Below, piece by piece: positions 1-64,000 of a stretch of 64,000 bases of DNA. The notes under the pieces are model-generated. The model was not told the origin of the DNA, did no database searches, and saw only the letters and a program-made list of their open reading frames with translations. This DNA is from a bacterium (GTDB taxonomy: Bacteria > UBP7 > UBA6624 > JBBIMK01), in NCBI GenBank assembly GCA_037444445.1, contig JBBIMK010000001.1, positions 5,012 to 69,011 on the forward strand, given 5' to 3'. Both the position numbers and the translations under genes were made by a program. Every line of letters starts with the position of its first letter. Within the stretch, counting starts at the first letter, position 1.

Positions 1-252
1 CGGGTCGTGGTGGTTTCGGACGAACTCAATAACTGATTCGTCCATTCCCACGAAGTGAGCGATGTTTTGCTTGATGAAATAAGCGCCCACGCCCGAATGG
101 GGCCACTTCTTCACAGCGTACCATTCCTTCGGCTCGTACTTTTCCCTGTGCCTGTGGGACCGCGAAACCAACTTACCGAGGTCGTGGAGGAGGGCGGCGA
201 GGGCGATTTTCAAAGCCCCGGAGGAGGGGGTGGATTTGTCTTCTTTATCCAT
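1..252 (-). CDS. Cas10/Csm1-like protein, N-terminal HD nuclease domain only (gene continues left, beyond the window)
   Basis: Reverse-strand translation from the ATG at 252: MDKEDKSTPSSGALKIALAALLHDLGKLVSRSHRHREKYEPKEWYAVKKWPHSGVGAYFIKQNIAHFVGMDESVIEFVRNHHDP. The HD motif (LLHDLGK) sits about 20 aa from the start. The HSGVGAYF and NHH elements match the layout of the Csm1 N-terminal HD domain (LLHDIGKxxxR..H..VGAxxF...YHH). The frame stays open to the window edge. Confidence 0.5.
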   Translation of the reverse strand, partial: MDKEDKSTPSSGALKIALAALLHDLGKLVSRSHRHREKYEPKEWYAVKKWPHSGVGAYFIKQNIAHFVGMDESVIEFVRNHHDP

Positions 253-302
253 TCTGGCTCTTATTATATCGCAGGATGGGGGGGGTAAGTCCTTTTTAAT
301 TT

Positions 303-731
303 TCATTTCCCCATTTTTTTCAGGAGGATTTTTTCCTGCTGATGGAGCCGGGGGAGGTAATCCCGGTAGAGAAAGCGAACGGTTCGCTCATATTTCAAGC
401 GAATATCTTCTGACTGAGAATAGAGGTATTTGCCAGTTCGGATGATTTCAAACTGGAGAATATAAGGGGCTGTCTGCAGGTCTATGACATCCAGGCGGTC
501 GGTGGGAAGGGCTTGAGAAACATCAGCATAGAAAAGGGAGTCAGAAAAGCCCTCATCCGGAAGAATGGCAAGGTCAATATCTATGGCAGCAGAAAGGTGG
601 GAAGCGGCGGAACCGAAAAGGTAACAGAGCCGAAGGGAATGTCGGGGAAGAAGAGTTTTCAATAACTCCAACCGGTTCCGGATGTCTGCAGGCAGGGGTT
701 TGAGCCCGGCATATTTTTCGGGAAGACTCAT
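303..731 (-). CDS. MNT-type minimal nucleotidyltransferase (HepT/MNT antitoxin-like) with no HEPN partner
   Basis: 142 aa. Pol-beta-type nucleotidyltransferase signature LFGSAASHLSAAIDIDLAIL (GS-x10-DxD). Only 45 nt separate it from the downstream Cas10-like start, so there is no room for a HEPN gene. Confidence 0.75.
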   Translation of the reverse strand: MSLPEKYAGLKPLPADIRNRLELLKTLLPRHSLRLCYLFGSAASHLSAAIDIDLAILPDEGFSDSLFYADVSQALPTDRLDVIDLQTAPYILQFEIIRTGKYLYSQSEDIRLKYERTVRFLYRDYLPRLHQQEKILLKKMGK

Positions 732-744
732 CGTCCTACACCCT

Positions 745-856
745 ACGCATTATATCAGGGGAGGGGGCAAGGGTTGCGGGGCGGGAGGAGACAAGCTCCT
801 CCCCTACATAAGCAATAATACGCATTATATCAGGGGAGGGGGCAAGGGTTGCGGGG
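745..856. repeat. Two perfect 37-bp direct repeats (745-781 and 820-856) separated by a 38-bp unique spacer. Either a mini CRISPR-like array or a tandem promoter/operator duplication.
   Basis: ACGCATTATATCAGGGGAGGGGGCAAGGGTTGCGGGG occurs twice, identically, 75 bp apart. The pair fills nearly the whole cas6-MNT intergenic region. The spacer contains the inverted repeat GGAGGAG...CTCCTCC. Each repeat has a small palindrome GCAAGGGTTGC. Confidence 0.85.
749..757 (-). promoter_or_regulatory. Extended -10 element TGATATAAT (minus strand) inside the proximal repeat, about 17 nt upstream of the MNT ATG
   Basis: The reverse complement of forward 749-757 (attatatca) is TGATATAAT, the TGn+TATAAT consensus. 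An identical copy lies at 824-832 in the second repeat. Confidence 0.45.
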
Positions 857-858
857 GC

Positions 859-1635
859 TCAGGGGTTGAGGGAGGTGGCGCCAAAGCCCATAGGGGTTTT
901 GTAGCCGATTCCGCAAAGGGGGGCGAAGGTGGCGAGAGCGGAGAGCATCTTTCGTTCGGGTTCGGAAAATTGCCCGGGGAAGTGGTATTCGCATTCGCCT
1001 TTGAAGCCGATGATGCTGTAGGTGGAGAAAGGGACGAGTTCAGTGTGGAGGCGGTAGCGGCCCACGAGGATGTGAGAGAAGAGGTTGTTGAGGTCGGGCG
1101 GGAAGGCGATGGGGCTGAAGGCATTCCAGCGGTCTAAAAGGGAAGCAAAGACGAGATGGGGGTCGGGGAAGAGGATGCTTTTCCCTTTCTGACGGAAGCA
1201 GGTGGGGGTGAGGAAGTGGAAGGTGATTCGGGTTGCGGGTTCTGCGTGCTGAAAGATTTCTTCAAAGGAGGTGGAAGCGACTTCTACAGACTGGATTCTG
1301 ATTTTGCCGGAGCCTAAGAGGGAAGGGGAGCGAAGAAGGAAGGCTTTTGTAATGATTTCGGGCTGGGGGCCGAAGTAGTGGAGAATCAAGGTGAACCCTG
1401 TTTTTTCGGAGATGGAAAGGGAGCCTTTTTCGGGACGTTGGGCGGTGAGGAGATGTATGGAGAAGGGTTTCCGGGGAAGGTGATGGAGTCTGTCGGCAAG
1501 GGGGGCGCTGGATTTTTGGAGGAGGGTAAAGAAAAGGGCGTGGGCTTCTTCACCGCCGTAGCCCCGTAGAGATAGAGCCTGGAGAGATTTCAACCGGATC
1601 TGGAAGGAGTGGATGGAGGGATTCACAGGGTTCAA
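859..1635 (-). CDS. cas6: Cas6-family CRISPR endoribonuclease
   Basis: 258 aa. C-terminal glycine-rich loop GIGYKTPMGFG matches the Cas6 GhGxxxxxGhG signature. The N-terminal beta-alpha segment (IRLKSLQALSLRGYGGEEAHALFFTLL) resembles the Cas6 ferredoxin fold start. TTG start. Lies next to the Cas10-like gene. Confidence 0.65.
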   Translation of the reverse strand: MNPVNPSIHSFQIRLKSLQALSLRGYGGEEAHALFFTLLQKSSAPLADRLHHLPRKPFSIHLLTAQRPEKGSLSISEKTGFTLILHYFGPQPEIITKAFLLRSPSLLGSGKIRIQSVEVASTSFEEIFQHAEPATRITFHFLTPTCFRQKGKSILFPDPHLVFASLLDRWNAFSPIAFPPDLNNLFSHILVGRYRLHTELVPFSTYSIIGFKGECEYHFPGQFSEPERKMLSALATFAPLCGIGYKTPMGFGATSLNP

Positions 1636-2840
1636 GCCTTTGAGGTTGGAGGGTTTTGTTCTAATAAGGCGGTTTGGAGGCGTTTTACCATCAGGGTGGC
1701 GTAGGAAGCGGGGGGGAGGGAACAGTGAAGCCAGGCTTTGAGCCTGCCGGGATAGAGTTCATCTGGCTCAAAGGGGCTGAGTTGAAGGGTTTCCGGGAAG
1801 AGAAGGAAATTGCGGGGGGTAGATTTGAAGCAGGCTCTTTTGAGCCACGGCAGGCGAAAGGCTTCTGGAGTGAGTTTTTCACGGGAGAGAATTTCCTCAT
1901 AAACCTTCAGGAATAGAGGGTCGGAAGGAAGTGATGTGGCATCTACCAGCGGGAGTTTTGCTTGCCGGAGGTAGTCGAGTTTGTCGTCAGGAAGGGTTTG
2001 ATAGAAGTAGAAGGAACCAGCCGGATGCTTCCAGATGAGAAAGGGTTCGTCGGGCAGGAATTTTTGGAGGATGAGAATAGCCATTTCGTTCCAGAGGTAA
2101 CTCTGGTAAGCGTTGATGAGAATGGAAAGAAGGTGAGAAGGAATCTGGTTGACGGCCTGTGTGAAGGCGGTGGGGTGGTTTTTTAAGAAGGTGAGAATTT
2201 TTTGCTCACTGCCTCTGGGAGTCAGGGGCAGGGCTTTATGCCAGTTGCCCCAGTGGTGGAAGAGGAAGCGTTTGAAGGCTTTGATGCGGGCGGGGTCTTC
2301 GCGAGATGGCTGGGCGAGGAAGAGTTTCAGGGCACCCTCCGGGTCGTTCTTCAGCAGACGGTCGGCGAAGAACCCCTTCCCGTGACGGGCGCTCCCAAAT
2401 CGCTGCTCGTCAAAGTAGTTCACCACTCCGAACTGAGCGATTTCTTTCAGGGATTGCAGGATTTTTGAGCGGTGGGCCTTCGGTATGTGACGAAGGAGGA
2501 TTTTGAAGCGATTGCCCTTGAGGAGTCGGGAAGTGATAGGTTCATCGGCGTAGCCAATGTGAATGAGGGAAAAGTTCTGCTGGTGGATGGAGCGGGATGG
2601 CGGGGGATTGCCTGTAATGGACAGGTATTGAACGGTAAGGGCATGGCGGTCTTTTAATCCAGCGTAGTGGAAATTTCTTTCTGGTAAGCGAAGGTGACGG
2701 GAGAGGATGGAGACACAGTCCAGGGTGGTGAGGCTCTTTTTTTCCAGGCGAAAGATAGCGTGTTTTCCAGAGGAACTGAGAGTGGGTAGATGGAGAGTTT
2801 CTTCTACGATGAATTCTTCGGGTTTGACTTTAATTTTCAC
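1632..2840 (-). CDS. truD: tRNA pseudouridine synthase TruD/Pus7 family
   Basis: 402 aa. Motifs PEEFIVEE, HYAGLKDRHALT (catalytic Asp in the GxKD motif) and NYFDEQRFG match TruD motifs I and II. GTG start. The stop TGA overlaps the cas6 TTG start (GCTTGAAC). Confidence 0.85.
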   Translation of the reverse strand: MKIKVKPEEFIVEETLHLPTLSSSGKHAIFRLEKKSLTTLDCVSILSRHLRLPERNFHYAGLKDRHALTVQYLSITGNPPPSRSIHQQNFSLIHIGYADEPITSRLLKGNRFKILLRHIPKAHRSKILQSLKEIAQFGVVNYFDEQRFGSARHGKGFFADRLLKNDPEGALKLFLAQPSREDPARIKAFKRFLFHHWGNWHKALPLTPRGSEQKILTFLKNHPTAFTQAVNQIPSHLLSILINAYQSYLWNEMAILILQKFLPDEPFLIWKHPAGSFYFYQTLPDDKLDYLRQAKLPLVDATSLPSDPLFLKVYEEILSREKLTPEAFRLPWLKRACFKSTPRNFLLFPETLQLSPFEPDELYPGRLKAWLHCSLPPASYATLMVKRLQTALLEQNPPTSKA

Positions 2841-2890
2841 GGTGGCATGTTAGGGCAAGAGGGTGAGAGGGCAAGAGGGAGAGAGGGCAG
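2841..2890. repeat. Imperfect tandem 16-mer (AGGGCAAGAGGGWGAG, about 2.5 copies); pyrimidine-rich on the transcribed (minus) strand just upstream of truD
   Basis: gggcaagagggtgagagggcaagagggagagagggcag read directly from the sequence. Confidence 0.6.
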
Positions 2891-3286
2891 TTATTTTGAG
2901 TTCCTCCTATTGGCTTGCTTCTTCCTTAAAGTTCCGATGAATGGGTTCAGCATGGGCAAAATTTCAAGGCAACTGGACTTCCTTGCTGAAAAAGTATCTT
3001 CATCAATAAAAATGAGGGTGTGGGGCTTGATGAGCCAGTTTAAGGTTTCGTGGGTAGACCCTCGTGCAATGGTGAGGGAATGAATATATTCAGCCCCACT
3101 TCGCCTGTCCCAGCCTTCAGCGATATTGGTGGAAATAGAGCCAGTGGAACGGATAAGTTTCCCAGCAATTGTCCGTGGGGAGGTTTTCGGTGGAAATCTT
3201 TCTACATCTTCTGCTACTCGGAGGAATAGTTCATGAGCCTTTCGCCATAAAACCAGCTCCTGAAAAGATTCCACTTTTTTCTCCAT
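2891..3286 (-). CDS. Four-helix-bundle protein (23S rRNA intervening-sequence protein / bAvd-like family)
   Basis: 131 aa. Segment NIAEGWDRRSGAEYIHSLTIARGSTHETLNWL is typical of the TIGR02436/PF05635 family. Confidence 0.6.
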   Translation of the reverse strand: MEKKVESFQELVLWRKAHELFLRVAEDVERFPPKTSPRTIAGKLIRSTGSISTNIAEGWDRRSGAEYIHSLTIARGSTHETLNWLIKPHTLIFIDEDTFSARKSSCLEILPMLNPFIGTLRKKQANRRNSK

Positions 3287-3438
3287 TCCAAGAGTTCATT
3301 ATATCTGATGTGGAAAGCGGTGAGACTCCACCGGAGCTTGTGTCCTTTGCATTTCCTATTCTCTGAACTTCCGTGCCCTCATCGTCTTTTGTCCCCTCGC
3401 TCTCCCTTTGGTATGATAAAGACAGGAGGGATGGAAGG

Positions 3439-3876
3439 ATGGCATATTTGAAGGAAATAGAGTTTAGCACGAAGGGGTTTAATCATATAGTGGATATTAC
3501 GGGGGATGTGCAGAAGGCGGTGGAGGAGTCAACTTATCGTGATGGGCTTGCCTGTGTGTTTGTGGCGGGGTCTACTGCTGGGGTGACGACGATTGAGTTT
3601 GAGGAAGGAGTGCTGGAGGATTTATCTAAGGCGATAGAGCGGATGGCACCGCAGAATATTCCATACGCTCACGACAGGAAATGGGGGGATGGGAATGGGT
3701 TTTCTCATGTGAGGGCGGCGCTGGTGGGGGCTTCACTGACGGTGCCATTTCAGGCGCGAAGATTGTTGCTGGGAACCTGGCAGCAGGTGGTGCTGGTGGA
3801 TTTTGACAACCGCCCCCGAAGGCGAAAGGTTTTTATTCAGGTTCTTGGAGGAAGAGAGGAAGGGGTGAGCGAGTAA
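3439..3876 (+). CDS. YjbQ/UPF0047 family protein (secondary thiamine-phosphate synthase-like)
   Basis: MAYLKEIEFSTKGFNHIVDITGDV...; aggagg Shine-Dalgarno before the internal ATG at 3439. Confidence 0.65.
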   Translation: MAYLKEIEFSTKGFNHIVDITGDVQKAVEESTYRDGLACVFVAGSTAGVTTIEFEEGVLEDLSKAIERMAPQNIPYAHDRKWGDGNGFSHVRAALVGASLTVPFQARRLLLGTWQQVVLVDFDNRPRRRKVFIQVLGGREEGVSE

Positions 3877-3890
3877 AAGGGGGAAGGCAA

Positions 3891-5633
3891 GTGGAAGAAA
3901 AAATCTGGTTTAAGTATTATGACAATTATGTGAAAAAGCATCTGGAATATCCAGATATTTCCCTTCATGAGTTGGTCTCATCAAGAGCCAGGGAGCACTG
4001 GAATAAAACTGCTCTGGTGTTTATGCAATATCGGATGAGTTATAAGCAACTGGAAGAAGAAAGCAACTGTTTTGCGCATTTTTTGTTGAAGAAGGGGATT
4101 GGGAAGGGGAAGCAGGTGGTGCTGGTGCTGGCGAACACGCCGCACTTTCCAGTGGCGTATTATGGGGTATTAAAGGCGGGGGCAACGGCGGTGCCGGTGA
4201 ACCCATTATATACTGCCCGGGAACTGGTATATTTTTTGAAAGATTCTGAAGCTTCTCTGGTGGTCGCGTTTGATATGTTTGCGCAGCGGGTGAGGAGTGC
4301 GTGCGAAGAGGCGGGGATTCGGGATGTGGTGGTGGGGAGTGCGGCGGATTATCTTCCACCCATTCAAGCGTTTCTGTATCGTTTCCTGAAAAAGGGAAGG
4401 GGAGAAGGAAAGCAGAGAAGCGAAGGAGGGATGAGGAGTTCAGGGGTTGAAAATCGGGGTGGGGAGTTCGGAGTTCGGAGTTCGGGGTTGAAGGGTTTCA
4501 GTGCTAAAGAATTGGTGGGAATAGGGTTTCGGCAGGCATTGAGAGAAGGCTCACCCTACCCTACCGGGGTTCAGGTGAAGGGAGATGACCTGGCGACATT
4601 GATTTATACGGGTGGAACGACTGGAGTTTCTAAGGGGGCTATGCTATTACATCGGAATTTAGTGGCAAATACTTTACAGTGTTCTGCGTGGTTTCCCGAG
4701 ATCAGCCAGGGGCGAGCCACTTTCGTGGCGGTGATGCCATTTTTTCATTCCTTTGGCCTCACAGTGGCATTGAATTTTGGGCTGTATATGGGGGCGGAGA
4801 TTGTGTTAATTCCCCGGTTTCATGCCAGAACCCTGCTTGAAACATTACAGATACTTCGTCCACCGGTTGTTCTTCCCGCAATTCCTTCTATCTTTTCAGC
4901 GATTAACCACTTTCCGAGGATTGAGCAGTATAATCTTTCATCGCTCTGGGTTTCTATCAGCGGTGGTGCGCCATTGCCGGTAGAGGTGCAGAAGAAGTTT
5001 GAAGCATTAACTCATTCTATACTGGTGGAAGGGTTTGGGCTGACGGAAACTTCACCGGTGACCCATGTGAACCCACTCCTCGGGAAGCGGAAGGAGGGGA
5101 GTATTGGATTACCTTTGCCGGATACGGATGTGAAGATAGTGGATGTGGAAAATGGTAAGAAGGAACTACCGGCAGGAGAAGAAGGAGAAGTTATTATCAA
5201 AGGTCCTCAAGTTATGGCTGGCTACTGGAAGAATGCGGAGGAAACGGCGAAAGTTCTTATGGATGGGTGGCTTTACACGGGCGACATCGGAAGGATGGAT
5301 GAAGACGGGTTCTTTTATATCGTGGACCGGAAGAAGGATATGGTTATCACGGAGGGGTTTAATGTATTTCCGAGGGAGATTGAGGAGGTTTTATATACTC
5401 ATCCGAAGGTGAAAGATGCGGCGGCGGTGGGCGTAAAAGACCGCTTAAAAGGAGAAGTGGTGAAGGCGTTCGTAGTTCCTAAGGAGGGCGAAATCCTGAC
5501 AAAAGAAGAAATCCTGAACTACTGTCAGGAGCATCTTGCCTGGTATAAAGTTCCGAAGTCTGTGGAATTTTTGCAGGAGTTGCCCAGAAGCGCCATCGGG
5601 AAAGTGTTGAGAAGGGAATTGAAAAAGCAATGA
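3891..5633 (+). CDS. fadD: Long-chain fatty-acid--CoA ligase (AMP-binding superfamily)
   Basis: YTGGTTGVSKGAMLLHRNL (A3 motif), GYWKNAEETAK, GDIGRMDEDGFFYIVDRKKD. GTG start preceded by aagggggaagg. Contains a G/R/S-rich low-complexity segment. Confidence 0.85.
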   Translation: MEEKIWFKYYDNYVKKHLEYPDISLHELVSSRAREHWNKTALVFMQYRMSYKQLEEESNCFAHFLLKKGIGKGKQVVLVLANTPHFPVAYYGVLKAGATAVPVNPLYTARELVYFLKDSEASLVVAFDMFAQRVRSACEEAGIRDVVVGSAADYLPPIQAFLYRFLKKGRGEGKQRSEGGMRSSGVENRGGEFGVRSSGLKGFSAKELVGIGFRQALREGSPYPTGVQVKGDDLATLIYTGGTTGVSKGAMLLHRNLVANTLQCSAWFPEISQGRATFVAVMPFFHSFGLTVALNFGLYMGAEIVLIPRFHARTLLETLQILRPPVVLPAIPSIFSAINHFPRIEQYNLSSLWVSISGGAPLPVEVQKKFEALTHSILVEGFGLTETSPVTHVNPLLGKRKEGSIGLPLPDTDVKIVDVENGKKELPAGEEGEVIIKGPQVMAGYWKNAEETAKVLMDGWLYTGDIGRMDEDGFFYIVDRKKDMVITEGFNVFPREIEEVLYTHPKVKDAAAVGVKDRLKGEVVKAFVVPKEGEILTKEEILNYCQEHLAWYKVPKSVEFLQELPRSAIGKVLRRELKKQ

Positions 5634-5655
5634 ACACCATACACGCGATTACGAG

Positions 5656-6789
5656 TTAGATTCCCAGTAAAGATTGGTAGACCTGGAGAGTTTTCTGTGT
5701 AAATTGCTGGATGGAAAAATGATGCATGGCGCGAAGGAATCCTGCTTCTCCCATTTTTTTCGCTTTTTCAGGGTTTTGAAATAGTTCCTGAAGGGCATCG
5801 GCGAGAGAAGAAGTGTCGCCGGGCGGGAATAAAATGCCCGTTTCACCGGGCTGGATGACATCCAGGATTCCACCGTGGGCAGAGGCAATTACCGCCTTTT
5901 TCATTGCCATTGCCTCCAGGGCAGTTCTACCAAATGCCTCGGGTACCGTGGATGGAACCACTACTACATCTAAGATGCTGAGATAGAGGGGAACATTTTC
6001 AGTGAAGCCGGTGAAACGGACGAATTCCTGGAGATGCCATTGATTGACGAGATTGAGCATAGAGTTTTTGTAGCCTATATGGGCCCTGGCATCGCCCACA
6101 ATGACTGCATAGAGGGGATAGTTTTTTTTATGGAGAAGCGATAATGCCTTCAAGAAGACCAGATGCCCTTTTCCGGGAGAAAGCCTGCCAATCATACCTG
6201 CTACAAAAGCATCTGTGGGGATGTGGAGTTGTTCTCTCAATCGGGCGCTTTCCTGCATAGCAGGGGGAGCAAATTCATTGAAGTTGATGCCCCGTGGTAT
6301 GACGATGATTTTATGTGAGGGAATGCGGAATTTTAACACGAGGTAATCCGCAAGGGGATGACTGACCACGATGATTTTCTCACCCAGCATAATGGAGCGT
6401 GAGAGGAGATGAGGACGGTAATAACCGTGTGCCGTGGTCAGAAAATGACAGGAAGTAGAGCGCGTGGCAAGATAGGCAACCCACGCGGGCATGCGAGAGC
6501 GAGCATGAACGATTTGTATCCCTTCTTTCTGGAGGAATCGCTTTAGAGGGAGTATGCAGGAAAGGGCGAGGAAAGGGTTTTTGGAACCGATGGGGAGAGT
6601 GAAGTGCACTCCGCCGATTTTTTCAATTTCAGAGACGAGCCTGCCTCCACCGGAAACCACACAGGGATTGGAGCCAGATTGAACGAGGGCATGAGCAATT
6701 TCAACAGTGCCTCGCTCCACACCCCCGTAGTCCAATCGTGGAAGCACCTGCAACACTTTCATAGGTAACTCATGTAAATTATAGACCAT
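5656..6789 (-). CDS. Glycosyltransferase family 1 (GT4-like)
   Basis: C-terminal EAFGRTALEAMAMKKAVIAS, typical of the GT-B E-x7-E region. Confidence 0.8.
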   Translation of the reverse strand: MVYNLHELPMKVLQVLPRLDYGGVERGTVEIAHALVQSGSNPCVVSGGGRLVSEIEKIGGVHFTLPIGSKNPFLALSCILPLKRFLQKEGIQIVHARSRMPAWVAYLATRSTSCHFLTTAHGYYRPHLLSRSIMLGEKIIVVSHPLADYLVLKFRIPSHKIIVIPRGINFNEFAPPAMQESARLREQLHIPTDAFVAGMIGRLSPGKGHLVFLKALSLLHKKNYPLYAVIVGDARAHIGYKNSMLNLVNQWHLQEFVRFTGFTENVPLYLSILDVVVVPSTVPEAFGRTALEAMAMKKAVIASAHGGILDVIQPGETGILFPPGDTSSLADALQELFQNPEKAKKMGEAGFLRAMHHFSIQQFTQKTLQVYQSLLGI

Positions 6790-6815
6790 AAGGGCATAAG
6801 CCTTATAATAGAGGT

Positions 6816-8624
6816 GTGTGCGGGATTGCCGGGATTCTTCGGTTTGATGGCGGGAAAGTAGAGCAGGACTGGCTGAAGCAGATGGCGGAGAGTTTGAAAC
6901 ACCGGGGTCCGGATGGAGAGGGGTATTATGTGGACCGGGCGGAGAGATTTGGGCTGGCTTTCCGCAGGCTTGCCATTATTGACCTGGTGACGGGCGACCA
7001 GCCTATGTGCAACGAAGATAGCTCCATCTGGATTGTCTTGAATGGAGAAATTTACAATTTTATTGACATCCGAAGGCAGCTGGACGGGCACGGGCATTAC
7101 TTCAAAACCCAGAGTGATACGGAAAGCGTTCTTCATGCTTATGAAGAGTGGGGCCCGGATTGCATAGAGAGATTGCGAGGGATGTTTGCATTTCTGATTT
7201 TAGACCTGCGTTCCAGGAAGATATTCTTCGTTCGCGACCGCCTGGGAATTAAACCTTTTTATTACTCCTTCCAGAGCGGTATTTTTACCTTCGCCTCTGA
7301 ATTGAAAGCATTTCATCGGTTACCTTTCCTGAACCTGGAGATACATATACCTTCAGTAGTTGACTATCTGCGATATGGATATGTGCCATCGCCGGCAACG
7401 ATTTTTGCGGGTATTCATAAATTGCCTCCTGCCTGTGCGGGTGTGATAGATTTCAGCCGTGAAAGGGTTCTCCCGGTGGAGCCCATAGTGCGCAGGTACT
7501 GGAAGCCCCGATGGGAAGCCAATGAAAAACCCACCCTGAAAGAGTGGATGAAAAAGTTAGAGGAGAAGTTGAAGGAAACTGTCTCCACCTACCTGGTGTC
7601 GGATGTGCCGCTGGGAGCCTTTTTAAGCGGTGGAACGGATTCCTCTACTGTGGTGGCATTGATGGCACAGACGGCAGGTAAGGAGAGGGTAAAAACTTTC
7701 TCTATCGGGTATAAAGAGCGTCTGTTCAATGAACTTCCTTATGCTCGTCTGGTGGGGAAAAAGTATGAAACAGAATCTACGGAAAAGATTATTGCTTCTG
7801 AGGAACTGGAGAAAGCGGCAGAGCAGTTACCCCGGATTTTTGATGAACCATTTGCGGACTCTTCCGCATTGCCAACTTACTGTGTTTCAGCACTGGCAAG
7901 TGAAAAAGTAAAGGTGGCTCTCTCTGGAGATGGTGGGGATGAATTGTTCGCAGGTTACGGAAGATATAGAAAGGTTCTGAAAATGAGCCACGGGGGATTT
8001 TCCCTCCTGAAATGGCGATGGACTCCCGTGCATCCCCTCGAAATCTTTGAAAGCGGTCAGCGAATTTTTACCGATGCACAGATTTCGCAAATTATTCTTC
8101 CAGAATATTCTCCTTACATTCACCCATCGGACTATTTTCTTCAGTTTTTTGAAGAAGGAGCCGAGTGGGATCTACTTTCTGCACTTCAGCATATAGATTT
8201 AATGACCTACCTGCCTGAAAATAACCTGACGAAGGTGGACCGGGCGAGCATGGCTCACGGGTTAGAGGTTCGGGTGCCATTTCTGGACCATGAAGTCGTG
8301 GAACTGGCTGTGACAATTCCTCCTGAGTTACGACACCCGGGCAGGCAGAGGAAATATATCCTGAAAAAGGTGATGGAATCTCACCTGCCACGGCGGGTGC
8401 TTTACCGAAAGAAACGTGGGTTTTCTATTCCTCTTCGTTTGTGGATGAAAGGGGGATTTCTGAAGAAAGTGAAAGAGAGCCTGCTTTCACCGGAGATGAG
8501 AAATTTTGCGACAGAAAAGGGTGTGATGAAACTACTGAAGGAACAGGAAAAAAATCCACGCCGGATGTCAGCCCATCTGTGGGCATTACTTTTCTTTAGC
8601 CGGTGGCTGACCACCTGGAAGTGA
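6816..8624 (+). CDS. asnB: Asparagine synthase (glutamine-hydrolysing)
   Basis: N-terminal MCGIAG Ntn-amidotransferase start; SGGTDSS PP-loop. Confidence 0.9.
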   Translation: MCGIAGILRFDGGKVEQDWLKQMAESLKHRGPDGEGYYVDRAERFGLAFRRLAIIDLVTGDQPMCNEDSSIWIVLNGEIYNFIDIRRQLDGHGHYFKTQSDTESVLHAYEEWGPDCIERLRGMFAFLILDLRSRKIFFVRDRLGIKPFYYSFQSGIFTFASELKAFHRLPFLNLEIHIPSVVDYLRYGYVPSPATIFAGIHKLPPACAGVIDFSRERVLPVEPIVRRYWKPRWEANEKPTLKEWMKKLEEKLKETVSTYLVSDVPLGAFLSGGTDSSTVVALMAQTAGKERVKTFSIGYKERLFNELPYARLVGKKYETESTEKIIASEELEKAAEQLPRIFDEPFADSSALPTYCVSALASEKVKVALSGDGGDELFAGYGRYRKVLKMSHGGFSLLKWRWTPVHPLEIFESGQRIFTDAQISQIILPEYSPYIHPSDYFLQFFEEGAEWDLLSALQHIDLMTYLPENNLTKVDRASMAHGLEVRVPFLDHEVVELAVTIPPELRHPGRQRKYILKKVMESHLPRRVLYRKKRGFSIPLRLWMKGGFLKKVKESLLSPEMRNFATEKGVMKLLKEQEKNPRRMSAHLWALLFFSRWLTTWK

Positions 8625-8671
8625 TGGCAAAAGGGCAAGAAAGCAGAAAGAGGCATAAAGATTTTTCTGTT

Positions 8672-10810
8672 CTATGCGGTTTTGTCCTGTGCGGTAAGCA
8701 GAATGCGAGCATCCACGACGAAAGCACCCTGGCCTTCAGGCATAGCGAGAAGAGGGTTAATGTCCAGTTCATCAATATCTTGAAGTTCTGTGGCAAGCTG
8801 GGATAGGCGTTCCAGGTATTCCACAATGCGGGGAATATCAGAGGGGGGCTCACCCCGGAAGCCCCGGAGGATAGAATACCCTTTGATTTCCGTAATCATG
8901 CGTCGGGCGCCAAGTTCACGGATAGGTGCGATGCGGAAGGTTACATCCTTGAAGGCTTCCACATAAATTCCTCCGAGGCCAAACATCAAAAGAGGTCCGA
9001 AGTGAGGGTCCTTTCGCATGCCGAGGATGGTTTCTTTTCCACCCGAAATCATTTTTTGAACCAGAACACCCCAGATAGGAGCATCAGGTTGTGCGGATTG
9101 GATTCTCTTCAACAGATAATGATATTCCCTTCGGAGCATATAAGAGTTTTGGATATTCAAGACCACTCCACCTAAATCCACCTTGTGGATGATACTGGGA
9201 GAAACAATTTTAAGAACTACCGGGAAACCGATATTTTCTGCGTATGAAACGGCTTCTTCCTCGCTGGTGGCAAGGGCGTAGGGAGAAATGGAGAAACCGT
9301 AAGATTCTAAAATGCGGTAAGTTTCAGGTTCGGGGAGGAAAAGGCGTTTTTCTTCTCTGGCTTTTTTCAGGGTCTGTCGGGCGATTTCAGGATGGATATC
9401 AGTGAAAAGGTGGACGGGGGTTCTGGGGCGGTGAACCCACCAGGCGTATCTGGCCATATAAGCCAGAGCACGCACCGCTGATTCCGGGAAGCGGTAGTTG
9501 GGAATATTGGCCGAGTCCAGAATCTGGAGGGTAGAGCCAATGTCACGAGTTGCCATAAAAGAAGCGAGGACAGGCTTTGAGGATGCCTTCGCCAGGCGAA
9601 CGATGGTATGGGCAATGGCGGTGGAATCGGTGGCAATGTGAGGTGTGCAGATAACGAGAATGGAATCTATGGCATCGTCTTCCAGAACGAGTCGTAGTGC
9701 GGATTCATATCGGTCTTCCTTTGCATCTCCAATGAGGTCAATGGGATTTCGGAGAGAAGCGGTAGGTGGAAGGATACTCTGAAGTTTTTTAAGAGTAGAA
9801 GGGGAAGGCTCGGGGAGAGAGAGTCCATGTCGTATGGCGGTGTCCGTAGCGATGATGGCGGGACCGCCGGCGTTGGTAATGATAGCCAGGCGGTTTCCGC
9901 GGGGTAGAGGCTGGGTTGAAAAAGCCGTGGCATAATCAAAGAGTTCTTCTAAGGTGTTAACGCGAAAGACACCGCACTGTTCAAACAGAAATTCGTAGGC
10001 TTCGTCGGTGCCTGCGAGGGCAGCGGTATGGGAAGCGGCAGCCTTCGCTCCTTCTACGGTTCGGCCAGATTTAATAGCGAGGATGGGCTTGGATTTCGGC
10101 AAATCTCCGGTAATTTGTGAAGCAATTTCTATGAAGCGTTTCGGATTCTCTAAATCTTCAAGATAGAGGAGAATCACATCGGTCTGGGGGTCGGAGGCTA
10201 AAAAAGCAAGCAGGTCATTTTCTGAGATGTCCGCTTTGTTTCCGACAGAGATGAATTTAGAAATGCCAATATTCTGGGCTTGAACATATTCCAATGCGGC
10301 GGCTCCCAAAGCGCCACTCTGGGAGATAAAAGCAATATTCCCCGGTTCAGGCATTACACGGCCAAAGGTGGCATTGAAACGAATGGCAGGGTCAGCATTG
10401 ATGACGCCAAAACAGTTTGGGCCAATCAGGGATATGTGGTAACGGCTTGCCACAACCCGTAAAGATTCCTGTCGGTTTATTCCCTCTTCCCCCAGTTCAG
10501 CAAAGCCCGCAGAAATGATAATGGCGCCTTTTACACCCTTTTTACCACAGTCTTCCATAACCGCCACCGCTTTCGTGCAGGGAACTACTACAACGGCCAG
10601 TTCCACCTCATCCGGAATGTCCAGCACAGTGGGATAACAGCGCACACCGAGAATACTCCGGGTGGAGGGATTTACTGGATAGACAACGCCCGAGTAACCG
10701 CTGAAAAGGATGTTAGAGAAGATAGCATGGCCTATGGAGCCAACCCGTCGTGAAGCCCCGATGACCGCTACGGATGTGGGCGACAATAGTGAGCGAACTT
10801 CTTTTTCCAT
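8672..10810 (-). CDS. ADP-forming acyl-CoA (acetyl-CoA) synthetase, fused alpha-beta
   Basis: 712 aa. N-terminal CoA-binding VAVIGASRRVGSIGHAI; C-terminal ATP-grasp region. Confidence 0.75.
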   Translation of the reverse strand: MEKEVRSLLSPTSVAVIGASRRVGSIGHAIFSNILFSGYSGVVYPVNPSTRSILGVRCYPTVLDIPDEVELAVVVVPCTKAVAVMEDCGKKGVKGAIIISAGFAELGEEGINRQESLRVVASRYHISLIGPNCFGVINADPAIRFNATFGRVMPEPGNIAFISQSGALGAAALEYVQAQNIGISKFISVGNKADISENDLLAFLASDPQTDVILLYLEDLENPKRFIEIASQITGDLPKSKPILAIKSGRTVEGAKAAASHTAALAGTDEAYEFLFEQCGVFRVNTLEELFDYATAFSTQPLPRGNRLAIITNAGGPAIIATDTAIRHGLSLPEPSPSTLKKLQSILPPTASLRNPIDLIGDAKEDRYESALRLVLEDDAIDSILVICTPHIATDSTAIAHTIVRLAKASSKPVLASFMATRDIGSTLQILDSANIPNYRFPESAVRALAYMARYAWWVHRPRTPVHLFTDIHPEIARQTLKKAREEKRLFLPEPETYRILESYGFSISPYALATSEEEAVSYAENIGFPVVLKIVSPSIIHKVDLGGVVLNIQNSYMLRREYHYLLKRIQSAQPDAPIWGVLVQKMISGGKETILGMRKDPHFGPLLMFGLGGIYVEAFKDVTFRIAPIRELGARRMITEIKGYSILRGFRGEPPSDIPRIVEYLERLSQLATELQDIDELDINPLLAMPEGQGAFVVDARILLTAQDKTA

Positions 10811-10870
10811 ATTCTATCCTTATTGTAAGGGAAGTTATAATGCTTCACAAAATGAGCGGATCGTTGTAAA

Positions 10871-11950
10871 ATGAATCATGGGATGAAAGCCGTAGCAGGA
10901 GCAGAAACGCTGGCTGAGATTTTAGACGGGCTGACAGTAGAAGGGAGGCTTTATGACCGATTGCCGGGAGAGAAGGTTCGCTGTTATGCCTGCGGGCATC
11001 GGTGTGTCATATTCAATGGACAGCGCGGGATTTGCCAGGTTCGGTACAACAAAAATGGGGTTCTTTATGTGCCTTATGGATATGTGGGGGCTCTTCAATG
11101 CGACCCGATAGAAAAGAAACCCTTTTTTCATGTGTTACCCGGTAGCCGGGCTCTCACTTTCGGAATGCTGGGTTGTGATTTTCACTGCTCTTACTGTCAG
11201 AACTGGCTCACGAGCCAGGCATTGAGGGACCCGGCAGCGGGAGTCTCACCGATGGAAGTCACACCGGAGCAAATGCTGGAACTGGCAAAACGGTTTCAAG
11301 CGGATCTGGTGGTCAGTTCGTATAATGAACCCTTAATTACCTCTGAATGGGCGGTGGGAATCTTTCAACTGGCAAAGCAATCGGGATTACGAACCGGATA
11401 TGTATCCAATGGAAATGTAACGGGTGAAGTGCTGGATTATCTCCACCTTTACACAGACTGTTACAAGATAGATTTGAAAACGATGAATGACCGGAATTAT
11501 CGGAAACTGGGCGGAGTTCTGCAACATGTACTGGACGCCGTGAAACTGGTATATGAAAAGGGATTCTGGCTGGAAGTTGTGACCCTGGTGATACCGGGAT
11601 TTAATGATTCAGATGAGGAACTCCGGGAAGCGGCACGATATATTGCAGGTGTGTCAACGGATATTCCCTGGCATGTCACAGCGTTTCATAAGGACTATAA
11701 GATGACAGACCCTGATAACACTCCGCCGAAAACTCTATTGCGGGCGGCAGAGATTGGAAGAGAGGAAGGACTTCATTTCGTCTATGCTGGGAATTTGCCG
11801 GGCTGGGTGAAAAGTCTGGAAAATACTTATTGTCCGACCTGTCACACTTTATTGGTTCAACGCTACGGTTATACGATTGAAAAAGACTTATTAAGCGGGT
11901 CTGGCTCTTGCCCACAGTGCCAGACGAAAATTCCCGGCATCTGGCAGTAA
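10871..11950 (+). CDS. Radical SAM protein, AmmeMemoRadiSam (AmrS) / PFL-activating-enzyme-like
   Basis: CDFHCSYC (Cx3Cx2C), plus an N-terminal Cys cluster CYACGHRC and a C-terminal CPTC...CPQC. Confidence 0.65.
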   Translation: MNHGMKAVAGAETLAEILDGLTVEGRLYDRLPGEKVRCYACGHRCVIFNGQRGICQVRYNKNGVLYVPYGYVGALQCDPIEKKPFFHVLPGSRALTFGMLGCDFHCSYCQNWLTSQALRDPAAGVSPMEVTPEQMLELAKRFQADLVVSSYNEPLITSEWAVGIFQLAKQSGLRTGYVSNGNVTGEVLDYLHLYTDCYKIDLKTMNDRNYRKLGGVLQHVLDAVKLVYEKGFWLEVVTLVIPGFNDSDEELREAARYIAGVSTDIPWHVTAFHKDYKMTDPDNTPPKTLLRAAEIGREEGLHFVYAGNLPGWVKSLENTYCPTCHTLLVQRYGYTIEKDLLSGSGSCPQCQTKIPGIWQ

Positions 11951-11980
11951 AGGTAAAGAAGAGAAAAGCACAGGCTATAT

Positions 11981-12925
11981 TCACTTATCTGAGGGGCGAC
12001 TGGTTGTGGAAGGAGGTTCTGGATGTCCGCCGCCCCAGAGCATCGGTAAAGCATGGAATAGACCCGGTAAAATTGCCTGGAGAGATTCAGAAGCGCCCTT
12101 AGAACTGCCGGGTAGATTGACAATCAGGGTTTTCCCTTTCACGCCGGCGATTCCTCTGGAGAGCATGGAGTAAGGGGTGCGACGCTGGCCAAAGGCTCGT
12201 GCTGCTTCCAGGATTCCGGGAACTTCACGGTCAATGATGGCCTCTGTAGCTTCAACGGTTACATCTCGGGGTCCCAGCCCTGTTCCGCCTGTGGTCATAA
12301 TCAGGTCTATGCCTGCCTGACATTGCTTCAGGAGTTCCTGGATGATTTTCTCTCGGTCGTCAGGTAAAATCACATAGGACTCTACTTGCACTCCGTTGGA
12401 TTTTAGTAGTTCGGCGATGATTTTGCCGGATTTGTCCTGACGCTTACCTGCATAAGTACCATCGGAGGTTACAATCACAGCCGCTCGTAAAGGTTTTTCA
12501 AAAAAGGTGAGAAAATCTTTTTTTCCACCTTTCTTTTCAAGCAGGCGTATTGATTGAATCTCCAGGGTTTCATCCAGAGGTTTCAGCATATCATAGGCAG
12601 TGAGAGCGGCCAGCGTTGCGGCGAGAAGCGCTTCCATTTCTACCCCTGTTTTCCACACGGATTTCACATGGCTCTGAATGAGAAGGGAGGATTCCTGGAG
12701 GGTGAACTCCAGAGTGACAGCATCCACTGGAACAGGGTGGCAAAAGGGAATGAGTTCGGAGGTGCGCTTGGCGGCCAGGATGCCCGCCGTCCTTGCGACT
12801 TCTAAAACATTGCCCTTCGGCACTGACTGATTTTCTATAGATTTCCGTGTGGAAGGAAGCATTTTCAAGATAGCCTCGGCTTTCGCTTCCCGGAGTGTAT
12901 CCGGCTTCGGGCTCACATCTATCAT
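11981..12925 (-). CDS. moaC: Bifunctional MoaC (cPMP synthase) / MogA-MoaB (molybdopterin adenylyltransferase)
   Basis: N-terminal MoaC-like half; C-terminal MogA motif GGTGLGPRD. Confidence 0.8.
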   Translation of the reverse strand: MIDVSPKPDTLREAKAEAILKMLPSTRKSIENQSVPKGNVLEVARTAGILAAKRTSELIPFCHPVPVDAVTLEFTLQESSLLIQSHVKSVWKTGVEMEALLAATLAALTAYDMLKPLDETLEIQSIRLLEKKGGKKDFLTFFEKPLRAAVIVTSDGTYAGKRQDKSGKIIAELLKSNGVQVESYVILPDDREKIIQELLKQCQAGIDLIMTTGGTGLGPRDVTVEATEAIIDREVPGILEAARAFGQRRTPYSMLSRGIAGVKGKTLIVNLPGSSKGASESLQAILPGLFHALPMLWGGGHPEPPSTTSRPSDK

Positions 12926-12967
12926 CGTCCTGACACTCCCATAATAAAGAAATTCACCGGATGATGG

Positions 12968-13231
12968 CTATCCTCCGCTAATGGGTGGAAGGACAGCAAT
13001 TTCTTCATCACCCTGAAATTGGTAAGTATCCTCGGGGAGAGTTTGATTGACTGCGAAGGCCAATGCATCACCCAACTTCTGGAGTTTCGGGTATTTCTCA
13101 AATAGAAGATTTTTCAGCACCTTCAGAGTGGGGTTCTCCGGCAGGTCCATCCATTCTTCCTTCACACCTGTTATTTGCTTCGTTTGAGCAAAGTATAAAA
13201 TTTTCACCCTATGAGAGGATGAGAAAGCCAT
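12968..13231 (-). CDS. moaD: Molybdopterin synthase sulfur-carrier subunit MoaD
   Basis: Ends in GG; MoaD-like. Start taken at the internal ATG (MAFSSS...) to avoid overlap with moaA. Confidence 0.65.
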   Translation of the reverse strand: MAFSSSHRVKILYFAQTKQITGVKEEWMDLPENPTLKVLKNLLFEKYPKLQKLGDALAFAVNQTLPEDTYQFQGDEEIAVLPPISGG

Positions 13232-13238
13232 GGAAAAA

Positions 13239-14255
13239 TCACCCCCCAATCGCATGCATGGTGCGAGTCGGTCTCACAAACCCAGGCAAATTAATCAGAT
13301 GCCCTTCTTCTTTCATTGACACTGCACTGGCGAGGAAGTCAGCAATTTCCTGGTCAGAAGCGTTGCCGCGCAGGAGAGGCTTCAGGTCAAATTCTTTTGT
13401 GGCGAAGAGGCAAGTTCGGAAGAAACCATCCGCAGTGAGGCGAATTCGGTCGCATAAATGACAGAAGGGCTGTGATACACTGGAGATGATTCCGATTTCA
13501 CCTCTGCCATCATCAAAAACATAGCGTTTTGCCGGGTCAGAGCCATCGGGATCAACGGGGGTAAAAGGAGCCACGCGATGAACATGTTGAAGGATTTCTT
13601 CGGCGGAAATCACCATTTCTCGTCTCCACATCCCGGCGCTATCCAGAGGCATAAACTCAATGAATCGGACGGTGATGTTTTCGTCACGAGCAAACCTCGT
13701 AAAGGCTTCAATTTCATCATCGTTTATACCACGAATCAGCACGACATTAATTTTTACCGGAGTGAACCCCACTCGTCGGGCTTCCTGGATTCCCGCTATA
13801 ACTTTATCAAAAGCATCTCTTCTCACGATTTCAGCAAATTTCTCTCTGCTGAGGGTATCCAGGCTAATGTTCAAGCCATCTAAGCCAGCATCTTTCAATG
13901 CCTGAACTTTCTCTAATAGAAAGTATCCGTTTGTAGTCATGGAGATGGAAGCAAGGCCGGGAATCTGTCGGAGAAAATGAACCAGCACCTCCACATTTTT
14001 ACGCACAAGAGGCTCTCCTCCCGTCAGGCGAATCTTTTGAACGCCGAGGTTCACTGCGATGTGGACGATACGGTAAATTTCTTCAAAGGTAAGAATACTC
14101 TCCCGTGGAAGCCAGGTGATTTCAGAATCGGGTAGGCAATATAAGCAACGGAAATTGCACCGGTCAGTTACAGAAACTCTTAATTTACGGGCAATTCGGC
14201 CGTAAGAGTCCACCAATTTATTCCCTCTACTTTGCGATAGTTTTGGCCCGTTCAT
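13239..14255 (-). CDS. moaA: GTP 3',8-cyclase MoaA (radical SAM)
   Basis: CNFRCLYC cluster motif, plus a C-terminal second cluster CHLCDRIRLTADG. Confidence 0.9.
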   Translation of the reverse strand: MNGPKLSQSRGNKLVDSYGRIARKLRVSVTDRCNFRCLYCLPDSEITWLPRESILTFEEIYRIVHIAVNLGVQKIRLTGGEPLVRKNVEVLVHFLRQIPGLASISMTTNGYFLLEKVQALKDAGLDGLNISLDTLSREKFAEIVRRDAFDKVIAGIQEARRVGFTPVKINVVLIRGINDDEIEAFTRFARDENITVRFIEFMPLDSAGMWRREMVISAEEILQHVHRVAPFTPVDPDGSDPAKRYVFDDGRGEIGIISSVSQPFCHLCDRIRLTADGFFRTCLFATKEFDLKPLLRGNASDQEIADFLASAVSMKEEGHLINLPGFVRPTRTMHAIGG

Positions 14256-14853
14256 ATTCTAACTTTGCCTCCTGGTATTGGGAGAAAGTGTTGATATTCA
14301 TAAATAGAGAAGAGAGCGGAAAGAGGGGAGCAAGTGAAGATTCATCAATGGAACAGATGGAAAGGCTGGAATGCTCCAAAAAGTCAGTCAGTGCATAACG
14401 TTTGTGCTGGAGGAACTTTTCCAAAATGCAGAGACAGGATTTCCGATAGAGAGCAGATAGAGGATGCCAGCGATTCCTGATCCGAGGAACGACCACATCA
14501 TAATGGTTCGCATGCTGATACAAAAATGAAAGATACTCCGGCGTTAAGAAAGGCAGATCACATGCCACCGCAAAAGAGAAAGGATACTGAGATGCCTCTA
14601 AACCAGTGTAAAGGCCCATCATAGGGCCGATTCCTTTCTCTCGGTCCAACAAAACTTTCACCTTTTTCAACGGGATAGGCAGCGAAATCGGGGGATTTGA
14701 GAAGACCACAAAAGTTTCACTCGCAACGATAGATATTCTATCAATGATATGCTCCAGAAGAGTCTTACCTGCCCAGGGGAGGAGGCGTTTATCTTCATGC
14801 ATTCGTCGGGATTTACCCCCTGCGAGGATGATAGCCGTGGCGTCACATTTCAT
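14227..14853 (-). CDS. mobA: Molybdenum cofactor guanylyltransferase MobA
   Basis: IILAGGKSRRM N-terminal motif. Confidence 0.75.
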   Translation of the reverse strand: MKCDATAIILAGGKSRRMHEDKRLLPWAGKTLLEHIIDRISIVASETFVVFSNPPISLPIPLKKVKVLLDREKGIGPMMGLYTGLEASQYPFSFAVACDLPFLTPEYLSFLYQHANHYDVVVPRIRNRWHPLSALYRKSCLCILEKFLQHKRYALTDFLEHSSLSICSIDESSLAPLFPLSSLFMNINTFSQYQEAKLEYERAKTIAK

Positions 14854-14897
14854 GCGAGCAAGATGGAACCAGTATTTTATCTGTTATTTTCAAGAAA

Positions 14898-15488
14898 TCA
14901 CAACCAGCCATAGAGAACAAGGGAAGAAAAAACGCGCCACGCAAAGATGCCAGTGAGTATGAGCAAGGAGATAGTCAGATAAAGAGGCCAGGGCGAATGG
15001 ACTTGAAGCCCCAGAATGACTTCTGTGAGCACGAGGAACAAGCAGATGGCTGAAATTTTTTTTCGGTTCTTCCTCAGTGCGCCGAGTTGCACCGCTAATT
15101 CCTCCGGCACAGGCTTATCCGGAGAGAGTTTCTCCAGGAAGCCTTCTATCTGGGGTTCAATTCGGAAAACAACCACATACAGGAGAGTGAGAATCACCAG
15201 AAAAACGCCCAGTTTTACATCCAGAACCCAATTGGAGAAAAATCCTGAAACACCTATTTCATCTACCCAAACCACGAGGAGCCCGGTGAGAAGAATAGTG
15301 AGAAGCCACCAAATACATCGTCGTGGAGCCTTAAAGATGATATTCTCCATATATCGGTCTACCGGATAGATGATTTTAGAACCCATCCGTGCACGCTCAT
15401 TTACAGCCATTAGCAGCCAAAAGGGACCTGCCATTAATACCGCAGAAAGCACATGAAATAGCAGAAGAACATTTCTTGCCTCTTGCAT
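14898..15488 (-). CDS. Hypothetical polytopic membrane protein
   Basis: 196 aa with multiple hydrophobic helices; no recognised motif. Confidence 0.4.
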   Translation of the reverse strand: MQEARNVLLLFHVLSAVLMAGPFWLLMAVNERARMGSKIIYPVDRYMENIIFKAPRRCIWWLLTILLTGLLVVWVDEIGVSGFFSNWVLDVKLGVFLVILTLLYVVVFRIEPQIEGFLEKLSPDKPVPEELAVQLGALRKNRKKISAICLFLVLTEVILGLQVHSPWPLYLTISLLILTGIFAWRVFSSLVLYGWL

Positions 15489-15573
15489 TTATTTTCGCCC
15501 CTCTACTGAATATTATACAGGATAACTGAAATGCTATAATTTCTTAAGACAATGGGAACGATAAATACCCCTT

Positions 15574-16446
15574 TTGAGTGAAAATCTTATGAGAATACGG
15601 ATAGGACATAGCCCGGATGCAGATGATGCGTTCATGTATTATGCCATCGCTACCAAGAAAATTGAAACAGAAAACATTCAGTTTGAGCAAGTAGTGGAAG
15701 ACATCCAGAGCCTGAATGAACGAGCAAAAACTGGAGAATTGGATGTTACTGCCATTTCCGCCCATGTCTATCCGCTGGTTCAGAAATTTTACGACATTCT
15801 TACCTGTGGTGCCAGCGTGGGAATTCGGTATGGGCCTATTTTGGTGGCACGCGAGAAGATGCCGGAGCTTCTCGTTCGCTCACTTCCCCACAGAATTTCG
15901 CTAAATTTTTCTGGAATGACCGTGGCTGTTCCAGGAAAATTGACTACGGCTTACCTTCTGCTGAAAATATACGGGAAGGATTTTCATGAGGTGGTAGTGC
16001 CTTTTGATAGAGTGCTCTGGGCTGTTCAAACAGAAAAGGTTGATCTGGGATTAGTGATTCATGAAGGACAACTTACCTATAAACAATATGGGCTGGTGAA
16101 AATCACAGACCTGGGCAAAATCTGGTATGAGAACACCCATTTGCCCGTTCCACTGGGGATTAATGTGATTCATAAAAGCCTTCCAGAACAAGAGAAGAAG
16201 AAGATAGTAGAAGTGATGAAACGGAGTATACTTTATGCACTTTCGCATCGTGAAGAGGCTTTCTCATACGCGCTTCAATATGGACGAGGAATTCCTGAGG
16301 AATTAGGGAAAAAATTTATACTGCAATATGTGAACTCTTATACTCTGCACATGGGGGAGAAAGGCAAAAAAGCCCTACGGAGGCTTTTTCAAAAAGCCTC
16401 AAGGAGGAAATTCCTGCCACCTGCGCATTCACTTCGGTGGATTTAG
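15574..16446 (+). CDS. mqnD: MqnA/MqnD family menaquinone (futalosine pathway) protein, MqnD-like
   Basis: N-terminal IRIGHSPDADDAFMYYAI resembles the MqnD GxSPCPNDxFxFYAL motif. Confidence 0.6.
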   Translation: MSENLMRIRIGHSPDADDAFMYYAIATKKIETENIQFEQVVEDIQSLNERAKTGELDVTAISAHVYPLVQKFYDILTCGASVGIRYGPILVAREKMPELLVRSLPHRISLNFSGMTVAVPGKLTTAYLLLKIYGKDFHEVVVPFDRVLWAVQTEKVDLGLVIHEGQLTYKQYGLVKITDLGKIWYENTHLPVPLGINVIHKSLPEQEKKKIVEVMKRSILYALSHREEAFSYALQYGRGIPEELGKKFILQYVNSYTLHMGEKGKKALRRLFQKASRRKFLPPAHSLRWI

Positions 16447-16568
16447 AAAAAATACAGGATAGCGATATAAAAGGAGCAACAGAATTTTTACGCCAGATGG
16501 ATTGAGACAATTTTTGATGACCCTGTGGGTGAAGAAGTAGTCTGTCTATTAGATGTAAAATTATATTC

Positions 16569-18176
16569 TTATGTTTTCTGCGATTGAAGTAGAATCTGTG
16601 CCTGGTGAACCAAACGAGAAAGAACTCGGTCGCGGGGCAAATGAGGAGCCAAACTCAAGATTTCCGCATACTTCTTCAACTTTAACCACTTATGAATTCC
16701 CCATCGGAGAGAGAGGATGTCGGGATTTCTCGTTCCTTTTCCGACCCGCTGAACCTTACTCGCGAAAATACGAAAACGATTGAATTTTTTGCTGTTTGTA
16801 GCATTCTGGATTTTTTTCATCAGAGCGGGATAGTTCGGCAGAGGAGAATATAAACGATGGTCTGTAAGACACCAGACATTTTTATCAATTTTGACAAATT
16901 CAGAGGAATTAGTGAGAACAAAGAGAAGGGCTTTAGGAGTGATTTTTGGTCGTTGTTGCTGGAGGATACTCAATAACTCTTGAAAGTTCATAGGGGTGCG
17001 TGCTTTCTGAAGCACCTGTAATACATGTAAGCGAAGAGTAACACCCGGTTTTAGCCCCCATTCTTTAAGTCCATAATATCCAGGAACCCCTGTCCAAACA
17101 AAAGTGTCTTTTACACGAGTCAGAGTATTTAAAATCCAAAAGCGAGAAGGCTTACGAAGTTTCATCCTTTTATGCACCAACCCCAACAGTTCAGAATAAT
17201 GGCAGGGTCTCCCAATCTTGCGGAAAGCATTCACCAGAATAGCCACGGATTTCTCAAGGGGTTGGCGGAGACGAACAGCCCTGGGGATATTCCATTCTAC
17301 TAACCCATATACACCCGGGCGTCCAGTCCAAACGAATCGCTCCCGATGATTGGACAAACAGCGATGAATCGTAAGAGGATTCAATTTTCGCGCATATTGC
17401 AACCGATTCACTTCCTCATGGATCGTTAGATAATGAGACGGTTTGCCTATTCTTTTCAATGCCAGTGCCGCTATGGCGACGGTTCTACCTACGGCTTTCC
17501 GGAGGAAAATCACCCCTCTTTTACCTTTCAGAAGAACCCGCTGTCGTAGGGCTTCATGCAAAAGGTGTTTTAGAAAATATGCGGAAAGAGGAATGGAAGA
17601 AGATTGCTGAATTTTTTTGATCAGAACCTGGCGAGGAAGATAAACTTCGTTCTGGAGGATTTGTTGCATAATTTTTAACGCCACCCTCACTTTTTCGGCA
17701 GTTTTTTTATCGTTATTTAAAGTGTAGAAACCTTCATTTTCCTCGTTGAGGAAGTAGTGAATTCCTCCCTGGGCCTTAAACATTCTGCAGACTATTTGGA
17801 AGGCGCCGAGAGCAAAGTGAGGATTGGGGTGGAGAGTTTTAAGAGCTTCCTCAAAAGAAGTTCGGGATAGAACTCTGTGATGCGTTTGAAAAATGTAGGA
17901 AAGGGTTTCTTCCACAGCGGGAAGGAACGATTTTCTCTTGACATAAGAAAGGGAAAGAGCAGAGACTTCCAATTGCTGAGCTCTTTGACGGGAAACTCCA
18001 CCGAGAAACCGGGCTCCCGTTTCCTGGAAGGTGTGAAAACGGCCATCCGTCAGGCCAAAACGATACCTTAGAACTTTCTGCTTTCTGGGCTCCAGCGAAT
18101 GATACAAGGATTCAAAAAGAGGAAGGAAGTTCGGAGTCATTTTAGGATGTTTCCTGAAAGTTCTCAAGGTTCTCAC
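16569..18176 (-). CDS. Multi-HTH protein: N-terminal sigma-70 region-4-like HTH followed by three or four HARE-HTH winged-helix repeats
   Basis: RKQKVLRYRFGLTDGRFHTFQETGARFLGGVSRQRAQQLEVSAL (sigma-70 region 4-like). Repeated modules ...RFVWTGRPGVYGLVEW / ...TFVWTGVPGYYGLKEW / ...FVKIDKNVWCL match the HARE-HTH signature (fvrvgrGlygL.eW). Confidence 0.45.
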   Translation of the reverse strand: MRTLRTFRKHPKMTPNFLPLFESLYHSLEPRKQKVLRYRFGLTDGRFHTFQETGARFLGGVSRQRAQQLEVSALSLSYVKRKSFLPAVEETLSYIFQTHHRVLSRTSFEEALKTLHPNPHFALGAFQIVCRMFKAQGGIHYFLNEENEGFYTLNNDKKTAEKVRVALKIMQQILQNEVYLPRQVLIKKIQQSSSIPLSAYFLKHLLHEALRQRVLLKGKRGVIFLRKAVGRTVAIAALALKRIGKPSHYLTIHEEVNRLQYARKLNPLTIHRCLSNHRERFVWTGRPGVYGLVEWNIPRAVRLRQPLEKSVAILVNAFRKIGRPCHYSELLGLVHKRMKLRKPSRFWILNTLTRVKDTFVWTGVPGYYGLKEWGLKPGVTLRLHVLQVLQKARTPMNFQELLSILQQQRPKITPKALLFVLTNSSEFVKIDKNVWCLTDHRLYSPLPNYPALMKKIQNATNSKKFNRFRIFASKVQRVGKGTRNPDILSLRWGIHKWLKLKKYAEILSLAPHLPRDRVLSRLVHQAQILLQSQKT

Positions 18177-18191
18177 CTCAATAGCCGTAAA

Positions 18192-19034
18192 TTACGGCGG
18201 ATAAAAAGACTCAAAAACAAACTGTCCATGGGACTCGTGTAAAAAACCAGCCCGAGGAGTTTCATCATGCTCAAAAACCAGAAGCCATTTTTCTTCCACA
18301 ATCCTGCGATAAATTTCTTTCCGAACCTGGAGAGTTTGTAAGGGGAACAGGTCATAAGCCATGATATACGGAATAGGGATGTGACGAGTCGTAGGAATCA
18401 GGTCGCCCATAAAAGCCACAATACCTTTAGTGGTATGAAACAGAACGATCTGGTGACCGCGAGTATGTCCAGGGGTTTTTAAGCAGCGAATTTGAGGGGT
18501 GATGAGCACATCATCTCCTGTAACCCACCGGAGCACTTTCAGTTCCTGTAAAGGCAGGAAGAGTTCGGGGATATAGCTGGCTTTAGAGCGTTCATTGGGG
18601 TTCAGGGCATCCTCCCACTCCTCTTTCTGGACGAAATAGGTGGCCCGGGGGAAGGCGGGTAGCCGACGCCCTCTGGGGTCTAACACCGTAGACCCGCCAC
18701 AATGGTCAAAATGTAGATGAGTGAGGAGCACCAGCGTAACATCGTGAACAGAGAATGAAAGGGAAGATAAAGGAGAATTCCAGTGAATATCATAGATAGC
18801 AAGCATCTTTGGATTGAGGTGAGAACCCACACCATTATCCACCAGGGCAAGAAACCTTTCTCCCTGAACAAACAGAACATTCATACCCAGCAGGATACGG
18901 TTCTTTTCGTCGGCAGGGTAGGTCCGTTCCCATAGAACTTTGGGAACGACTCCGAACATCGCTCCCCCGTCTAAACGGAAGGTGCCGAATTGAACATGGT
19001 AAAAATCCAGGTCTCCGTATTGAAAATGTCTCAA
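18192..19034 (-). CDS. MBL-fold metallo-hydrolase
   Basis: HLHFDHCGG metal-binding motif. Confidence 0.75.
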   Translation of the reverse strand: MRHFQYGDLDFYHVQFGTFRLDGGAMFGVVPKVLWERTYPADEKNRILLGMNVLFVQGERFLALVDNGVGSHLNPKMLAIYDIHWNSPLSSLSFSVHDVTLVLLTHLHFDHCGGSTVLDPRGRRLPAFPRATYFVQKEEWEDALNPNERSKASYIPELFLPLQELKVLRWVTGDDVLITPQIRCLKTPGHTRGHQIVLFHTTKGIVAFMGDLIPTTRHIPIPYIMAYDLFPLQTLQVRKEIYRRIVEEKWLLVFEHDETPRAGFLHESHGQFVFESFYPP

Positions 19035-19039
19035 TCTAT

Positions 19040-19978
19040 TTATCCTCCAAATAAGGTATCCACTTGTTTCATCAGGTCACGAACATGCTGAGCAGAAGTG
19101 GACAAGGCGGTCAATTCATCTGGAGACAGGGGGAGTTCCAGGATTTTTTCTACACCCTCTTTTCCCAGTATAATGGGCACGCCGACAAAAACATCTTTGA
19201 TTCCGTATTGCCCGTTAAGAAAAGTGCAAGCAGAGAGGAGTCGTTTTTCATCCCAGAGAATGGATTCCACCATTTCTGTGATAGCTACGCCAGGGGCATA
19301 GTAGGCACTACCCGTTTTTAGCAGAGCGACGATTTCTCCTCCGCCCTGACGGGTTCGGTTAATAATGGCATCCAGCCTGTCTCTGGGAATCAATTCCGTG
19401 GCGGGAATACCACTGACGGCCGCATATCGGACCACAGGAACCATCAAATCTCCATGACTTCCCAGAACAATGGCTTGAACGCAATCAAAGGAAACGCCCA
19501 GTTCCATAGCAATGAAGGCACGGAAGCGAGCCGTGTCCAGAGCACCGGCCATGCCCACGACCCGTGCTGGAGGAAACCCTGTAACCCGATAAGCGGTATA
19601 TACCATAGCGTCCAGAGGATTAGTGACCACGATGACAATAGACTGGGGAGCGAATTCACGGATTTTTTCCGAAACGCCTTTGACGATATTAAAATTGGTA
19701 ATCAAGAGGTCCTCACGGCTCATACCGGGTTTTCGAGCTAACCCGGCAGTCAATACCACCACGTCTGCCCCCTCTATGGCCTGATAATTATTGGAGCCCG
19801 TCACACGAGATGAAATGCCATAGATAGGGCTGGCTTGCGTCATATCCAGGGCTTTTCCCTGAGGCAATCCCTCAATGATGTCCACCAGAACCACATCCGC
19901 AATCTGTCGGGTTTGAATTTCACTGGCGGCTTCGGCACCCACATTTCCAGCGCCGATGATTCCCACTTTAAACCTCAC
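19040..19978 (-). CDS. mdh: Malate/L-lactate dehydrogenase (LDH-like MDH)
   Basis: KVGIIGAGNVG Rossmann motif; catalytic region IVLGSHGD. Confidence 0.85.
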   Translation of the reverse strand: MRFKVGIIGAGNVGAEAASEIQTRQIADVVLVDIIEGLPQGKALDMTQASPIYGISSRVTGSNNYQAIEGADVVVLTAGLARKPGMSREDLLITNFNIVKGVSEKIREFAPQSIVIVVTNPLDAMVYTAYRVTGFPPARVVGMAGALDTARFRAFIAMELGVSFDCVQAIVLGSHGDLMVPVVRYAAVSGIPATELIPRDRLDAIINRTRQGGGEIVALLKTGSAYYAPGVAITEMVESILWDEKRLLSACTFLNGQYGIKDVFVGVPIILGKEGVEKILELPLSPDELTALSTSAQHVRDLMKQVDTLFGG

Positions 19979-20068
19979 AGATATCTCCTCCTTTTAATAG
20001 GTTTTTGTCAAATATTATCATTCCTTCTCACCCACCCACTTTAATTTTATCCCTTCTTTACTTTTTTA

Positions 20069-20341
20069 TTAAGTGTGTGTGTTCTCTTTCTCCGGGGCAT
20101 CCGTTTTCTGCTGGAGAAAATCAGAGGAAATATCCTTCTCCACAAAACTTGAACCTTCCAGAGTAAGTTCTTTCAGTGTTCCTTCCACCTGCGACAGTTT
20201 TGCTTGACAAAACTGATAGAGCTGAATACCTTCGCGATAGAGACGGAGAGACTCTTCGAGGGGAAGATTTTCCTCCTCCAGTTTACGAATCACATTTTCC
20301 AGAGACTGAAACGCTTCTTCAAAGGACATCTCGGGGCTCAT
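20069..20341 (-). CDS. xseB: Exodeoxyribonuclease VII small subunit
   Basis: MSFEEAFQSLENVIRKLEEENLPLEESLRLYREG is a classic XseB sequence; start set at the internal ATG. Confidence 0.75.
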   Translation of the reverse strand: MSPEMSFEEAFQSLENVIRKLEEENLPLEESLRLYREGIQLYQFCQAKLSQVEGTLKELTLEGSSFVEKDISSDFLQQKTDAPEKENTHT

Positions 20342-21545
20342 TTTCTCTCTCCCTTTTTTGCAGGATTTTCGTGGCCAACACACCATCTCGCAAGGTTACA
20401 TCCAGTAAATCACCCGCGGAGACTTCATAAATGGAGCGAACAAGATTGCCCTCCGGTTTCATCACGATGGCATAACCACGCTCTAAAACATTATAAGGAC
20501 TTAGAGAAGACAACAGAAGTCGTAAATGTTTCAAAGTTTCATTTTTCTTATTGAGAAAACGGTGAAAAGAGTTGTTCAAGCGAGAGTAAGCATCATCTAA
20601 CTGCTGAGCCAGTCGCTGAATTCTTCTCAGGGGATAAAGGAAAGAAGGGGAGGCAGTAAGATACTGAATGCTTTTTTGGGCGGAGGTAATGCGATGACGA
20701 ACCTGACGCAGAAGTCGGGAATGAGAAGAGTTCAACCGATGATGCCAGGATTTGGCATCCGGAACCACCCGTTGGGCGGCACCGGAAGGAGTCGGTGCCA
20801 CCCCATCCGCGACCAGGTCAGCGATAGTCGTATCCACTTCATGCCCAATCCCTGTGACAACAGGGAGAGAGGAAGAAGCGATGGAGCGAGCCAGAGCCTC
20901 ATCGTTGAACCCCCACAGGTCTTCCAGCGAGCCACCACCTCGCACTATGAGAATGACTTCCACTTTCCCATAAGCGTTTAGCCAGTGAAGGGCCCGAATG
21001 ATGGAAGCGGAGGTTTCTTCACCCTGAACGGTGGCAGAAACCAGGAGGAAGTGCGCGCCTGGCCATCGTCCCCACCCTACTCTCAGGACATCTCTTAACA
21101 CGGAACTTCTCGGGGAAGTGATAACGCCAATTCTCCCGGGGAAGAGGGGAATTTTTTTCCTGGCTCTCGTGAGAATGCCTTCTTTCTCCAGTTTTTCTTT
21201 AATTCGTAAAAATTCTTCTTGCAACCCACCCGTTTTGAGTGGTTGGGTGATTTGTTCCACATAGAATTGATACATCCCCCTCCTGGGGAAAATATCCACA
21301 CGCCCAAAGGCTTGGATACAGGTTCCAGTTTTTGGAAAGTTCCCGTTGCACCGAGACACCCCATCAAAAAAAACAGCCTGGATGGAGGAATGGGCATCTG
21401 TCAGAGTAAAATAAATATGGCCGGATGGATGGATATGTAGATTGGTCACTTCGCCTTCCACCCACGCACCCTGAAGAATAGGATTAAATTGGAGAGTTTG
21501 CTGGAGTATGGAAGTGATTTCAGAAACGCTATATACTTTCATCAT
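20319..21545 (-). CDS. xseA: Exodeoxyribonuclease VII large subunit
   Basis: 408 aa; N-terminal OB-fold; central GHEVD region. Confidence 0.85.
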   Translation of the reverse strand: MMKVYSVSEITSILQQTLQFNPILQGAWVEGEVTNLHIHPSGHIYFTLTDAHSSIQAVFFDGVSRCNGNFPKTGTCIQAFGRVDIFPRRGMYQFYVEQITQPLKTGGLQEEFLRIKEKLEKEGILTRARKKIPLFPGRIGVITSPRSSVLRDVLRVGWGRWPGAHFLLVSATVQGEETSASIIRALHWLNAYGKVEVILIVRGGGSLEDLWGFNDEALARSIASSSLPVVTGIGHEVDTTIADLVADGVAPTPSGAAQRVVPDAKSWHHRLNSSHSRLLRQVRHRITSAQKSIQYLTASPSFLYPLRRIQRLAQQLDDAYSRLNNSFHRFLNKKNETLKHLRLLLSSLSPYNVLERGYAIVMKPEGNLVRSIYEVSAGDLLDVTLRDGVLATKILQKRERENEPRDVL

Positions 21546-22250
21546 TCAGGCCAGTTCTCGTCTGCGGAACTTCATAAAAGCAAAAACCAGGAAAAGTAAA
21601 GCATAGATATACCCCAGAATCACTGGAAAAATCACCTCTTTTGACGGGCTACCCACAGATGCGGAGAAACGCCACGCACCTGGATAATACATTAACCAGA
21701 GAGACCAGAATCCGGGTGGAAGGAAGCGGGGCAGGAAACTGAGGAAAAGAAGAACTGTCAAGAAAATGAGAGTTTGTAGAGTATATTTTTCCACACTCAG
21801 AAATAAAGCCAGGGAGAGAAATGCAAGGGAAATAGAAAAGTTCAACCCCATCAGGGTGATAAAGGAAAATATCCCATCGCCTTTCCGATACAAATAATCC
21901 ACCGCCATCAATTCAGAAAGCGGAAGGAAAAAAAGAGTCAGCAACATAGCCACACCTCCCAGATATTTACCGAAAAGGTATTCATCTCTGGAAAGGGGTT
22001 TAGAAAGAAAATAATAAAAACTTCCATCTGCCGCATCGGTTGCCAGAAGGTGAGAGCCGATGTAAATGGCGAGGAAATCCAGTCCGGTTGAAGCCATCAG
22101 ACTGGGGGTAGAAGGATATTGACCCGGTAAAAGAGTGGGGAAGCAGAAAAGCAGAATCAAAACTAAAATGCCTGAGAGCAGGTAGAGCAAGGTCTTATCT
22201 GTTTTCAACTTTCTATAAGAAAACTGAGCAATTGCTAACAGGAGCGTCAT
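21546..22250 (-). CDS. Hypothetical membrane protein (ABC-2-type permease-like)
   Basis: 234 aa with six hydrophobic segments; 4-nt overlap with the upstream ATPase-like gene. Confidence 0.4.
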   Translation of the reverse strand: MTLLLAIAQFSYRKLKTDKTLLYLLSGILVLILLFCFPTLLPGQYPSTPSLMASTGLDFLAIYIGSHLLATDAADGSFYYFLSKPLSRDEYLFGKYLGGVAMLLTLFFLPLSELMAVDYLYRKGDGIFSFITLMGLNFSISLAFLSLALFLSVEKYTLQTLIFLTVLLFLSFLPRFLPPGFWSLWLMYYPGAWRFSASVGSPSKEVIFPVILGYIYALLFLVFAFMKFRRRELA

Positions 22251-23131
22251 ACCTGAAGCAGGTCGCGGATGCGGAAGCGCTGTCTATCTACAGAGAGGAT
22301 GATGCCACCACTTTCCAGAATTACTTTTTCCAGACGTGACCAGGAAGAAGCTAAAATTTCAAGACGACATCGGTCGGAGAGATTTTCAACGGAAATTACG
22401 CCATCGGAATGGAGAAGGTCTTCCGAGATTCCATCCACTTCCACCAGCAGAGTTTCTTCCTCACGGTTCAAGTCAGCGAGTTCCCCCTCACCTAGGGCTT
22501 TTCCTTTATAGAAAAAATACATGTAAGGATGAAAGAGAGTTTCAATCAAACCCACGCCCGTAGAGAGCAAGAGCACTCCTCCCTGATGTTTCACCACCTC
22601 TATCAAGAGGTCATTGATGAGAGGAGCCGTATTCTCATCCACCTGTTCTGAAATATCTTCATAGATCACCAGTTCGGGAGAAGGAAGCAGTGAAGCGGCG
22701 ATGTAAGTGAGATTCAACAATGAGGCAGGAAGTTTCTCCAGAAGTTTGTGACGGTGAGGATACAGGTGGACTTCTTGGAGAAAAGAGTGTAATCGGCTTT
22801 GAGGGAGAGAAAAACGGTTTAGATAGGCATGTAATAGGAAGAATTCCCGAATCGTGATACCAGGGGGTGGCAGGAAGTTTTTCGGCACATAGGCGATTTT
22901 TTTCTTCTTTTCCATGTCCAATCCGATACTTCCCAGAATCCGAATTTTTCCGCCCGTCGCAGTGGCAAGGCCAAAGAGAAGGGGAGGAATAGTCCAGATG
23001 CCCGATGAAGGATGCCCCAGCACGCACACAAATTCACCGGCGCTCACACGAAAGGTTGCTCCCCGCAATACCCCTTTTTTCCCCAGCGGTGGCCATCGCT
23101 TGACATCCTTGAATTCCAATAATATCCGCAT
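22247..23131 (-). CDS. ABC ATPase-like protein with a degenerate Walker A motif
   Basis: GATFRVSAGEFVCVLGHPSSGIWT aligns with the ABC P-loop region, but the Lys/Thr are replaced (GHPSSG). Resembles a pseudo-ATPase subunit. Confidence 0.4.
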   Translation of the reverse strand: MRILLEFKDVKRWPPLGKKGVLRGATFRVSAGEFVCVLGHPSSGIWTIPPLLFGLATATGGKIRILGSIGLDMEKKKKIAYVPKNFLPPPGITIREFFLLHAYLNRFSLPQSRLHSFLQEVHLYPHRHKLLEKLPASLLNLTYIAASLLPSPELVIYEDISEQVDENTAPLINDLLIEVVKHQGGVLLLSTGVGLIETLFHPYMYFFYKGKALGEGELADLNREEETLLVEVDGISEDLLHSDGVISVENLSDRCRLEILASSWSRLEKVILESGGIILSVDRQRFRIRDLLQV

Positions 23132-23217
23132 TCCCAGTTTATTTTACCACGAGTTTTCTTTTTCAGACTGGTTTACCCCGGCACTTTATCAAAAAGAGGA
23201 AAATCTGACGAGAAAAT

Positions 23218-24675
23218 CTATGGATAAATTTTTGAGGAATTCATCATAATAGAAGCAGAGTAACGGCACAAAGACACATTCGTCACGGTGATAGCACCTT
23301 CCTGATGGCCTTTACCTCCGAACAAACGGGAAGGTTGAATCAAGAAGCCTGAGAAGATTACAGGAGGTTGAAGCAGAAGTCTTTTACCATTTTCATCCAC
23401 AGGATAGATAGGCGCTACAATATCTTTTTCCCCCTCCCAGGTTATCCTGCCGAGGACCTGTTGAAAAAGTTTACCTTTCGCATCCGTTAGTTCCACACCC
23501 ATAAGTAAGCCATCTTGATGTGCGGAAACCCTTGCCTGTAAGCAATTGAAATCTATGCCAGGAACAAGATTCTGGATGCTTACTCCCACCGGGAAATGTA
23601 AACCCGTTTCAAAATCTGGAAAATCCTCTGACCGATATGGAATGACCCAGGCTCCGGCAGAGGAGGCAAGAGTGAAGACGGTTCGGAGCGATTCGGTGAT
23701 ACGAACAGTCTCTTTCCGGCGTAAGGATTGTGCCATTTCCTGAAAAGCAAAAAATGCGAGTTTAGGCTGATAACTCCACTGGATGAGCCCAAAATGAGAT
23801 TCCAGAGAAGCAGGGTCTTCCCCATCATCCCGGAAATCATACCAGAAAATTTTTGAAATACGGTTGTACAGTAAGCGGGCAATTGACTGTTGCAAGAAAT
23901 TTGCCTGGTCGTCTTCAGAAACACCATCCGCCTGAGGGGCTGTGCTCCAGCCAATTTCTGTGACCCAGAGTTCCTTGTTTGTGGCCTCCGTTTGTATGTC
24001 AGTGAGATTCTCTTCTTCTACGCCATAAAAGGGGAGAGGGAAAGTATACGGGTGAACGGCAACGATGTCCACCGCTTCTAAACCGCCTGCCCGGGCGAAT
24101 GCGCGAAAATAAAGGGCATCAGAAGTCGCCAGGCCTGCCATGACTACCCGGGCATCGGGCATTTTATCCTTCACAGACGGATAGAGCGTTCTCAAAAGTG
24201 AAGCATACGAAAAGGGGTCAGGAGCACGCCCCCAAAAACGGGCGGTATTCACTTCATTGAGAATTTGAAAATAATGCGTATAAGGATAAAATTCCCTCAT
24301 CGCACGAAGAAGGAACTCACTCTCCAGGCCTTTAGATTCTTGAAGCCACTCCGGGACATCGGTAAACACGATGAGAGGGTAGAGCCCATTTTTACGGAGA
24401 AACTTGAAAGCAAAAATGTACCGGTCAGTACTCCACTCAGAGGGCCGGGGTGCTATATCTCGCAGGCTTACTTCTTCCCTGACCCAGCGAACTTTTAGTT
24501 CCTTAACGCGCTTGAGTGCGTCGGGATATTCAGAAGGAGAATACCGCCTCGTCAGAAAAAGATTCACACCCAGTTTCTCGCCTTCTATCCGAATACAGAA
24601 GGTTGAACTAAAACAAAATATGGAAAGAACGATAATCATAGACTTCTGCCTGATTTTTTTCAACGCCTTCACCAT
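23218..24675 (-). CDS. Secreted glycoside hydrolase (GH5/GH-A clan-like)
   Basis: N-terminal signal-like hydrophobic segment; NEVN (acid/base) and TEIGW (nucleophile) motifs typical of clan GH-A. Confidence 0.55.
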   Translation of the reverse strand: MVKALKKIRQKSMIIVLSIFCFSSTFCIRIEGEKLGVNLFLTRRYSPSEYPDALKRVKELKVRWVREEVSLRDIAPRPSEWSTDRYIFAFKFLRKNGLYPLIVFTDVPEWLQESKGLESEFLLRAMREFYPYTHYFQILNEVNTARFWGRAPDPFSYASLLRTLYPSVKDKMPDARVVMAGLATSDALYFRAFARAGGLEAVDIVAVHPYTFPLPFYGVEEENLTDIQTEATNKELWVTEIGWSTAPQADGVSEDDQANFLQQSIARLLYNRISKIFWYDFRDDGEDPASLESHFGLIQWSYQPKLAFFAFQEMAQSLRRKETVRITESLRTVFTLASSAGAWVIPYRSEDFPDFETGLHFPVGVSIQNLVPGIDFNCLQARVSAHQDGLLMGVELTDAKGKLFQQVLGRITWEGEKDIVAPIYPVDENGKRLLLQPPVIFSGFLIQPSRLFGGKGHQEGAITVTNVSLCRYSASIMMNSSKIYP

Positions 24676-24808
24676 CTCATTTTATGCTCCGCAACTGGAT
24701 TGTGCAATGCCTCAGGAAGAGAAAAGCCCTCGGGAGAGGATTGAGAACGCTAACGGATTTGCTTTTACAGATTTTGTGGTAAAATAATAGTGTTAGAGGT
24801 GGAGAAAG

Positions 24809-25042
24809 GTGAAAAAAGGTATCCATCCTGATTATTATGAAAATGCGATAGTGATTTGCAGTTGTGGGAATACCTTTACCACAGGTTCTACCAAACCAGA
24901 AATCCATGTGGAAATTTGCTCCAATTGTCATCCCTATTACACTGGGAAGCGAAAAATCATAGATACGGCAGGCCGAGTAGAAAGATTCCACAGAAAGTTT
25001 GGGAAAGATTACCGAACTTTCCTCGAAGAAAATCAGGGATAA
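24809..25042 (+). CDS. rpmE: 50S ribosomal protein L31
   Basis: [47 protein letters not shown]. Confidence 0.9.
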
Positions 25043-25058
25043 CTGGATTCGTTCCATC

Positions 25059-26123
25059 GTGAAACTGCTGGAGAAACTGAAAGAGATAGAAAAAGAATAT
25101 AGGGATATAGAAGAAGAGTTAAGCAAAGCGGGAAGTATTTCCGATATTCAACGGATGAAGGAACTGGGGCGGCGAAAGAAGGAACTTGCTCTCATCGTGG
25201 ACGATTTCTCCCGGTACCAAAATGTTATGAAAGCCATCCAGGAGTGGAGGGAACTGGAGCAGGGTGAAAAAGACCCTCATTCTTTAGAAAGCATCCGCCG
25301 CGAGATTCAGAAGCTGGAAGAGGAAAAAGAATTTATATTACACACCTTGCATAAAAAACTGGTAGAAAATGTGGAGGAAGAAATACAGAAAGTGATTCTG
25401 GAGATTCGCGCTGGAACAGGCGGGGAAGAAGCTGCGCTGTTTGCCGCAGACTTATTTCGGATGTATCAAAAATATGCGGAAAAGAAAAAATGGAAGATAG
25501 AAATCCTGGACGCTCATCTCTCTGACCGGAGTGGATTTAAGGAAATTATCTGTGAAATCCGAGGGAGGGGAGTTTTTCGGCGATTGCAGTTTGAAAGTGG
25601 AACCCACCGGGTTCAACGGGTACCTGAGACGGAATCCGGGGGACGGATTCACACTTCAGCGGCCACGGTGGCTGTTCTGCCCGAACCGGATGAAGTGGAG
25701 ATACAGATTCACCCCCGGGATATAGAAATAGAAACCTCCCGTGCCGGTGGCCCGGGCGGTCAGTATGTGAACAAGGTTGAATCCGCTGTTCGGATTCGGC
25801 ACATTCCCACAGGATTAGTGGTGCAATGTCGGGAGGAACGCTCTCAGTGGCAAAATCGCGAGAAAGCCTTACGATTACTCCGCACCCGTCTTTATCAATT
25901 AGAGCTGGAAAAGCAACAATTAGAAATCGCCCGGGCTCGTAAAAAACAGGTGGGAACGGGCGACCGCAGTGAGAAGATACGAACTTATAACTATCCGCAA
26001 AATCGTGTTACAGACCACCGCTCAGGCTTCACCCTTCACCGCCTACAGGATGTGCTGGATGGAAACCTGGACGCATTGGTGGATTCGGTAGCCATCTTAG
26101 AAAAAGCGAAAGTAGCAGAATAA
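25059..26123 (+). CDS. prfA: Peptide chain release factor 1
   Basis: GGQ motif ([23 protein letters not shown]). The ORF is open from 24999 and overlaps rpmE; a likely GTG start near 25059 gives an [16 protein letters not shown]1-like N-terminus. Confidence 0.85.
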
Positions 26124-26143
26124 TTCTTTTCGGTGGCTCTATT

Positions 26144-27124
26144 ATGAGGCAGATTCTTACATCAAAGGAAAGTAAAGAAAATGCACCTGTTATGGGATGT
26201 GAATGGCATATTTCCGAATCTGAGGCAGGGAGGCGGCTGGATATTTTTTTGAGAAAAACACTTCCTCATTTGCCTCTTTCCCGGATTTACTCGGCTATCC
26301 GAAAGAAGGTTGTACGAGTTAACCATCTTCCTTCATCTCCGAATTACCGATTATGTGGAGGAGACCTGGTAAAATGGATAGATTCCATTCCAGCCGCTAC
26401 GACGAGTCAAATGCGATTCAAAGAAAAGGCGAAGATATACAAAAAATGCCCTTTTCCTGTTCTTTACCAGGACCAATGGCTGGTTGCCATTGATAAACCT
26501 CCGGGAATCGCCGTGCACAAGGGAACCCCTCCAGGACATAGAAAGGTTCATAACTCAAATTTGCTGAGTATTGTGAGGGAAATTTATGATAGTCAAGAAT
26601 ACTCTTATTCCCCCTCGCCTGTTCATCGCCTGGACAAAAGAACCTCTGGAATCGTAATATTTGCGAGAACTTTGCAGGCTCACCGTGCCCTCGCCCAGCA
26701 GTGGCGAGAAGGCAAAATACAAAAAGTGTATTATGCAGTCGTGTCAGGAACACCAGAAACGCCGGAAGGGGTTGTGGATAAACCCCTGCTTATCCGGGAA
26801 AACTCAGAGGGTGAAAAAGTTCAACTCGCGGAAGGCGGGAAAAGAGCCATCACCGAGTATAAAAGTAAGAAAAAACTAACCCATTGCCTCGGCGTAGCCG
26901 GAAACTTCACCCTGCTGGAAATACGCACTCATACAGGACGAACGCATCAAATCCGAGTTCACATGGCTTACCTGGGCACTCCTCTGGTCGGTGACACACG
27001 ATATGGTTCTCCTTTCCCCGCGGAACGGATATTCCTCCACTGCGCCCGAATTCAGTTAGAACACCCCGCAATGCACAAGATTCTTACACTTACCTCTCCA
27101 CTCCCTCCCGAGTTCTCTCTCTGA
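26144..27124 (+). CDS. RluA-family 23S rRNA pseudouridine synthase (RluD/RluC-like, N-terminal S4 domain)
   Basis: HRLDKRTSGIVIFART catalytic motif. Confidence 0.8.
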   Translation: MRQILTSKESKENAPVMGCEWHISESEAGRRLDIFLRKTLPHLPLSRIYSAIRKKVVRVNHLPSSPNYRLCGGDLVKWIDSIPAATTSQMRFKEKAKIYKKCPFPVLYQDQWLVAIDKPPGIAVHKGTPPGHRKVHNSNLLSIVREIYDSQEYSYSPSPVHRLDKRTSGIVIFARTLQAHRALAQQWREGKIQKVYYAVVSGTPETPEGVVDKPLLIRENSEGEKVQLAEGGKRAITEYKSKKKLTHCLGVAGNFTLLEIRTHTGRTHQIRVHMAYLGTPLVGDTRYGSPFPAERIFLHCARIQLEHPAMHKILTLTSPLPPEFSL

Positions 27125-27239
27125 TACAATTACCTTGAAGAACAAAGCGGGATTTTTTAAAAAGAATGTTCCGTTCCGAGAGGATAAAAAAGAGAAGTAG
27201 CGGTAAAATGAAGAACAGGCCCTTGAAAAGAGAGGAAAG

Positions 27240-27749
27240 ATGAAATATCCAGTTGCATGGGCTGCGCTTTTCCTTGCCAGTGGATTTATTGCGGGTTATT
27301 TTCTGGGCTATCAGAAAGGAAAGCAGAGAATAGAAGTAAAGGAAAAGATTCTTCCTGTGCAGGAGCAAAGCACAGGGGAAAAAGGGGAAATTCCCACTTC
27401 AGAAAATACGATTCCAGAACCTTCCGGGGCAGGGACAGAAGATTATCGTGCATATATCAGTGTCGTTCTTTCCTGGAAGCGGGGGGGTGTTTCTGGAACC
27501 ATCACCAACCTTGGAGAGCAATCGGTTTCACGGATTGAGTTGACTTTCTACTGGGTAGATGAACAGAACCGCTGGACGCCCATCGGGCGCTACCAGAACG
27601 ACTTCGGGTTAAAACCCAAAGAAAGTCGTCATTTCTCGGCGCCGTTATCTTTACCCCGAGAAGCCCGTGAGGAAAAGGGACACTATAACTATGAACTATC
27701 AAAACTGGAGGTCCAGCCAGTGCCTGCTATCCCCTCCGATGAAAAATAG
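27240..27749 (+). CDS. Hypothetical membrane-anchored protein
   Basis: N-terminal TM helix; no recognised motifs. Confidence 0.35.
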   Translation: MKYPVAWAALFLASGFIAGYFLGYQKGKQRIEVKEKILPVQEQSTGEKGEIPTSENTIPEPSGAGTEDYRAYISVVLSWKRGGVSGTITNLGEQSVSRIELTFYWVDEQNRWTPIGRYQNDFGLKPKESRHFSAPLSLPREAREEKGHYNYELSKLEVQPVPAIPSDEK

Positions 27750-27773
27750 ATTCCCCATGAGAACCTAAAAAGA

Positions 27774-29543
27774 ATGGCTTACGAAGGGAAAAAGAGCAAA
27801 GAATGGCAGGTCATCTTCCGTCCCTTAAGGCAGGAGTTGCGGATTTATCTCCTTGCTATGATATGCGCCGCTCTGAGCCGGATTGCCAACGGAGCGAGCC
27901 TGTGGATTATTGAGCCCTTCGTAAATCAAGTCCTGATACAGAAACAATATGAAAAGACCTCTTCACTCATTTTCCTGTTTCTACTTTTGACATTATTTTC
28001 AGCCATTTTCTATTTTGTTGAGAATTATCTATCAGCGATGGCCGGGAATCGGTCTGCTTATAAGCAACGGCAAAAGATATTTACACACCTGCAGACCCTA
28101 TCTCTGGGATTTTACACCAGCACGAGAATGGGAGAGATATTATCTCGCTTTACCGCGGACCTGGAAGTAATCCAGGGATTTTATGTAAGCACTCTGCGTA
28201 ATTTCTTTGCGCTTCCCATAGAAATTCTTGTGGGATTGCTCTATATTTTACACTTATCCTGGCGGCTCACTCTGTTCTCTTTCTTTATTTTTCCCATTGC
28301 GGGCTTCCTCGTGTTATTGACGGGGCGGCGGATGAAAAAGGCTGCACGAAAAGCTCGGATGAAAATTGCGGACATTATGTCTTTCCTCCAGGAAGCCATC
28401 ATGGGGATGAAAATTATTCAGTTATTCACACTGGAGAAAGTGAAAGAGGAAAAATTTGCCTACCATAATATAGAAAGCTACCGAGCGGTCATGAAGGAAG
28501 CCTTAATACGGAGTTTTTCAGCCCCGCTCATCATCATTCTGGGGGGAATAACCATATCTGCCATTTTACTGATGAGCGTTTTAGAGAGCCGATTATCTCC
28601 AGCTTTTGGAACGGGTAACCTGGTGGCATTCCTGATGATTTTGATTAATATGATTGTCAATCCCCTGCGTCGTGTAAACGAGGTATATCTGGCTTACCAG
28701 CAGGCCATGGTGGCGGATGGACGGATTGAAGAGTTATCCAGTGCCGGTCCGACGATTCAGGAAACGCCGGATGCAACCGTGCTTCCCAAAATCTATGGAT
28801 CGATTGAGTTCAAAGGAATCCATTTTTCCTACGATGGAACGACAGAAGTCCTAAGAAATTTCAATCTGTTCATACCCTCCGGGAAAACGGTGGCACTTGT
28901 AGGACCTTCTGGGGCAGGGAAAAGCACCCTGATCAATCTTCTTCTGCGCTTCTATGATCCCCAGGAAGGAGAGATTCTCCTTGATGGTGTGGACATCCGG
29001 CGATTGAAACTGGACTTTCTGCGAAAAATTATGGGCGTCGTGCCCCAGGAAACCATCCTCTTCAACACCACGGTTCGTGAGAACATCCAGTTAGGGAAAC
29101 CGGAGGCCTCTTCAGAAGAGGTGATAAAGGCCGCCAAGGCCGCCCATGCTCACGAATTTATTCAGAGTTTACAGCAAGGGTATGAAAGCCTGGTAGGGGA
29201 GCGAGGGACTGCCCTTTCTGGAGGGCAGCAGCAACGCATAGCCATCGCTCGGGCTTTGTTAAAAGACCCCCGAATCCTCATCCTGGATGAAGCCGTGTCC
29301 GGCGTGGATGCGGATTCAGAAGTGAAAATCCAGGAAGCGATTCAGCAGGCCTTTCAGGGACGCACAGCCATTTTGATTGCTCACCGGTTGAGTACAGCAC
29401 GACGGGCAGACCTCATTGCGGTGATAGATAACGGAAAGGTTCTGGAGATGGGGGCTCATGACGAACTGATAGCGCGAAATGGCTATTATAAAAAGCTTTA
29501 TGATACACAATTCCTGGCGAAAAAAGAAATGATAATCGGATGA
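27774..29543 (+). CDS. ABC transporter permease/ATP-binding fusion (MsbA/lipid exporter-like)
   Basis: 6-TM N-terminal half; Walker A GPSGAGKST, signature LSGGQQQR, Walker B ILILDEA. Confidence 0.85.
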   Translation: MAYEGKKSKEWQVIFRPLRQELRIYLLAMICAALSRIANGASLWIIEPFVNQVLIQKQYEKTSSLIFLFLLLTLFSAIFYFVENYLSAMAGNRSAYKQRQKIFTHLQTLSLGFYTSTRMGEILSRFTADLEVIQGFYVSTLRNFFALPIEILVGLLYILHLSWRLTLFSFFIFPIAGFLVLLTGRRMKKAARKARMKIADIMSFLQEAIMGMKIIQLFTLEKVKEEKFAYHNIESYRAVMKEALIRSFSAPLIIILGGITISAILLMSVLESRLSPAFGTGNLVAFLMILINMIVNPLRRVNEVYLAYQQAMVADGRIEELSSAGPTIQETPDATVLPKIYGSIEFKGIHFSYDGTTEVLRNFNLFIPSGKTVALVGPSGAGKSTLINLLLRFYDPQEGEILLDGVDIRRLKLDFLRKIMGVVPQETILFNTTVRENIQLGKPEASSEEVIKAAKAAHAHEFIQSLQQGYESLVGERGTALSGGQQQRIAIARALLKDPRILILDEAVSGVDADSEVKIQEAIQQAFQGRTAILIAHRLSTARRADLIAVIDNGKVLEMGAHDELIARNGYYKKLYDTQFLAKKEMIIG

Positions 29544-30265
29544 ATAGCCTGTGCGTTATCCCAGTCCGCTACTCCTCTCAACGCTTACCTGGAAAGGCGC
29601 TGGCTGACATCGGGGGGAAACCTATGGTGCAGTGGGTGTGGGAATCCGCTATGAAAGCGGGAGGCTTCCGACGGGTGATTATCGCCACGGACGATGAACG
29701 AATCCAGAAAACGGCTATTCGTTTCGGTGCTGAAGTCATGATGACCTCTCCTTCCCATCCATCTGGAACAGACCGGGTGGCAGAAGTAGCCCGTAAAATT
29801 CGGGGAAATCCTATTGTAAATCTCCAGGGAGATGAGCCCTTGATTCAGCCTCACCATCTGGCACAACTGGTGCATCGGATTGAAAATGAGGAGAGAATTC
29901 CTATGGTGACTCTCGCCGCACCGATTTCGGAAGAAGAAGCCAGTAGCCCATCCTGCGTAAAGGTGGTGGTCAATGCGAAGCAAAATGCTCTCTATTTTTC
30001 CCGGGCCCCAATTCCTTATCATTCCAATACTCTGGGAAAAGCCCTTTATTGGAAGCATATCGGTGTATATGGCTATCGTCGGAATGTTCTACTCCGTCTG
30101 GTGGCGTATCCTCCCTCGTATCTGGAGCAAATTGAGAAATTAGAGCAGTTGAGAGCACTGGAACATGGCATTCCTATTCGGGTCATAACCATCTCAGAAC
30201 CCGTGATTTCTGTGGACACTGAGAAGGATTTGCAGCGGGTGCGAGAAATTATAAGGACCTCTTGA
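29540..30265 (+). CDS. kdsB: 3-deoxy-manno-octulosonate cytidylyltransferase
   Basis: CVIPVRYSSQRLPGKALADIGGKPMVQWV; 4-nt overlap with the upstream ABC gene. Confidence 0.85.
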   Translation: MNSLCVIPVRYSSQRLPGKALADIGGKPMVQWVWESAMKAGGFRRVIIATDDERIQKTAIRFGAEVMMTSPSHPSGTDRVAEVARKIRGNPIVNLQGDEPLIQPHHLAQLVHRIENEERIPMVTLAAPISEEEASSPSCVKVVVNAKQNALYFSRAPIPYHSNTLGKALYWKHIGVYGYRRNVLLRLVAYPPSYLEQIEKLEQLRALEHGIPIRVITISEPVISVDTEKDLQRVREIIRTS

Positions 30266-30330
30266 TTGACAGAATCACATGCGTCATCCCGGTGTCATTC
30301 CGAGATAGACTTTTAAGAGTATAATTAGGA

Positions 30331-31581
30331 ATGCAAAGGATGGAACGAATTATTTTTCATATAGATATTGATGCATTTTTTGCTTCTGTGGAACAAAGAG
30401 ATAATCCAGCATTGAGAGGAAAACCTATCGCGGTGATAGGACCGAGAAAACGGACCGTGATTCTTACAGCCTCTTATGAAGCGCGAAAGTATGGCGTAAA
30501 AACGGGAATGATGTTGAAGCAGGGGTTGGCACTCTGTCCCGACCTGATACTGGTGCGGGCGCATAATCAGAAATATATGCACGAATCAGAGAAAATCATC
30601 CGTATTCTACAGGAGTTTACTCCAGAAGTAGAAGTATTTTCCATTGATGAAGCATTTTTGGATATGAGCGGGTGCACGCATCTATTCGGAGGCACCCTGA
30701 AAGCGGGCAGAGAAATGAAGAAGCGAATCTACGATAGAGTGGGATTGACTTGCTCCATCGGAATTGCTCCTACCAAGGTTCTGGCGAAACTGGCAAGTGA
30801 TATGCAGAAGCCGGATGGACTCGTGTGGCTGAAGCAGGAAGAAATCCCTAAAACCATAGGCAATATGGAAGTGGATTCCCTGTGGGGAATCGGTTTTCGG
30901 TTGAAGGCTCACCTGGCGCAAATGGGCATTCAAACCGTGGGGCAACTGGCAAGATGCCCGGTGTGGCGTCTGGAATCTCATTTCGGCGTTTACGGTGAGT
31001 TCTTGCACCGCATCGCCAACGGCAAAGATGACATCCCCGTCATCCGGATGGAAGAAGAGCCCGATGCGAAATCTATCGGGCATACCCTCACGGTCCCCAA
31101 AGACCTGTATACGACCCGAGAAATTAAAAAATATCTATTGCAAGTGGCTGAGGAAGTGGGGCGAAGGATGCGCAAAGGAGGATATGTTGGCAGGACTATC
31201 TGCCTGATTCTTCGCTTCACTACTTTTGAAACCAGCAGCCAGAGAACAAGCCTTTCAACTTTTACTTGCGATAGTAAAAAAATTTACGATACGGCCACCC
31301 TCATTCTCAATAGGCTTGACCTTCGTGGAATGGGAGTGCGGCTGGTCGGCATCACCGTATCTAACCTTCATCGGCATCACAGATTTTTTTCTTTACTGCC
31401 GGGTGAAGAAAAAAGACGGAGGGTTACCGAAGCCGTAGACCGGATCAATGATAAATACGGTGAGTGGACGGTGACCCGGGCAGACTTGCTCTGGCGGGCC
31501 TCTTCTATCCGCTCCATTCCACCCTCCTGGCGGCCTTCATCCAGCCGAAAAGTTATAGCCTCTACTCCCTCACCTTCTTGA
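30331..31581 (+). CDS. dinB: DNA polymerase IV (Y-family)
   Basis: IFHIDIDAFFASVEQRDNPALRGKPIAV. Confidence 0.85.
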   Translation: MQRMERIIFHIDIDAFFASVEQRDNPALRGKPIAVIGPRKRTVILTASYEARKYGVKTGMMLKQGLALCPDLILVRAHNQKYMHESEKIIRILQEFTPEVEVFSIDEAFLDMSGCTHLFGGTLKAGREMKKRIYDRVGLTCSIGIAPTKVLAKLASDMQKPDGLVWLKQEEIPKTIGNMEVDSLWGIGFRLKAHLAQMGIQTVGQLARCPVWRLESHFGVYGEFLHRIANGKDDIPVIRMEEEPDAKSIGHTLTVPKDLYTTREIKKYLLQVAEEVGRRMRKGGYVGRTICLILRFTTFETSSQRTSLSTFTCDSKKIYDTATLILNRLDLRGMGVRLVGITVSNLHRHHRFFSLLPGEEKRRRVTEAVDRINDKYGEWTVTRADLLWRASSIRSIPPSWRPSSSRKVIASTPSPS

Positions 31582-31584
31582 GGC

Positions 31585-33024
31585 TCAAGGAGAGCAAGAA
31601 AAGGTTTCCAGAAAAACTCTTTCACCCAGCCACCGTTCCTGGAAATGAAACCGGGAAAAAAGCCATAAACGAACACGATTTTGCGGAAGTACGGGGTCAA
31701 AAGAACCGAGAAGAAAAATCCGATGACAGTGTTTTAGGGTTTCATCCAGAAGAGGAGGAGAAAAATTCTCCTCCTGAACCTGCAGAAATTGCCCTTTGCC
31801 ATGGTAGTAGTAGAGTACTGGATACACATCAAAGACGATGTTGGCAATCAGCACATCTGAAGATAGAGTTTTTTGATTGGCCACCTCCACTATTTTTCGC
31901 CATGACTGGTGCTCGTATGAATAGGAAGGTAAAAGAACTGCTAAAAAAGTAAGTATCAGGGAAAAAGCAAGGGGACGACTTTGAAGGCGTAGTAACCCGA
32001 TGCTGAATAAGGCAAATAAACCCGGTAAGCCCATTACGAAGTAAAATTCTTCATAGCCAGGAGTAAACAGTGAAATTCCCAGAGCGCCCAGTATTGGGAA
32101 TAGACCGAAAAGCAGGAAAAATATCAGGGTCTGTTTTGAGGGCCACAATGCGAAGTAAGCAGAGATGAACAGGAAAATGGCAATGAAAAGAATCCAGAGA
32201 AGGAGAAGTTTCTCTGATAGGTCAATTCCTGGAGATTGAAGGAAAAATATCTGGCCGAGAAACACAGCAAAGATGCTTCGGATAACTCGGAGAAGTGAAA
32301 GAGGCTGAATCATCGGATTGCCCCTGGAAAGGTGTAAAAAGAAAGCAGGTAGCCAGGGAAGATAGGGAAGGAAAACCAGAAGATAAGGTAGGAAAGCAGT
32401 GAGACGCTGGCGAAGGAAAGCAAGAAGGAATATCACAGGCAGAAGAAGGAAGGCATAATAGTGAGTGTAAAGGGCGAAGAGAAGAGCCAGAAATGAGAGG
32501 AGAAAATCTCTATAAATTTTTCTATCCAGGAATCGGTCAGCATAATGCAAGCAGAAAAGAGTTAGAAGAAGCATGAGGACATACGGGCGTGCGGTGCGAG
32601 CAGACTCTATTTCAAAAGGAGATAATGCCATCAGGAGAGCGGTCCAGAGTCCGGCTTTCCAGCGGAGTCGCTCCGATACCATTCGGTAAGCCATAAAGAT
32701 AGCGATGAGGTCTACACACACCATCAGAAAGCGCGCAGGAATTTCGTGAACAATCCAGGGAAAGACGAGATAGATTCCATGATAAAGGAGATAAACGAGA
32801 GGCGGATTGAAGTCCTTTGTAATGGTGTGGAGGAGAATCCGGGAAACAGGCATTTGAGCCACCCAAAGGGTATAGGCTTCATCTGCCCAAAAACTGGCAT
32901 TACCGAGAGCATAGATACGAAGAAAGAAAGCGATAAAAAGAATCAGAAAAATGGGGAGAGAGGAGTGGGGCGATTCAGCCGATGAATTCGGAGTAAGAAG
33001 CTTTATTTGCCTTTCCAAGCAGGA
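31585..33024 (-). CDS. Polytopic membrane protein, GT-C fold glycosyltransferase-like (ArnT/PMT family)
   Basis: More than 10 TM helices; FWADEAYTLW DE motif in the first loop. The ORF is open to 33162 but overlaps the upstream crotonase, so the true start is probably internal. Confidence 0.45.
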   Translation of the reverse strand, partial: SCLERQIKLLTPNSSAESPHSSLPIFLILFIAFFLRIYALGNASFWADEAYTLWVAQMPVSRILLHTITKDFNPPLVYLLYHGIYLVFPWIVHEIPARFLMVCVDLIAIFMAYRMVSERLRWKAGLWTALLMALSPFEIESARTARPYVLMLLLTLFCLHYADRFLDRKIYRDFLLSFLALLFALYTHYYAFLLLPVIFLLAFLRQRLTAFLPYLLVFLPYLPWLPAFFLHLSRGNPMIQPLSLLRVIRSIFAVFLGQIFFLQSPGIDLSEKLLLLWILFIAIFLFISAYFALWPSKQTLIFFLLFGLFPILGALGISLFTPGYEEFYFVMGLPGLFALFSIGLLRLQSRPLAFSLILTFLAVLLPSYSYEHQSWRKIVEVANQKTLSSDVLIANIVFDVYPVLYYYHGKGQFLQVQEENFSPPLLDETLKHCHRIFLLGSFDPVLPQNRVRLWLFSRFHFQERWLGERVFLETFSCSP

Positions 33025-33794
33025 GACCGTTTTTGTAGAAAAGCAGTAAGCCCTTCCTGACTGTCTTCTGTGGAGCGGGTGACAGTAAAGAGAGAGGCTT
33101 CCAGGGCAAGTGCCTCGTGAAGAGGAGCATTGAGCCCGTAGTTCACGGAGTCCAAAATGCAACGGACCGAAATCGGGGCTTTGGAGGCAATAAGATTGGC
33201 CAGAGTTTGAACCGTGTTTTGAAGGTCAGAAGGCTCCGCAAGATTGTTCACAAGCCCGATGCGGTAGGCTTCTTCCGCATCTATCATCTTTCCGGTAAGA
33301 AGATATTCCAGGGCGATGTTTTTACCGACGAGACGGGAGAGGCGCTGGGTGCCGCCCCAGCCGGGGAGAATGCCGAGATTGATTTCAGGTTGCCCGAAAC
33401 GAGCGGTCTTAGAAGCCACTCGGATATGACATGCCAAAGCGAGTTCACATCCACCGCCGAGGGCGTAGCCGTTGACAGCAGCAATGACTGGCTTGCCCAG
33501 GTTTTCAATAGAAGAGACGATTTCTTGCCCCCAGCGGGTATAAAGATAGGCTTCGGACGGAGATAAAGCAGCAAGGTCCTCAATATCCGCCCCTGCAATA
33601 AAGGCTTTCTCACCGGCCCCTGTGATAGCCAGGACCCGGATATTCTCGTCTCTTTTCACGGCCTCAAGAGCATCGGAAATTTCTTTCAAAGTCTGGCGGT
33701 TCAATGCGTTGAGTTTCGCTGGACGGTTGATGGTGAGCCATCCCACTTTCTCTTTTACTTCAAAAAGCAAATTTTCGTAAGACATTTTTTTCAC
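33003..33794 (-). CDS. Enoyl-CoA hydratase/isomerase (crotonase family)
   Basis: WLTINRPAKLNAL, AAVNGYALGGGCELALACH. Confidence 0.85.
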   Translation of the reverse strand: MKKMSYENLLFEVKEKVGWLTINRPAKLNALNRQTLKEISDALEAVKRDENIRVLAITGAGEKAFIAGADIEDLAALSPSEAYLYTRWGQEIVSSIENLGKPVIAAVNGYALGGGCELALACHIRVASKTARFGQPEINLGILPGWGGTQRLSRLVGKNIALEYLLTGKMIDAEEAYRIGLVNNLAEPSDLQNTVQTLANLIASKAPISVRCILDSVNYGLNAPLHEALALEASLFTVTRSTEDSQEGLTAFLQKRSPAWKGK

Positions 33795-33856
33795 CTCCAG
33801 AAAGGTAATATACCATTTCCTTTAGAAAAGAGGCAGAATAGACTTCAAAAAGTAAT

Positions 33857-34606
33857 TTATTCATGCGGGGAATGAGCAAGCCTTATGCGGAGCAGGTCAC
33901 GAAGCATTGCGGAGCCGTGACGAAATAGTCTTACCGTGCTTTCGGGGCGGTATTTCCAATCTACAGGAACTTCCATGATACGATAGCCCGCTTTGTGAAA
34001 AAGATAGAGGAGTTCCAGGTCAAAAGCGAAGCCATTGATGAAAGAATATCGGAGCAGTTTTCTTAAAACAGCACCCTGAAATAGTTTCATTCCACACTGA
34101 GTGTCCTGAATGGAAGGAATGAAATAGGAGCGAGAAAGCCAGTTTAGAATTTTGCCAGGTAGGCTCCGATAAAGGTTCTCCTTTCCATTCAAGAGATGGC
34201 TCTGGCGCAAACGACGCGAAGCAATGGCCGCATCAGCACCCTGTTCAATGCGTTGAAGTAACAGCAACAGTTGTGAAATAGGTATCTGAAGGTCTGCATC
34301 CAGGAAACCGGCTACCTCCCCTGAGGTGAGAAGAAGTGCCTCGCGTAAAACGGCCCCTTTACCTTGATTGTTAGGATGGTAAAAAATTTGGAGGGCAGTT
34401 TTCCGAGAGGAATACCGGACTTCAAATTCTTCAAGGAATCGTTTTGTCAACACATCACTGCCATCATCGGCGATGAAAAGTTCGGTCGTTGAATGATACC
34501 CTTCCAGAAAAAGCAGGATTTCAGGTAAGGTGAGGGATAAGAGATTCCCTTCGTTGTAAACGGGGACAACGAGGCTAAGACTGGGTATCGCTGAGGCGTG
34601 TCTCAT
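33857..34606 (-). CDS. Glycosyltransferase family 2 (dolichyl-phosphate sugar synthase-like)
   Basis: LSLVVPVYNEGN ... ADDGSD (DxD). Confidence 0.75.
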   Translation of the reverse strand: MRHASAIPSLSLVVPVYNEGNLLSLTLPEILLFLEGYHSTTELFIADDGSDVLTKRFLEEFEVRYSSRKTALQIFYHPNNQGKGAVLREALLLTSGEVAGFLDADLQIPISQLLLLLQRIEQGADAAIASRRLRQSHLLNGKENLYRSLPGKILNWLSRSYFIPSIQDTQCGMKLFQGAVLRKLLRYSFINGFAFDLELLYLFHKAGYRIMEVPVDWKYRPESTVRLFRHGSAMLRDLLRIRLAHSPHE

Positions 34607-34713
34607 CCGGTTCTGAAGAACTGTTCTTGAGGGAGAATAAACCCATCAACGGGAATCTATTCTTGTAATACCCTCATAGATGGGAATCGAGAATTTCCAC
34701 AGGGTTTTCATTC

Positions 34714-35688
34714 TCAGTAAGCGAGAATTTCCCGAACGGCTTTTTCTACACGTTTGAGTGTAGGAATGTAGTAAGCATCAGTCCAATAAGGATAGGGGGT
34801 GAAATATCCGGTAACACGCTTGATAGGAGCCTGGAGATATTCAATGACGTTTTCCGCCAGAAAGGCAGAAATTTCCGAGGCGAAAGAGCAGAATTTTGGA
34901 GCCTCTACAAGGGCGATGACGCGGCCAGTTTTTCTGGCAGAAGCCAGGATGGCTTCTCCATCAAAAGGTAACAGGGTTCGCAAGTCAAGAATCTCAATAG
35001 AGATACCTTCCGGGTATAGTTTATCTGCCACCTCACTGGCTACATACACCAGAGAGCCATAAGTGATAATGGAGACATCCTTTCCTTCTCGGACAAGACG
35101 GGCGACTCCGAGGGGCACGGTGTATACTCCTTCTGGAACCTCCTCTCGGGGGGCGAAATACAACTTTTTCGGCTCAAAGAAAATCACCGGGTCCGGGTCT
35201 TGAACGGAGGCAATCAACAGCCCTTTGGCATCATAAGGAGTAGAAGGAACTACCACCTTTAAGCCGGCAGTGTGGATGAAGTAGGATTCATTGGCTTGAG
35301 AGTGGTAAAGGCCGCCTTTCACACCTCCTCCCCAGGGGGTTCGTATGACGACGGGCACGGCAATTTGCCCACCGGAACGGTAGCGAAACTTGGCGAGTTC
35401 CGAAACAATTTGATCAAACCCGGGATAGATAAAGTCCGTAAACTGAATTTCTGCAATGGGACGAAGCCCGTTGATTGCCATCCCAATGGCAAAGCCGATT
35501 ATCCCGTTTTCTGCCAGTGGCGTATCAAAACATCTTTCTATGCCAAACTCCTGTTGAAGACCTTCCGTTGCCAGGAAGACTCCTCCCCGTTTCCCCACAT
35601 CTTCCCCAAAAATTACCACTCGTTCATCCAAGAGCATTAGAGTTCGTATAGCATCCCGAATGGCTCGGACCATCGGTAAAGACGGCAT
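34714..35688 (-). CDS. 2-oxoacid dehydrogenase E1 component beta subunit (transketolase-like)
   Basis: 324 aa; typical E1-beta N-terminus. Confidence 0.8.
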   Translation of the reverse strand: MPSLPMVRAIRDAIRTLMLLDERVVIFGEDVGKRGGVFLATEGLQQEFGIERCFDTPLAENGIIGFAIGMAINGLRPIAEIQFTDFIYPGFDQIVSELAKFRYRSGGQIAVPVVIRTPWGGGVKGGLYHSQANESYFIHTAGLKVVVPSTPYDAKGLLIASVQDPDPVIFFEPKKLYFAPREEVPEGVYTVPLGVARLVREGKDVSIITYGSLVYVASEVADKLYPEGISIEILDLRTLLPFDGEAILASARKTGRVIALVEAPKFCSFASEISAFLAENVIEYLQAPIKRVTGYFTPYPYWTDAYYIPTLKRVEKAVREILAY

Positions 35689-36818
35689 TATTTCTCACCT
35701 CTTTCGTATTCTTCCTGATATAATTCCACGAACTCTTGTTTTTCCTGCTTTAAGAACCATGGCTCTTCCGCATAAACATCTTCTAAGAAAGAAGCGAGAG
35801 GTGGATGAGGAGAACGCTCTGCAATTTCATAGGCTTGCATCACCTGTTCCTTAAGTTGTTCAAGCAGTTCACTATCGGATTTTTCAGAGAGTATGCTTTC
35901 GCGAATCAAGAACAGGCGGAGGCGTTTAATGGGGTCGCGTTTTTTTTGCCAGTCTTCTACTTCTTCCGGCCTTCTATATCGCTTATCGTCATCAGCGGAA
36001 GAATGAGGCGCATAACGGTAAGTGACAGCCTCAATCAAGGTGGGTCCCTGACCCGACCGGGCTTTTTGTACAGCGTAGTGAGTTACCGAATAAACAGCCA
36101 GAACATCGTTTCCATCCACACGAAATCCATCAAAGCCATAAGCACAGGCTTTCACAGCAATGGTTTTCGTGGCCATCTGGAAGTTCAGAGGCACAGAGAT
36201 AGCATATTGATTGTTCTGGCAAAAGAAAACGACGGGGCATTGGAAAACGGCGGCGAAATTCAGCCCCTCGTGGAAAGCGCCTTCAGAAGTTCCACCATCT
36301 CCGAAATAAGTCATAGTGACGCTACTCTCTTTACGATATTTAGACGCATAAGCCGTGCCAACTGCTTGAGGGATTTGTGTACTGACAGGGCTGGAAAGGG
36401 TAATCAGATGCAAATCATAGCGTCCCAGGTGACCGGGCATCTGCCGCCCTCTGGCAGGGTCAAGGCTCCTGCTCATGAAATGACCAAATATCTCCTCCAG
36501 GGGCATTCCTCGGGTAATAAATACACCTTGTTCTCGGTGGGAAGGATATATCCAGTCCTGAGGTTCCATGGCATAGGCGCTTCCCACCTGGGCTGCTTCT
36601 TGCCCAGCACTACTGGCATAAAAAGCAATTTTACCCTGCTTCTGGAGAATAAGGGTCCGCTCATCCAGCAAGCGAGTAACCCACATAAGCCGATATAATT
36701 CCACGATTTGTTTATCGGTAAGACCATGGTCCCAGTGGCTCACCTGCCGACCTTCTTCATCCAGAATCCGCAGAGACTCTTCCGTAAAAGGCTTTAACTC
36801 AAAAGATTGCACCTTCAT
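35688..36818 (-). CDS. 2-oxoacid dehydrogenase E1 component alpha subunit (TPP-dependent)
   Basis: TPP-binding GDGGTSEGAFHEGLNFAA; abuts E1-beta. Confidence 0.8.
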   Translation of the reverse strand: MKVQSFELKPFTEESLRILDEEGRQVSHWDHGLTDKQIVELYRLMWVTRLLDERTLILQKQGKIAFYASSAGQEAAQVGSAYAMEPQDWIYPSHREQGVFITRGMPLEEIFGHFMSRSLDPARGRQMPGHLGRYDLHLITLSSPVSTQIPQAVGTAYASKYRKESSVTMTYFGDGGTSEGAFHEGLNFAAVFQCPVVFFCQNNQYAISVPLNFQMATKTIAVKACAYGFDGFRVDGNDVLAVYSVTHYAVQKARSGQGPTLIEAVTYRYAPHSSADDDKRYRRPEEVEDWQKKRDPIKRLRLFLIRESILSEKSDSELLEQLKEQVMQAYEIAERSPHPPLASFLEDVYAEEPWFLKQEKQEFVELYQEEYERGEK

Positions 36819-36935
36819 CTCTCAGCCCCTCCATAGTTTAAATTATAAGATATTCTTCACTGAAACTCGCTATTCCAAATATACCACAAATATGAAATAG
36901 AAGTTCAATGGCTGATTCTGGTCCATTATTAAGTT

Positions 36936-37793
36936 TTATGGGAAAACCAGGGCAAAAATGAAGAGAAACACGATAAACCCTAACACAGCGTTGATTTGAA
37001 AAAAAGCCAGTTCAACATTCCGGGCATTCCATTGCTCTATCGCGAGAAGAACACCGATGAAGGCCAACAGGATGAAGCCAACGAAATTCTTCCGAAGTTG
37101 CAGATAAAGGAGAAACAGAGCGAGGAAAGCACAGAAATGGAGGATACGGGAAACGAGAAGAGCGGGTTGCTGTCCCCAGCGAGCGGGTAGAGAAAAGAGT
37201 CCTTCTTTCCGATCAAAATCCACATCCAGTTGAGCGTAAAGAATGTCAAAACCGGAAACCCAGAAGAACATGAAGGTAGCAAGAAGGGCTGAGTGAATGG
37301 TCAATACAGGTGGAGTTGAGTCTAAATCGGTAAATCCAGCGAGGTATCCTCCCAATGGTGCAAGGGCATCGGCAAGCCCTATCCCGAAGTGAGAAAGCAC
37401 CGTGAAACGCTTCAAATAAGGGTAAAAAGTGAAAATGAGGAGAGGAAAAGGGGAAAGATAGAAAAGGAATGGAGATAGCCAGAAAGCAGAAATGAGGTAG
37501 ACCAGAGCACCCGCAAGAGTTACGAGCCGTGCCTCGGAAATCGACATTTTTCCAGCAGGCAGTTCGCGGCTCGCCGTACGGGGATTCCGCTTGTCCAGTT
37601 CTCGGTCTATAATGCGGTTTAGCCCAAAGGCTGCGGTGCGTGCCCCGGTTCCCGCTGTAAGCACCAGAAGAAGGACTTTCCAGGAAGGAACTCCGTCTGC
37701 CGCGAGAAATGCTCCCGAATATAAAAGGGGCAGGCTGAACAGCGTATGCTCTATTTTTATAAATGAAGCATAATTTCTTAACTTCCGGAGCAT
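36936..37793 (-). CDS. UbiA-family prenyltransferase (candidate MqnP)
   Basis: NRIIDRELDKRNPRT (NDxxDxxxD-like first Asp-rich motif); 8-9 TM helices. Confidence 0.7.
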   Translation of the reverse strand: MLRKLRNYASFIKIEHTLFSLPLLYSGAFLAADGVPSWKVLLLVLTAGTGARTAAFGLNRIIDRELDKRNPRTASRELPAGKMSISEARLVTLAGALVYLISAFWLSPFLFYLSPFPLLIFTFYPYLKRFTVLSHFGIGLADALAPLGGYLAGFTDLDSTPPVLTIHSALLATFMFFWVSGFDILYAQLDVDFDRKEGLFSLPARWGQQPALLVSRILHFCAFLALFLLYLQLRKNFVGFILLAFIGVLLAIEQWNARNVELAFFQINAVLGFIVFLFIFALVFP

Positions 37794-37905
37794 CTTCCAA
37801 ATATCATTTTAATTCTTTCAATGGATATTCGCCTGGTTATGCGATGAAATGTCTTAAAAATCCAGAGAAAGAAACCGGAATTGAGATACAATTGTAAAGG
37901 GAAAT

Positions 37906-39036
37906 ATGAAGAAGTGGAGGATACGAACAGGGGGGCAAATGATTGCGGATGGGGCCCTTTCATCGGGATGCTCGTTTTTTGCCGGATATCCTATCACACC
38001 TGCCTCCGGAATCTACCGGGAAATGATAGAGCAGTTGCCACAAATGGGGAAAGTCGCTATTCCCGCACCGGATGAGATTTCTGCTATTGCCTATTGCATT
38101 GGCGCTTCTATGCGAGGATATAAAGCGATGACTGCCACCTCTGGACCTGGGTTTTCTCTTATGGTGGAGAGCCTCCAATATGCATTGATGACGGAAATAC
38201 CTGTGGTAGTCGTCCTGGTTCAAAGGCTGGGACCGTCTACCGGGGGCGCAACGCTGGGAGCACAGGGAGATGTGCTTTTTTCCGAATTCTGCATCTCCGG
38301 CGGGTATGCGATTCCTGTGTTTTGTCCCAGCACGCCTTATGAATGTTATCACCTCATTCAGCGAGCTTTTTATTGGGCAGAGACTCTCCGAAGCCCTGTG
38401 ATACTCCTGACAGATAAAGAGGTTGCCATGACTTACGAGACCGTAGACACAGATAGATTAACCACTTTCCCCTCTGTATACAGAGAAACACACCCGGATG
38501 AAAACTCATCTTATCTTTCTTATCATATCCAACTCCCGGAAGATATTCCCCTATTTTCACCCGTAGGAGGAAAGACCAAAACACGCCTGACGGGGTCGGT
38601 TCACGATATGCAGGGATTTCTCCGTAGAAATGAACCAGAGGTGATTTTCCTCTTGAAACATCTGCAGAAAAAAATCTCAAAACGAGTGGAGGAAATGTCT
38701 TACTACGATTTCAATAAACAGGACGGCGCAAACACCCTTTTAATCACTTATGGCATTACTTCCCGTGCCGGGCGGGAAGCCTTGACACTGGCTCGTAAAA
38801 CAGGTTCTGCCGTCTCTCATCTTCATCTGATGACTTTATTCCCGGTGCCACAAAGTGCAATCCAGAAGGCTGTAGAAGGCGTAGACTATGTGTTGGTGGC
38901 GGAAGAAAATTTGACTGGACAATACCGAAGCATCCTATCTCCTTTTCTGCAGGATAAAAAAGTGAGAAGCATAAACAAAGTGGGCGAGATGATTACTCCT
39001 GAAGAAATTCTCCAGACTCTTACTCAGAGAAAATGA
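37906..39036 (+). CDS. korA: 2-oxoacid:ferredoxin oxidoreductase alpha subunit
   Basis: N-terminal IADGALSSGCSFFAGYPITPAS. Confidence 0.8.
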   Translation: MKKWRIRTGGQMIADGALSSGCSFFAGYPITPASGIYREMIEQLPQMGKVAIPAPDEISAIAYCIGASMRGYKAMTATSGPGFSLMVESLQYALMTEIPVVVVLVQRLGPSTGGATLGAQGDVLFSEFCISGGYAIPVFCPSTPYECYHLIQRAFYWAETLRSPVILLTDKEVAMTYETVDTDRLTTFPSVYRETHPDENSSYLSYHIQLPEDIPLFSPVGGKTKTRLTGSVHDMQGFLRRNEPEVIFLLKHLQKKISKRVEEMSYYDFNKQDGANTLLITYGITSRAGREALTLARKTGSAVSHLHLMTLFPVPQSAIQKAVEGVDYVLVAEENLTGQYRSILSPFLQDKKVRSINKVGEMITPEEILQTLTQRK

Positions 39037-40409
39037 ACCCCGAAAAATACGAAGAGAGTGGAGCGTCTCTTTTATATTTGAATTTGAAAGGACTGCTTCC
39101 CTACTGCAAGGGGTGCGGGCATATTCTCATTGCTCAAGCGTTAGATCGGGCATTGCAAAAGTTGCAAATGTCTCCGAAAGATATTGCCATTTTTAGTGAT
39201 ATCGGCTGTGTAGGATTGATTGATGAGCGAGTAGAAACCCCTCATACGGTTCACACGACTCATGGGCGCTCCACCGCGTTTGCCACCGGATTAGCCATCG
39301 CTGATGGAGTCTTGAATGCTGGAAAAATGAAGGCCATCGTGATGATTGGGGATGGTGGAGCCATTATTGGCCTGTTGCATTTGGTGCAAGCGGCACTGAT
39401 GAATGTGGACCTGACAGTTCTGGTCCACAATAATTTTCTCTACGGAATGACTGGCGGCCAGAGTTCTGGTTTTACACCACTGGACTTTGTCACTGTCACG
39501 ACGCCGGCAGGGAATTTCGTGCCTCCAGTAGATTTATGTAAAATTCTGGAAGCCTCTCACGGTGGGTTCATCGCTCGCAAAATCTCCACAGATAAAGATT
39601 TGCCGGATGTAGTGGCAGAAGCCATCGCTTATCCTGGATTTGCCGTGGTGGAAATTTTAGAACTATGCGTCGCTTATGCCGTGAAAAACAATCCAATTAC
39701 AGGCAAGGATTTGGAAGAAATCGGCAAAAGGCAAGGATATGAGTTTGGAATTCTGGTGGAAAGTCATCGGCAAGAATTTTCAGCGGCCTATCGTGACCGA
39801 TTGTCGCGCCTACCCGGCAAAAAAGCCAAAGTAGAAATTCTGGAAGAATTTTCCTCTGATTTATCTCACCCCTATCGGATCCTTATGGCGGGTAGTGCAG
39901 GGGAACGAGTTCAATCTGCCGCTTCTTTGTTCATCACCTCAGCGGCGAAAGCCGGACTTTATGCCACCCAGAAGAATGACAATCCGGTGACCCAGGGCTC
40001 CGGTTTCTCTCTATGTGAAATCATTCTCAATCCTGTTGAAGTTTTTTATACCGGTATCTCTTCTCCCGATGCGCTCATCATCCTCTCCAGGGACGGTTTG
40101 GAAGAAGTAGAGCAACGAGGAGACTTTTCAAGAGTTAGCCCCTCCTGTGTTATCTTCGTTGATTCTTCTTTACCTTTACCCGTCACTTCTCATCTTCCGG
40201 GCAAAGTGATTCGCTATTCTTTTCGCGATAGATTTTCTCCTCAAAATGCGGCTATCGGCGCTCTAAATCACCTTCTCACGCTGACAAAGTTATTTCCAGT
40301 GGAGGCATTTCAAAAAACGGTTAGGGAATTTTATCAAGAAGGCAGAGAGAAAGAGATAGAAGTGGCGTTTTATGATTACAGCGAAGAGTTTTCCTCACCT
40401 CATTTATGA
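39033..40409 (+). CDS. korB: 2-oxoacid:ferredoxin oxidoreductase beta subunit (TPP-binding) with a C-terminal gamma-like extension
   Basis: CxxC...; TPP motif GDGGAIIGLLHLVQA; 458 aa, longer than a stand-alone KorB. Confidence 0.75.
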   Translation: MNPEKYEESGASLLYLNLKGLLPYCKGCGHILIAQALDRALQKLQMSPKDIAIFSDIGCVGLIDERVETPHTVHTTHGRSTAFATGLAIADGVLNAGKMKAIVMIGDGGAIIGLLHLVQAALMNVDLTVLVHNNFLYGMTGGQSSGFTPLDFVTVTTPAGNFVPPVDLCKILEASHGGFIARKISTDKDLPDVVAEAIAYPGFAVVEILELCVAYAVKNNPITGKDLEEIGKRQGYEFGILVESHRQEFSAAYRDRLSRLPGKKAKVEILEEFSSDLSHPYRILMAGSAGERVQSAASLFITSAAKAGLYATQKNDNPVTQGSGFSLCEIILNPVEVFYTGISSPDALIILSRDGLEEVEQRGDFSRVSPSCVIFVDSSLPLPVTSHLPGKVIRYSFRDRFSPQNAAIGALNHLLTLTKLFPVEAFQKTVREFYQEGREKEIEVAFYDYSEEFSSPHL

Positions 40410-40528
40410 GTTTTTACTTCCTGCTTCACTCTGGCTTCAGGGGAATCATCATGCTTTTTATTACTATTGATGGCAGTGTTTCCTTTTGATACGAGTAGAA
40501 TTTCTGATAAAGTGAAAAGAGGACGAGG

Positions 40529-41071
40529 ATGAGGACGATTATCGGGATAACGGGGGCAAGCGGAGTGATTTTCGGTGTTCGCTTTTTAGAGCGATGCCCT
40601 GGCGAGAAGGTGCTGGTGTTAAGCGAATGGGGAGGAAAAATCCTGAAAGAGGAAGTGAAGATTCGTAAGTCACACCTCAGAAAGTTTGTTCAGGAAATTT
40701 ATGAAGATGATGAACTGGATGCGCCTGTATCCTCTGGCAGTAACCTGTTTGATGCTTTCGTGATTATACCCTGCTCGGTGAGCACCCTGAGTAAAATTTC
40801 TGTGGGCATCTCGGATACTCTTATCACGAGGGTAGCGCAAGTGGCATTGAAAGAGCGGCGTAAACTCATCCTGTGCCTTCGGGAAACTCCACTTTCATCT
40901 GTTGTTCTGGAAAGCGCCCTCAAACTTTCTAATCAGGGCACAATGATTATGCCTATTAGCCCCCCTTTTTACACAAAGCCGAAAACCCTTGAAGAAGTCA
41001 TAGACGCTTTTGTGAATAAAGTCCTGGTCTCACTGGGTGTACCTGTATCCTGGGGCTGGAAAAAAGGATGA
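40529..41071 (+). CDS. ubiX: UbiX-family flavin prenyltransferase (candidate MqnL)
   Basis: IIGITGASGVIFGVRFLE. Confidence 0.85.
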   Translation: MRTIIGITGASGVIFGVRFLERCPGEKVLVLSEWGGKILKEEVKIRKSHLRKFVQEIYEDDELDAPVSSGSNLFDAFVIIPCSVSTLSKISVGISDTLITRVAQVALKERRKLILCLRETPLSSVVLESALKLSNQGTMIMPISPPFYTKPKTLEEVIDAFVNKVLVSLGVPVSWGWKKG

Positions 41072-42849
41072 ATGAACGGCTTATGGCGAGATTCCACGAC
41101 CTCCCGTCCTTTTTAAGAGTGCTGGAGGAGATGGGTGAGTTGAAAAGAGTCAAAATAGAGGTAGACCCTGTTCTTGAAATCACGGAAATAGTGACGCGAG
41201 TTCTTCAACAAAAGGGGCCTGCAATTCTGTTTGAGCGGGTAAAAGGTTCACCCTACCCTTCCGTGATCAATCTTTTTGGAACAGAAAGGCGGATGGAAAT
41301 CATCTTACGTCGGCATCCGCAGGCCATCGGGGAAGAGCTCGTTCATCTACTGGAGCAGTTGAACCCGCCTACGGCGCGAAAGATGTTTTCCTTGCTACCC
41401 TTTACGCGGAGATTTCTCGCTATGAGGCCACGCCTGCAACAGAAAAGCCGCGTTCATGAAGTCGTGGAAGAACCCGACCTGTTGACTTTGCCCGCCATCC
41501 AGTGCTGGCCGCAGGATGGCGGGCGTTTTATCACCTTCCCGCTGGTGATAACACATCATCCCGTAAAAGGCACTCGGAATCTGGGCACATATCGGATGCA
41601 AATTTATACTCGGAAAGCCACTGGAATGCACTGGCACATTCATAAGGGAGGTGCCCGGCACTATTTTGAGGCGGAGCGACTGGGAAAAGACTTGCCCGTG
41701 GCAGTAGCCATAGGAGGCGACCCCATTCTCGCTTTTTGTGCCATCGCACCTTTACCGGAAGAAATGGATGAAATCGCTTTTGCAGGATTCTTGAGAGGGT
41801 CACCCATTGCCCTGACTCGCGCCAAAACTCTGCCCTGGGCTGTGCCAGCAGACGCAGAATTCATCCTGGAAGGTATGGTGCCGCGTGGGGAACGGCGGAT
41901 GGAGGGGCCCTTCGGTGACCACTTTGGCCATTACTCGGCTCCTGCTTTATTTCCCGTTTTTCATATCCACCTGATCACCCGGCGACACCATCCCATCTAC
42001 CACACAATTTTTGTGGGTAAACCGCCACAAGAGGATGCACCCATTGGACATGCCATTGAGCACATTTTTAATCCCCTCGTAAAAGTATTTTTCCCTGAAA
42101 TCGTAGATATGTGGGCGTATATGGAGGCAGGTTTTCACAATCTTCTTGTCGTTGCAGTGGATGAACGATACCCCCGACATGCGGTGAAAACGATGTTCTC
42201 CATCTGGGGCTTCGGACAACTCTCTCTCACGAAAACTATCATCCTGGTGTCCAGGGATGTAAACCCCAGGGATTTTCAAGCGGTGTTGCAGGAAATCAGG
42301 CGGAATTTTGACCCTGCGACAGACTTCTATTTGATACCGAATACCATTTTAGACACCCTGGATTTTACAGGAGTAGAACAGCACATCGGTTCTAAAATGA
42401 GTCTCAATGCCTGCCGAAAGGAGCGACCTCTGGATTTCCCTGTTACTTCCCACTCTGTCTCACCAGTGGGCAAAATTCCAGGGGTTACAGGCTATCGGGT
42501 CGTATGCGATTGCCTGCTGATTCTCCAGGTAAATCAACCTGGAAAACCCATCCTTCAGCAATTTCTCCAACTGCCCGGTTATGAGTATGTTAAAATAATA
42601 GCGACGGTGAGTGAGGATGTGGATTTACAGTCGGAGGCGGAAATGATATGGGGAATTTTCACGAGATTTGACCCACAAAAAGATGTCTTTTTTGAGCGAA
42701 CGAAAATGGAAAATGCGACTCTGCATTACGAAGGCCGACTTTGTATAGATGCTACCTGGAAGTCAGACTACCCCGAACCCTTAAAAATGTCAGAGGACAT
42801 CAAGAAAATGGTAGACCAAAAATGGGATGCTTACTGGAGAGAAAAGTAA
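41068..42849 (+). CDS. ubiD: UbiD-family decarboxylase (candidate MqnM)
   Basis: 593 aa UbiD-like; 4-nt overlap with ubiX. Confidence 0.8.
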   Translation: MNERLMARFHDLPSFLRVLEEMGELKRVKIEVDPVLEITEIVTRVLQQKGPAILFERVKGSPYPSVINLFGTERRMEIILRRHPQAIGEELVHLLEQLNPPTARKMFSLLPFTRRFLAMRPRLQQKSRVHEVVEEPDLLTLPAIQCWPQDGGRFITFPLVITHHPVKGTRNLGTYRMQIYTRKATGMHWHIHKGGARHYFEAERLGKDLPVAVAIGGDPILAFCAIAPLPEEMDEIAFAGFLRGSPIALTRAKTLPWAVPADAEFILEGMVPRGERRMEGPFGDHFGHYSAPALFPVFHIHLITRRHHPIYHTIFVGKPPQEDAPIGHAIEHIFNPLVKVFFPEIVDMWAYMEAGFHNLLVVAVDERYPRHAVKTMFSIWGFGQLSLTKTIILVSRDVNPRDFQAVLQEIRRNFDPATDFYLIPNTILDTLDFTGVEQHIGSKMSLNACRKERPLDFPVTSHSVSPVGKIPGVTGYRVVCDCLLILQVNQPGKPILQQFLQLPGYEYVKIIATVSEDVDLQSEAEMIWGIFTRFDPQKDVFFERTKMENATLHYEGRLCIDATWKSDYPEPLKMSEDIKKMVDQKWDAYWREK

Positions 42850-42850
42850 A

Positions 42851-44050
42851 ATGAATGAGAAGAATGTTTTTCACTTAGATGACTTCTTTCTGGAAACAAT
42901 AAAAGACCCTCATCTTTTGAAAATTCAAGAGAAAATCCAGAGCGGGGAAAGGCTCTCCAGAGAGGATGGCTTGATGCTTTTGAAAACCAGGGATTTGCAT
43001 TTTCTCAGCTATCTTGCAGAAGGTGTAAAACGCGCGCGGACAGGGGACAAAGTTTACTTCGTTGTGAATTGCCATATCAACCCAACCAATCTTTGCGTCC
43101 TCTCATGCAAGTTCTGTTCTTTCTATGCCAGGAAAGGAGACCCGAGAGGTTATGAAATGACGGTGGAAGAAATTTTTCAAAAAATTGACCGGGTCAAGGA
43201 GAGGGTAAAAGAGATTCATATTGTCGGGGGGCATCACCCTGACTGGCCCTTTGAGGTCTATGTGAACCTGATTAGAATCCTGCGAGAGCGTTATCCAGCG
43301 GTGAACTTAAAAGCGTATACCGCCGCAGAAGTGGATTATTTCACCCGCATCACCAGACGGTCAGCTAAAGAAGTCTTAATAGAATTAAAAGAAGCAGGAT
43401 TGGATACGATGCCTGGTGGAGGAGCAGAAGTATTTTCTGACCGTCTTCATAAACTTCTCTTCCCTGGAAAAGCCTCTCCTGAGCGATGGTTGGAAGTCCA
43501 TCGCATCGCTCACTCGCTGGGAATTCGTTCTAATGCAACCCTGCTTTTCGGGCATATCGAGACACACGAAGAGATTGTGGAACATCTTTTGAAACTTCGC
43601 ACGCTTCAGGATGAAACCGGGGGATTCCTTTGTTTCGTTCCACTTACTTTCCACCCGGAGAATAACGAACTATCATACATTCGTTCATCTTCGGGTGTAG
43701 AGGACCTGAAAATCGTGGCGCTCTCCCGATTGATGCTGGATAATTTCCCGCATATCAAATCTTACTGGATACAACTGGGAGAACGAACCGCTCAGGTAGC
43801 ACTCCACTACGGAGCCGATGACCTGGACGGAACCATAGTAGAAGAAAAAATTACTCATTCTGCAGGCGCTAAAACTCCAGTAGGGCTGACCTGCGAAAAT
43901 CTGATTCGCCTCATACAAAAAGCAGGCTTCCTTCCCGTAGAACGCGATGCATATTATAACGAGTTAGTTTCATACCCTCAATCGTCCTTTTCACTCTCTC
44001 CTTCCTATTTATCGGGCAACGATGGATTTCGCCCCGAGTTCTCTCAATGA
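42851..44050 (+). CDS. Radical SAM menaquinone enzyme, MqnC/MqnE family
   Basis: CVLSCKFCSFYA (Cx3Cx2C); ggagag Shine-Dalgarno before the ATG at 42851. Confidence 0.8.
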   Translation: MNEKNVFHLDDFFLETIKDPHLLKIQEKIQSGERLSREDGLMLLKTRDLHFLSYLAEGVKRARTGDKVYFVVNCHINPTNLCVLSCKFCSFYARKGDPRGYEMTVEEIFQKIDRVKERVKEIHIVGGHHPDWPFEVYVNLIRILRERYPAVNLKAYTAAEVDYFTRITRRSAKEVLIELKEAGLDTMPGGGAEVFSDRLHKLLFPGKASPERWLEVHRIAHSLGIRSNATLLFGHIETHEEIVEHLLKLRTLQDETGGFLCFVPLTFHPENNELSYIRSSSGVEDLKIVALSRLMLDNFPHIKSYWIQLGERTAQVALHYGADDLDGTIVEEKITHSAGAKTPVGLTCENLIRLIQKAGFLPVERDAYYNELVSYPQSSFSLSPSYLSGNDGFRPEFSQ

Positions 44051-44888
44051 ACTTTCGCTGATGGTTTACTTACCCAAAGGAACCCTGTCTTTTCCTTACA
44101 CTACCATCGGAAAACCCCCTTATCTTCTTGTGGAGCCGTTCTTCCACTTTTTCCGGGATGACCCGAAATTTGGCATCCTGGAGGATACTCCTGAAGCTTT
44201 TATATCCTATGTGATGAATCGGAGGCTGGAAATTGTTTTCATCCCCTCCGTGGTATATTTCCACCCTGTAACTCAGCGCTATTACAGCCCCTTCGCCAAT
44301 CTTTGTGTAGCGGTTCGCCAGAGAGCGATGAGTGTTTTATTATTCTCCAAATTTCTTCTGGAGGACCTGAATAAGAAAATGATTGAAATAACTCCCGAAA
44401 CCACCACCTCCTTTTATTTACTTCGTATTTTGATGGAAACCTGGAAAAATTTACACCCTGAATATCGTCGAGGAATCACCCAAACAGGTGATGCCTTTTT
44501 AGTGATTGGCAACAGAGCCCTGCGATACAAAACGGTGGCTCCACCTGCCTTCCCCTATCATTATGACCTGGGAGAACTATGGTGGGAGTGGAAGAAATTA
44601 CCTTTCGTTTTCGCCATGTGGATACAACTCAATGACCTTTCTGACATCCGGCTGTATCTTGCAGAAAAAATGATGAAAGAATCCTGGCAGAAAACCATGC
44701 TGAATTTGGAAAGTCTGGCTCCTATTTTTGCTGAAAAACATCGTCTTCCAGAGCACATTGTGCCAGAATACCTCAGGAATTTCCAGTATATCCTTGGAAA
44801 GGAGGAGAAGAGAGGTCTTGAAGAATTTAGAAATGAACTCTTCCGCCTTCCGGACAGCCCACTTACAAGATATCCTTGGAAAAGTTAG
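44022..44888 (+). CDS. MqnA-like (chorismate dehydratase/futalosine synthase family) protein; start uncertain
   Basis: Placement between two MqnC/E genes, size and weak similarity (EIVFIPSVVYF). Assignment is tentative. Confidence 0.4.
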   Translation: MDFAPSSLNELSLMVYLPKGTLSFPYTTIGKPPYLLVEPFFHFFRDDPKFGILEDTPEAFISYVMNRRLEIVFIPSVVYFHPVTQRYYSPFANLCVAVRQRAMSVLLFSKFLLEDLNKKMIEITPETTTSFYLLRILMETWKNLHPEYRRGITQTGDAFLVIGNRALRYKTVAPPAFPYHYDLGELWWEWKKLPFVFAMWIQLNDLSDIRLYLAEKMMKESWQKTMLNLESLAPIFAEKHRLPEHIVPEYLRNFQYILGKEEKRGLEEFRNELFRLPDSPLTRYPWKS

Positions 44889-45939
44889 AGCGAAGGAACG
44901 ACTCAGTCCGGAGGAAGGGTTAGCCTTGCTGAGTGAAGCACCACTTCAAGTTCTGGGTATGCTGGCGGACACCGTCCGTGCCCGATTTCATCCTGATAAT
45001 CTGGTGACTTTTGTGCTGGATGCCAACCCGAACTACACCAATGTATGCGAGACCTATTGCCTGTTCTGCGCCTTCTATCGCACTCAGAAGGATAAAGAGG
45101 CTTACACTTATTCTGTATCTGAAATGTTAAACCAAATAAGGCAACTCAGAGATGCGGGAGTTACCACGATTCTTCTCCAGGGGGGCCACAATCCGGAATT
45201 ACCCCTGGATTATTACCTGGAGTTAGTTCAACGAACCTGCGAAGAAATTCCTGAAGTTCATCCTCACTTTTTTTCTGCTTCTGAAGTGGACGAGATGGCA
45301 AGAGTATCCGGACTTTCCACTCGGGAAGTTCTGCAAAAACTCTATGATGCCGGGTTACGAACGATGCCCGGCGGGGGTGCAGAAGTTCTAAGCGACCGAG
45401 TGCGCAGAAAAATCAGCCCCCTGAAAATTTCTTCCGATGAATGGATTCGTATTCACAGAGAAGCCCATGAAGTGGGTATCAAAACCACCTGCACGATGAT
45501 GTTCGGACACCTGGAAGAAAATCCAGACATTCTGGAACATCTGGAACGAGTGAGAAAATTACAGGATGAAACCGGGGGATTCCTCGCTTTTATTCCCTGG
45601 ACCTTCAAGCCCCATAACACTGTTTTAGAGCGTAAAATCCCCTATGAAGTGGATGCGGAACGCTATCTTCGTATCCTCGCACTCTCTCGCATTTACCTGG
45701 ATAACTTCGCCCACATACAGGGCTCTTGGTTCACCCAGGGCAAAAAAATGGGAGCCATCTCTCTTCATTTTGGAGCCAATGACCTGGGTGGCACTCTCTA
45801 TGTGGAAAATGTTTTGAAAGAAGCGGGAAATCCTTACACCGCTTCCATAGATGACATCGTGCATTTAATTCACACCGCAGGTTTTATCCCCGCTCAGCGC
45901 GATACCTTCTACCGGATTATCAGAACCTTCGCAGAATAA
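44833..45939 (+). CDS. Radical SAM menaquinone enzyme, MqnC/MqnE family (second paralog)
   Basis: CETYCLFCAFY (Cx3Cx2C); collinear with the first paralog. The ORF is open from 44728, so the start is probably internal. Confidence 0.8.
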   Translation: MNSSAFRTAHLQDILGKVRAKERLSPEEGLALLSEAPLQVLGMLADTVRARFHPDNLVTFVLDANPNYTNVCETYCLFCAFYRTQKDKEAYTYSVSEMLNQIRQLRDAGVTTILLQGGHNPELPLDYYLELVQRTCEEIPEVHPHFFSASEVDEMARVSGLSTREVLQKLYDAGLRTMPGGGAEVLSDRVRRKISPLKISSDEWIRIHREAHEVGIKTTCTMMFGHLEENPDILEHLERVRKLQDETGGFLAFIPWTFKPHNTVLERKIPYEVDAERYLRILALSRIYLDNFAHIQGSWFTQGKKMGAISLHFGANDLGGTLYVENVLKEAGNPYTASIDDIVHLIHTAGFIPAQRDTFYRIIRTFAE

Positions 45940-46008
45940 AGCAGGAAAAGACTATTCTCCAATCCGGTTTTATGCCGTTTTCCGGTGATACAATGAACTC
46001 AGAAGGAG

Positions 46009-46377
46009 GTGAGAGAAATGATAGAGAGAGTAGACGCTATCATCTACAGCGTAGTAAATTTAGAAAAATCCAGGCAGTTTTACTCTGAAATACTTGGATT
46101 AGAACCGAGAATTCAAGAGCCTCATTTTATCGGGCTGGGCGCCGGGAATCTACTCATAGGCTTACGCGAGCGTAAAGGAGCAGAAGCACACCCCCGTCTG
46201 CCGGAAGTAGTTTTCTTTGTCAGGGATGTTCATTTAATTTATGAGCACCTGAAAGCCCATAGAATTGAAATTCAACAGACGCCAACTGAAACGGATTGGG
46301 GAGCAAGAAAAGCCAATTTCTTAGACCCCGATGGCAACCCGCTTGAAATCGTAACCTATACTCAGGCAAAATGGTGA
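46009..46377 (+). CDS. VOC (glyoxalase/bleomycin-resistance) family protein
   Basis: 122 aa; ...FLDPDGNPLEIV C-terminal VOC motif. Confidence 0.7.
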   Translation: MREMIERVDAIIYSVVNLEKSRQFYSEILGLEPRIQEPHFIGLGAGNLLIGLRERKGAEAHPRLPEVVFFVRDVHLIYEHLKAHRIEIQQTPTETDWGARKANFLDPDGNPLEIVTYTQAKW

Positions 46378-46401
46378 AAGAATAAGGAAGGAACGATTTC
46401 C

Positions 46402-47139
46402 ATGAAAGCGAATATTCAGGCGGTATTTCTGGACTGGCATGGAGTGGTTTATGATGGTGAAGTAGTGGGTCGCCACCTGTATAAATGGACACTTTACGAC
46501 CTCTATGGTAAGAGCCTAAATTTCTCCAGGGAACAGTGGGAAGAGGTTGAGCAAGAAGCATACCAGAACTTTATGCAAACCTGGAAGAAATTGACCACTC
46601 AGAACATTCTTTCTTATCGATCAGTAATTCAGAAGGCTGAATCGGCCTATTACCGAACTCTCCACCGGTCAGCGGGCATTCCAGATAACCGCTCAGATGA
46701 AGAGATTTTTCAGCAATCCAGAGAATTGAACTTTAGAGTGGCTTCCTCTTATGATGCCACTTACCCGGAGGTCCGTGCTGTGCTGGAGGAACTCCGGAAT
46801 AGAAAGATAAAACTTTTTATCATTACTTCAGCCACAGAAGATTACATCTTAGGTTCCCTTATCGGTTCAAAACTGCAGGATTATTTCGATAAAATTTTCT
46901 CTGCGGAACGCTTAAACCTCAGCAAATTTCATCCCGGATTCTGGCAAGAGGTTTTTGAAATTTCGGTCTCTTCACCCTTATCCTCCATGGTGGTAGACGA
47001 CTCATACGAGTGCTTAAGAATTCCGCACAATGCTGGAGCCATCTGCCTTCTCATGGCTCGGGCTGGTTCCCGGGATGAGGAAAAGATTGTCTCGGTTCCA
47101 ACCATAGATTCAGCGGAGAAAATCCTCGTCTATCTATAA
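46402..47139 (+). CDS. HAD-superfamily hydrolase
   Basis: N-terminal VFLDWHGVV (DxD-like motif I position). Confidence 0.55.
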   Translation: MKANIQAVFLDWHGVVYDGEVVGRHLYKWTLYDLYGKSLNFSREQWEEVEQEAYQNFMQTWKKLTTQNILSYRSVIQKAESAYYRTLHRSAGIPDNRSDEEIFQQSRELNFRVASSYDATYPEVRAVLEELRNRKIKLFIITSATEDYILGSLIGSKLQDYFDKIFSAERLNLSKFHPGFWQEVFEISVSSPLSSMVVDDSYECLRIPHNAGAICLLMARAGSRDEEKIVSVPTIDSAEKILVYL

Positions 47140-47185
47140 AGTGGTTCATAAATCATCCTCCTTTTATTCGCCGTACATTTATAGT

Positions 47186-48418
47186 ATGGTTTATACGATG
47201 GGAACAGAGAAAAGAAACCCGAAGATATTCATAGTGGCAGGTGAATTGTCGGGGGATCTCCATGCATCGCTACTGGTAAAGGGAATCCAGGATAAGCGAA
47301 AAGATGTGGATTTTATCGCATTTGGAGCCCATCGGTTAAGGCAGCTGGGAGTAAAAATCCTCTGCGATACCACCCGATGGGGTGGCATAGGATTTTTAGA
47401 TAATCTGATGAAACTGCCTCAAACCGTATCCGGATTCCGACTCTTCCAGAAAGTGCTGGAGGAAGAAAAACCCGATTTGTTCATCCCCGTAGATTTCCGT
47501 TTTTTTAATCTTCGTGCTTCGGCCTTAGCCAAGAGGAAGGGTATTCCCGTGGTGTATCATGTGTCGCCCGTCGTATGGGGAATTTCATTAAACCGGCCGC
47601 TCATTTATAAAATTTTTCCATTTCTACAACAATCTGAGGAAAAAAGCAAAAAACGATACTTGCAGGTGAAGAAAGTGGTGGATTTCGCTTTCGGTATCTA
47701 TCCTTTTGCAGTTCCTGATTACCAGAAGTTTGACATTCCCTTTCTGTATATCGGGCACCCCGTGCTGGAAATGATTTGGAAGAAAAGAAAAGACACAGGC
47801 TCTTGTCCTCCTCAATGGGGGAATTCAAGGATAGTCAGTATTTTCCCCGGGAGCCGGGAAATGGAAATTCGCAGACACCTTCCCATTATTCTTAAAAGCC
47901 TCCCGAAAATCCACGAGAATTTTCCTGATTTCTCTGTATGGATTTCCTGTGCGGCTCCTCCGCTGAAAAAACTCCTTCTAAAAACCATAAAAAAATTTAT
48001 CAGACCCCCTTCTGCATGGCTACAAATTTGGGAAGGGGAAGCACAAGAAGTGATGGAAAAATCTATTTTTGCCATTGTTACCTCAGGAACAGCCGTGCAC
48101 GAGGCGATGGCTGTAGGATTACCTTCAGTGGTGGTTTACAGGGTTCATCCGCTCATCGCCTGGATTTCTCGTTTATTTTTTATGAACCTTCCCTGCTGGA
48201 GTTTTCCCAATCTCCTATCTGGCAAATGCATCCTTCCGGAACTGATTCAGGAAAAATTCACACCGCAAAATCTTTATGCTACTGTGAAGAAATACTTAAC
48301 GAATCAGGAACTATGGCTTCAAACACAACGAGAATTACTGGAAATGAGCCAGCAATTGATTCAAGAAAATGGGCTCCAGAAAGCGGTGGATAGAATCTTA
48401 CTTTTTCTACCCGCATGA
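47186..48418 (+). CDS. lpxB: Lipid-A-disaccharide synthase
   Basis: KIFIVAGELSGDLHASLLVKGIQ. Confidence 0.8.
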   Translation: MVYTMGTEKRNPKIFIVAGELSGDLHASLLVKGIQDKRKDVDFIAFGAHRLRQLGVKILCDTTRWGGIGFLDNLMKLPQTVSGFRLFQKVLEEEKPDLFIPVDFRFFNLRASALAKRKGIPVVYHVSPVVWGISLNRPLIYKIFPFLQQSEEKSKKRYLQVKKVVDFAFGIYPFAVPDYQKFDIPFLYIGHPVLEMIWKKRKDTGSCPPQWGNSRIVSIFPGSREMEIRRHLPIILKSLPKIHENFPDFSVWISCAAPPLKKLLLKTIKKFIRPPSAWLQIWEGEAQEVMEKSIFAIVTSGTAVHEAMAVGLPSVVVYRVHPLIAWISRLFFMNLPCWSFPNLLSGKCILPELIQEKFTPQNLYATVKKYLTNQELWLQTQRELLEMSQQLIQENGLQKAVDRILLFLPA

Positions 48419-49113
48419 AGAACTTTTTCAAAGAATTTCAAATTCCCCCTGACAGCCAGAAGGTTCATCTCCTGCAAACTTTTGTTCAGAAAGTTTACAC
48501 TGAATCGCTGAAATACAATCTAACCGGTTGGAAAACCGTGGAAGAAATCTGGCGGAAAGGAGTACTGTCCTCCGTTTATTGGAACACAATTTGCCCCATT
48601 TTCCTTTCAGGAAAAGCAGTGGACATAGGAACTGGTGCTGGTTTTCCGGGCATACCACTGAAAATTCTTTACCCGGAACTGGAGATGACCTGTGTGGAAT
48701 CCATAAAGAAAAAATCCCATTTTATCCGAGAAGTGGCGAAGATGCTGGAATTGAAAAATTTTCAAGTCATCACAGAAAGAGCGGAAAAAGTGGCTCATCT
48801 TCCTGAATTTCGTGAGAAATTTGATTTTGCTTTTACCCGGGCTCTGGGCTCTCTCCGGGTCCTTCACGAATTGTCCCTGCCCTTTTTACGAATCGGTGGC
48901 TCAGCCTTTCACCTGAAAGGTATAACAGTTTTTGAAGAGGTTCTGGACTCATATAAATCAATAGAAATTCTGGGAGGACGATATGCTCTTCTATATTCCT
49001 ATCGGATTCCTGGAAGCGCAGAAAGAGAGGTACTCGTGCAGGTGCTGAAAGAAAACCCGACACCTGAAAAATATCCACGACGACCTGGAGTGCCTTTTAA
49101 GACACCTCTTTAG
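48415..49113 (+). CDS. rsmG: 16S rRNA (guanine527-N7)-methyltransferase
   Basis: VDIGTGAGFPGIPLKIL SAM-binding motif. Confidence 0.8.
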   Translation: MKNFFKEFQIPPDSQKVHLLQTFVQKVYTESLKYNLTGWKTVEEIWRKGVLSSVYWNTICPIFLSGKAVDIGTGAGFPGIPLKILYPELEMTCVESIKKKSHFIREVAKMLELKNFQVITERAEKVAHLPEFREKFDFAFTRALGSLRVLHELSLPFLRIGGSAFHLKGITVFEEVLDSYKSIEILGGRYALLYSYRIPGSAEREVLVQVLKENPTPEKYPRRPGVPFKTPL

Positions 49114-49136
49114 AGTTACGATGTATAATTGGAAGG

Positions 49137-50768
49137 GTGAAAATGGAGCACACCGCTAAACTTCCTATACTGGCTGATGAAGGAGAAGAAATCCTGCATT
49201 TTCTTTTGGAATTGCAGGATAAACAGGGCGACACTATGAAAACCTATCGCCAGAACTTATTAGAAGCCGTTGGGCGTTTTTTCCGTGCCAAAGCCGTCAT
49301 CCTTTATATTTCCATCCCTGGAAATGAAATGGAAAATCGGAAAGTTGAAGTTTTGGAGGTAGTCGGTCCAGAGCAGGGACTCATTCGCGTCAAACAGTTA
49401 CGGTGGGGGGAAGAAGTAGCAGGCAAAACCTGTGCACTGCGCCAGGGACGACTCATCAGTAGACTCTCCATTGCCCCAACTGAAACCCAGAAAGCCATTC
49501 TATCTATTAAACAGAATACGCTTACGCTCATGTCCATTCCGATAATGGACCGAAAAGAAGTAATCGCTGTTCTGGAACTTTACGATACTCTGGAGGGCAG
49601 AGGATTCACCACAAGAGATTACAACCGTTTTACAATTCTGGGGCAATTGCTCTCTTCGCATATTCTACGAATTCTGGAATGGGAACGGGCATCACTGGAA
49701 AAGGAAAGGCTGGAACAACTTTTGAAACTGGGCTATGAAGTGGGAGCCTCTCATGACCTGAACCTGTTATCCAGCCTGATTGAGGAGATGGCATTGAAAT
49801 TGGTTCCAGCCGAAGGGTCTCTCCTGTTTCTATTGGACGAAGCCCAACAGGACCTGTTCACGCTAAAAAAAGATAAGATTCAGCGAGTTCCACTGGGGGA
49901 AGGGCTTGTGGGTAAATGTGCATGGGCGGGTAAACCTTTCATGGCACCCAGCATCTCTCGTTCTCCCGATTACCTGGCCCATTATGATGCTCAACTGGGG
50001 ATTCACATGCGAAATCTGGTTACTGTTCCCTTAAAAACACCGGAAAAAATCCACGGTGTGCTGGAGGTGGTGAATAAAAAAGATGGAACCTGGACGGCGG
50101 AGGATATTCAAATTCTGGAATCTTTCTGCAACACCGTTGCCGTGGCTATTCAGAATGCCCGCCTGCTAAAGGAAGTGGAACGATTATTTATCAGTAATAT
50201 AGAAGCCCTTGCAGAAGCGATTGATGCGAAAGACCCCTATACTCACGGGCATACTCAGAGAGTTCGTGATTTCACCATGGGTATCGGGCGGCGGCTGATT
50301 AAGGATACGGCAACCCTCCGAAAACTGGAACTTTCAGCGCTTTTACACGATGTCGGAAAAATCGGCACGAGAGAGAATATCCTGAACAAGGAAGAAGGAT
50401 TAACGGAAAAGGAATATCAGCATATGAAAGAACATGTCCTCCGAGGTGCACAGATTCTTCAAAACATTCCCAATATGGAGGAAGTGATTGGAGGAGTGAA
50501 ACATCACCACGAGCGGTATGATGGTTCTGGCTATCCAGAAAAACTCAAGGGGGCAGAGATTCCACTTTTCGGACGGATTATTGCCGTTGCAGATACCTTT
50601 GATGCGATGACCTCTGACCGGCCCTACCGTAAAGGTTTAGAAGATGAAATTGCACTTTTTGAAATCAGGAAATTTTCGGGTAAACACTATGACCCCAGAG
50701 TTGTAGAGGCTTTTATCCAGGCTTATGAAGCGGGAGAGATATTGTCCCAGCGAAAAAGGTCATCTTAG
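49137..50768 (+). CDS. GAF-domain / HD-GYP phosphodiesterase signalling protein
   Basis: HD...HHERYDGSGYP motif. Confidence 0.8.
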   Translation: MKMEHTAKLPILADEGEEILHFLLELQDKQGDTMKTYRQNLLEAVGRFFRAKAVILYISIPGNEMENRKVEVLEVVGPEQGLIRVKQLRWGEEVAGKTCALRQGRLISRLSIAPTETQKAILSIKQNTLTLMSIPIMDRKEVIAVLELYDTLEGRGFTTRDYNRFTILGQLLSSHILRILEWERASLEKERLEQLLKLGYEVGASHDLNLLSSLIEEMALKLVPAEGSLLFLLDEAQQDLFTLKKDKIQRVPLGEGLVGKCAWAGKPFMAPSISRSPDYLAHYDAQLGIHMRNLVTVPLKTPEKIHGVLEVVNKKDGTWTAEDIQILESFCNTVAVAIQNARLLKEVERLFISNIEALAEAIDAKDPYTHGHTQRVRDFTMGIGRRLIKDTATLRKLELSALLHDVGKIGTRENILNKEEGLTEKEYQHMKEHVLRGAQILQNIPNMEEVIGGVKHHHERYDGSGYPEKLKGAEIPLFGRIIAVADTFDAMTSDRPYRKGLEDEIALFEIRKFSGKHYDPRVVEAFIQAYEAGEILSQRKRSS

Positions 50769-51043
50769 GGTTTTCACTCCCTGCTTTCTGACCCTCATTC
50801 AAAGATTGCTGGATTGAAATCCGCTGGAAAAATTATAAAATATATCGTGGAAGTGAGACAGATATAAAAATAGAGGCTCTCCGATGTGTTATTCAATAAC
50901 AGGAGGGGGCTGAACTTACTCCTTATTTTGTGGGGGGTTCACATTGTCCATCCAATCCCAATTCGGCTGCGGGGGAAGTGAGGATACTGGCAAAAGATAA
51001 GGACATAAAGAGATATAATACATTAGCGAAGGAGGGAAGAGCG

Positions 51044-52204
51044 ATGAAAAAGATATGGGGATTTATGCTGTTGTTATCTGTATTGATGAGTGGATGTAAA
51101 CCTAAAAAAATACCTGGAAGTGAGGAAAGAAAACCTGGAATGGAATCCATCAAAATCGGGGTGATTCTGCCGATGACGGGAAATGTGTCTGGCTTCGGGC
51201 AACAAACCTGGCTCGGAATTCAAATGGCACAGAAAGAAAAACCGAAGGTTTTGGGTCAAAAAGTGGAACTGCTTTTGTGTGATGAAAAATCCGACAAAAC
51301 GGAATCCGCTAATTGTGCCCAGCGGTTAATTCAGAAGGACCAGGTCATTGCGGTACTGGGTTCTGTTCCTTCTTCAAACACCATGGCCATTGCCGCTGTG
51401 ACGGAGGAAAATAAGGTTCCTCATGTGACACCTTCTTCCACAGATCCGCTGGTGACTCAAGGAAAACGGTATGTTTTTCGTGCCTGTTTTGTGGATACCT
51501 TTCAGGGAAAAGTGCTGGCACGATTCGCCGTGGAGAACCTAAAAGCGAGGTCTGCCGCTTTGCTGACCGATGTGGCTCAGGATTACTCCGCAGGCTTATC
51601 TCGTTACTTTACTCAACAGTTTCAGAAATTGGGGGGGACTGTAACTGAGCTGAAATACCAGAGCATGGAACAGGAATTTTCGGCTCAACTCACGCAAATT
51701 CGCCGTCTGAAACCGGATGTTTTAGTGGTTACCGGTTACTACCCGGAAATCGCTTTAATTGCACGGCAGGCAAGAGACCTTGGAATTCAAACCCCAATTT
51801 TAGCGGGAGATGGAGCAGAAGATTCAAGGCTCGTGGAGATAGGAGGAGAGGCAGTAGAAGGGCTATACTTTTCCACTCACTTTGATGAACAGATGGCCAC
51901 TACCGAAATCCAATTTCACTATACGAAACTCTTCCGGGAAACTTATAACAAGCCGATTGATGGATTAGCGGCTCTGGGCATTGATGCCTATCTCATCCTT
52001 CTGGATGCTATGGAAAGAGCAGGGGCACAGGATAGAGAGAAGATACGGGATGCATTGGACCGAACGGAGAAGTTCCAGGGAGTCACCGGCGAAATCACTC
52101 TAATCAAAGGGGATGCAGTGAAACCGGCGGTAGTCCGAAAAGTTGAAAAAGGTGGATTCCACTATGTAACTACCATTGCACCAACTTTACCTTCACCCCA
52201 ATGA
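51044..52204 (+). CDS. livK: Branched-chain amino-acid ABC transporter substrate-binding protein (LivK-like lipoprotein)
   Basis: Signal/lipobox (LLLSVLMSGC); aggagg Shine-Dalgarno before the ATG at 51044. Confidence 0.8.
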   Translation: MKKIWGFMLLLSVLMSGCKPKKIPGSEERKPGMESIKIGVILPMTGNVSGFGQQTWLGIQMAQKEKPKVLGQKVELLLCDEKSDKTESANCAQRLIQKDQVIAVLGSVPSSNTMAIAAVTEENKVPHVTPSSTDPLVTQGKRYVFRACFVDTFQGKVLARFAVENLKARSAALLTDVAQDYSAGLSRYFTQQFQKLGGTVTELKYQSMEQEFSAQLTQIRRLKPDVLVVTGYYPEIALIARQARDLGIQTPILAGDGAEDSRLVEIGGEAVEGLYFSTHFDEQMATTEIQFHYTKLFRETYNKPIDGLAALGIDAYLILLDAMERAGAQDREKIRDALDRTEKFQGVTGEITLIKGDAVKPAVVRKVEKGGFHYVTTIAPTLPSPQ

Positions 52205-53091
52205 CCTTAACAGACCTGGTTCAGCAACTGCTGAATGCTATATCATTGGGAGGATTGTATGCCCTCGTAGCGATTGGTTATACTCAGGTATATGGGATTA
52301 TCCGCCTCATCAATTTCGCTCATGGCGATTTATTGATGGTGGGAGCCTATATGGCGCTGTTGCTGTTTGCCTCCGCTCATTTTCCCTGGCTTCTCAGCCT
52401 GTTCCTGGCTCTTTTCATCACTTGCATGGCAGCCATTTTAATGGAGAGAGTTGCGTATCGTCCGTTGCGCTACGCTCCCCGAATTTCTCTCCTGATTACC
52501 GCCATCGGAGTTTCCTTCTTTCTGGAGAGTGGAGCCACGGTGCTTTTTACCGGTGTTCCTCGCTCTTTTCTAACGATGATTCCAAAGATGTGGCGCGGGC
52601 AATGGAAAATAGGAGAAATCACCTTCCCTACGCTTTCCTTCATCACCATTGCGGTGATTGTGATTTCTCTTATGTTCACCTTCTGGGTTATCTTCCGAAC
52701 AAAAACCGGCTTAGCCATGCGTGCCATTGCCAGGGATTTTGAAACCACGATGTTAATGGGGGTAGATGCGAATCGCATCATCTCTCTTACCTTTGCCCTG
52801 GGTTCTACACTGGCTGCCATAGGTGGAATTCTGTGGGCAATGCGTTTCCCCCAAATTTTTCCATTGATGGGAGTTCTTCCGGGCTTGAAGGCCTTCATTG
52901 CGGCTGTTATCGGAGGAATCGGGAATGTGCTGGGAGCAGCGCTGGGAGGCTTCCTTCTGGGTATACTGGAAATTCTCATCCCTGCCTTCTGGCCGGAGCT
53001 ATCGGGCTATCGCGATGCGATTGCGTTTTTCATTCTCATTATTATTCTCCTCTGGAAGCCAAAAGGATTGCTGGGTAGCACAGTAGAATGA
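52201..53091 (+). CDS. livH: Branched-chain amino-acid ABC permease LivH
   Basis: 296 aa polytopic; 4-nt overlap with livK. Confidence 0.85.
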   Translation: MTLTDLVQQLLNAISLGGLYALVAIGYTQVYGIIRLINFAHGDLLMVGAYMALLLFASAHFPWLLSLFLALFITCMAAILMERVAYRPLRYAPRISLLITAIGVSFFLESGATVLFTGVPRSFLTMIPKMWRGQWKIGEITFPTLSFITIAVIVISLMFTFWVIFRTKTGLAMRAIARDFETTMLMGVDANRIISLTFALGSTLAAIGGILWAMRFPQIFPLMGVLPGLKAFIAAVIGGIGNVLGAALGGFLLGILEILIPAFWPELSGYRDAIAFFILIIILLWKPKGLLGSTVE

Positions 53092-54959
53092 GAATCACCT
53101 CGGAACTATATCTCCGATTGATTGTGACTCTGATACTTTTTCTTCTCCTCCTGGGAATTCTAAGATGGGTGGAAACCCGGGTCAATCCTTACTGGGTTCA
53201 AATTACCACATTAGCGGGAATTTATGTGATTATGGCGGTTGGATACAACTTAATCAATGGCATCTGCGGGCAGTTTGCTTTAGGACCCAATGCTTTTGTA
53301 GCCCTGGGCGCCTATGCTACATCCCTCGCCTTATTGCCTTCAGAAGAGAAAATACAAACCTTCGTTCATCCGGCAGGTCCTTACCCCTGGGTTGTTCAAT
53401 GGCACCTGCCGAATTTTTACCTGGCTTTATGCGTCGGAGGGCTGGTGGCGGCTTTTCACGCTCTCCTGATGAGTATTCCCGTTTTCCAAACTCGGGGGGA
53501 TTATCTTGCCATTGTAACTCTGGGGTTCGGAGAAATTGTTAGAACCCTGCTGGTTAACGCAGAGCGGATCACGAATGGTGCCACAGGCATCAAAGGATTG
53601 CCCCCCTATACGACCCTCTGGAATACCTGGATTATTACCTTTCTTTGCATTGTGCTGACGGCTGGCTTAAACAAATCCACATTTGGACGAGCAATGAAAG
53701 CTATCCGAGAAGATGAAGATGCTGCCGAGGCTATGGGTATCTCACCCAGGTGGTATAAAACTCTGGCATTTACGCTTTCCGCATTCTGGCTGGGCGTTGG
53801 AGGCGGATTGTTGGCCCATCACTTGACCACCTTAGACCCGAAACAATTTACTTTTTTCCTCACCTTTAACCTGTTAGTGGTAATCGTATTGGGAGGATTG
53901 GGTAGCATCACGGGCTCTATCAGTGGAGCATTGATTTTCGTTTACTTGAATGAGGTTTTAAGAACGATTGAAGAGCCTCATACTCTCTTTGGATGGGAAT
54001 ATGTCGGAATACCCGGATTAAGGAGCGTCGTATTTGCCTTTCTCCTCATCATCATTATGCTTTTTCGTTCCCGGGGAATTACTGGACGAGCAGAGATATC
54101 GCCAGTAACGCTGTTGGGACGGAGATGGCTTGCAAAACCGAAACCCGCAGCCTCTTCCACTTTACCGAGAATTAAGGCAAAGGAATTACCTTATATTCTG
54201 AGTATCTCTGGGGTCACCAAAAAGTTTGGCGGAGTAGTTGCGGTAAAGGAGATGGACTTGAAGGTTACTCCGGGTAAAATTCACGGTCTCATCGGCCCGA
54301 ATGGCGCAGGGAAAACGACGCTTTTTAATGTCATCTCAGGATTTTATCGCCCGGACGCCGGGAAAATCCTATTTCAGAATATTTTACTGAATGGAAAAAG
54401 ACCCTATCATATTACCCCTCTGGGAATTGCCCGAACATTCCAGAATATCCGCCTTTTTCCGGAATTGAGCGTATTAGAAAATGTTATGGTGGGCATGCAT
54501 ATTCACCGCCGTTATTCTGTATGGGATGCTCTGCTATGGAGTCCTCGTTTTTTGTCTGGTGAGGAAAAGATGAGAGCCATGAGTTTGAGGTATCTGGAAC
54601 AACTGGGATTAGGGGAACTTGCTTTTCAACCCGCTGGAAGTTTGCCGTATGGACTACAAAGAAAACTGGAGATTGCTCGCGCCCTTTCGTCTGGACCTGT
54701 CTTATTACTTCTGGATGAACCTGCCGCCGGATTAAACCCCGCAGAAACCCTGGAATTGATGCAATTTATCCGTTCCATTCAGGAAATGTATAATCTCACC
54801 ATTCTACTCATAGAACACGACATGAGAGTGATTATGGGAATCTGTGAACCGGTTTCGGTTATGGATTCCGGTGTAAAAATCGCTGAGGGTACCCCGAAAG
54901 AGGTCCAATCCAACCCTGCAGTGATCCAGGCATATTTAGGTGGCGGGAAGGTAACCTGA
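53088..54959 (+). CDS. livM: LivM permease fused to LivG ATPase
   Basis: Permease N-terminal half; Walker A GPNGAGKTT, LSGGEQ-type signature. Confidence 0.8.
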   Translation: MRITSELYLRLIVTLILFLLLLGILRWVETRVNPYWVQITTLAGIYVIMAVGYNLINGICGQFALGPNAFVALGAYATSLALLPSEEKIQTFVHPAGPYPWVVQWHLPNFYLALCVGGLVAAFHALLMSIPVFQTRGDYLAIVTLGFGEIVRTLLVNAERITNGATGIKGLPPYTTLWNTWIITFLCIVLTAGLNKSTFGRAMKAIREDEDAAEAMGISPRWYKTLAFTLSAFWLGVGGGLLAHHLTTLDPKQFTFFLTFNLLVVIVLGGLGSITGSISGALIFVYLNEVLRTIEEPHTLFGWEYVGIPGLRSVVFAFLLIIIMLFRSRGITGRAEISPVTLLGRRWLAKPKPAASSTLPRIKAKELPYILSISGVTKKFGGVVAVKEMDLKVTPGKIHGLIGPNGAGKTTLFNVISGFYRPDAGKILFQNILLNGKRPYHITPLGIARTFQNIRLFPELSVLENVMVGMHIHRRYSVWDALLWSPRFLSGEEKMRAMSLRYLEQLGLGELAFQPAGSLPYGLQRKLEIARALSSGPVLLLLDEPAAGLNPAETLELMQFIRSIQEMYNLTILLIEHDMRVIMGICEPVSVMDSGVKIAEGTPKEVQSNPAVIQAYLGGGKVT

Positions 54960-55669
54960 TGGGCTTGCAAATTAAAGATTTATTTGCCTCTTATGGAGCC
55001 ATCCGAGCAGTAAAGGGTATTTCTTTAGAAATCCCGGAGGGCTCCTGCGTGTGCTTAATTGGCGCCAATGGTGCGGGAAAGACCTCTACGCTCCGCGCCA
55101 TTATGGGTTTAATCCGCGACCGGAAAGGGGAAATCTTATTGGATGGTCAGTCACTCATTCGCTGTAAACCCTATGAAGTAGTTCGTAAAGGAATTGCCAT
55201 GGTGCCGGAGGGAAGGCATATATTTCCTAACCTGACCGTAGAAGATAATCTCAAGATGGGCGCCTATTTTCGCACAAATTCTGTGGAAATTCAGAGTGAC
55301 CTGGAGCGTGTATTTCAACTTTTCCCTCGGTTGAAGGAAAGAATCTATCAATTAGGGGGCACGCTCTCAGGGGGAGAGCAGCAAATGCTCGCTGTGGCAC
55401 GAGCACTGATGGCCCGTCCCCGCTATCTTCTCCTGGATGAACCCTCTTTAGGCCTGTCCCCTATTCTGGTGCAGGCAATTTACTATCACATCCAGCAAAT
55501 ACGCCAGCAGGGGATTACACTTCTCCTCGTGGAACAGAACGCTCGGATGGCCTTAGAAGTTTCCGATTACGGTTATGTCCTCGAGACAGGAAAAATTTAC
55601 CTGCAAGGAAATTCATCAGAACTTTCTAACAATCCAGATGTCCAGAAAGCATACCTCGGCGAAACGTAA
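54959..55669 (+). CDS. livF: Branched-chain amino-acid ABC ATPase LivF
   Basis: GANGAGKTS Walker A; LSGGEQQML. Confidence 0.85.
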   Translation: MGLQIKDLFASYGAIRAVKGISLEIPEGSCVCLIGANGAGKTSTLRAIMGLIRDRKGEILLDGQSLIRCKPYEVVRKGIAMVPEGRHIFPNLTVEDNLKMGAYFRTNSVEIQSDLERVFQLFPRLKERIYQLGGTLSGGEQQMLAVARALMARPRYLLLDEPSLGLSPILVQAIYYHIQQIRQQGITLLLVEQNARMALEVSDYGYVLETGKIYLQGNSSELSNNPDVQKAYLGET

Positions 55670-55729
55670 AAAGAAAGTATCCGGATTTCAAACCTCACAC
55701 TTCTATCGTCGGATGTCCTCATTGGCAAA

Positions 55730-56815
55730 CTAACAAATGCGTGGAAGTGGCTCCCCGGAGAGCATATCTACCACTCTATGTCCCCCCACGCGAGTTTCCA
55801 GAATCACCCGACCAGCAGGGTCAGCAATTACCTCTCCGATAACGGCGGAATCCTTACCATAAGGATGTTTTTTCATCGTCTCAAGGACTAACTCCACTTT
55901 CTCCGATGGCACAATAGCAACCAGTTTACCTTCATTGGCTACATACAGAGGGTCTAAACCCAGAATTTCACAAGCACCTTTCACCTCCTCCTTAACGGGA
56001 ATGCTGGCTTCTGTTATCTTTATGCCAACTTGCGACTTTTCAGCAATTTCATTCAGGACGGAGGCCAGTCCACCCCGAGTGGGGTCTCGTAAGCAACGCA
56101 CCTCCGGGCAGGTTTCAAGAATACGCTCCACCAGAGGGTATAAAGGAGCAGTGTCGCTTTGTATCCGGGTTTCAAACTCTAAGCCTTCTCTGAGCGATAG
56201 AATTGCGACACCGTGGTCACCAATAGAACCGCTGAGAATGATTTTATCGCCCACCTTTGCACGCTCAGGGCCCACATGGACAGGTTTTTCAACAACTCCC
56301 ACACCAGAAGTGGTGATAAAAATACCATCTCCCTTTCCTTTATTCACCACTTTCGTATCCCCGGTAACCAATAAAACATTTGCTTGCTGGCAAGCCTGCC
56401 TCATGGAAAGGGCAACTTGATAAAGGGATTCCATCGGAAATCCTTCTTCCAGGATGAGGGCAGCGCTGATGAAAAGGGGCTTCGCACCGCACATCGCCAG
56501 GTCATTCACAGTTCCATGAATGGAGAGAGAACCAATGTTACCCCCTGGAAAGAAAACAGGAGAAACCACATAGGAATCTGTGGTAAAAGCATAACGAACC
56601 CTGTTCATCTCAAAAACTGCTCCATCGTGCAGGGATTCAAGATAGGGATTGTGAAAACAGGGTAAAAACAGTTTTTTAATCAGGGTAGTCATAAGGCGGC
56701 CGCCGCCTCCGTGAGCCATTAAAATGGTTTCCATATCTCGGACAGGATTGGGGCAAACCAGTCCTTTCCACCGAGCAGATTCCTCGGGTTCAGGCAGTTG
56801 AGAGAAATCGTCCAT
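55730..56815 (-). CDS. hypE: Hydrogenase maturation factor HypE
   Basis: AIR-synthase-like; C-terminal ...PRIC. Confidence 0.85.
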
Positions 56816-57887
56816 AGCGATAATAGGCTGCGCAAGCCCCTTCTGTAGAAACCATAGGAGCGCCTAAGGGATGTTCGGGTGTGCATTCCTTTCCGAAAGC
56901 GATGCACTGATTAGGCTTCTTGATGCCCTGTAAAATTAGCCCGGCAACACAGATTTCCGATTCCTTTTGAGATATAGTGTCTACTGCGAAGCGTTTTTCA
57001 GCATCAAAGTTTTCAAAGTCTTTGGTGAGTTTTAATCCACTGCGAGGAATTCGCCCGATGCCTCGCCAGGACCTATCCGTGATTTCAAAAATTTCTCTGA
57101 GGAGTTTTTGGGCGTGAAGATTCCCTTCGGACTGGACGGAGCGGGTATATTGGTTTTCCACTTCTGCTCGTCCTTCCTCCAATTGTTTCACTGCCATATA
57201 AGCACCTTGCATCAGGTCTGCAGGCTCAAAGCCCGTTACGACAATGGGCACATGATATTTTTCAGCGATGGGCTCATACTCCTGATATCCCATCACGGTG
57301 CATACATGCCCGGCTGCCAGGAAAGCATCTACACGGGATTCTGGCGTAGAAAGAATTAACTCCAGCGCGGGAGGCACCCGCACATGACTCACCAGAATTG
57401 AAAAGTTTCCCACGCGGGTTCTATAGGCCTGCCAGACAGCCATGGCATTGGCGGGAGCCGTCGTCTCAAATCCTACAGCAAAGAACACCACTTCCCGATG
57501 GGGATTTTGACGCGCTATCCTTAAAGCATCCAGGGGAGAATACACCACCCGAACCTCTCCCCCCTCTGCTCTCACTTGCTGGAGGCTTTTCTTTGTGCCC
57601 GGAACCCTCAGCATATCGCCGAAAGAGCAGAAAATTACTCCGGGACGGGAAGCGATTTCTATTGCCTTATCCAGAAGTTCTAACGGTGTCACACATACCG
57701 GACAACCGGGACCATGAACCAGCGTGATTTTCTCCGGTAGCATCTCATCTATCCCGAACTGTAAAAGGGTATGGGTTTGCCCACCGCACACTTCCATTAA
57801 CACCCAATCTCGACGCACGATGGACTCCAGTGCCTTCAGATACTTTCCCACCATTCCTCTGTCACGATATTCGTCTACATATCTCAC
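56790..57887 (-). CDS. hypD: Hydrogenase maturation factor HypD
   Basis: CGXH / GPGCPVCV motifs. Confidence 0.85.
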
Positions 57888-58022
57888 CTTTATCCCTTCT
57901 CGGTCAAATCCTGAAAGAGCCCGCCTTTTATTTTCCTATCGTTTGTATTATAACCTGTGAACGCCCAGAGTAAAAATAGAACCTGTTCTCGGATGCCTCT
58001 TCCAGAGTTAAGACACAAAACC

Positions 58023-58298
58023 TCAGGCATTGCTGGAAGAGCTCTCCATACTTTTGAACTCTTGCTCCATTGCCCCGACCTGTTTCAAATACTCCCACAC
58101 AAACCGGGCTTCCTCTTTATCCACGATGCTGATGGCAAAGCCCACATGAACAATCACATAATCTCCCACCTTGACTTCAGGCACAAAGGAGAGGCAGACG
58201 GGTTTTAGAATCCCTCCGAAACTGACTTTTCCCATCACCAATCCCTGGGCGTCTTCCGGATAAACTTCCTTTACCTCTCCTGGAATTCCCAAACACAT
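58023..58298 (-). CDS. hypC: Hydrogenase assembly chaperone HypC
   Basis: MCLGIPGEV N-terminus. Confidence 0.8.
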   Translation of the reverse strand: MCLGIPGEVKEVYPEDAQGLVMGKVSFGGILKPVCLSFVPEVKVGDYVIVHVGFAISIVDKEEARFVWEYLKQVGAMEQEFKSMESSSSNA

Positions 58299-58305
58299 AC
58301 CTCGT

Positions 58306-60642
58306 TCACCTCTCTGACTTTTTCATTATAACCCTGTAAGCCACGAAAATTTGTCCGGGTGAAATGCCTCCGTCGTTGGGTGGGATACGCTGATGAGTAT
58401 ATACTTGAAATCCCGCATTGGAAAGTTTTTGATAAGCAAGTTCCAGGAGTAAGGCGTTCTGAAAGCATCCCCCGGAAAGAACAATCTTTTCATTTCCTGC
58501 TCGTTTTGCAACCGCCACCATCATATCCACCAGGGTAAGATGAAATCTTTTAGCGATTTCCAAGATATGCCTTTCGGGATTTCTCAATTTTACAATCTCC
58601 TCCATCATCGGACCCCAATCTATCAGGATGGGGTTTTCACCCCTGAGTTCAAATGAGAAACCATCCGCGAAGTGATGAGAAGCCTGAAATTCCACAGCCA
58701 TGGCGGCCTGCGCTTCAAAACTGACCGTTTGGAAGAGTTCCAGAAGTGAGGCAAGAACATCAAAAAGCCTGCCCGCACTACTGGTAAGGGGGCAATTCAC
58801 GCCCTTGTGAAGCATTTGCCGAATGACCCGAAGTTCCTGATGAGAAAAAGCACGAAGAGCAGGAGTATTCATATCAAAGGCTTTCTCACCGAAAAGTTCA
58901 TAAAGAAGCCCCAGGGCAACTCTACGGGGTTCATGAATTGCCATATCCCCACCGGGCAAGGGAAAAGTGCGTAAATGGGCAAATCTTCGGAAACCTGAAG
59001 GTGAACCAATAAGAAATTCCCCTCCCCATATAGTTCCATCCGTTCCATATCCTGTCCCGTCCCAGCAAATTCCCAGCGCTTCCCCATCCAATTCATTCTC
59101 CGCCATACAGGAAGCGATGTGAGCATGATGATGTTGAACATAAATAAGGGGCAAACCATTTTTATGGGTCCATTCTTCAGCCCACTGGGTTGAGAGGTAA
59201 TCGGGATGCAGGTCGCAGGCAACTCCCACTAAACAAGGCTGAACTTCGTACAGCGCCAGGAAATCCTGAATCGTTTTTTCGAAGGTTTTCAGAGATTCCA
59301 GGGTTTCCAGGTCGCCGAGATGCTGGCTGATGAAAACATTTTTCCTCACGCTAATGGCAATTGTATTTTTCAAGTGTCCACCCACTGCAAGAATGGAAGG
59401 TAAATTTTCTTTCAGGTGAATTGGAAAAGGGGCGTATCCTCTTGCGCGTCTCAAAACCATCTCTTTGCCCAGAATTATCCGAATGATGGAATCATCAGCA
59501 TGTCTCACGATAGGGCGGTTGTGGACGAGAAAAAGGTCGCATATTTTTCCAAGCCGTTTTAGAGATTCCTGTTCATCGGTACAGATGGGTTCATCCGTGA
59601 GATTCCCACTCGTGGCAATGACAGGACGCTTCACTTCACTCATAAACAGGTGGTGCATAGGGGTATAAGGGAGCATCACCCCCAGATAAGGATTGCCAGG
59701 AGCAATGTCATCAGGCAGGTCAGATTCCGGTTTTCTGGGGAGGAGGACGATGGGGTGTTCCGGAGATAACAGGGCTCGCTCTGCAAGTGGGGAAACCTGG
59801 CAATGCTTTTTAATGGTCAACAGGTCAGGAAACATCAGGGCAAAGGGCTTATCTTTGCGTGGTTTCCGGAGGCGAAGGGACCGGATTGCCTGTGGATTAT
59901 AAGCATCTACCACAATCAGGAAACCTCCAAGCCCTTTGAAAGCCAGGATTTTCCCATCCAGTACAGCCTGAGCAGCCTGTTTCATCGCCTCATCATACTC
60001 CGCAAGGACTGAAGGCATTACACCCGTATTGCCTATCAGGGCATCCTCCGTCCGGCACCCGACGACCCACAATTGAAGGTGGGGACCACAAACCGGGCAA
60101 GCAATGGGTTGCGCATGGAACCTTCGGTCGTTAGGGTCACGATATTCCCGAGCACAGTCCGGGCACATAGGGAAAATCTTCATAGAAGTATTGGGGCGGT
60201 CATAAGGGAGGGACTCTACAATGGTAAACCTTGGCCCGCAATTCGTGCAATTGGTAAATGGGTAGCGGTATCGACGGTCAGCTGGATTCCACACTTCAGT
60301 CACACACTCATCGCAGGTAGCCACATCCGGAAGCACCAGGACAGTTTTCTCGCTTTCTTTCTCGCTCTCACGGATTTCAAAGGTGGTGTAGCCCACCGGG
60401 TCTAAAAAGGAAAATTCCAGCGACTGAATCCGTGCAAGGGGAGGTTTCTCCTTCTCTATCCGCAGAACAAAAGCATCCAGGATTTCTTTTTCTGCTTCTG
60501 CCTCAATAAACACGCCTTGCGACGAATTGAGCACCCAGCCTTTCAGCCCTAATTCAGTAGCCAGGCGGTAGACAAATGGGCGAAAACCCACTCCTTGAAC
60601 TGCCCCCCGAATCGTTGCCCTCAAACGCTGAGCCCTGTTCAT
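58306..60642 (-). CDS. hypF: Carbamoyltransferase HypF
   Basis: N-terminal acylphosphatase (VQGVGFR), Zn-finger CxxC pairs, YrdC and Kae1-like domains. Confidence 0.9.
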   Translation of the reverse strand: MNRAQRLRATIRGAVQGVGFRPFVYRLATELGLKGWVLNSSQGVFIEAEAEKEILDAFVLRIEKEKPPLARIQSLEFSFLDPVGYTTFEIRESEKESEKTVLVLPDVATCDECVTEVWNPADRRYRYPFTNCTNCGPRFTIVESLPYDRPNTSMKIFPMCPDCAREYRDPNDRRFHAQPIACPVCGPHLQLWVVGCRTEDALIGNTGVMPSVLAEYDEAMKQAAQAVLDGKILAFKGLGGFLIVVDAYNPQAIRSLRLRKPRKDKPFALMFPDLLTIKKHCQVSPLAERALLSPEHPIVLLPRKPESDLPDDIAPGNPYLGVMLPYTPMHHLFMSEVKRPVIATSGNLTDEPICTDEQESLKRLGKICDLFLVHNRPIVRHADDSIIRIILGKEMVLRRARGYAPFPIHLKENLPSILAVGGHLKNTIAISVRKNVFISQHLGDLETLESLKTFEKTIQDFLALYEVQPCLVGVACDLHPDYLSTQWAEEWTHKNGLPLIYVQHHHAHIASCMAENELDGEALGICWDGTGYGTDGTIWGGEFLIGSPSGFRRFAHLRTFPLPGGDMAIHEPRRVALGLLYELFGEKAFDMNTPALRAFSHQELRVIRQMLHKGVNCPLTSSAGRLFDVLASLLELFQTVSFEAQAAMAVEFQASHHFADGFSFELRGENPILIDWGPMMEEIVKLRNPERHILEIAKRFHLTLVDMMVAVAKRAGNEKIVLSGGCFQNALLLELAYQKLSNAGFQVYTHQRIPPNDGGISPGQIFVAYRVIMKKSER

Positions 60643-60658
60643 ATATCTTCACTATACT

Positions 60659-61006
60659 TCATTTCTCCATCTGGTAAGATTCAAGAACCAATCCCATGGG
60701 CTCAAGAGGCACAAGTTCCAGAGATTCACATTTTGGGCAGATATTCGGAAGTTCCTCCACTTCAAGCTCATAACCGCAGTTCTGACACTTCACCATACCA
60801 GGTAAAATTTCAAGGTCAAGAACCGCATTTTGAATTAAGGGATATTCCTTCTTGACCATTTCAAAGCTGAATTCCACATCATCAGAATCAAAGCCAGAAA
60901 GAGAACTCATCTTTAATTTCACCTTTGAAACGGAAAAGGCTTCCTTTTCTTTTGCTGTTTTCACCAGAACTTCCATCATTTCCCGAACGATACTGAGTTC
61001 GTGCAT
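60659..61006 (-). CDS. hypA: Hydrogenase nickel incorporation protein HypA
   Basis: MHELSI...CQNCG...CPKC. Confidence 0.8.
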   Translation of the reverse strand: MHELSIVREMMEVLVKTAKEKEAFSVSKVKLKMSSLSGFDSDDVEFSFEMVKKEYPLIQNAVLDLEILPGMVKCQNCGYELEVEELPNICPKCESLELVPLEPMGLVLESYQMEK

Positions 61007-61018
61007 TTCTGATATTCG

Positions 61019-61636
61019 CTAAATTCCTAATAGGCGTATCACAATTCCGGTGAGAGCAATAGCGCCTCCTGCTATCACATCAGAGCCACGCTCCAGCCAG
61101 TGGACGCGCAATGAAGATATGCCCAGGTATGCGAAGTGAACCTGAACGAGCATCATCGCCACCGTAGCAAAAGCGAAAACGAGGAATACGAAGAGCACCG
61201 CCATTCCACCTGAGGCATAAGCGGCAAAAACAAGGGGAATGAGCGGCTCGCAGGGACCGAATATTATGAGGGCAAAAAGGGTCCAGTATGAAACAACTTT
61301 TGCCGGCTCTACCACCGGTAAATGCTTTTTCTTCAGGTTTTTCCATCCCCAAACCATATAGGCAATACCGAAGCCGATGAGGAGTAAGGAAGCCACATTC
61401 CCTCGTGCAGATTCCCATAAGTTTACTTGCTCCAAAGCGACACCCAGTAATATTCCCACACTGCTAATGAGAAGGCTGGACCCCACATGACCTATACCTG
61501 CCAGGATTGTTATGGTCGTGAGCCTTCGCAAACTCCAGTTCTGTGCCTTTCCCAGCATCACAAATGGAAGCCAATGGTCAGGCGCAAGAGCATGTAACGC
61601 TCCCACCACCCCCGTGGAAATCATTAAAATATTCAT
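61019..61636 (-). CDS. Putative nickel/cobalt transporter (HupE/UreJ- or NicO-like; HxxxDH motif)
   Basis: 6-TM, 205 aa; N-terminal HALAPDHW; sits inside the hydrogenase operon. Confidence 0.4.
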   Translation of the reverse strand: MNILMISTGVVGALHALAPDHWLPFVMLGKAQNWSLRRLTTITILAGIGHVGSSLLISSVGILLGVALEQVNLWESARGNVASLLLIGFGIAYMVWGWKNLKKKHLPVVEPAKVVSYWTLFALIIFGPCEPLIPLVFAAYASGGMAVLFVFLVFAFATVAMMLVQVHFAYLGISSLRVHWLERGSDVIAGGAIALTGIVIRLLGI

Positions 61637-62148
61637 TTCAACTCCCGACCCCTCTCTGAAATTTTCATCAAGTATTGTATCACTCTAAAAACCAGGCCGG
61701 GAATCGTTTCATTTACCTCTGGAGACAATTGGGTGCCCACAGTAAAAGGGTCTTTCACCTCTACTGCAAAAATTTTGAGCCTCCTGGGCATAGGCAATCC
61801 CGTGGCATGTCCTAAAGCCCATACCTCTGAAATGCCCAGGTAATGCGGGGAAAGACCTTTAACCACTTTCAAATCTTCTTCTCCCAACTCATGCAACGAG
61901 CCGGGTGGAACCTTGCCTGTTTGTAGAGAATCCACGAGCACCAACTCATCATAACCGGTAATGTAATCCAGCAGTGCCAGCCCCATCTCCTCACTTTCCA
62001 TAATGTCCACTAATGTTTCCTTTTGTGATGAAACAGGCTCATCTGGCATATTTTTCATCTGTTCCTGAACCTGACGAACGACCCGAAGCCCCACCGCATC
62101 ATCGCTCCGCAGTTCATTCCCTAATCCGAGAAGAAGAACTTTCTTCAT
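61633..62148 (-). CDS. Hydrogenase maturation protease (HyaD/HybD family)
   Basis: LGLGNELRSDDAVG. Confidence 0.8.
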   Translation of the reverse strand: MKKVLLLGLGNELRSDDAVGLRVVRQVQEQMKNMPDEPVSSQKETLVDIMESEEMGLALLDYITGYDELVLVDSLQTGKVPPGSLHELGEEDLKVVKGLSPHYLGISEVWALGHATGLPMPRRLKIFAVEVKDPFTVGTQLSPEVNETIPGLVFRVIQYLMKISERGRELK

Positions 62149-62232
62149 ACACTCAAATAGAAATCCTTACGCTTTTCAATGGGAGGATTTTCACGGTATT
62201 CATTAACCGATTCATCAATATACTTTCCATCC

Positions 62233-63759
62233 TCATTCTTGTTTTAACTCCTGAAGGATTTTACCTGAATCGTCACGGATGGTGACGAGGAGAGGCATAT
62301 GCCCCGGGAGGGAATGGGTAGCGCAGGCGTGGCAGGGGTCATAGGCGCGAAACGCCATCTCTATTTTATTCAGAAGCCCTTCCGAAACCTCGCCTTTGTG
62401 AATCAGCCCCTTCGCTGCCTTTTCCACGCTCATCGCAATCCGGGCGGAATTATTCTGAGTGGCAACAATGAGGTTCACTTTCCGAAGAATTCCATTTTCA
62501 TCAGTCTCGTAATGGTGAATCAGGGTTCCGCGAGGGGCTTCTACCACTCCGATGCCTATCTCTGGAGTCTCGGTCGGTATAACTCGCAGTTCTTTGCTGG
62601 TAATATCCGGTTCGTTAATCAGTTCGTTCATCCGCTCGGCGGCATACACCATTTCCACCACACGAGCCCAATGGGTGGCAAGGGTGTGATGCACCGGCTT
62701 TCCACCGAGAACCGAATAAAACTCGTCGTGGGCTGTTTGGGCTTGTGGTGTGGCCATTCCATCGGAAGCATTCAATCTTGCAAGGGGAGCCACAGCATAA
62801 ATCCCGCTCTCTATCCCGTCTGTGAAACCATTCCATCCTACCGGCTTGAGGTAGCAGAATTTCACATAACTCCAGGGTTCCACATGCTCCGCCACATAAT
62901 CCAGGTATTTTTGAACCGGGAATCTGGCATATTCTTTCCCCTCTGGCGTTACCACCCGGATCAACCCGTCGTAGAAATTCACCCGGTTATTTGCGTCCAC
63001 CAGCCCCATGTAATAAGTTTTATGAGTATAAGTATCCGATGTGATAAGTTTCACATAATCAGGGTTTTTCAGGACGATATCGCGGAAAACCTGAAGAGTG
63101 AAGAGGGCAAAATCCAGGCCATCCTTTGCCAATTGCTGAAAAGCAGGGAGGTCGGCGACAGCAATGCCCTTGGCTACACCACCGGGCAGTCCGAGAACAG
63201 GATGAATGACTTTCCCGCCCAGATAAGACAAAAATTCCCGAAGTCGCCGGCGCATCGTGATAACTTTTTTCCCGACCTCTACTCCCACCTTTTGTATCAC
63301 TCCCACCACATTGCGGATTTCAGCAGGAGCGTCAGGTCCAACGATAAAATCAGGACCTCCGAGGATATACACATGTAGCGCATGGTCTTCCAGCATAAAT
63401 GTGTTATACATTAATTCTCGGATTTTCTTTGCGGCAGGAGGAGGGTCCACTTTATACAGGTCATCCAGAGCCTTTGTAGAGGCTATATGATGGGCAGTTG
63501 GGCAAACGCCGCAAATCCGGCTGGTAATCTGCGGCATATCTTCCGCTGGCCTTCCCAGACAAAACACCTCAAATCCGCGAAGTTCCGGAACCTGAAAATA
63601 TGCACGTTCTACCTCGCCTTTGTCGTCCAGGAAGATGTCTATCTTTCCGTGACCTTCCAACCGGGTGATGGGGTCTACGGTGACTCTCCTCTTTTCCATA
63701 TAAGCCTCATTTGCTCTCCTTTGTGCTTCACTCCAAACTTTTTGAATCTCTTCTTTCAT
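62233..63759 (-). CDS. [NiFe]-hydrogenase large subunit
   Basis: L1 motif RICGVCPTAHH; L2 motif DPCHACATH followed by a 28-aa C-terminal tail (protease substrate). Confidence 0.85.
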   Translation of the reverse strand: MKEEIQKVWSEAQRRANEAYMEKRRVTVDPITRLEGHGKIDIFLDDKGEVERAYFQVPELRGFEVFCLGRPAEDMPQITSRICGVCPTAHHIASTKALDDLYKVDPPPAAKKIRELMYNTFMLEDHALHVYILGGPDFIVGPDAPAEIRNVVGVIQKVGVEVGKKVITMRRRLREFLSYLGGKVIHPVLGLPGGVAKGIAVADLPAFQQLAKDGLDFALFTLQVFRDIVLKNPDYVKLITSDTYTHKTYYMGLVDANNRVNFYDGLIRVVTPEGKEYARFPVQKYLDYVAEHVEPWSYVKFCYLKPVGWNGFTDGIESGIYAVAPLARLNASDGMATPQAQTAHDEFYSVLGGKPVHHTLATHWARVVEMVYAAERMNELINEPDITSKELRVIPTETPEIGIGVVEAPRGTLIHHYETDENGILRKVNLIVATQNNSARIAMSVEKAAKGLIHKGEVSEGLLNKIEMAFRAYDPCHACATHSLPGHMPLLVTIRDDSGKILQELKQE

Positions 63760-63776
63760 AATCCATGACCTCCTTT

Positions 63777-64000
63777 TTATTCTTTGGTTACGACCTTCCT
63801 TCGGAGTAGGGACCTGGCTAACCCATACCGATAAAAAGTGCCCACCGGGTCAGGGATGTTAGAAAGAATCCTGTCAATCTCTGCCTCGTCCTTAGCATTC
63901 ACAGAAGACGCCAGTGATGATAGAATCTTTGCCCCCTGGTCTTTGACGCGGGAAGTGGGGCCGAAGCATCCAGTGCAGGGCATATTGCCCTTGATGCACA
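63777..64000 (-). CDS. [NiFe]-hydrogenase small subunit, C-terminal part (gene starts beyond the window)
   Basis: Cys-rich distal cluster region CTGCFGP; located immediately upstream of the large subunit. Confidence 0.5.
   Translation of the reverse strand, partial: CIKGNMPCTGCFGPTSRVKDQGAKILSSLASSVNAKDEAEIDRILSNIPDPVGTFYRYGLARSLLRRKVVTKE

Follow-up and report, generated by a model that had tools for sequence, protein, structure and literature searches.

A predicted type III-A cas10/csm1 gene cut by the left edge of a bacterial DNA window

Cas10, or Csm1, the large subunit of the type III-A (Csm) effector, is represented by several solved structures; PDB entries 6nud and 6ifn we take to be Csm1 of Streptococcus thermophilus, 4uw2 and 6mur Csm1 of Thermococcus onnurineus, 6xn3 Cas10 of Lactococcus lactis and 7uzw Cas10 of Staphylococcus epidermidis. 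The behaviour that is established for the Cas10 family (PMC6755085, PMC11551762, bioRxiv 10.1101/153262) can be outlined as follows. Cas6 would cut the pre-crRNA, the Cas10-Csm2-5 complex with its crRNA would bind the complementary transcript of an invader, and Csm3 would cleave the bound RNA. Target binding would license the HD domain of Cas10 for cleavage of single-stranded DNA, and the GGDD site of the Palm domain would produce cyclic oligoadenylates by which a CARF-HEPN RNase of the Csm6/Csx1 type would be switched on (same sources). Minimal nucleotidyltransferases (MNT), of which one is encoded at the locus described here, usually pair with HEPN proteins (PMC3710099), and in this known partnership MntA restrains HepT (PMC3710099, PMC13000451).

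Here we analyse the left end of a bacterial stretch of DNA of 64,000 nucleotides, hereafter the window. According to the original prediction, the window begins inside a Cas10/Csm1-like gene and a type III effector module probably lies just to the left. The genes and elements of this region are listed in the order of transcription on the minus strand.

2840..1632, minus strand: truD, an ORF of the window
1635..859, minus strand, co-oriented with cas10: cas6, predicted crRNA-processing endoribonuclease of 258 aa (Pfam Cas6, TIGR01877, PADLOC)
744-781 and 819-856, no strand assigned: two perfect 38-nt direct repeats with a 37-nt unique segment (782-818) between them
731..303, minus strand: solo MntA-like minimal nucleotidyltransferase of 142 aa (Pfam Polbeta, NCBIfam MntA)
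253..302, minus strand: intergenic stretch from the nucleotidyltransferase stop to the cas10 start, with a -10-like GATATAAT (263-270) that precedes the ATG by 10 nt
252..1, minus strand: first 84 codons of the predicted cas10/csm1 (translation, matches to HD and Cas10/Csm1 models, identity to the full-length protein P0004, see below)

Translation of the minus strand yields a stop-free frame of 84 codons that opens with the ATG at 252-250, is in phase with base 1 and continues beyond the left edge; the encoded peptide is MDKEDKSTPSSGALKIALAALLHDLGKLVSRSHRHREKYEPKEWYAVKKWPHSGVGAYFIKQNIAHFVGMDESVIEFVRNHHDP. All three motifs on which the original prediction was based are present, viz. LLHDLGK at residues 21-27, H-x-GVGAYF as HSGVGAYF at 52-59 and NHH at 80-82, and the HD-domain ligands correspond to H23-D24 in LLHDLGK, H52 and H81-H82. 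The Cas10-type HD domain that had been proposed for these residues was recognised by Pfam HD above its cutoff (E 5.2e-7, 30.4 bits, cutoff 22), with Cas10/Csm1 as the best model in both NCBIfam (TIGR02578, E 1.3e-7, model positions 2-60 of 753) and PADLOC (Cas10, E 1.3e-7, model positions 1-52 of 577); the fragment's 30.7 bits on TIGR02578 is a limit set by its short length. Cas3 models were matched approximately 30-fold to 10,000-fold more weakly than Cas10 (PADLOC Cas3 4.6e-6; cas3_HD TIGR01596 0.002; Pfam Cas3_HD 0.0015), the Cas3 HD models all below curated cutoffs, and in NCBIfam some other families of the HD and HDIG type were weakly matched. With the 84-aa query, a word-indexed homologue search gave no match and a PDB search gave noise only. 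Taken by themselves, the 84 residues prefer Cas10 to a Cas3 HD domain only slightly and do not settle the interpretation. Read together with the full-length protein, the fragment is predicted to be most of the N-terminal HD nuclease domain of cas10/csm1.

The full-length protein was obtained by means of profile searches. When 1.84 billion representatives were searched exhaustively with the fragment by HMMER, three matches resulted, P0001 to P0003. P0001 has 199 aa, is 65% identical to the fragment and was named Cas10 by JGI; P0003 has 801 aa, is 43% identical over the fragment, contains a GGDD motif and scores 540 bits on the Csm1 model. P0002 is a low-complexity repeat protein and was set aside. 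Profile A1, built on P0001 and P0003, recovered P0004, an NCBI protein of 797 aa that shows 100% identity across 100% of the 84-aa fragment (84/84) and is recorded on one NCBI contig of 261,674 bp. By exact-sequence look-up the nucleotidyltransferase, TruD and five more window proteins were each traced to one NCBI contig with a length of 261,674 bp. Since 84 of 84 residues are identical and the record of a 261,674-bp contig is shared, P0004 is assigned as the product of the cas10 gene cut by the window edge, an assignment made by protein identity and contig record rather than by DNA. With P0004 as its product, cas10 is predicted to run 713 further codons past the left edge, and the contig extends leftward as well.

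P0004 is Csm1-like from end to end. On TIGR02578, the equivalog model of type III-A Cas10/Csm1, it scores 527.1 bits against a cutoff of 170 and covers model positions 2-753 of 753; the III-B Cmr2 model gives 40.8 bits, under its cutoff of 79.4. The cas3_HD model TIGR01596 (18.5 bits, cutoff 43.45) and PF18019 (18.9 bits, cutoff 23.1) both remain below threshold, and a Pfam/NCBIfam domain search found no helicase domain in P0004. The same search identified Pfam HD at residues 15-99 (4e-10, 40.4 bits), Csm1_B (PF18211) at 270-358 (7.7e-24) and Cas10-Cmr2_palm2 (PF22335) at 537-673 (9.8e-34). The motifs lie at 23-24 (HD), 257-261 (GDLSG) and 600-604 (SGGDD, with GGDD at 601-604), and a CxxC...CxxC arrangement, formed by CAGC at 415-418 and CAMC at 432-435, is a predicted zinc-binding site between the two Palm domains. 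In the PDB, the best matches belong without exception to type III-A Csm1, for instance the 6nud chain (E 2.4e-43). In these alignments LLHDLGK falls under LLHDIGK, the Csm1 motif that the original prediction had cited, and YSGGDD falls under YAGGDD or YSGGDD (6nud, 9g9a). GGDD is present in 215 of the 217 long homologues that were collected. In the word-indexed database the closest full-length relatives reach approximately 35% identity, and those named by their source are all Csm1, except for one "hypothetical protein".

By every sequence criterion that could be applied, P0004 is a type III-A Cas10/Csm1, which bears out the prediction that the window starts inside such a gene. The original prediction had proposed Cas10/Csm1 models and a search for GGDD Palm motifs in the upstream sequence, and for P0004 both returned a clear answer in the TIGR02578 score and SGGDD 600-604. 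It had also named as its counter-case a full-length protein that lacks Palm/cyclase domains; P0004 has Csm1_B as well as a palm2 domain with GGDD. The gene thus appears to be a complete and apparently functional cas10/csm1, encoding the predicted large subunit of a type III-A (Csm) effector. The HD and GGDD motifs of P0004 are intact, and from these catalytic motifs we predict both outputs, single-stranded DNA cleavage and synthesis of cyclic oligoadenylates.

The other genes of the effector were sought in the window and in relatives. PADLOC, applied to the 64 non-nested window ORFs that reach 90 aa, detected no Cas family besides Cas6, the remaining matches being generic ATPase and radical-SAM models, and Rfam at gathering thresholds gave no match in the window. 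Any effector module must therefore sit to the left of the window, as these ORFs hold no Cas family except Cas6. An exact search with the 60 nt of window positions 1-60 gave no match in either genome_contigs or metagenome_contigs, and with the window nucleotidyltransferase, TruD and P0004 as exact protein queries no contig was returned. A P0004-guided scan of genome_contigs yielded one distant Anaerolineae fragment only (L001), and a scan of metagenome_contigs with the alignment of P0004 and P0001 yielded nothing. As a stand-in for the left flank we used the contig of P0001, JGI metagenome contig Ga0484001_0002636 (hereafter L002).

L002 has the order cas6-cas10-csm2-csm3-csm4-csm5-csm6-like-CRISPR array. 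Cas10 of L002 aligns with P0004 across residues 5-797 in a single frame at 69.4% identity, and Cas6 of L002 has 42.7% identity to the window Cas6. The cutoffs of the four Csm models are all exceeded: Csm2 46.8 bits (cutoff 30.6), Csm3 198.5 (cutoff 90), Csm4 179.2 (cutoff 55) and Csm5 107.2 (cutoff 38.3). The Csm6-like protein of 452 aa shows weak, correctly ordered CARF/HEPN matches (TIGR02672 8.9e-9, PF22208 0.0033, PF09670 5.5e-5). The array consists of four repeats, the repeat ending in ATTGAAAC and resembling Rfam CRISPR-DR5 (35.5 bits, gathering 40). In all four relatives examined, L002 and the more distant L003, L004 and L005, cas10 is directly followed by csm2-csm3-csm4-csm5. We are therefore confident, from synteny, that csm2-csm5 follow cas10 to the left of the window on the source contig, and a CARF-HEPN Csm6-like effector and a real CRISPR array probably lie further left. 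Positions 252..1 are, in all likelihood, the 5' end of a type III-A cas10/csm1 with its csm module to the left.

The L002 contig has some peculiarities of its own. A single in-frame TGA at 8184-8186 interrupts its cas10 where P0004 has Gly202, and the gene was called as 199 + 545 aa. Nonsense mutation, sequencing error and read-through are all possible explanations of this TGA; a genetic code with TGA as Gly is unlikely, since the other genes of the contig look normal. Inactivation of cas10 can, judging from this codon, occur in the lineage. The array at 15225-15482 contains two adjacent identical spacers, units 15297-15369 and 15370-15442 being 99% identical, and is flanked by long 8-nt tandem repeats, (GAGGGAAC)n, at 14826-14961 and 15474-15561, with the reverse complement near the contig end at 517-627.

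In the window itself, cas6 is located approximately 600 bp upstream of cas10 on the same strand. Its product matches Pfam Cas6 (5.7e-21) and exceeds the TIGR01877 cutoff (71.8 bits, cutoff 58.65); PADLOC returned Cas6 and Cas6d at about 1e-26, with Cas6d as best model. The original prediction had taken cas6 together with the repeats as pointers to a type III-A locus. The cas6 part holds, by the TIGR01877 score; the repeats do exist, but are a weak argument, with similarity neither to the L002 repeat nor to an Rfam CRISPR-DR family.

The geometry of the pair is CRISPR-like, with two copies of 38 nt, one 37-nt spacer and cas6 alongside. No Rfam CRISPR-DR match was obtained for the 38-nt repeats even at E<=10, and no alignment with the CRISPR repeat of L002 exceeded those of shuffled controls. 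A handle of the ATTGAAAC type is found at the end of neither strand of the 38-nt repeat, no L002-like repeat occurs anywhere in the window, no stable fold of the 38-nt repeat was found, and an exact search of viral contigs with the core of the 37-nt segment gave no match. The 37-nt segment holds a perfect 8-bp hairpin (GGGAGGAG-acaag-CTCCTCCC). A third, degenerate repeat copy upstream of cas10 was considered and rejected, its score being matched by several unrelated positions of the window.

Each 38-nt copy carries TGATATAAT on the minus strand, which is the coding strand of the cas genes. The shorter GATATAAT occurs 7 times in the window versus 1.6 expected, and four of the seven copies, all on the minus strand, fall within the first 3.3 kb:

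263-270, 749-756, 824-831 and 3298-3305, minus strand: GATATAAT
35717, 36692 and 51012, plus strand: GATATAAT

Three of the minus-strand copies precede an ATG by 10-17 nt, namely those in front of cas10, the nucleotidyltransferase gene and the four-helix-bundle gene beyond truD; the fourth is in the upstream repeat copy. This arrangement suggests that the GATATAAT copies are putative -10 boxes whose leaders would be very short. For the 38-nt pair, a duplicated promoter element is at least as likely an explanation as a one-spacer mini CRISPR array.

Some further repeats and a related strain were noted in the region upstream of cas6. The four-helix-bundle gene beyond truD belongs to the 23S rRNA IVP family, and the gap between its stop and the truD start contains a 16-nt tandem repeat (AGGGCAAGAGGGAGAG x 2.4, window 2852-2889). 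A 7-nt tandem repeat, GGAGTTC x 3.9, is found at 4463-4489 within the AMP-binding ligase gene 3891-5633. A Logan contig of 27,017 bp (SRR11582170, hereafter L006) represents a related strain, 95.6% identical to and collinear with window 1815-15636 (13.8 kb). Its ligase homologue is 94% identical and 11 aa shorter exactly at the GGAGTTC repeat, which is therefore a strain-variable in-frame repeat. L006 stops at window 1815 inside truD, just before the cas6-cas10 region; this assembly break may reflect a strain-variable or repeat-rich CRISPR locus.

The nucleotidyltransferase gene between cas6 and cas10 is the only unusual feature of the operon; with it, and with no recognisable CRISPR array anywhere in the window, the locus departs from the textbook. 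The protein matches Pfam Polbeta (1.7e-13) and NCBIfam MntA at 57 bits, just below the cutoff of 60, has the motif G-S-x10-D-x-D intact and gave no PADLOC match. No suitably sized ORF for a HEPN (HepT) partner is present on either side, the neighbours being the repeat pair and cas10. No counterpart was detected in L002 by tblastn, and Pfam gave no nucleotidyltransferase match among the called genes of L003-L005. Since MNT enzymes partner HEPN proteins and Csm6 carries a HEPN domain, a regulatory link between the nucleotidyltransferase and Csm6 is conceivable. The protein might then be a dedicated type III-A accessory that AMPylates and thereby restrains a Csm6-type HEPN RNase encoded further left, or that acts on cyclic oligoadenylate, with the duplicated element as a repeat-borne promoter or a one-spacer array. 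The position of the gene and the known MNT-HEPN partnership are the basis of this proposal, which we regard as improbable.

The HD motifs of the fragment and the company of a nucleotidyltransferase gene also fit proteins other than a type III Cas10. A Cas3 or Cas3'' HD nuclease of a type I system, or an HD-bearing Cas10d of type I-D, would account for the Cas3 HD matches of the fragment given above and for Cas6d being the best PADLOC model of the neighbouring Cas6, and P0004 does share with Cas3''/Cas3 HD proteins (TIGR01596, PF18019) the HD-superfamily fold and the metal-ligand motifs. It differs from them in having neither a helicase nor the Cas3 architecture and in scoring below the curated cutoffs, while it follows the Csm1 model throughout; moreover, the neighbours in L002 are Csm2-5, not Cas7/Cas5/Cas3'. 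A type I protein is thus scarcely credible here. A generic HD phosphohydrolase, paired with the upstream nucleotidyltransferase as in CCA-adding enzymes and GlnD and bearing no CRISPR link, would explain why the gene comes directly after a co-oriented Pol-beta-type nucleotidyltransferase gene and why other HD/HDIG families are weakly matched. Such a protein would not be expected to carry the Csm1_B domain, predicted zinc-binding site and GGDD Palm2 of P0004, and in L002 cas10 comes directly after cas6 with no nucleotidyltransferase in between, so we give this pairing practically no weight. Given that P0004 is the product of this gene, its domains and model scores rule out the Cas3-HD, Cas10d and generic nucleotidyltransferase-plus-HD readings alike.

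A further possibility accepts the gene as Csm1 and concerns its surroundings: cas10 could be an orphan or decaying, with the csm2-5 module missing, rearranged or inactive in this genome. The left flank is known only through relatives, the locus is disturbed by the inserted nucleotidyltransferase gene and has no recognisable CRISPR array beside cas6, and the closest relative, L002, has the in-frame stop in its cas10. Against this, P0004 has its full length and every catalytic motif, Cas6 is intact as well, and the relatives agree, four out of four, in having csm2-5 directly after cas10. We consider an orphan cas10 very unlikely and retain the reading as a type III-A cas10/csm1 that heads a csm2-csm5 module.

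As to annotation the matter is settled: the gene interrupted at the left edge of the window is a standard type III-A cas10/csm1. A Csm-type system of RNA-guided defence, for which DNase activity and cyclic-oligoadenylate signalling are predicted, is or was thus present in the source organism. The Cas10/Csm1 family is already well described, as are its domains and mechanism, P0004 has been deposited publicly and is covered by a curated model, and there is no new biology in the gene; only the nucleotidyltransferase gene in the operon and the nature of the 38-nt "repeats" are mildly interesting. Compared with known type III-A loci, the window differs by the nucleotidyltransferase gene between cas6 and cas10. 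This gene resembles the HepT/MntA type VII toxin-antitoxin in encoding a Pol-beta minimal nucleotidyltransferase with G-S-x10-D-x-D, and differs from it in its score below the MntA cutoff, the lack of a HEPN partner and its location within a type III-A operon. The type III-A locus of L002 agrees with the window in having cas6 directly upstream of cas10 on the same strand, whereas it has neither the nucleotidyltransferase gene nor the 38-nt repeat pair between these two genes, its CRISPR repeat has no counterpart in the window and its cas10 contains the in-frame TGA. From the known Csm1 proteins P0004 is distant, with PDB E-values of about 1e-43 and approximately 35% identity to the nearest named Csm1 (Firmicutes, Anaerobranca). 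Nevertheless, it falls with its 797 aa in the same length class as the solved Csm1 of the TIGR02578 family, its HD dyad and GGDD align with theirs, and the predicted order of parts is the same: HD, Palm1/domain B, zinc-binding site, Palm2 with GGDD and a C-terminal helical domain.

What the first reader, a model, noticed from the sequence alone, without database searches (positions are those of the whole stretch)
745..856. Intergenic region made entirely of two perfect 37-bp repeats: mini-CRISPR or duplicated extended -10 promoter
ACGCATTATATCAGGGGAGGGGGCAAGGGTTGCGGGG occurs at 745-781 and 820-856 with a 38-bp unique spacer. This is CRISPR-like geometry (37/38), sits directly between cas6 and the MNT/cas10 genes, and would be co-transcribed with cas6. 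However, the repeat lacks a canonical 3' handle. On the minus strand each copy contains a perfect extended -10 (TGATATAAT) correctly placed for MNT, which starts 13 nt beyond the proximal repeat. The pair may therefore be tandem promoters or operator sites. The spacer itself is palindromic (GGAGGAG-N5-CTCCTCC). A degenerate partial third copy overlaps the cas6 stop (tcaggggttgagggagg). Either a 1-spacer array or a repeat-borne promoter driving the csm operon is unusual.
Basis: seen in the sequence. Interest (0 to 1): 0.75.

Follow-up and report, generated by a model that had tools for sequence, protein, structure and literature searches.

The report
Duplicated promoter module, not a CRISPR
The two perfect 38-bp repeats between cas6 and the MNT/cas10 genes are most likely a recent local duplication of the genes' own promoter (a TGATATAAT box plus a C-rich tract), not a one-spacer CRISPR array, so this is an ordinary although neat piece of promoter evolution.

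Summary
A perfect 38-nt direct repeat lies at 744-781 and 819-856, with 37 nt between the copies, and fills the cas6-MNT intergenic gap; there is no other copy in the 64 kb. The CRISPR reading is not supported.
- The closest Cas6 relative with a visible array (72% identical) uses an unrelated canonical repeat, GTCTCAACC...ATTGAAAC.
- Rfam reports no CRISPR repeat here.
- The element is absent from the orthologous locus of a related hot-spring bacterium. That locus has a single CTGATATAAT box overlapping the cas6 stop, 20 nt before the MNT start.
- The "spacer" is not foreign. One half is an imperfect inverted copy of the repeat and the other half a direct copy (joint P <= 0.0004). Their junction makes the 8-bp hairpin.
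- The repeat's 5' half resembles the last 17 nt of cas6, and a diverged copy sits upstream of cas10.

GATATAAT is enriched in the window (7 found, 1.6 expected), and five of the seven lie 10-24 nt upstream of start codons or, for the distal repeat copy, in the same module. The best reading is a lineage-specific rearrangement of a native extended -10 promoter, giving tandem promoters for MNT-cas10. The genome's own CRISPR array could not be retrieved.

The parts
819..856 (-). Distal copy of the 38-nt module (R1). On the minus strand it reads CCCCGCAACCCTTGCCCCCTCCCCTGATATAATGCGTA. It starts 2 nt after the cas6 stop codon.
744..781 (-). Proximal copy of the 38-nt module (R2), identical to R1. 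It ends 12 nt before the MNT ATG.
824..832 (-). Extended -10 box TGATATAAT of the distal copy. The inferred transcription start lies at about 816-818, at the start of the spacer.
   Evidence: for the box; the start position is an inference from sigma-70 geometry
749..757 (-). Extended -10 box TGATATAAT of the proximal copy, 17 nt before the MNT ATG. The inferred transcription start lies at about 741-743.
   Evidence: the homologous box is present in L010
782..818 (-). The 37-nt 'spacer' S. Its minus-strand 5' half (TTATGT-AGGGGAGG) is an imperfect inverted copy of the module's -10 box plus C tract. Its 3' half (CTTGTCTCCTCCC) is a direct 11/13 copy of the module's CTTGCCCCCTCCC.
   Evidence: joint P<=0.0004; D3, I1, I3
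783..803 (.). 8-bp perfect hairpin GGGAGGAG-ACAAG-CTCCTCCC inside S, formed where the inverted and direct C-tract copies meet.
855..872 (-). Degenerate tandem sub-copy (78%) of the module's 5' half. It overlaps the last codons and the stop codon of cas6.
   Evidence: D2
263..289 (-). Diverged copy of the module (R') directly upstream of cas10: CTTACCCCCCCCATCCTGCGATATAAT. Its TATAAT lies 10 nt before the cas10 ATG.
   Evidence: score 22; 4 of 2440 background windows score as high
859..1635 (-). cas6. Its start overlaps the end of TruD.
303..731 (-). MntA-type minimal nucleotidyltransferase, the antitoxin half of an MNT-HepT pair. It is the gene immediately downstream of the repeats.
291..305 (-). 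Remnant of the HepT toxin gene, ATGAAAATTAAAAAG (first 5 codons). Homology to the L010 HepT gene stops here.
1..252 (-). 5' end of a cas10/csm1-like gene (HD domain). It continues beyond the window edge.

Best explanation
The element is a lineage-specific local rearrangement of the native promoter that lies between cas6 and the MNT gene.

The ancestral state is preserved in the orthologous locus L010. There, one C-rich tract plus CTGATATAAT box overlaps the cas6 stop codon, 20 nt upstream of the MNT start.

In the window's lineage, small duplications expanded this region in three ways:
- A tandem copy of the last ~17 nt of cas6 became the 5' half of the module.
- A partial inverted copy and a partial direct copy of the module now form the 'spacer' and its hairpin.
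- A recent exact duplication produced two identical 38-nt modules 75 bp apart.

Inferred function:
- Each module carries a perfect extended -10 (TGnTATAAT) and needs no -35 element, so sigma-70 RNA polymerase should start about 7 nt downstream of each box.
- The proximal start would give a ~10-12-nt leader on MNT.
- The distal start would give a ~85-nt leader that begins with the hairpin.
- Transcripts would continue into cas10, which also has its own diverged copy of the module.
- Read-through from TruD-cas6 is also possible, since no intrinsic terminator is predicted between cas6 and MNT.

Shown: the anatomy, the homology relations, and the absence of the structure in the ortholog. Inferred: promoter activity and start sites.
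For: (1) Ortholog comparison. L010 has the same gene order (YjbQ-TruD-cas6-MNT), with Cas6 70% and MNT 75% identical. It has one CTGATATAAT box at the cas6/MNT junction and no R-S-R structure.
(2) Promoter motif. GATATAAT occurs 7 times in the window against 1.6 expected (0 of 100 shuffles reach 7). Four sites lie 10-24 nt upstream of ATGs: cas10, MNT, the four-helix-bundle gene and the gene at about 51044. The distal repeat copy is the fifth. The other two are antisense inside a coding gene.
(3) Same slot in other lineages. L001 has caggTGATAAAAT twice and L002 has TATATAAT in front of HD-domain ORFs downstream of cas6.
(4) Copy upstream of cas10. A diverged copy of the module sits exactly upstream of cas10 (score 22; 4 of 2440 background windows score as high).
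(5) Spacer origin. The spacer resembles the repeat itself, with its inverted half at p~0.002-0.008 and its direct half at p~0.005-0.02. The joint P is <=0.0004 under mononucleotide shuffles, dinucleotide shuffles and random genomic windows. The repeat finder confirms it.
(6) Repeat origin. The repeat's 5' half is a 78% tandem copy of the cas6 3' end.
(7) Duplication-prone lineage. Other short C/G-tract duplications occur in the same operon. A 16-nt tandem upstream of TruD is not repeated in this form in the close relative L009.
(8) Against CRISPR.
Against: - There are no transcription data, so promoter activity of either copy is inferred from consensus only.
- The 38/37/38 geometry matches CRISPR dimensions closely: the relative L001 has a 37-nt repeat and 35-44-nt spacers. 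No simple tandem duplication gives R-S-R with an unrelated right flank. S against the downstream flank gives p=0.3 with strict gap penalties and 0.014-0.07 with lenient ones.
- Perfect identity of the two 38-mers next to pieces that are only ~80-85% identical needs either a very recent last step or gene conversion.
- The source genome's own CRISPR array lies outside the window and could not be retrieved. Similarity of R to the cognate repeat is therefore excluded only through a relative with 72% Cas6 identity.
- The similarity statistics for R' and the sub-copies are individually modest and involve low-complexity C/G tracts.
Confidence: 0.62

Rival explanations
1. Functional one-spacer mini-array. 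The cas6 read-through transcript would be cut by Cas6 in both repeats, giving a crRNA-like RNA. That RNA would either guide the type III complex or act as a regulatory guide of the CreA/CreR/crlRNA kind. One candidate target is the MNT/cas10 promoter, to which the spacer is partly complementary.
For: - The geometry is CRISPR-like and the element lies inside a cas locus on the cas6 strand, with no terminator predicted between.
- Known regulatory mini-arrays are two repeats plus one spacer, and they often regulate cas or toxin-antitoxin cargo promoters. Repeat-like sequences are enriched near cas6 in type I-B loci (PMC10120712).
- The spacer has an 8-nt perfect match, and a 15/18 gapped match, complementary to the -10 box and C tract of the repeat.
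Against: - The repeat is unrelated to the cognate repeat of the 72%-identical Cas6 (16/37, p=0.086).
- The last 8 nt are AAUGCGUA, against AUUGAAAC in that relative.
- The repeat has no hairpin (MFE -1.7 kcal/mol, z=-0.75), and there is no Rfam CRISPR-DR hit.
- The element is not conserved in the orthologous locus.
- The spacer has no match of 11 nt or more anywhere else in the 64 kb, including the cas promoters.
- Its only 'target' is its own flanking repeat, which would simply fold the precursor.
Confidence: 0.06
2. Neo-CRISPR. Cas1-Cas2 would have integrated one prespacer off-target into the promoter and duplicated a repeat-length (37-38 bp) stretch of target DNA on both sides, as happens during normal adaptation. 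The promoter duplication would then be a by-product.
For: - R-S-R with a 38-bp perfect flanking duplication and a 37-bp insert is the footprint expected of the CRISPR integrase.
- The dimensions match the array of the relative L001: 37-nt repeat and 35-44-nt spacers.
- The related cas loci L001 and L002-L007 encode Cas4-Cas1 fusions, and L001 also Cas2.
- Off-target integration that creates new repeat-spacer-repeat units has been reported for E. coli, with circumstantial evidence in two other species. This is Nivala et al. 2018, as cited in 10.1101/148544, PMC6698737 and PMC11788318.
- The insert is not a decayed copy of the flank under strict scoring.
Against: - The insert is not random foreign DNA. 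Both halves resemble the duplicated target itself, one inverted and one direct, at only ~80-85% identity (joint P<=0.0004). A captured prespacer should not do this.
- It also contains a perfect 8-bp hairpin (0 of 200 shuffles fold as well).
- No protospacer was found.
- The target shows no significant similarity to the relative's repeat.
- The repeat length of the source genome's own system is unknown.
- The same region shows other small duplications that have nothing to do with integrase geometry (D2).
Confidence: 0.08
3. Real duplication, but not tandem promoters. Only the proximal box, or neither box, would fire. The structure would instead be a neutral slippage or template-switch product, or would act through DNA or RNA structure. 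The candidate structural roles are:
- an operator made of direct and inverted repeats;
- alternative pairings of the G-rich spacer segment (R1 C-tract against GGGGAGGAG, or GGGAGGAG against CUCCUCCC);
- a C-rich Rho-loading region;
- G-quadruplexes on the template strand.
For: - In the read-through RNA the spacer's G-rich segment can pair either with the upstream repeat or within the spacer (z=-3.05, 0 of 200 shuffles fold as well).
- The repeat is C-rich and unstructured on the mRNA strand (18 C and 5 G of 38).
- Each repeat is a canonical G4 motif on the plus strand. Only 3 such motifs exist in the 64 kb, and all are in intergenic regions of this operon.
- The element is absent from the ortholog, so it is not required for the locus to function.
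Against: - Nothing specific points to a regulator, and no other copies of the palindrome exist in the window.
- The perfect extended -10 is the one feature conserved across lineages.
- The structural propensities follow almost automatically from juxtaposed C and G tracts.
Confidence: 0.2

Closest known systems
Tandem or duplicated sigma-70 promoters of the extended -10 (TGnTATAAT) class
   Same: - Two identical TGATATAAT boxes lie 75 bp apart on the coding strand, upstream of the same gene.
- There is no recognisable -35 at 17 nt, as is typical for extended -10 promoters.
- The box is conserved at the same position in an orthologous locus.
   Different: - Activity is untested.
- The copies are embedded in a 38-nt perfect repeat whose spacing mimics a CRISPR unit.
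- The sequence between them is a scrambled copy of the same module.
Regulatory CRISPR mini-arrays (CreA of CreTA, CreR, crRNA-like RNAs; Shmakov et al. 2023, PMC10120712)
   Same: - Two repeats plus one spacer.
- Located between cas genes next to cas6 and next to a toxin-antitoxin-derived cargo gene.
- The spacer is partly complementary to a promoter.
   Different: - The repeats are not variants of the CRISPR repeat used by the nearest Cas6 relative.
- The element is not conserved in the related locus.
- The complementarity is to the element's own repeats and is interrupted.
- The host effector is type III-like, a type for which such elements have not been supported.
Neo-CRISPR units from off-target Cas1-Cas2 integration (Nivala, Shipman and Church 2018, known here only through citing papers)
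   Same: A single insert of spacer length, flanked by a perfect duplication of repeat length at a non-CRISPR site.
   Different: - The insert is related to the duplicated sequence itself and is palindromic.
- No protospacer was found.
- The site's similarity to the canonical repeat is not significant.
MNT-HEPN (MntA-HepT) toxin-antitoxin cassettes lodged in CRISPR-cas loci
   Same: An MntA-type gene sits between cas6 and the HD-nuclease gene. L010 has the intact MNT-HepT pair, and L001 has an unrelated MNT-HEPN pair in the same slot.
   Different: Here the toxin gene has been deleted down to 5 codons, and the antitoxin gene has acquired a duplicated promoter.

Membership tests
CRISPR array (bona fide, Cas6-processed) | Repeat matches the repeat family recognised by the associated Cas6 and effector, including the 8-nt 5'-tag sequence at its 3' end | tested here: not met
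   The 72%-identical Cas6 in L001 sits next to a 12-repeat array with GTCTCAACCAATCCTAATTCCCAAGGGGAATTGAAAC. R matches it at 16/37 positions (p=0.086). R ends in AATGCGTA. The source genome's own array could not be retrieved, so this test is indirect.
CRISPR array (bona fide, Cas6-processed) | The same repeat is present in a longer array elsewhere, or in any public sequence | tested here: not met
   - No other copy in the 64 kb.
- 0 exact hits for a 26-nt core in genome contigs.
- 0 hits for a 25-nt core in metagenome contigs.
- 0 hits for a 24-nt core in viral contigs.
- No plasmid hit.
- The rest of the source genome was not searchable.
CRISPR array (bona fide, Cas6-processed) | Spacer is unique DNA of foreign origin (a protospacer exists) | tested here: not met
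   No protospacer was found. The spacer resembles its own repeats in inverted and direct orientation (joint P<=0.0004).
CRISPR array (bona fide, Cas6-processed) | Match to a curated CRISPR direct-repeat RNA family | tested here: not met
   Rfam 15 gave no hit at gathering threshold on the whole window. It gave no CRISPR-DR hit at E<=10 on 200-1000.
CRISPR array (bona fide, Cas6-processed) | Processing into crRNA by Cas6 | not testable with these tools
   Needs RNA-seq or an in vitro cleavage assay.
Regulatory mini-array (CreA/CreR/crlRNA type) | Repeats are divergent variants of the system's CRISPR repeat | tested here: not met
   (indirect, through the nearest relative).
Regulatory mini-array (CreA/CreR/crlRNA type) | Spacer has contiguous partial complementarity to a cas or cargo promoter | tested here: inconclusive
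   There is no match of 11 nt or more elsewhere in the window. The only match is 8 nt perfect, or 15/18 with gaps, to the -10 box and C tract of its own flanking repeats. The rest of the cas operon lies outside the window.
Regulatory mini-array (CreA/CreR/crlRNA type) | Conserved in closely related cas loci | tested here: not met
   Absent from the orthologous junction in L010 and from the junctions downstream of cas6 in L001 and L002.
Extended -10 sigma-70 promoter | TGnTATAAT motif at a suitable distance upstream of a start codon | tested here: met
   TGATATAAT at 749-757(-) has its TATAAT 17 nt before the MNT ATG, and a second copy lies 75 bp upstream. There are only 4 TGnTATAAT sites in the 64 kb.
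Extended -10 sigma-70 promoter | Motif conserved at the orthologous position and used at other genes of the genome | tested here: met
   L010 has CTGATATAAT 20 nt before its MNT ATG. GATATAAT is enriched 7 against 1.6 expected and precedes the cas10, four-helix-bundle and ~51044 genes.
Extended -10 sigma-70 promoter | Transcription starts about 7 nt downstream of the box | not testable with these tools
   Needs dRNA-seq, 5'-RACE or in vitro transcription.
Neo-CRISPR from off-target Cas1-Cas2 integration | Flanking duplication equals the system's repeat length, and the insert equals its spacer length | tested here: inconclusive
   38/37 fits the relative L001 (37-nt repeat, 35-44-nt spacers). 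The source genome's own repeat length is unknown.
Neo-CRISPR from off-target Cas1-Cas2 integration | Insert is a captured prespacer unrelated to the target site | tested here: not met
   The insert is composed of diverged inverted and direct copies of the target module.

The most novel reading that the evidence does not exclude
The unit could be a nascent, self-referential CRISPR-like element. In one version it was born by off-target Cas1-Cas2 integration into the MNT/cas10 promoter. In the other it is a regulatory mini-array whose 'repeats' are the promoter itself and whose spacer RNA is partly complementary to that promoter's -10 region. Either version would couple cas6 read-through to the control of the toxin-antitoxin remnant and cas10.
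Probability: 0.08. Interest if true: 0.7.

Novelty: new member of a known kind. Interest (0 to 1): 0.25.

Why it matters
- For CRISPR annotation, it is a clean false-positive example. Perfect 38/37/38 geometry inside a cas locus can arise from local rearrangement of a promoter. The tell-tale signs are a spacer related to its own repeats, absence from the ortholog, and no relation to the cognate repeat.
- Biologically, it documents how the cas6/HD-nuclease junction is remodelled. These hot-spring bacteria show toxin-antitoxin insertion, toxin loss and promoter duplication at this one junction. That may change how MNT and the type III effector genes are expressed.
- If the minority reading (off-target integration) were right, it would be a rare natural snapshot of the birth of a CRISPR unit.

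Tried and rejected
- Retrieving the source contig (261,674 nt, NCBI) to see the rest of the csm operon and its array: exact look-ups of Cas6, MNT, P0001 and P0016 all failed.
- Exact-pattern scans with repeat cores: genome contigs, metagenome contigs and viral contigs all returned 0 hits.
- Profile-based locus search for Cas6: none in genome contigs, and only a duplicate of the L001 locus (L008) in metagenome contigs.
- Homologue search with the 84-aa Cas10 fragment: no candidates.
- Protospacer searches for the spacer: nothing significant in phages (best E=0.5) and nothing in viral contigs. The plasmid search used the whole 732-870 region and gave one chance hit in the repeat part.
- Simple 75-bp tandem duplication followed by decay: rejected as the main model. 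S against the downstream flank is not significant with strict gap penalties (p=0.3) and only marginal with lenient ones (0.014-0.07). Zero changes in the 38 nt next to a heavily diverged flank is also implausible.
- Intrinsic terminator role for the spacer hairpin: no T run on either strand.
- Repetitive REP/MITE-like element: the hairpin and the repeat are unique in the window.
- The plus-strand ORF 682-1137 that spans the repeats was ignored, because it is antisense to both MNT and cas6.

Full report
**Observation.** Window 744-781 and 819-856 carry a perfect 38-nt direct repeat, TACGCATTATATCAGGGGAGGGGGCAAGGGTTGCGGGG, with 37 nt between the copies.
- No shuffle of the window gives a match, and no third copy with up to 3 mismatches exists in the 64 kb.
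- The window contains no CRISPR-like array at all, and Rfam finds no RNA family at gathering threshold.
- The 37-nt interval contains a perfect 8-bp hairpin, GGGAGGAG-ACAAG-CTCCTCCC (-15.6 kcal/mol; 0 of 200 shuffles fold as well).

**Context.** All relevant genes are on the minus strand.

| Gene | Coordinates | Note |
|---|---|---|
| TruD | 1632-2840 | its end overlaps the cas6 start |
| cas6 | 859-1635 | PF10040; TIGR01877 above cutoff |
| MntA-type nucleotidyltransferase | 303-731 | |
| cas10/csm1-like gene, HD-domain 5' end | 1-252 | leaves the window |

- The cas6 stop is 2 nt from the distal repeat, and the MNT ATG starts 13 nt after the proximal one.
- Read in the gene direction, the repeat is CCCCGCAACCCTTGCCCCCTCCCCTGATATAATGCGTA. 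That is a C-rich tract followed by a perfect extended -10 box.

**Is it a CRISPR?** I could not retrieve the source contig. The genome's own array is therefore unknown, and this is the main gap.

Indirect tests all come out negative:
- The closest Cas6 relative with a visible array (72% identity, locus L001) lies in a type I-like locus. That locus ends in a canonical 12-repeat array with repeat GTCTCAACCAATCCTAATTCCCAAGGGGAATTGAAAC, 37 nt long, with spacers of 35-44 nt.
- That repeat has the usual 3' hairpin and ATTGAAAC tag. The window's repeat matches it at 16/37 positions (p=0.086), ends in AATGCGTA, and does not fold (-1.7 kcal/mol, z=-0.75).
- No Rfam CRISPR-DR family matches, even at E<=10.
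- Exact scans with repeat cores found nothing in the genome, metagenome or viral collections.
- The spacer has no protospacer in phage or viral collections, and the whole region has no real plasmid match.
- The spacer has no match of 11 nt or more anywhere else in the window.

**Comparative evidence.** The MNT protein has one close relative, 75% identical. Its contig (L010) comes from JGI sample 3300010938, which is mentioned in a paper on the Chocolate Pots hot springs. L010 is the syntenic locus, with the order ...Asn synthase, glycosyltransferase, AMP-ligase, YjbQ, TruD, then MNT-HepT.
- Between TruD and MNT lies an intact cas6 that the original annotation did not call. It encodes 278 aa, 70% identical to the window's Cas6.
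- In L010 the cas6 stop codon lies inside a single CTGATATAAT box, 20 nt before the MNT ATG, and there is no repeat-spacer-repeat.
- The -10 box is therefore ancestral at this junction, and the 38/37/38 structure is specific to the window's lineage.
- The same slot downstream of cas6 holds similar boxes in front of HD-domain ORFs in two other lineages: caggTGATAAAAT twice in L001, and TATATAAT in L002.
- Within the window, GATATAAT is enriched: 7 sites against 1.6 expected, and 0 of 100 shuffles reach 7. Besides the two repeat copies, it lies 10, 11 and 24 nt upstream of the ATGs of cas10, the four-helix-bundle gene and the gene at about 51044. The remaining two sites are antisense inside an E1 dehydrogenase gene.

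**The element is built from local sequence.**
1. A diverged copy of the module, CTTACCCCCCCCATCCTGCGATATAAT, sits directly upstream of cas10. Its score of 22 is reached by 4 of 2440 background windows.
2. The repeat's 5' half, GGGGGCAAGGGTTGCGGG on the plus strand, is followed in tandem 17 nt later by a 78% copy that overlaps the last codons and stop codon of cas6 (D2).
3. The 'spacer' is not unique DNA.
   - Its minus-strand positions 7-21, TTATGT-AGGGGAGG, are an imperfect inverted copy of the repeat's -10 box plus C tract.
   - Its positions 23-36, CTTGTCTCCTCCC, are an 11/13 direct copy of the repeat's CTTGCCCCCTCCC.
   - The probability of reaching the summed scores is 0.0002 in mononucleotide shuffles and 0.0004 in dinucleotide shuffles. 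None of 5000 random genomic 37-mers reaches it.
   - The repeat finder reports the same relations independently (D3, I1, I3).
   - The hairpin is simply the junction of the inverted and direct C-tract copies.
4. The same operon shows another short duplication, a 16-nt tandem upstream of TruD. In the close relative L009 this stretch is shorter and lacks the near-perfect 16-nt tandem.

A genuine spacer, whether in a working array or from an off-target Cas1-Cas2 event, should not be a scrambled, diverged copy of its own repeats.

**Most likely mechanism.** Small duplications and template-switch events expanded a native extended -10 promoter. The last step was an exact duplication that left two identical modules 75 bp apart.
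- By sigma-70 geometry, RNA polymerase should start about 7 nt after each TATAAT.
- The start at about 741-743 gives a short leader with a GGA Shine-Dalgarno element before the MNT ATG.
- The start at about 816-818 gives a ~85-nt leader that begins with the spacer hairpin.
- No intrinsic terminator is predicted between cas6 and cas10 within 253-858. Transcripts from TruD-cas6 and from both boxes can therefore continue through MNT into cas10, which has its own diverged box.
- These functional statements are inference. Only the anatomy and the homology are shown.

**Rivals.**
- A functional or regulatory mini-array (about 6%) remains conceivable. Such elements are two repeats plus a spacer, lie near cas6 in type I-B loci, and can regulate toxin-antitoxin cargo (PMC10120712). 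Here, however, every defining feature that could be tested fails or is inconclusive.
- Off-target integrase origin (about 8%) is suggested by the dimensions and by the published phenomenon, which I know only through citing papers. The nature of the insert contradicts it.
- A structural or neutral reading (about 20%) cannot be separated from the promoter reading without transcript mapping. It includes operator, alternative RNA pairing, Rho loading and template-strand G-quadruplexes.

**History of the locus.**
- Homology between the window and L010 runs through the MNT stop and the first 14 nt of HepT. It then breaks at about window 290, where the cas10 promoter copy begins. The toxin gene was therefore deleted and the antitoxin gene retained.
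- In L010 the MNT-HepT pair is flanked by a 50-nt, 96% identical direct repeat.
- In L001 a different MNT-HEPN pair is inserted in the same slot, between duplicated fragments of the HD N-terminus.

**Verdict.** The CRISPR interpretation is not supported, and the promoter interpretation is supported by comparison. This is a new example of a known kind of thing, of modest interest. Its main value is as a caution for mini-array calling and as a record of remodelling at the cas6/HD-nuclease junction.

Noticed in passing
window 758-781, 833-857 and 2853-2879 (plus strand): Only three canonical G-quadruplex motifs (four G3+ runs) occur in the 64 kb. Two lie in the repeat copies and one in the 16-nt tandem upstream of TruD. 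All three are on the template strand, in intergenic regions of the same TruD-cas6-MNT operon.
   Followed up: partly
window 2852-2889; L009 13850-13875: A 16-nt tandem repeat, AGGGCAAGAGGGAGAG in 2.4 copies, lies between the four-helix-bundle gene and TruD. In the close relative L009 the corresponding stretch is shorter and lacks the near-perfect tandem. It shares the core GGGCAAG(A)GGG with the 38-nt repeat.
   Followed up: partly
window 1632-1635; L010 9143-9146: In the window the cas6 ORF start (1635) overlaps the TruD stop (1632-1634). In L010 the junction is an ATGA overlap. A tRNA pseudouridine synthase gene therefore appears translationally coupled to cas6 in two lineages. In L001 and L002-L007, cas6 is not next to TruD.
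   Followed up: no
L001 10846-10975, 11650-11846, 11862-11977; L002 10986-11096: Short ORFs encode only the N-terminal HD motif (KIALAALLHDLGK...). They follow cas6 in lineages whose effector modules differ: type I-like in L001, type III-B in L002-L007, and cas10 with an HD domain in the window. This suggests module shuffling with breakpoints in the 5' end of the HD-nuclease gene.
   Followed up: partly
L010 9983-10032 and 10855-10904: The MNT-HepT pair in the orthologous locus is flanked by a 50-nt, 96% identical direct repeat that includes the MNT ribosome-binding site and first codons. The downstream ORF starts with the MNT N-terminus and then diverges. An assembly gap follows.
   Followed up: no
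window 291-305 (minus strand): Only the first 5 codons of the HepT toxin gene survive, so MntA is an orphan antitoxin gene wedged between cas6 and cas10.
   Followed up: yes
L010 9143-9979: An intact 278-aa cas6 was not called in the public annotation of this contig, where small opposite-strand ORFs were called instead. Protein-based searches therefore miss this orthologous locus.
   Followed up: yes
window 35717-35731 and 36692-36706 (plus strand): GATATAATTCCACGA occurs twice, 975 nt apart, antisense within the E1 dehydrogenase alpha gene. This is probably a repeated coding motif rather than a promoter.
   Followed up: partly
window 43607-43656 and 45562-45611: A 50-nt direct repeat at 76% identity, 1955 nt apart. 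It was not examined and may reflect paralogous genes.
   Followed up: no

What the first reader, a model, noticed from the sequence alone, without database searches (positions are those of the whole stretch)
859..2840. TruD-family pseudouridine synthase translationally coupled to a Cas6 endoribonuclease
The TruD stop TGA and the Cas6 TTG start overlap (GCTTGAAC at 1632-1635), so the two genes are almost certainly co-transcribed. TruD carries its intact catalytic motif (HYAGLKDRHA, NYFDEQRFG). The Cas6-like protein has the canonical GhGxxxxxGhG loop (GIGYKTPMGFG). No known cas gene neighbourhood includes a Pus7/TruD-type RNA-modifying enzyme. This could be a chance insertion of cas6 behind housekeeping truD. 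It could also mean a functional link, for example crRNA or tRNA-derived guide modification, or a tRNA-processing Cas6.
Basis: partly seen in the sequence, partly recalled or inferred. Interest (0 to 1): 0.8.

Follow-up and report, generated by a model that had tools for sequence, protein, structure and literature searches.

The report
Housekeeping truD abutting a cas6 gene
An ordinary tRNA pseudouridine synthase gene (truD) is followed, with a 4-base overlap, by cas6, the first gene of a CRISPR-Cas locus; one related genome shares the junction, but nothing indicates that the two enzymes work together.

Summary
On the minus strand, truD (2840->1632, 402 aa) and cas6 (1635->859, 258 aa) pass their family models. 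The truD stop TGA overlaps the first possible cas6 start, TTG.

The adjacency is not specific to this genome. A metagenomic relative (L008, about 80% nucleotide identity, fully syntenic) has the same junction as ATGA and an intact cas6 that its annotators missed. Synonymous divergence of cas6 matches its neighbours, so the pair was inherited together.

The proposed functional link is not supported.
- truD sits in conserved housekeeping synteny.
- All other relatives of this Cas6 (72%, 61%, 43% and about 30% identity) lead or sit in type I or type III cas operons with no truD nearby.
- None of 80 diverse truD loci carries a cas6 of this subfamily.
- In the window, cas6 is followed by an inserted mntA antitoxin gene and then a Cas10-type HD nuclease ORF that runs off the left edge.

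Two perfect 38-nt repeats just after cas6 are not a CRISPR array. They look like a duplicated mntA promoter.

Verdict: a CRISPR-Cas locus lies against truD, and cas6 is probably expressed by read-through. This is ordinary and of low interest.

The parts
1632..2840 (-). truD, tRNA pseudouridine synthase D family, 402 aa, GTG start at 2840, TGA stop at 1634-1632
   Evidence: Pfam PF01142 at 217 bits. NCBIfam TruD models at E 1e-81 but below their equivalog cutoffs. More than 2000 homologues annotated as TruD. 80% identical syntenic orthologue in L008. dN/dS 0.16.
859..1635 (-). cas6, CRISPR pre-crRNA endoribonuclease, 258 aa from TTG 1635 (or 255 aa from GTG 1626), TGA stop at 861-859
   Evidence: PF10040 and TIGR01877 above cutoffs. 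PADLOC Cas6/Cas6d at E 1e-27. T. thermophilus Cas6B 4C98 at E 8e-20. Relatives head cas operons.
1632..1635 (-). 4-nt stop/start overlap TTGA (truD TGA, cas6 TTG)
   Evidence: Read directly from the sequence. The homologous position in L008 is ATGA (L008 11182-11185). A single ungapped-through-junction blastn alignment joins window 2848-868 to L008 9993-12000.
819..856 (-). Copy 1 of a perfect 38-nt direct repeat, starting 3 nt after the cas6 stop. On the minus strand it reads CCCCGCAACCCTTGCCCCCTCCCCTGATATAATGCGTA and carries an extended -10 box, TGATATAAT.
   Evidence: 2 copies, 0 expected by chance. It is not the cognate CRISPR repeat type. It has no stable fold.
744..781 (-). Copy 2 of the 38-nt repeat, placing TGATATAAT about 20 nt upstream of the mntA ATG. 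This is the probable mntA promoter.
   Evidence: One copy of CCCTGATATAAT is conserved at the same place in L008, 12008-12019.
303..731 (-). mntA-like nucleotidyltransferase antitoxin gene (142 aa), inserted between cas6 and the HD gene. Its hepT partner is missing.
   Evidence: Pfam Polbeta PF18765 at 51 bits. NCBIfam MntA at 57 bits, cutoff 60. 75% identical to L008 mntA, which has hepT downstream.
1..306 (-). 5' part of a Cas10-type HD nuclease ORF running off the left edge of the window. ATG at 252, with the frame open from ATG 306, where 5 relic hepT codons overlap the mntA stop.
   Evidence: Translations. PADLOC Cas10 at E 1.3e-7, matching profile positions 1-52. Pfam HD at 30 bits. 65% identical to P0136, the HD gene between cas6 and cas10/csm2-5 in L090. 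43% identical to the 801-aa Csm1 P0138.

Best explanation
truD is this organism's ordinary tRNA pseudouridine-13 synthase gene, sitting in conserved housekeeping synteny. cas6 is the leading gene of a CRISPR-Cas locus that lies directly against the 3' end of truD. The locus is probably type III-A/D (Csm-like), because cas6 is followed by an inserted mntA gene and then a Cas10-type HD ORF that leaves the window.

With no space, terminator or recognisable promoter between them, cas6 is most likely transcribed by read-through from truD. It is then translated by termination-reinitiation at the overlapping [T/A]TGA. The genes downstream of cas6 have their own TATAAT-type promoters.

Cas6 would cut pre-crRNA repeats of the ...AATTCCC-NNN-GGGAATTGAAAC type seen in its relatives' arrays. 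Such an array must lie outside the 64-kb window. TruD would act on tRNA independently.

Shown: family membership, the overlap, its conservation in one relative, the synteny, the cas contexts of all other Cas6 relatives, and the absence of Cas6 at other truD loci. Inferred: co-transcription, translational coupling, the rest of the csm operon beyond the window edge, and the lack of a functional interaction.
For: - Family assignments hold.
- L008 is syntenic from moaC to mntA at about 80% nucleotide identity. There truD follows yjbQ and overlaps an intact cas6 as ATGA.
- dS between window and L008 is 0.68 for cas6 and 0.74 for truD, against 0.77-1.14 for five flanking genes, so the pair was inherited vertically. 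dN/dS is 0.27 for cas6, 0.16 for truD and 0.06-0.14 for the flanks.
- Cas6 relatives are the first gene of cas operons without truD: L001/L009 (72%, type I-like cas3...cas7-cas5-cas4/1-cas2 plus a 12-repeat array), L002-L007 (61%, III-B cmr) and L090 (43%, cas6-HD-cas10-csm2-5 plus a 4-repeat array). L091 (about 30%) sits inside a type III locus.
- The window HD ORF matches the Cas10 N-terminus and the L090 HD gene up to the window edge.
- An HMM of this Cas6 subfamily finds nothing in 80 truD loci from other phyla.
- No terminator or consensus promoter lies at the junction.
Against: - The left continuation of the locus could not be retrieved, so the csm operon is inferred from 84-102 codons only.
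- The HD protein has no entry in the 5.8-billion-protein collection, although Cas6 and TruD from the same contig do. It may therefore be a pseudogene or be cut by a contig end.
- L008 keeps truD-cas6 under purifying selection although no effector cas gene lies within 9 kb downstream. A plain 'cas locus next to truD' picture does not predict this.
- No cognate CRISPR repeat exists in the 64-kb window.
- Only two genomes carry the junction, so conservation may be no more than ordinary synteny.
Confidence: 0.72

Rival explanations
1. cas6 here is a stand-alone or relic gene. The neighbouring effector operon is degraded or absent, and the HD ORF is a remnant like the 36-38 aa HD mini-ORFs in relatives. 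Cas6 then either serves CRISPR arrays and effectors encoded elsewhere in the genome, or is on its way to loss. truD is still only a neighbour.
For: - L008 has truD-cas6-mntA-hepT and then ordinary genes, with no cas10 or csm genes in 9 kb.
- The HD protein is not in the protein collection, whereas Cas6 and TruD of the same contig are.
- L001 and L004 carry truncated copies of the same HD N-terminus.
- hepT has been deleted in the window, which shows that this region decays and rearranges.
- There is no CRISPR array in 64 kb.
Against: - The window HD ORF stays open for at least 102 codons, up to the window edge. It retains the H...HD...HHD motifs and is 60-65% identical to an intact HD gene that heads a csm operon.
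- cas6 dN/dS is 0.27. Three-taxon branch estimates give about 0.25-0.28 on both the window and L008 branches, so cas6 is not decaying.
- L008 has an assembly gap (a run of N) 300 nt after the toxin-antitoxin pair.
Confidence: 0.2
2. truD and cas6 form a functional two-gene module. Either TruD pseudouridylates crRNA or pre-crRNA, or this Cas6 processes tRNA or tRNA-like RNAs that TruD modifies. On this reading the coupling is selected.
For: - The overlapping junction is kept in two genomes that differ at about 20% of nucleotides.
- In L008 the junction persists without adjacent effector genes, with cas6 under purifying selection.
- Literature searches found no earlier description of a TruD-Cas6 pairing.
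Against: - All neighbouring genes are equally syntenic between the two genomes, so the conservation needs no selection on the pair.
- Every other Cas6 relative lacks truD.
- 80 truD loci lack a Cas6 of this subfamily.
- TruD is a typical full-length family member, about 40-44% identical to TruD proteins of many phyla, with no extra domain.
- No tRNA gene or CRISPR repeat lies near the pair.
Confidence: 0.05
3. The two perfect 38-nt repeats after cas6 are a minimal CRISPR array (two repeats, one 37-nt spacer) processed by this Cas6.
For: The dimensions (38-nt repeat, 37-nt spacer) and the position directly after cas6 fit a CRISPR array.
Against: - There are only two copies.
- The repeat shows no similarity to the repeats used by the closest Cas6 relatives, which share AATTCCC-NNN-GGGAATTGAAAC. 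That signature is absent from the window.
- The repeat has no stem-loop (z -0.75), and there is no Rfam CRISPR-DR match.
- Each copy carries TGATATAAT pointing at mntA, and L008 has a single copy of that box at the same place.
Confidence: 0.03

Closest known systems
Thermus thermophilus Cas6B/Cas6A (PDB 4C98, 4C97, 4C8Y), PF10040-type Cas6 endoribonucleases serving type I and type III systems
   Same: The protein aligns over nearly its full length (E 8e-20), including the N-terminal ..AHxLFFxLL.. helix, the FLTPT strand, LVFxSLLxRWN and the C-terminal glycine-rich loop GxGxKTxxGxG. It has the same two-domain size of about 260 aa.
   Different: Identity is only about 30%. Here the gene overlaps the stop codon of a tRNA-modification gene instead of standing on its own or inside a cas operon. 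The cognate repeat was not found in the window.
cas6-first type III-A/D locus in metagenome contig Ga0484001_0002636 (L090): cas6 - HD - cas10 - csm2 - csm3 - csm4 - csm5 - CRISPR
   Same: Cas6 is 43% identical. The HD ORF is 60-65% identical and in the same order after cas6.
   Different: L090 has no truD upstream and no mntA between cas6 and the HD gene. Its operon and 4-repeat array are visible, whereas in the window they lie beyond the edge.
Bacterial TruD (E. coli TruD 1SB7/1SI7/1SZW; Methanosarcina mazei TruD 1Z2Z), tRNA pseudouridine-13 synthase
   Same: The Pfam TruD match covers the full length. The catalytic GxKD motif (AGLKDRHA), the NYFDEQRFG motif and the C-terminal SYAT motif are all present.
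   Different: The scores fall below the NCBIfam equivalog cutoffs, as expected for a poorly sampled lineage. The short C-terminal tail overlaps the cas6 start.
MntA/HepT (MNT-HEPN) toxin-antitoxin cassettes embedded in CRISPR-Cas loci
   Same: A nucleotidyltransferase antitoxin gene sits between cas6 and the effector genes. L008 and L001/L009 have complete MNT+HEPN pairs at the same spot, flanked by direct repeats.
   Different: In the window the toxin gene is reduced to 5 codons fused in frame to the HD ORF.

Membership tests
TruD / Pus7 pseudouridine synthase family (Pfam PF01142) | Full-length match to the family HMM above the gathering score | tested here: met
   217.4 bits against a cutoff of 27, covering residues 2-387 and profile positions 17-411 of 412.
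TruD / Pus7 pseudouridine synthase family (Pfam PF01142) | Catalytic aspartate in the GxKD motif, and the NxFxxQRFG motif | tested here: met
   AGLKDRHA and NYFDEQRFG are present. G61, K63, D64, N141, Q146, R147, F148 and G149 are invariant across 14 homologues. They align to AGTKDKRA and NFFGIQRFG of 1Z2Z.
tRNA pseudouridine(13) synthase TruD, NCBIfam equivalog level | Score above the curated equivalog cutoff | tested here: not met
   TIGR00094 scores 165.2 against 172.2, and NF002160 scores 274.5 against 428. The protein is in the family but is too divergent for automatic equivalog naming.
tRNA pseudouridine(13) synthase TruD, NCBIfam equivalog level | Pseudouridylation of U13 in tRNA | not testable with these tools
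   This needs an enzymatic assay.
Cas6 endoribonuclease (TIGR01877 / PF10040) | Match above the curated cutoffs | tested here: met
   TIGR01877 scores 71.8 against 58.65. PF10040 scores 75.5 against 25. PADLOC Cas6 covers residues 14-257 at E 8e-27.
Cas6 endoribonuclease (TIGR01877 / PF10040) | C-terminal glycine-rich loop GhGxxxxxGhG | tested here: met
   The loop GIGYKTPMGFG is present. G242, G244, Y245, K246, M249, G250 and G252 are invariant in alignment A1. It aligns to GVGAKTPYGMG of 4C98.
Cas6 endoribonuclease (TIGR01877 / PF10040) | Encoded next to other cas genes | tested here: inconclusive
   A Cas10-type HD ORF lies 550 nt downstream but is cut by the window edge. The close relatives are all in cas operons. 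L008 shows none within 9 kb.
Cas6 endoribonuclease (TIGR01877 / PF10040) | A CRISPR array with a cognate repeat in the vicinity | tested here: not met
   There is no array in 64 kb. The relatives' repeat signature AATTCCCNNNGGGAATTGAAAC gives 0 matches with up to 3 mismatches.
Cas6 endoribonuclease (TIGR01877 / PF10040) | Sequence-specific cleavage of repeat RNA | not testable with these tools
   This needs a cleavage assay.
Type III (Csm) CRISPR-Cas locus | The signature gene cas10, with an HD domain and palm/cyclase domains | tested here: inconclusive
   Only the HD part is visible (84-102 codons). It matches PADLOC Cas10 at E 1.3e-7 and Cas3 HD at E 4.6e-6. The best full-length relatives are the L090 HD gene, which is followed by cas10-csm2-5, and the Csm1 protein P0138.
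CRISPR array (for the 2 x 38-nt repeats at 744-856) | Several regularly spaced repeats of a type matching the local Cas6, usually with a stem-loop or a conserved 3' handle | tested here: not met
   There are only two copies. The repeat is unrelated to the relatives' repeats, does not fold and has no Rfam match.
MntA/HepT type VII toxin-antitoxin system | An MntA nucleotidyltransferase together with an adjacent HepT (HEPN) toxin | tested here: not met
   MntA scores 57 bits against a cutoff of 60. hepT is reduced to 5 codons in the window, whereas it is intact in L008.

The most novel reading that the evidence does not exclude
The truD-cas6 pair is a selected two-gene RNA-processing module. In L008 it is kept, translationally coupled and under purifying selection, although no effector cas genes are adjacent. 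On this reading, either Cas6-bound or processed RNAs are pseudouridylated by TruD, or this Cas6 has been recruited to process a non-CRISPR RNA alongside a tRNA-modifying enzyme.
Probability: 0.05. Interest if true: 0.7.

Novelty: new member of a known kind. Interest (0 to 1): 0.15.

Why it matters
If the mundane reading holds, the finding matters little. It shows that a CRISPR-Cas locus can settle directly against a housekeeping gene, so that cas6 loses its own promoter region and is probably expressed by read-through and translational coupling.

It also shows that gene callers can miss such a cas6, as the JGI calls on L008 did.

The more interesting by-product is evolutionary. Behind one conserved cas6, related genomes carry three different effector modules (type I, III-B, III-A). 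Relic copies of the same Cas10 HD N-terminus and independently inserted MNT/HEPN cassettes mark the swap points.

A true TruD-CRISPR functional link would be new biology, because no crRNA pseudouridylation is known. The data here give no positive support for it.

Tried and rejected
Retrieving the window's own contig beyond its left edge failed.
- Exact-protein look-ups for Cas6 (258 and 255 aa), TruD (window ORF and P0016) and MntA found nothing on record.
- A GTDB genome scan with the Cas6 alignment found no relative.
- The metagenome scan found only L009, a twin of L001.
- A word-index protein search with the 84-aa HD fragment found nothing. The exhaustive HMMER search rescued it.

The mini-CRISPR idea for the 38-nt repeats was considered and rejected.

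I looked for a truD remnant next to cas6 in L001 and L004 and found none.

I looked in the window for a second truD or cas6, other cas genes, tRNA genes and Rfam families, and found none.

Literature searches for TruD+Cas6, for pseudouridine synthase plus CRISPR-linked neighbourhoods, and for orphan Cas6 returned nothing relevant.

The 80 loci are therefore a sample, not a census, and none is closer than 39% identity.
Full report
**Observation**

Both genes lie on the minus strand. truD runs 2840->1632 (402 aa) and cas6 runs 1635->859 (258 aa).

TruD matches Pfam PF01142 end to end at 217 bits. It carries the GxKD catalytic motif (AGLKDRHA) and NYFDEQRFG. These are invariant among 14 homologues and align to the solved TruD of M. 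mazei. It scores just below the NCBIfam equivalog cutoffs, so it is a divergent but complete family member.

Cas6 passes PF10040 and TIGR01877. It also matches PADLOC Cas6/Cas6d models and T. thermophilus Cas6B at E 8e-20, and it ends in the glycine-rich loop GIGYKTPMGFG.

The junction reads ...AAG GCT TGA on the minus strand, with TTG (1635-1633) overlapping TGA (1634-1632). TTG is the first possible start. The public annotation uses GTG three codons later (P0001, 255 aa). No terminator-like or sigma-70-consensus site lies between the genes.

**What surrounds it**

Three bases after the cas6 stop there are two perfect 38-nt direct repeats (819-856 and 744-781), 75 nt apart. Next comes an mntA-like nucleotidyltransferase gene (731->303).

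After that an ORF begins at 252, with its frame open from 306, and leaves the window. Its 84 visible residues form an HD domain. The best matches are the N-terminus of Cas10 (PADLOC E 1.3e-7) and then Cas3-HD.

An exhaustive HMMER search found two informative relatives:
- A 199-aa HD protein, 65% identical. In its contig (L090) it sits between cas6 and cas10-csm2-csm3-csm4-csm5.
- An 801-aa Csm1 protein, 43% identical.

The window's cas6 is therefore the first gene of what looks like a type III-A/D locus, interrupted by mntA, and the rest lies beyond window position 1. tblastx with three relatives' cas operons finds nothing else in the window. The window has no second truD or cas6, no tRNA gene, no Rfam match and no CRISPR array.

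**Relatives**

This Cas6 subfamily is rare: 15 hits in 5.8 billion proteins, only three of them above 60% identity.

| Relative | Identity to window Cas6 | Context | truD nearby? |
|---|---|---|---|
| P0002 (L001/L009) | 72% | Same chromosomal neighbourhood (radical SAM, asparagine synthase, GT4). Order: UDP-glucose dehydrogenase, cas6, MNT, HEPN, cas3..., cas7, cas5, cas4/1, cas2, 12-repeat array | No |
| P0003 (L002-L007) | 61% | cas6 heads a III-B cmr operon | No |
| L090 Cas6 | 43% | cas6 heads a csm operon with a 4-repeat array | No |
| L091, L092 | about 30% | L091 lies inside a type III locus | No |

The arrays of L001, L009 and L090 share AATTCCC-NNN-GGGAATTGAAAC. That signature is absent from the window.

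Starting from TruD, the closest homologue (P0017, 80% identity) lies on the JGI contig L008. This contig is collinear with window 292-13000 at about 80% nucleotide identity: moaC, radical SAM, acetyl-CoA-synthetase-like, asparagine synthase, GT4, AMP-binding, yjbQ, truD.

The JGI gene calls show no cas6 there. The DNA nevertheless contains an intact 278-aa cas6 ORF (L008 11182-12018, 74% identical) whose ATG overlaps the truD TGA as ATGA. One blastn alignment runs through the junction.

The truD-cas6 overlap is therefore shared by two genomes. Divergence between the window and L008 is as follows:

| Gene(s) | dS | dN/dS |
|---|---|---|
| cas6 | 0.68 | 0.27 |
| truD | 0.74 | 0.16 |
| five flanking genes | 0.77-1.14 | 0.06-0.14 |

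The pair was thus present in the common ancestor and inherited with its surroundings. Three-taxon branch estimates from the same distances give about 0.25-0.28 for cas6 on both branches, so cas6 is functional in both lineages.

In L008, cas6 is followed by mntA-hepT, a run of N and then ordinary genes. No cas10 or csm genes occur within 9 kb.

Finally, 80 truD loci from GTDB species representatives were examined, all at 39% identity or less and from many phyla. None contains a Cas6 detectable with an HMM of this subfamily within 6 kb.

**The 38-nt repeats**

They are not a CRISPR array.
- There are only two copies.
- They have no similarity to the cognate repeat type.
- They have no fold (z -0.75).
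- On the minus strand each carries TGATATAAT, an extended -10 box. The proximal copy sits about 20 nt before the mntA ATG.

L008 has one copy of CCCTGATATAAT at the same place. The simplest reading is a duplicated mntA promoter segment.

**Interpretation**

truD is a housekeeping gene in its conserved place. A cas6-led CRISPR-Cas locus lies against its 3' end, and cas6 is probably expressed by read-through and reinitiation at [T/A]TGA. The downstream genes have their own TATAAT boxes.

Nothing indicates that TruD acts on crRNA or that Cas6 acts on tRNA. The adjacency is confined to one small clade. It is no better conserved than the rest of the synteny, and it is absent from every other relative of either protein.

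Two things keep this from certainty. First, the left continuation of the locus could not be fetched, and the HD protein is missing from the protein collection. It could be a pseudogene or be cut by a contig end. Second, L008 keeps a selected cas6 behind truD without nearby effector genes. Known stand-alone cas6 genes that serve distant arrays (for example in T. thermophilus, from my own knowledge of the Cas6A/B literature) make this unremarkable. It is nonetheless the only observation that leaves room for the novel reading, to which I give about 5%.

**Novelty and score**

Both proteins are new members of well-known families, and the gene pair is a lineage-specific juxtaposition. Literature searches found no earlier report of a TruD-Cas6 link, and the present data do not establish one. 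Interest: 0.15.

Noticed in passing
window 744-781 and 819-856: Two perfect 38-nt direct repeats lie 75 nt apart, directly after the cas6 stop. Each carries TGATATAAT on the minus strand. The 37-nt segment between them contains a GGGAGGAG/CTCCTCCC hairpin, and the 131-nt region folds at z -3.2. This is probably a duplicated mntA promoter and not a CRISPR array.
   Followed up: yes
window 1-306 (minus strand): hepT, the toxin partner of mntA, is reduced to its first 5 codons (MKIKK). These overlap the mntA stop as ATGA and run in frame into the Cas10-type HD ORF. mntA is therefore an orphan antitoxin, and the HD ORF may be translationally coupled to it.
   Followed up: partly
window 170-212; L004 11005-11047; L001 11898-11940: A 43-nt segment encoding LKIALAALLHDLGK is 93% identical in L004 and 86% identical in L001. 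There it sits in 36-38 aa mini-ORFs in front of unrelated effector operons (III-B cmr2 and a type I cas3 operon). This suggests that effector modules were swapped behind a conserved cas6, leaving relics of a Cas10 HD N-terminus.
   Followed up: partly
L008 11182-12018: The JGI gene calls miss an intact 278-aa cas6 and instead call three short antisense ORFs (105, 28 and 55 aa). Annotation-based neighbourhood surveys would overlook this truD-cas6 pair.
   Followed up: yes
L008 12022-12071 and 12894-12943; L009 10917-10948 and 11882-11913 (L001 is a near-identical twin): The MNT/HEPN toxin-antitoxin cassettes between cas6 and the effector genes are flanked by direct repeats: 50 nt at 96% identity in L008, and 32 nt at 81% in L009 and its twin L001. 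This looks like independent cassette insertions with duplication of the target. The two cassettes are unrelated in sequence.
   Followed up: partly
window 2852-2889; L090 14826-14961, 15498-15545 and 517-627; L008 13180-13210: G-rich simple tandem repeats occupy intergenic DNA around these loci. They include AGGGCAAGAGGGAGAG x2.4 upstream of truD, GAGGGAAC 8-mers on both sides of the L090 CRISPR-cas locus, and GGGAGAA repeats at the L008 assembly gap. Their function is unknown.
   Followed up: no
window 2891-3286 (minus strand); L008 13279-13647: A four-helix-bundle '23S rRNA intervening sequence protein' gene lies directly upstream of truD in the window (50-nt gap). In L008 its 47%-identical counterpart lies downstream of the toxin-antitoxin pair. 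This is a local rearrangement, and the window may have an IVP-truD-cas6 transcription unit.
   Followed up: no
window 4463-4489: A 7-nt tandem repeat (GGAGTTC x3.9) lies inside the AMP-binding (acyl-CoA synthetase-like) gene. That gene is 580 aa here and 567 aa in L008.
   Followed up: no
L004 10986-11096 and 11078-13921 (same in L002-L007): The 36-aa HD-motif mini-ORF overlaps the start of the cmr2 gene in another frame. This could be a relic, a frameshift or a mis-called start of Cas10.
   Followed up: no
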